DNA from: Leidyana gryllorum EB-2025a
Lineage: Eukaryota > Protista > Apicomplexa
NCBI GenBank assembly: GCA_048772705.1
Contig: JBLWGC010000080.1
Coordinates: 1 to 5,462, forward strand
Direction of reading: 5' to 3'
DNA length: 5,462 nt
The notes beneath the pieces were generated by a model. It did not search any database. It saw only the letters and a list, made by a program, of their open reading frames with translations, and was not told the origin of the DNA. The position numbers and the translations under genes were made by a program. Positions 1 through 5,462 of this stretch are shown piece by piece (positions within the stretch are counted from its first letter, which is position 1; each line of letters begins with the position of its first letter).

Positions 1-2
1 GA

Positions 3-20
3 TGGTATGGCCGCAGCGAT
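3..20 (+). promoter_or_regulatory. Putative primer binding site (TGGTATGGCCGCAGCGAT)
   Basis: TGG follows a 2-nt spacer at the start of the internal region. TGGTAT matches the start of iMet-type PBSs (TGGTATCAGAGC in plants). The 5' LTR is not visible and the cognate tRNA is not identified. Confidence 0.6.
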
Positions 21-1029
21 TAGACCGGGGGATACGACCCCACCCACAGAGGAAGAAAAGAAGCTCGAAGAAAGAATGCGTAGAGTGGAACAGCACCTTG
101 AGGCAATAGCCAACTCCGCAAAGGCGACAGGAAGCCAGACCACCACGAAGGACAAAGCAAAAGACGGAAGCAACGAAGGGGGGAGGAACAAAGCCGACGC
201 CGCATTACGAAAGCTTACCCAGTTCAGCGGCGACTCAGAACCCACAGCATCGGACTGGCTCGACAGTTGTTCAGTCCGTTTCCTCTCACATGGAGTCACG
301 GATGATTATGCGAAGGTGCAAGCAGCTTGCTCACTGCTCACAGGATCGGCAGCCAGATGGCTCCTCAACAAACCTTCAATTATCAACCTCGCATGGCAGG
401 ACTTCACAACACGCCTATTAACACAATTCGATACACTCAAGACGATTCAAGATGATCTGAGCACATTGGCAACAATTAGCAAAACGGGCAGTATGCAGGA
501 GTACGTCCAAACCTTCCAGTCACTCTGCAGAGGCCTAAACCCAGCGGTAGAGGAACGAACGAAGGTCAATTTCTTCTTTAAAGGCCTGCCGAGCAATGAC
601 GCCCAAGCATTAGCACCGTTTGTCGCCGAGAGCAGCGACACTCTTTGTCTCAGAGCACTGCAGTACGACTCCATCATTGGCGGAACCAAACGGAAAGCCG
701 AAGAACACTGCTTCATGGTCCGAGAAAGGCGCACGGGAGGCTCAGTAGGCCGCAGATGCCGGTATTCGTACCAACAATGCATTGAAGAGAAGCGATGCTT
801 CAACTGCGGAGGAAGAGACCACACGGCATGGAAGTGCCGCTTCCCGCGCGATGATAGAACGCGAAACGATTACACGAATGCGAATCAGACAAGCCTGAAC
901 CACCCAGCACGCAAAGTCTTCGCCACAGGAATCCCGGATTTTCAATTCCCCCTAGGACAACCGGTGCAGGTCCTCGAGGGGGCGACCAACCAGATAGGCA
1001 CCCCACACTTACCGCAAAATGGCGCATAA
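7..1029 (+). CDS. gag: Gag polyprotein (capsid + nucleocapsid), 340 aa
   Basis: Retrotransposon capsid motifs FSG..A.DWL, LTGSAARW, W.DF...L..F, GSMQEYVQTF and FFKGL, plus a CX2CX4HX4C zinc knuckle. ATG7 is in good context (ggtATGg); an alternative ATG lies at 76. Confidence 0.93.
   Translation: MAAAIRPGDTTPPTEEEKKLEERMRRVEQHLEAIANSAKATGSQTTTKDKAKDGSNEGGRNKADAALRKLTQFSGDSEPTASDWLDSCSVRFLSHGVTDDYAKVQAACSLLTGSAARWLLNKPSIINLAWQDFTTRLLTQFDTLKTIQDDLSTLATISKTGSMQEYVQTFQSLCRGLNPAVEERTKVNFFFKGLPSNDAQALAPFVAESSDTLCLRALQYDSIIGGTKRKAEEHCFMVRERRTGGSVGRRCRYSYQQCIEEKRCFNCGGRDHTAWKCRFPRDDRTRNDYTNANQTSLNHPARKVFATGIPDFQFPLGQPVQVLEGATNQIGTPHLPQNGA
796..837 (+). other. Nucleocapsid zinc knuckle CFNCGGRDHTAWKC
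   Basis: Exact CX2CX4HX4C spacing in a basic, Arg-rich context. Confidence 0.95.
936..1002 (+). promoter_or_regulatory. -1 programmed ribosomal frameshift signal (slippery heptamer + stem-loop/pseudoknot)
   Basis: G GAT TTT at 936..942 is phased with gag codons and followed by a 5-nt spacer. The stem is CCCCCT-AGGAC (948..958) / GTCCT-cg-AGGGGG (970..982), and loop GGTGC (963..967) is complementary to GCACC (998..1002). The pol frame is -1 to gag and open from 858. Confidence 0.85.
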
Positions 1030-4000
1030 GTCACCCAGAGAACCCCAACAAATCGGTCGAAGCATGCATCCTTATAGACACGGGCGCCTCCATCGCCTGT
1101 GTCAATAAGGATACGGCACAGCTACTGAAGTTGCCACTGGATGGACAGACCTTCACCATCGAGTCGGTTCACGGCAAGCGAGCAGAACAGACAGTGAGAC
1201 TCAGATTGATAACCAGCGCGGGCCAAGCGATAGGAATACAAGCAGCAAGGATAGACCTCCTTCCGTACGACTTGATAATACCAACGGAGACCATAGTCCG
1301 ACTACAACTATGCATTGCCACGAACCAGGATCAGCGCTTGTGCATACTAGAACAGTATGTGGTTCCTGTGACCAAACAACAGGCACAATGGGGATCAGGA
1401 AGGGGCGAGGTACACCTATTACAAGCCGAAACTGACAAAATCGTACCGCCACCGATAGACTCACCGATAGACATACCACCCCGATACGCATACATTCTGA
1501 AAAAGAAGTTTCCTAATCTTACCACAAATACAACACGAATGCCACCATTCAGACCGGGAATAGATCACACAATACAACTCGATGAACCCAACGCACAGCC
1601 CTTCGTCGGACGACCATATAAAATTCCCCAGAAATACGTACCGGAGATGCGCAAACAACTGGTACAACTGGCCAGTGAAGGGAAGATCAGCCTTAGCACA
1701 TCGAGCTGGGCGTCACCGTGTATGTTCGTCCCCAAAAAGGACACAGCCACACCCAGGCTCGTATGCGACTACAGGCGTCTCAACGCAGTCACAGTCAAGC
1801 ATGCCTCAATAATACCCACCATTGATGATGCGCTCCAAGTATTAGCAGGGGCCAAATGGCTCTCCTCACTTGATCTGAAAGCCGGTTATCACCAAGTACG
1901 CATGGAGGAACAATCAAAGTCACTTACCGCATTCACGACGCCCTGGGGGCTATACCACTGGAATGTTATGCCAAATGGACTGATGAACGCACCTGCCACG
2001 TTCATGAGATTGATGAATCAAGTATTTGGGGACTTACTAGGCATTTCGGTCTATGTATACTTGGACGATGTCCTCATCTTCTCACCAACTGAAGCACAAC
2101 ACGTCAGAGACCTGGAAGCCGCTCTACAACGACTGTCAAACCACGACCTGATCATCCACCCTCGAAAGTCACATTTCTTCAAACAGTCGCTCACCTTCCT
2201 CGGTCACACGATTGGGGCAGACGGAATCAGACCAGTCCAAACCAAGATCGACAGCCTAACACAACTCGAGTACCCGAGGACGCTGAAAGAATTGCAAAGG
2301 ATAATGGGAATGATGAACTACTACCGACGTTTCATACCGAATTTCGCGGATGCAGCCCACCCACTGTACAAGTTAGGCAAAGGCTTGAAAGCGCCGAACG
2401 ACAAGACCTCTGAAACGAAGGAAGCGCATGAAGCATTGGAGGACCTCAAACGAGCCATACAGCGCGCTCCCTTACTGAAGTTTCCACATCCGGAAAGCAA
2501 AACACTTGTACTCGACACCGACGCCAGCAATCAAGCACTAGGAGCAGCCCTGCAACAAGAGGAAAATGGAGAATTGGTACCAATCGACTATATGTCACTT
2601 ACACTGAATGACGCACAATCCCGTTACCCGACGCACGAGAAGGAGCTACTAGCGCTGGTGACAGCTTGCAAACATTGGAGACACCTGCTGATTGGGCGGC
2701 GAATTAAAGCTCGAACGGATCACAAACCACTGATTTACCTTTTAAAGCAACCGCACCTATCCGATCGGCAAGCGAGGTGGCTAGTCACACTATCCGAGTT
2801 GGATATAGAGATAAATTATTTGCCAGGAGCCAAAAATTTTATCGCGGATCTATTAAGCCGACCACGAACGAAACCGGATAGACGGGAATGCAACGCCACC
2901 ACTGCAACGGGAACACCGGGAGCAAACGACAACGACCACAGTGGACTGACACAAGACGCAGACACCGCTGAGGAAGCACCGGTGGAAGGTCTAGAAGAAC
3001 GACTAAGGAGAGAATGGGCGCAGCGAAAAAGCGAAGCCGGTAAGTGCGGACAGATCCAATGGATACAAGAACTCCCCGTGACCGAGGACGGGTGCATCGA
3101 GGTACCGGCGGCAGCCGACATCATAAACGAGATTATTAAAGAGAATCATGACAGCAAGATGGCAGGCCATTTGGCCGCGGACAAGACCGCAGGGAGAATA
3201 AGAGCACTGTTCAACTGGAGAGGCCTGATGGCCGATGTCACCAAATACTGTCAAAGCTGCGAAACATGTCAGGTCGCAAAGAAACGCACCCACAAGCCGT
3301 ATGGCTTGTTGCACCCATTAGGGAACCCATCGCTGCCGTGGACCGAAGTCGGTATCGATTTCCTCGAGATGCCCAAGGATCCAGATAGCGGACACGACTA
3401 TTTAATGGTGGTCGTGGACCGATTGACCCGGCGTGTACGCCTCCTTGTCTGCAAGAAGACCATTACGGCCAGTGAAGCAGCACAACTATTCTTATCTAAC
3501 ATAGTGCAGGTACACGGAGTCCCTCGAAAGATAGCCTCAGACAGAGACCGACGCTTTTTGGCCGAAGTATGGACCGAACTGATGAAGTCACTGGGAGTCA
3601 ACTTAGCACGCAGCACCAGCTACCACCCACAGTCGAACGGATTAGTGGAGAGGGCGAATCGAACAATCGTACAGATAATCCGATGCGCTCTGAAAGCGCA
3701 CGGGGGAAACTGGGTAGCATACGTGGCTCCCACGGAAATGGCCTACAATGCAGCACCGCAGGCATCAACTCGCTGCACACCCCTGGAACTGGACACAGGG
3801 AGGACGACGTTTCTACCGTCAAACCTGACGGATATTGCATCCGGACGCAGCGTGACAGGCCGAGTGTATCTTCAGAAGTTACAAGAAGCAACGGATCGAC
3901 TACAGGCAGCTGCAGAGCAACAAAAACACCAAGCGGACAGGCGACGACAAGAGAAACACTTCAGAGTCGGGCAATTGGTCCTATTAGCGACTAAACACTT

Positions 4001-4457
4001 GGCACATGTACCCACCACGAAACTCACCAACCCGTACTGCGGTCCTTTCGAAATTCTTGAGCAAACGGGCGAAGACACTTACCACTTAGCGGTCCCACAG
4101 AGTTGGGGTATATACCCGAAGTTCCACACGAGCAGACTGGAACCATACCACCCTAGAAACACGACAGAAACACGATCAGCAACCACCAACGAACAATCAG
4201 CCTTAGACATCAGAACGGAACATGAAGAGGCAACCCAACCACAACTGTATATAATGAAAGAGATTATTGGCTGGAGAGAAACGAGCAATGGACTAGAGTA
4301 CAAAGTGACATGGGTGGGGTACAACGACCAAACGTGGGAACCAGCAAAGCATGTGACAGACGCTGATGGACACGACCTCATCGAAGCCTTCATGAAGAAA
4401 TGGAACGCAAGATACCCGAAGAACCCGTTCCAAATCCCAGAAGGGGGAGGGATGTAG
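936..4457 (+). CDS. pol: Pol polyprotein (protease, reverse transcriptase, RNase H, integrase, chromodomain), expressed as Gag-Pol
   Basis: The frame is open 858..4457. The ORF-track start at 1131 (TTG) is downstream of the protease active site LIDTGAS (1071..1091), so the real coding region begins upstream, at the frameshift. Confidence 0.95.
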   Translation, partial: GFSIPPRTTGAGPRGGDQPDRHPTLTAKWRISHPENPNKSVEACILIDTGASIACVNKDTAQLLKLPLDGQTFTIESVHGKRAEQTVRLRLITSAGQAIGIQAARIDLLPYDLIIPTETIVRLQLCIATNQDQRLCILEQYVVPVTKQQAQWGSGRGEVHLLQAETDKIVPPPIDSPIDIPPRYAYILKKKFPNLTTNTTRMPPFRPGIDHTIQLDEPNAQPFVGRPYKIPQKYVPEMRKQLVQLASEGKISLSTSSWASPCMFVPKKDTATPRLVCDYRRLNAVTVKHASIIPTIDDALQVLAGAKWLSSLDLKAGYHQVRMEEQSKSLTAFTTPWGLYHWNVMPNGLMNAPATFMRLMNQVFGDLLGISVYVYLDDVLIFSPTEAQHVRDLEAALQRLSNHDLIIHPRKSHFFKQSLTFLGHTIGADGIRPVQTKIDSLTQLEYPRTLKELQRIMGMMNYYRRFIPNFADAAHPLYKLGKGLKAPNDKTSETKEAHEALEDLKRAIQRAPLLKFPHPESKTLVLDTDASNQALGAALQQEENGELVPIDYMSLTLNDAQSRYPTHEKELLALVTACKHWRHLLIGRRIKARTDHKPLIYLLKQPHLSDRQARWLVTLSELDIEINYLPGAKNFIADLLSRPRTKPDRRECNATTATGTPGANDNDHSGLTQDADTAEEAPVEGLEERLRREWAQRKSEAGKCGQIQWIQELPVTEDGCIEVPAAADIINEIIKENHDSKMAGHLAADKTAGRIRALFNWRGLMADVTKYCQSCETCQVAKKRTHKPYGLLHPLGNPSLPWTEVGIDFLEMPKDPDSGHDYLMVVVDRLTRRVRLLVCKKTITASEAAQLFLSNIVQVHGVPRKIASDRDRRFLAEVWTELMKSLGVNLARSTSYHPQSNGLVERANRTIVQIIRCALKAHGGNWVAYVAPTEMAYNAAPQASTRCTPLELDTGRTTFLPSNLTDIASGRSVTGRVYLQKLQEATDRLQAAAEQQKHQADRRRQEKHFRVGQLVLLATKHLAHVPTTKLTNPYCGPFEILEQTGEDTYHLAVPQSWGIYPKFHTSRLEPYHPRNTTETRSATTNEQSALDIRTEHEEATQPQLYIMKEIIGWRETSNGLEYKVTWVGYNDQTWEPAKHVTDADGHDLIEAFMKKWNARYPKNPFQIPEGGGM
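1062..1350 (+). other. Aspartic protease (retropepsin) domain; boundaries approximate
   Basis: ACILIDTGASIACV with catalytic DTG at 1077..1085, flap-like IESVHG, and YDLII. Confidence 0.88.
1560..2250 (+). other. Reverse transcriptase core domain; boundaries approximate
   Basis: Motifs WASPCMFVPKKD, RLVCDYRRLN, LDLKAGYHQ, TAFTTPWGLY, MPNGLMNAPATF, YLDD (2058..2069) and FLGH. Confidence 0.97.
2505..2862 (+). other. RNase H domain (Ty3-type)
   Basis: Motifs LDTDAS, EKELLA, RTDHKPL, RQARW and NFIADLLSR. Confidence 0.95.
3120..4152 (+). other. Integrase (HHCC zinc finger, DD35E core, GPY/F module)
   Basis: H-X6-H-X29-C-X2-C at 3147..3269. D at 3357, D at 3540 and E at 3648 (35-residue spacing). 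GPF at 4041..4049. Confidence 0.96.
4248..4403 (+). other. C-terminal chromodomain (group I-like)
   Basis: YIMKEIIGWRETSNGLEYKVTWVGYNDQTWEPAKHV matches Y.ve.I.......eYlVkWkGy....TWEP. All three aromatic-cage positions (Y, W, Y) are present. Confidence 0.92.
4439..4452 (+). promoter_or_regulatory. Polypurine tract AGAAGGGGGAGGGA
   Basis: 14 consecutive purines immediately before TGTAG. Confidence 0.92.
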
Positions 4458-4509
4458 TAACCTACGGAGGAACCAAGCCACCTTGAGTACACTTTTTAGT
4501 TGCATGACA

Positions 4510-4605
4510 CTGTCTAGCCAGAGCTAGCCCAGCTAAGAACAAACCTGCGTCTCTGTGTCTCGGTGCCGGCCGGGACCGGCACGGAGACACGGGAACACAC
4601 ACTTA
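4510..4605 (+). repeat. Left arm of diverged inverted repeat in the LTR (two-hairpin module)
   Basis: CTAGC-caga-GCTAG (4514..4527), then hairpin GTGTCTC-g-GTGCCGG-ccggga-CCGGCAC-g-GAGACAC (4555..4590), then AACACAC..ACTTA. Confidence 0.75.
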
Positions 4606-4656
4606 GGAGACCAGGCCTTGACAACCGATGGAACTTCGCGGTCGCCATTTACCCGT

Positions 4657-4728
4657 TTACATAGGGTACGCGGTTTTCACGGTTCGTTCGTTGAGTGCTC
4701 TATAGTCGCAGACGAGGCGAGGGGTCGT
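4657..4728 (-). pseudogene. Short reverse-transcriptase remnant TTPRLVCDYRALNERTVKTAYPM*
   Basis: Manual translation of the minus strand, in the +1 frame relative to the antisense Gag ORF. 14/17 aa are identical to the element's own RT segment TPRLVCDYRRLNAVTVK (1749..1799). Confidence 0.85.
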
Positions 4729-5254
4729 CAGTTGTGGATCGGGGAGCGAATTCCTTCAAGAAGGAGGACTGGAAGTTGTCCCAGCTTTGGTCGGGTAAGT
4801 CGGGTAAGGTCAGGGCCCACTGTGCGGCTGAGCCGTGGAGGTAAGAGCATGCCCACGCTGCCCGGTGGTCGTCTGGGGTGTGGCGTGTCCTGAATCGAAG
4901 AGATATGGCGTCAAGCCACTCTTGAGCTTCCTTGCGACGTCGGCCGTCGAAGGTAGGCATGTTCTTCAGCGGATCTTGTCCGTCCATGAAGATGGCATCC
5001 CTGGCCGGAGGTGGCTGCGGACTCGTGGGGTGCACCGTCGGCTGGGAAGTCGCCGCTGCGCCCGATCGGAGCAAGGTGAGTATTTCAAGCATAGCGTTAT
5101 TCAGTAGATCTAGGTTGGTTGAGCTTTCTAGGTGAGTGGTGGCCAAGGATTCGGAGGAAGAGGACGTCGGTTGTTTGGTGGCTTGGGTGGTTTCTAACGA
5201 CGCACTGCTACCATTTTCAGCCCCGCGGGCTTCACTGTTCTTTCTAGGAGGCAT
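4700..5254 (-). CDS. Antisense truncated Gag-like protein (capsid N-terminal domain only), 184 aa, inside the LTR
   Basis: ATG at 5254 in accATGc context (the track start at 5311 is GTG). Residues 95-169 align with Gag residues 66-141 at 27/76 identity with one gap (F.G.....A..WLD..S.RF, DD, ACS.L.GSAA.W.L..P, W..F....L..F). Strand composition flips relative to gag-pol. Confidence 0.85.
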   Translation of the reverse strand: MPPRKNSEARGAENGSSASLETTQATKQPTSSSSESLATTHLESSTNLDLLNNAMLEILTLLRSGAAATSQPTVHPTSPQPPPARDAIFMDGQDPLKNMPTFDGRRRKEAQEWLDAISLRFRTRHTPDDHRAAWACSYLHGSAAQWALTLPDLPDQSWDNFQSSFLKEFAPRSTTDDPSPRLRL

Positions 5255-5300
5255 GGTTGATCTCGACGGTAATTCTGGTTCGCGGCACGCAACGAAAAGG

Positions 5301-5384
5301 TAAGTACACACGTGTGTTGTTGTGTCTCCGGCCGGCCGGCCCGGGTCGAGACACGCAATTTGCCGGATTGGCTCCGGCCAACAG
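5301..5384 (-). repeat. Right arm of diverged inverted repeat in the LTR (two-hairpin module; candidate antisense promoter/leader)
   Basis: On the minus strand: TTGGC-cgga-GCCAA(T), then GTGTCTC...GAGACAC (5322..5354), then AACACAC..ACTTA, in the same order as the left arm. It contains CCAAT (minus strand, 5367..5371). Confidence 0.75.
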
Positions 5385-5462
5385 GTTACAGACTTCTGGG
5401 AGGGTTTCCTACCTGGTACGCAGTAGTCGGCCGCCCCGCTGAGTGCCGGTGCCGGGGCTACA

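Follow-up and report, generated by a model that had tools for sequence, protein, structure and literature searches.

The question raised by this locus is whether the LTR of a retrotransposon carries, on its antisense strand, a gene for a truncated capsid protein, or whether the reading frame found there belongs to something else. In the window, by which is meant the whole stretch of 5,462 nucleotides that was analysed, a Ty3/gypsy element of chromovirus type (element A) occupies the plus strand in the order PBS region, gag, pol and 3' LTR, and an uninterrupted Gag-like ORF lies on the minus strand near its 3' end. The initial annotation placed this ORF inside the LTR of A and proposed it as a candidate capsid-based restriction or copy-number-control gene. 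The observations described here make it probable that the ORF is the truncated gag of a second retrotransposon (element B), which is inverted relative to A, internally deleted and lies against it.

The minus-strand ORF and its predicted product

The gag of element A (positions 7 to 1029, plus strand) encodes 340 aa from an ATG at position 7, matches Retrotrans_gag (1.2e-9) and Ty3_capsid (3.1e-9) and contains one CCHC knuckle; its reading frame is open to the start of the window. The pol frame (858 to 4457, plus strand; first listed start codon at 1131) was recognised from the ORF listing and Pfam and encodes PR, RT, RNaseH, IN, an SH3-like domain and a chromodomain. Its stop overlaps a polypurine tract (4439 to 4452, plus strand) that lies directly before TGTAG at 4453, and the layout of the sister element L001 is alike, with a purine run followed by TGTAAG. 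In A, gag and pol overlap by about 170 nt (858 to 1029), with pol in the -1 frame; close to the gag stop, a canonical slippery heptamer is not obvious.

The ORF on the opposite strand extends from an ATG at 5254 to a stop codon at 4700 to 4702 (4700 to 5254, stop included) and encodes 184 aa, as the initial annotation had described; a GTG start upstream would give a version of 203 aa (4700 to 5311). The minus frame is free of stops from 5461, at the window end, down to 4700, and this open length of 253 codons was matched by only 5 of 2000 shuffles. The context of the ATG, which had been called good, has A at -3 and C at +4, so that the start codon is usable but short of optimal. Residues 96-178 of the ORF product align with residues 67-149 of the A Gag at 29 of 83 positions (35% identity, BLASTP E 7e-15), in agreement with the 27 of 76 noted earlier, and the similarity is reproduced by tblastn. 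Pfam scored the product at 25.2 bits for Ty3_capsid and at 23.4 bits for Retrotrans_gag, slightly less than the curated thresholds of 29.1 and 24.1, because only about half of each model is present. A phmmer search returned the N-terminal halves of Gag proteins (E 3e-6 to 7e-4). By sequence homology, the product belongs to the capsid N-terminal domain (NTD) of Ty3/gypsy (Metaviridae) Gag proteins.

A structure model of the product, obtained with AlphaFold2 from a 16-sequence alignment, has a pLDDT above 90 across residues 100-170 and contains four helices in its capsid part (109-123, 128-137, 141-149 and 158-169) in addition to an N-terminal helix (40-67). The best Foldseek matches in the PDB were the dArc1 capsid and the human Arc N-lobe (TM 0.69-0.77 on the target) and the Ty3 CA-NTD 6r22 (66 of 74 columns, TM 0.68). 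Overall, the matches had an rmsd of 1.7-2.5 Å over 59-73 columns and covered nearly all of target domains of 67-75 residues; their E-values are weak (0.07-1) because the N-lobe is a short domain. The comparison of folds succeeded where phmmer against PDB sequences gave no match. BLASTP, AlphaFold2 and Foldseek, together with the Pfam matches under threshold, place a capsid N-lobe at residues 96-170 (4745 to 4969, minus strand), and the predicted fold is that of a complete Ty3/Arc N-lobe of four helices, as known from the Ty3 CA-NTD and Arc N-lobe structures (6r22, 6tno, 6s7y). In contrast to the Ty3 and Arc capsids, the ORF has the N-lobe alone, the C-lobe and zinc knuckle having apparently been lost through deletion. 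Upstream of the N-lobe, the model and comparison with other Gags indicate a predicted helix (residues 40-67; 5054 to 5137, minus strand) and a Pro/Ser-rich linker, and this order of helix, Pro-rich linker and NTD is the layout of the N-terminal half in full-length Gags (P0131, P0135 and the A Gag). The model has no CTD helices and the product no zinc knuckle. The structural comparison with the Ty3/Arc capsid NTD that the initial annotation had proposed therefore bears out its description of a truncated Gag paralogue, composed of helix, linker and CA-NTD and ending before the CTD and knuckle.

An intact ORF with a usable ATG, a complete N-lobe predicted with confidence and a frame longer than in 1995 of 2000 shuffles are features that could also belong to a functional protein. 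Such a protein would be an NTD-only Gag, transcribed from the LTR of B or from an antisense promoter whatever the origin of the ORF, and would serve as an accessory capsid subunit or exert a dominant-negative effect on A, B or a sister family. Restriction factors that derive from Gag are well established as a class (PMC4599808, PMC8458377, PMC10951436). A function of this kind is nevertheless considered very unlikely here, for reasons that begin with how the ORF ends.

An RT fragment of the proposed element B and the probable end of A's LTR

The Gag homology is followed directly, on the strand of the ORF but in another frame, by a piece of RT of 22 aa (TPRLVCDYRALNERTVKTAYPM; 4660 to 4725, minus strand). 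It was recognised by tblastn with the pol of A (E 1e-6, 15 of 22 residues identical) and by six-frame reading. The string PRLVCDY within it is common to A and the sister P0001/L001 but otherwise rare (one further case among 107 pol matches), and the fragment retains an ancestral YPM where A has diverged. The Gag homology ends at ..TTDD (4724) and the RT homology begins with TTPRLV (4728), so that the alignment edges define a junction at 4724 to 4728 (minus strand) at which the frame changes and which joins the equivalents of residue ~149 of the A Gag and residue ~205 of the A pol. The last ~8 residues of the ORF (PSPRLRL) are the RT piece read out of frame, and this wrong frame first meets a stop at 4700, 8 codons past the junction. 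A frame-changing deletion between gag and RT thus accounts for both the truncation and the stop. Judged from the sequence around the junction, the end of the ORF at the NTD/CTD boundary appears to be an accident of this deletion and not a designed domain end. This argues against a functional truncated capsid.

The RT fragment also bears on the extent of the LTR of A. TTTACA stands at 4656 to 4661, and this end falls within 2 nt of the edge of the antisense RT homology (4660). Since the RT homology of B halts at TTTACA, the 3' LTR of A probably ends at 4661. With the polypurine tract in front, the TACA end and the RT edge, the interval from 4453 to 4661 (plus strand, TGTAG...TTTACA; hereafter LTR_A) is probably a complete LTR of only ~209 bp that ends before the stretch containing the ORF. 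Plus-strand AT and GC skew both flip sign at ~4650, beyond which the minus strand is A-rich in the manner of the coding strand of A. L004, the only relative with an LTR that can be delimited, has a short one as well, with ~277 bp between polypurine tract and PBS and an end in ..ATTACA.

The assignment of 4453-4661 to B, as its 3' LTR, was considered and rejected: the purine tract directly before TGTAG is on the plus strand, and LTR_A and the probable 5' LTR of B described below are alike only across their hairpin region, at ~70% identity.

Two further plus-strand ORFs, of 112 aa (4555 to 4893) and 90 aa (4835 to 5107), run across the antisense ORF. Both lack homology and are probably meaningless products of a GC-rich sequence that is poor in stops.

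The probable 5' end of element B and the proposed arrangement of the two elements

On the other side of the ORF, 41 nt past its ATG, the 5' part of the frame contains the PBS-like sequence TGGTAGCAGTG (5203 to 5213, minus strand), which occurs only once in the window. The 11 nt next to the LTR end of L001 are the same, and the border there reads ..ACAACAC and then TGGTAGCAGTGG. In L004, the PBS TGGTAGCAGCGCGTTG follows ..GATTACA-C and agrees with B at 14 of 16 nt. The first 9 nt of the B PBS, TGGTAGCAG, begin a PBS complementary to initiator tRNA-Met (PMC1797187). With respect to the codons, the PBS is placed alike in B and L001 (xxT GGT A..), and the divergent TGGTA at the PBS position of A agrees with this phase.

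The PBS-like stretch of A itself (window positions 1-30) contains TGGTA, TGGCC and GCAGCG and is unlike those of B, L001 and L004. Its first 5 nt agree with the relatives' TGGTAGCAG(C/T)G, agreement resumes from GCAGCG, and TGGCCGCAGCG, read from window position 8, matches the relatives' PBS at 9 of 11 positions. The gag ATG of A (7-9) lies inside this stretch.

The sequence that precedes the PBS of B is probably its 5' LTR (LTR_B, ~249 bp, 5214 to 5462, minus strand). It begins with TGTAG at 5462, the same terminus as that of LTR_A at 4453, contains the ATG of the ORF and is followed by PBS and gag; a CA immediately before the PBS is absent. Both LTRs contain homologous, extended and GC-rich palindromes (GTGTCTC..GAGACAC) followed by AACACAC, at closely similar distances from the terminus. 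In LTR_A the GC-rich hairpin lies at 4555 to 4590, 103 nt from the LTR start, and the fold of 4525-4615 has a dG of -23.1 (z -5.1); in LTR_B it lies at 5323 to 5355 (AACACAC included), 108 nt from the start, and the fold of 5295-5385 has a dG of -18.9 (z -1.9). The local alignment of LTR_A with LTR_B scored 39, compared with a mean of 17.4 and a maximum of 30 in 1000 dinucleotide shuffles. As the hairpin is palindromic, the score in direct orientation (41) is equally strong, and the orientation of LTR_B is deduced from its terminus, from the spacing and from the PBS and gag behind it. The LTR of L004 has no significant similarity to LTR_A or LTR_B, and what it contributes is limited to its length, the ..TTACA end and the PBS. 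The CGGAGACA motif is found in this LTR at a distance from the start (~105 nt) similar to that of the palindromes in LTR_A and LTR_B. These palindromes might serve as an R-region stem, a terminator or a dimerisation site. The LTR of L004 starts with CGTAG, those of A and B with TGTAG.

The gag ATG of B thus lies upstream of the PBS, in the supposed U5 (5214-5254), and its frame runs through the PBS. In L001 (2-160), too, no stop interrupts the gag frame across the final 30 nt of the LTR and the PBS; in L004 the gag ATG is found 6 nt after the PBS. A gag frame that runs through the PBS may be a trait of the lineage.

Apart from the ATG that precedes the PBS and the missing CA, the antisense stretch has the 5' end of a retrotransposon in its own right: an LTR terminus beginning with TG, a PBS, the start of gag and a piece of RT follow one another in the correct order, which argues that it is an independent element. 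A location of the ORF within the LTR of A consequently finds no support in its flanks, which are a PBS and LTR-like terminus of B on one side and an RT fragment of B on the other.

The window would thus contain two related Ty3/gypsy elements of chromovirus type in opposite orientation, with the remnant of B on the minus strand abutting the 3' LTR of A head-on. B would represent a different family from A within the same narrow lineage, its Gag-NTD being 35% identical to that of A, and the remnant would consist of a 5' LTR (5462 to ~5214), an iMet-type PBS (5213-5203) and the first half of gag, whose ATG at 5254 lies in U5 and whose frame passes through the PBS. An internal deletion would have fused gag to the 22-codon RT piece and shifted the frame, creating the stop 8 codons on. 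The ORF would then be a by-product of an adjacent or nested insertion and a deletion, its frame still being open since the remnant is young. Either A inserted into or beside B, or B inserted into the surroundings of A. The chromodomain in the integrase of A would lead one to expect such elements to cluster in the same chromatin. Several points weigh against this account. Besides the palindromic nature of the hairpin, the missing CA of LTR_B, the dissimilar LTR of L004 and the edges of the window discussed below, the true LTR end of A is not observed in the window, which has a single copy of the element and no 5' LTR of it (the first letters are GA followed by TGGTATGG), and an open frame of 253 codons is unusual for debris, though expected of a recent remnant.

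Alternatively, all of 4453-5462 could be the LTR of the family of A, an ancestral short LTR having absorbed an inverted remnant of B. TGTAG at 4453 and CTACA at 5462 would then form a perfect 5-bp terminal inverted repeat of a 1010-bp LTR. The window ends exactly at CTACA and starts 2 nt before TGGTA and 7 nt before TGGCCGCAGCG, edges that fit an assembly in which internal region and LTR have been collapsed. LTRs of 1 kb are also common among Ty3/gypsy elements. A simple nested insertion, however, should leave LTR sequence of A on both sides, and the outer end here is the LTR terminus of B, beyond which there is no sequence of A. The first 209 bp already look complete, with a TTTACA end at the point where the RT fragment of B stops, the LTR of the relative L004 is short (~277 bp), and several additional rearrangement steps would be required. 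On balance, a composite LTR appears unlikely, if clearly the best of the alternatives. If it were true, the ORF would be found in the LTRs at both ends and in solo LTRs, whether functional or not, and the 5' LTR of A would be ~1 kb long, ending in ..GGGGCTACA directly before GATGGTATGG. If A and B are instead two abutting elements, the 5' LTR of A would be ~209 bp long and end in ..CCCGTTTACA before GATGGTATGG. An in-frame ATG upstream of the A Gag is absent in both candidate LTR ends and hence does not discriminate between them.

A further possibility is that B inserted in a longer LTR of A that continues past the window, and that a later deletion removed the 3' part of B, so that 4661 would be a deletion junction. 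This would account for the order LTR, PBS, gag and RT in B and for the abrupt end of the RT homology. Such a deletion, however, must by chance have ended at a TACA that yields a plausible 209-bp LTR of TG..CA form, and nothing in the window calls for further LTR sequence of A. This sequence of events is regarded as very unlikely, and even then the ORF would be that of B, in one copy only.

As a lesson for the definition of LTRs, a polypurine tract on one side does not suffice, even with a fitting TG..CA at the edge of a window. Fragments of RT, a PBS and another LTR terminus on the opposite strand are signs of a second element.

Known systems, relatives and the possibility of a function

Nested or adjacent insertions and internally deleted LTR retrotransposons are well known, for example from the intergenic nests of maize and from chromovirus clusters in heterochromatin. 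The locus resembles such nests in that related elements abut inversely and one of them is cut down to LTR, PBS, partial gag and an RT fragment. It differs in that the families of A and B are otherwise unrecorded, the nearest pol, on a Logan contig, being 53-56% identical. Antisense genes are also known from retroelements, among them HBZ of HTLV-1, ASP of HIV-1 and the extra antisense ORFs of plant Tat/Ogre elements, and the ORF is similarly opposite to the gag-pol strand and near the 3' end. To our knowledge, all of these are part of their own element and none is a Gag paralogue, whereas the present ORF has an LTR terminus and a PBS of its own and hence belongs to another element.

Fv1 and enJS56A1, restriction factors of mammals that derive from Gag, are fixed loci of the host and are backed by experiments and population data. 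The initial annotation likewise envisaged that the Gag of one family acts on another. Evidence of this kind sets Fv1 and enJS56A1 apart from the present ORF. A comparison can also be drawn with yeast-type control of copy number, by partial Gag proteins encoded by the transposon, as a partial Gag could in principle poison capsid assembly. The Ty1 p22/p18 proteins and the domesticated Drt2, however, consist of the CA C-terminal domain of a Ty1/copia Gag, are read in sense orientation from an internal promoter or represent a domesticated relic, and have a demonstrated restriction activity (PMC4599808, PMC8458377, PMC10951436). The ORF described here, in contrast, is a Ty3/gypsy Gag NTD produced by a frame-shifting deletion. 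Since p22/p18 and Drt2, the best-studied capsid inhibitors of Ty type, act via the CA CTD (PMC8458377, PMC10951436), the ending of the ORF after the N-lobe in the model counts against a similar activity. No orthologue or paralogue of the short form was found among 15 billion proteins, where the best matches were fragments or N-terminal halves of ordinary Gags with 26-38% identity. A role in restriction or copy-number control is speculation.

The relatives that could be found are few. Exact look-up of the ORF product (184 and 203 aa) and the A Gag (340 and 342 aa) showed none of these proteins on record, and a word-based homologue search with the ORF and with the A Gag gave no matches. The same type of search with pol gave one relative above 43% identity, P0001, at 56%; it is encoded by the sister L001, whose pol is ~53% identical to that of A. 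A HMMER scan of 1.8 billion representatives returned 17 weak matches to the ORF. The top match, P0121, was set aside as a repeat-protein artefact, and the others are ordinary N-terminal halves or fragments of Gags with 25-38% identity and E-values of 3e-6 or worse. The only named Gag relative is a EukProt entry labelled Gregarina sp. Poly1, a label that may reflect contamination from host or prey. Peptide patterns of the ORF found no relative in metagenome, viral and prokaryotic genome contigs, and neither did exact DNA patterns of the PBS regions of A and B in contigs of the same three kinds. A second copy of A or B was not found in the protein, viral, metagenome and genome collections searched. 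The contigs of the more distant relatives L002 and L003 had no LTR pairs, and Rfam gave no match.

The sister L001 is a Logan contig (ERR10900103, 4559 nt) with several frame changes in gag and pol. Of the LTR, precisely 30 nt remain at either end, as is typical of a k=31 unitig that breaks at LTR borders. L004 (Logan contig SRR6399932) was reached through the Gag match P0125. In it (1-1461 and 1456-1760), the pol C-terminus of an upstream copy and a purine tract are followed by the LTR of ~277 bp and by the PBS and gag of the next copy, an arrangement that is either a tandem or a collapsed LTR-internal cycle.

There is a slim chance that the remnant of B is now part of a functional unit, either as a 1-kb LTR of the family of A or as a retained locus, and expresses an NTD-only Gag antisense to A. 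If so, this protein would hinder the capsid assembly of A or B and would be an N-lobe-based Ty3/gypsy counterpart of Ty1 p22/Drt2 or of Fv1. An LTR-borne antisense capsid fragment would then give a retrotransposon a novel means of self-regulation or of combating a rival. The evidence, however, points to the commonest case in repeat-rich DNA, two related elements that adjoin, one of them broken, and the ORF is most likely the ordinary kind of debris that transposons leave rather than a new LTR-borne gene. Of modest descriptive interest is the lineage itself: together with L001 and L004, the families of A and B represent a poorly sampled group of chromoviruses, with an iMet-type PBS that is crossed by the gag frame and short LTRs of ~200-280 bp.

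Follow-up and report, generated by a model that had tools for sequence, protein, structure and literature searches.

A Ty3/Gypsy retrotransposon adjoining an internally deleted copy of a second family, probably by nested insertion

Two retrotransposons in opposite orientation

The stretch of DNA that we analyzed (the window) is 5,462 bp long and is the whole of contig C80, from a eukaryotic assembly of 15.5 Mb in 237 contigs. C80 is a short contig that contains only repeats. Two Ty3/Gypsy chromodomain retrotransposons, which we call A and B, lie in it in opposite orientation. We compared natural copies throughout.

Element A is on the plus strand. Its gag (7..1029) is an open reading frame (ORF) of 340 amino acids that is open to the start of the contig and that matches the Pfam families Retrotrans_gag (E = 1.2e-9) and Ty3_capsid (E = 3.1e-9). 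Its pol (1131..4457) contains, by ORF and Pfam analysis, RT, RNase H, integrase, an SH3_Tf2-1 domain and a chromodomain. There is no further copy of A's pol at above 70% nucleotide identity in the assembly. From the sequence, we read a polypurine tract, GAAGGGGGAGGGA (4440..4452), which is placed like the purine runs ahead of the TGTAG or TGTTAG starts of LTRs in B and in relatives on contigs C26 and C201. It is followed by A's 3' LTR (4453..4661). Of the LTRs, primer-binding site (PBS), polypurine tract and target-site duplication that could be expected for A, just the polypurine tract and the 3' LTR are present in the assembly.

What is left of element B is on the minus strand. Its 5' LTR (5215..5462) is missing about the first 40 nt at the contig end and is 99-100% identical to four other B LTRs. 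The PBS, TGGTAGCAGTGCG (5201..5213), lies one base past the end of the LTR and is the same as the PBS of relatives. The boundary between the LTR and the internal sequence, as well as the full LTR length of 288 bp, were taken from a comparison of the two LTRs of a B copy on C201. Next is an ORF for a truncated Gag of 184 amino acids plus a TAG stop (4700..5254), which we identified from the list of ORFs, from Pfam and from the comparison with B. Its ATG (5254) is inside the B LTR, 40 nt ahead of the LTR's end. The truncated Gag matches Ty3_capsid and Retrotrans_gag in Pfam and is 35% identical to A's Gag over 83 amino acids (E = 7e-15). The remnant finishes with a fragment of RT, TPRLVCDYRALNERTVKTAYPM (4660..4725), which corresponds to residues 230-251 of B's pol and ends at the terminus of A's LTR. 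In protein records, we found no exact product identical to the truncated Gag or to A's Gag, and neither Rfam nor tRNA scans gave a match in the window or around B.

A and B are Ty3/Gypsy (Metaviridae) chromodomain LTR retrotransposons. In each of them, the order of Pfam domains in pol is RVT_1, RT_RNaseH, Integrase_H2C2, rve and SH3_Tf2-1, and both Ty3_capsid and Retrotrans_gag are found in A's Gag and in the full-length Gag of B. The C-terminal chromodomain of B scores 34.6 bits, which is above the cut-off of 25.1 bits, while A's scores 23.3 bits, which is slightly under the cut-off, and aligns with the chromodomain of B. There was no Pfam match for a protease; a D-T-G protease motif can be read 5' of RT in B.

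The last five bases of the window (5458-5462, TGTAG on the minus strand) differ from the B LTR, which has CGCAG there and then five further bases. Contigs C80 and C222 both stop less than 40 nt into a B 5' LTR, and it seems that the assembler broke at the border of the repeat.

The antisense sequence belongs to family B

The sequence-only reading had noticed an RT motif on the minus strand, and 4657-4740 does translate to DPQLTTPRLVCDYRALNERTVKTAYPM*. Its comparison with A's own RT also holds: between 4675-4725 on the minus strand and 1749-1799, 14 of 17 amino acids are identical, as are 34 of 51 nucleotides, and the codons differ at 9 of the 14 residues in common. To find the donor family, we searched the assembly with positions 4458-5462 of the window. 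The gag and RT pieces occur together at two other places, which are full-length copies of B (C201:76504-81685 and C222:7352-12507) that are 99-100% identical to the pieces in the window. In other words, a related family with contiguous gag and RT that match both pieces does exist.

The LTR and gag piece (4720-5457) matches C201 76549-77286 (positions 5287-4550 of locus L021) at 99.6% identity and C222 11747-12488 at 98.9% identity. For the RT piece, 4660-4728 matches the RT of the full-length element at C201 78533-78601 (L021 6602-6534) at 98.6% identity (E = 3e-29), and 4672-4728 matches C222 10440-10496 at 98.2% identity. If we consider just 4660-4725, then the identity to L021 6537-6602 (C201:78536-78601) is 100%. 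These matches for the RT fragment are far above chance. In the C201 and C222 copies alike, the gag piece comes first and the RT piece follows it on the same strand, at a distance of about 1.25 kb.

A duplication of A's own RT is ruled out by the nucleotide identities (34/51 to A, as against 100% to family B). The source is a related but distinct family, as had been proposed: the pol of B is 44% identical to that of A at the amino acid level, and at the DNA level, A and B are similar only in patches (69-75% nucleotide identity).

The B copy on C201 (L021 4505-9685) is complete. It has two identical 288-bp LTRs, a polypurine tract, a PBS that begins with TGGTAGCAG, and a 5-bp target duplication (GAGAC). 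Full-length B encodes a Gag of 352 amino acids and a Pol of 1,213 amino acids with a chromodomain. The zinc knuckle of B's Gag (Pfam E = 6.8e-4) scores 20.1 bits, slightly under the cut-off of 20.8 bits. A search of a protein atlas with B's pol found only generic RT clusters from mixed eukaryotic taxa.

The B remnant in C80 is a third copy. It has a private AA at 5320-5321 where the four other copies of the B LTR have GG, and among its other variants, one is shared with just the C222 copy and two with just the C201 copy. Because of these private bases and the mixed pattern of variants, the remnant cannot be made up of reads from the C201 or C222 copies. It is also very young: only two of its roughly 800 bases are private.

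We made a few other observations about the full-length copies. On C201, B is inserted (with the GAGAC duplication) in a high-copy tandem repeat, whose flanking parts are L021 4300-4504 and 9686-9750 (C201:76299-76503 and 81685-81749). A piece of this repeat of 127-130 bp recurs on many contigs at 99-100% identity, including along C43:195759-204177, where it returns about every 1,365 bp. The repeat has no match in Rfam or in tRNA scans. The C222 copy (C222:11747-12507, L003 1493-2261) has four single-base insertions relative to C201 and C80, in the LTR and in gag. These could be either early decay or errors in the assembly consensus.

The 3' end of element A

A's 3' LTR is 209 bp (TGTAG...GTTTACA, 4453..4661). 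TGTAG, at 4453, is directly after the polypurine tract, GTTTACA is at 4655-4661, and the ends form a terminal inverted repeat (TGTA...TACA). We compared these termini to the paired LTRs of relatives. The relatives' LTRs end with GATTACA, ACTTACA or GCTTACA, with a single base between this end and the PBS, and those that we delimited by their pairing measure 188, 288 and at least 296 bp. More broadly, we counted TACA-N-TGGTAGCAG 64 times across the genome, versus 0-1 times for a control pattern. There is no second copy of either end of A's LTR in the assembly, and A's 5' LTR is likewise absent. The length of 209 bp comes from the termini and the relatives, not from a pairing of A's own two LTRs. 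A point against it is that, in an alignment of the conserved core of these LTRs, the LTRs of the nearest relatives extend past the point equivalent to A's 4661.

The identity to B's RT begins at 4660-4662, which is to say at the GTTTACA end of A's LTR, and the sequence from there onward is 100% identical to B's RT. (Bases 4660-4661, CA, are compatible with both the end of A's LTR and with B.) Given the GTTTACA terminus and the RT sequence of B from that point, we place A's LTR at 4453-4661. Such an exact start of B's sequence at the terminus of A's LTR is what an integration leaves behind.

A deletion of 1,255 bp between gag and RT

Compared to its parent family, the B copy in C80 lacks an internal segment. 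The sequence-only reading had proposed a deletion of roughly 1.3 kb; the deletion is real, and mapping the junction gives its size as 1,255 bp. The switch from gag to RT is also real, but the interval that had been given for it (4723-4745) was too broad: gag runs to 4720 and RT starts from 4725. In a three-way, base-by-base comparison, the junction is a 6-nt microhomology, ACCCCT (4720..4725, minus strand), which occurs twice in the parent (L021 5282-5287 and 6537-6542) and once in the window. Over 4720-4728, the gag side and the RT side of the parent agree at 8 of 9 positions.

The lost segment held residues 179-352 of Gag, where the zinc knuckle and the remainder of the capsid lie, together with the gag-pol overlap, the protease and residues 1-229 of pol. 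The truncated Gag is therefore made of residues 1-178 of B's Gag, through a P codon that is common to both sides of the junction, and then SPRLRL from the RT sequence. Since 1,255 is 1 modulo 3 and the pol frame differs from the gag frame, translation enters the RT piece out of frame. This out-of-frame sequence supplies the end of the protein (...TTDDPSPRLRL) and the TAG stop at 4700-4702, just as had been noticed from the sequence.

At a random junction, the chance of a microhomology of 6 nt or more is about 0.0013. At about 0.13% by chance, the microhomology implies that the deletion was guided by homology. In contrast, splice dinucleotides are absent: across the 7 possible placements of the cut, the missing segment never starts with GT or GC and never ends with AG. 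This excludes a retrocopy of a spliced transcript as the origin of the deletion, as there is no GT..AG or GC..AG at any placement. The junction was not found elsewhere in the genome (it occurs once), and a 31-mer that spans it was not found in metagenome contigs.

Two mechanisms would fit the deletion equally well. First, RT might have switched templates between the two ACCCCT sites during reverse transcription of the B copy. Deletion at direct repeats by template switching reportedly occurs in both retroviruses and retrotransposons. A jump of the cDNA between these short identical stretches would remove exactly 1,255 nt, and it would predict that this copy of B was born deleted. Second, the segment might have been lost later, by microhomology-mediated (illegitimate) recombination or by replication slippage. 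As summarized in PMC1940013 (citing Devos et al. 2002, Genome Res 12:1075), LTR retrotransposons are eroded by illegitimate recombination, and patches of microhomology mark the borders of the deletions. The deletion in C80 resembles those described in that summary in that a short direct repeat (6 nt here) flanks the lost segment in the parent and one copy of the repeat is left. It differs from them in that the undeleted parent is present at 99-100% identity. Because the undeleted family is so similar, the deletion can be mapped to the base and must be very recent. It is a clear illustration of deletion at a microhomology, with the undeleted parent still in the genome.

Element A probably integrated into the deleted copy of B

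We propose that A integrated into an older and internally deleted copy of B, and we put the probability of this at roughly 80%. The B copy would have been present first, and A would then have integrated into its RT region, in the opposite orientation. On this side of A, the minus strand still has most of B's 5' LTR and its PBS, codons 1-178 of Gag, and RT sequence of 66 nt. The 1,255 bp from after codon 178 of Gag up to RT residue 230 were lost at the 6-nt direct repeat, with the out-of-frame RT piece supplying the tail and the stop codon of the truncated Gag. If so, then the arrangement is a young and ordinary insertion of one transposon into another, plus a microhomology deletion.

The sequence-only reading had instead called the antisense sequence a cassette, which could be taken to belong to A or to lie inside A's LTR. 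The evidence does not support this: A's LTR ends at 4661 and B's RT starts from the next base, and the far end of the supposed cassette is B's own PBS and 5' LTR, in antisense. Since B's RT adjoins the terminus of A, and B's LTR and PBS are present, the sequence from 4662 onward is flanking DNA and not a captured module.

A stronger form of the same idea is that 4453-5462 is a single composite LTR of A that holds an antisense gag-RT cassette, captured from a sister family, as a working gene, which might for instance control copy number. The antisense ORF is intact, the two ends of this region have inverted similarity to each other, and there is no second copy of A by which a composite LTR could be excluded directly. 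But the far end is the LTR and PBS of B, with 99-100% identity to full-length B LTRs, and A has a canonical LTR terminus at 4661. The inverted similarity (4553-4600 versus 5312-5352) is a GC-rich dyad core that is found in the LTRs of at least eight Gypsy families, so it is common to many families; one copy is in A's LTR, another is in B's LTR, and they face each other. Also, an LTR of 1 kb would be at odds with those of relatives (188-296 bp), and nowhere else is the B segment joined to an A-like element. We consider a composite LTR to be very improbable. For annotation, this means that A and B, which are merged into one element if a 1-kb "composite LTR" is assumed, should be separated, and that exact borders can be given for A's LTR, B's LTR and the PBS, along with a deletion junction at base resolution. 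It also removes the basis for interpreting the window as an antisense gene within an LTR, a quasi-symmetric LTR or a bidirectional LTR.

Another concern is that one or both of the joints (A/B and gag/RT) might be artefacts of a chimeric assembly or library. C80 is an orphan contig, short and made up of repeats alone, and both of its ends are at LTR borders. A's LTR is in the assembly only once, and no assembled sequence represents the other half of the interrupted B copy. Specifically, a third copy of the part of B that lies past L021 6602 is absent from the assembly. (A partial copy, C222:4009-6601, begins 490 bp past L021 6602 and adjoins a different element.) The single-base indels in the C222 copy also hint that the consensus is imperfect. 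On the other hand, the A/B joint is precisely at an LTR terminus, which would not be expected for a random chimera; the 6-nt overlap at the gag/RT joint is too short to mislead an assembler; and the remnant of B has private bases and a pattern of variants that fits neither of the full-length copies. An artefact is unlikely, yet we would not rate it as low as the composite LTR.

Returning to the insertion of A into B, nested insertions of LTR retrotransposons have reportedly been described from a large plant genome (SanMiguel et al. 1996, Science 274:765, in the reference list of PMC1940013). As in those nests, the host element in C80 is interrupted exactly at the terminus of the inserted LTR. 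The differences are that just one flank is assembled here, without the other half of the split host or a target duplication, and that C80 is from a small eukaryotic assembly (15.5 Mb). Nested insertion into repeat-rich DNA is expected for chromodomain Gypsy elements. If our interpretation is correct, then at least two chromodomain Gypsy families have been active very recently in a small eukaryotic genome and have inserted into each other.

We also noticed a second nested case, on C222 (L022 3760-4010). There, the LTR and PBS of another Gypsy element, in the opposite orientation and on the minus strand (ending ...GGGGTCTACA), abut the RT/RNase H region of B exactly, at 4009/4010, which is position 2795 of our B query. 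This leaves the 3' half of B (C222:4009-6601), which is 100% identical to the C201 copy.

The truncated Gag

The truncated Gag ORF is probably a by-product of the deletion rather than a gene. The alternative is that the host or the element has kept it and expresses it as a trans-dominant inhibitor of the assembly of family B particles. What makes this conceivable is that the 184-amino-acid ORF is intact, lies behind B's own LTR, and is nearly unchanged from its parent. Furthermore, restriction factors derived from Gag are known: p22 and p18 of Ty1 (PMC4599808, PMC4551931) and the domesticated Gag of Ty1' (PMC10951436). The likeness to these is that a shortened Gag frame could in principle disturb the assembly of particles. 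However, p22 is the C-terminal half of the Ty1 Gag (PMC4599808), while the ORF in C80 is predicted to encode the N-terminal half, was made by a deletion, and is present in a single copy. Intact reading frames are expected from youth alone, so, because this copy of B is very young, the intactness of the truncated Gag is uninformative. As evidence of selection for a restriction factor, one would look for conserved or orthologous copies of the truncated Gag, and these were not found in the assembly; with a single young copy, a signal of conservation is impossible. Overall, we give an inhibitory role very little credence, about as little as the composite LTR. If it did have such a role, the ORF would be a restriction factor observed just as it arose.

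Other features of the LTRs

A's LTR contains a conserved core (at about 4492-4602) that we aligned across eight families. This core is 71-88% conserved in at least eight families that are otherwise diverged, with relatives on C6, C25, C62, C96, C108, C116 and C215. Its sequence is TTTTTAGTTGCAT... and then the GC-rich dyad, GTGTCTC..GCCGGCCGG..GGAGACAC. Such conservation is unusually strong for LTR sequence. The core may be a common promoter or a signal for packaging or dimerisation.

There is an ATG within A's LTR, at 4628, which is 34 nt ahead of the LTR's end (MELRGRHLPVY...). It would be in phase with A's gag, provided that the first base of the contig is the final base of the LTR. (The contig opens with G, while A's 3' LTR closes with A, which is a point against our interpretation.) Given the similar location of the Gag start in B, translation of Gag in both the A and B families seems to start within the LTR and to read through the PBS. 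The presumed PBS region of A, at 3-25 of the window, is TGGTATGGCCGCAGCG, which is unlike the PBS that occurs 64 times in the genome but resembles it with 5 extra bases.
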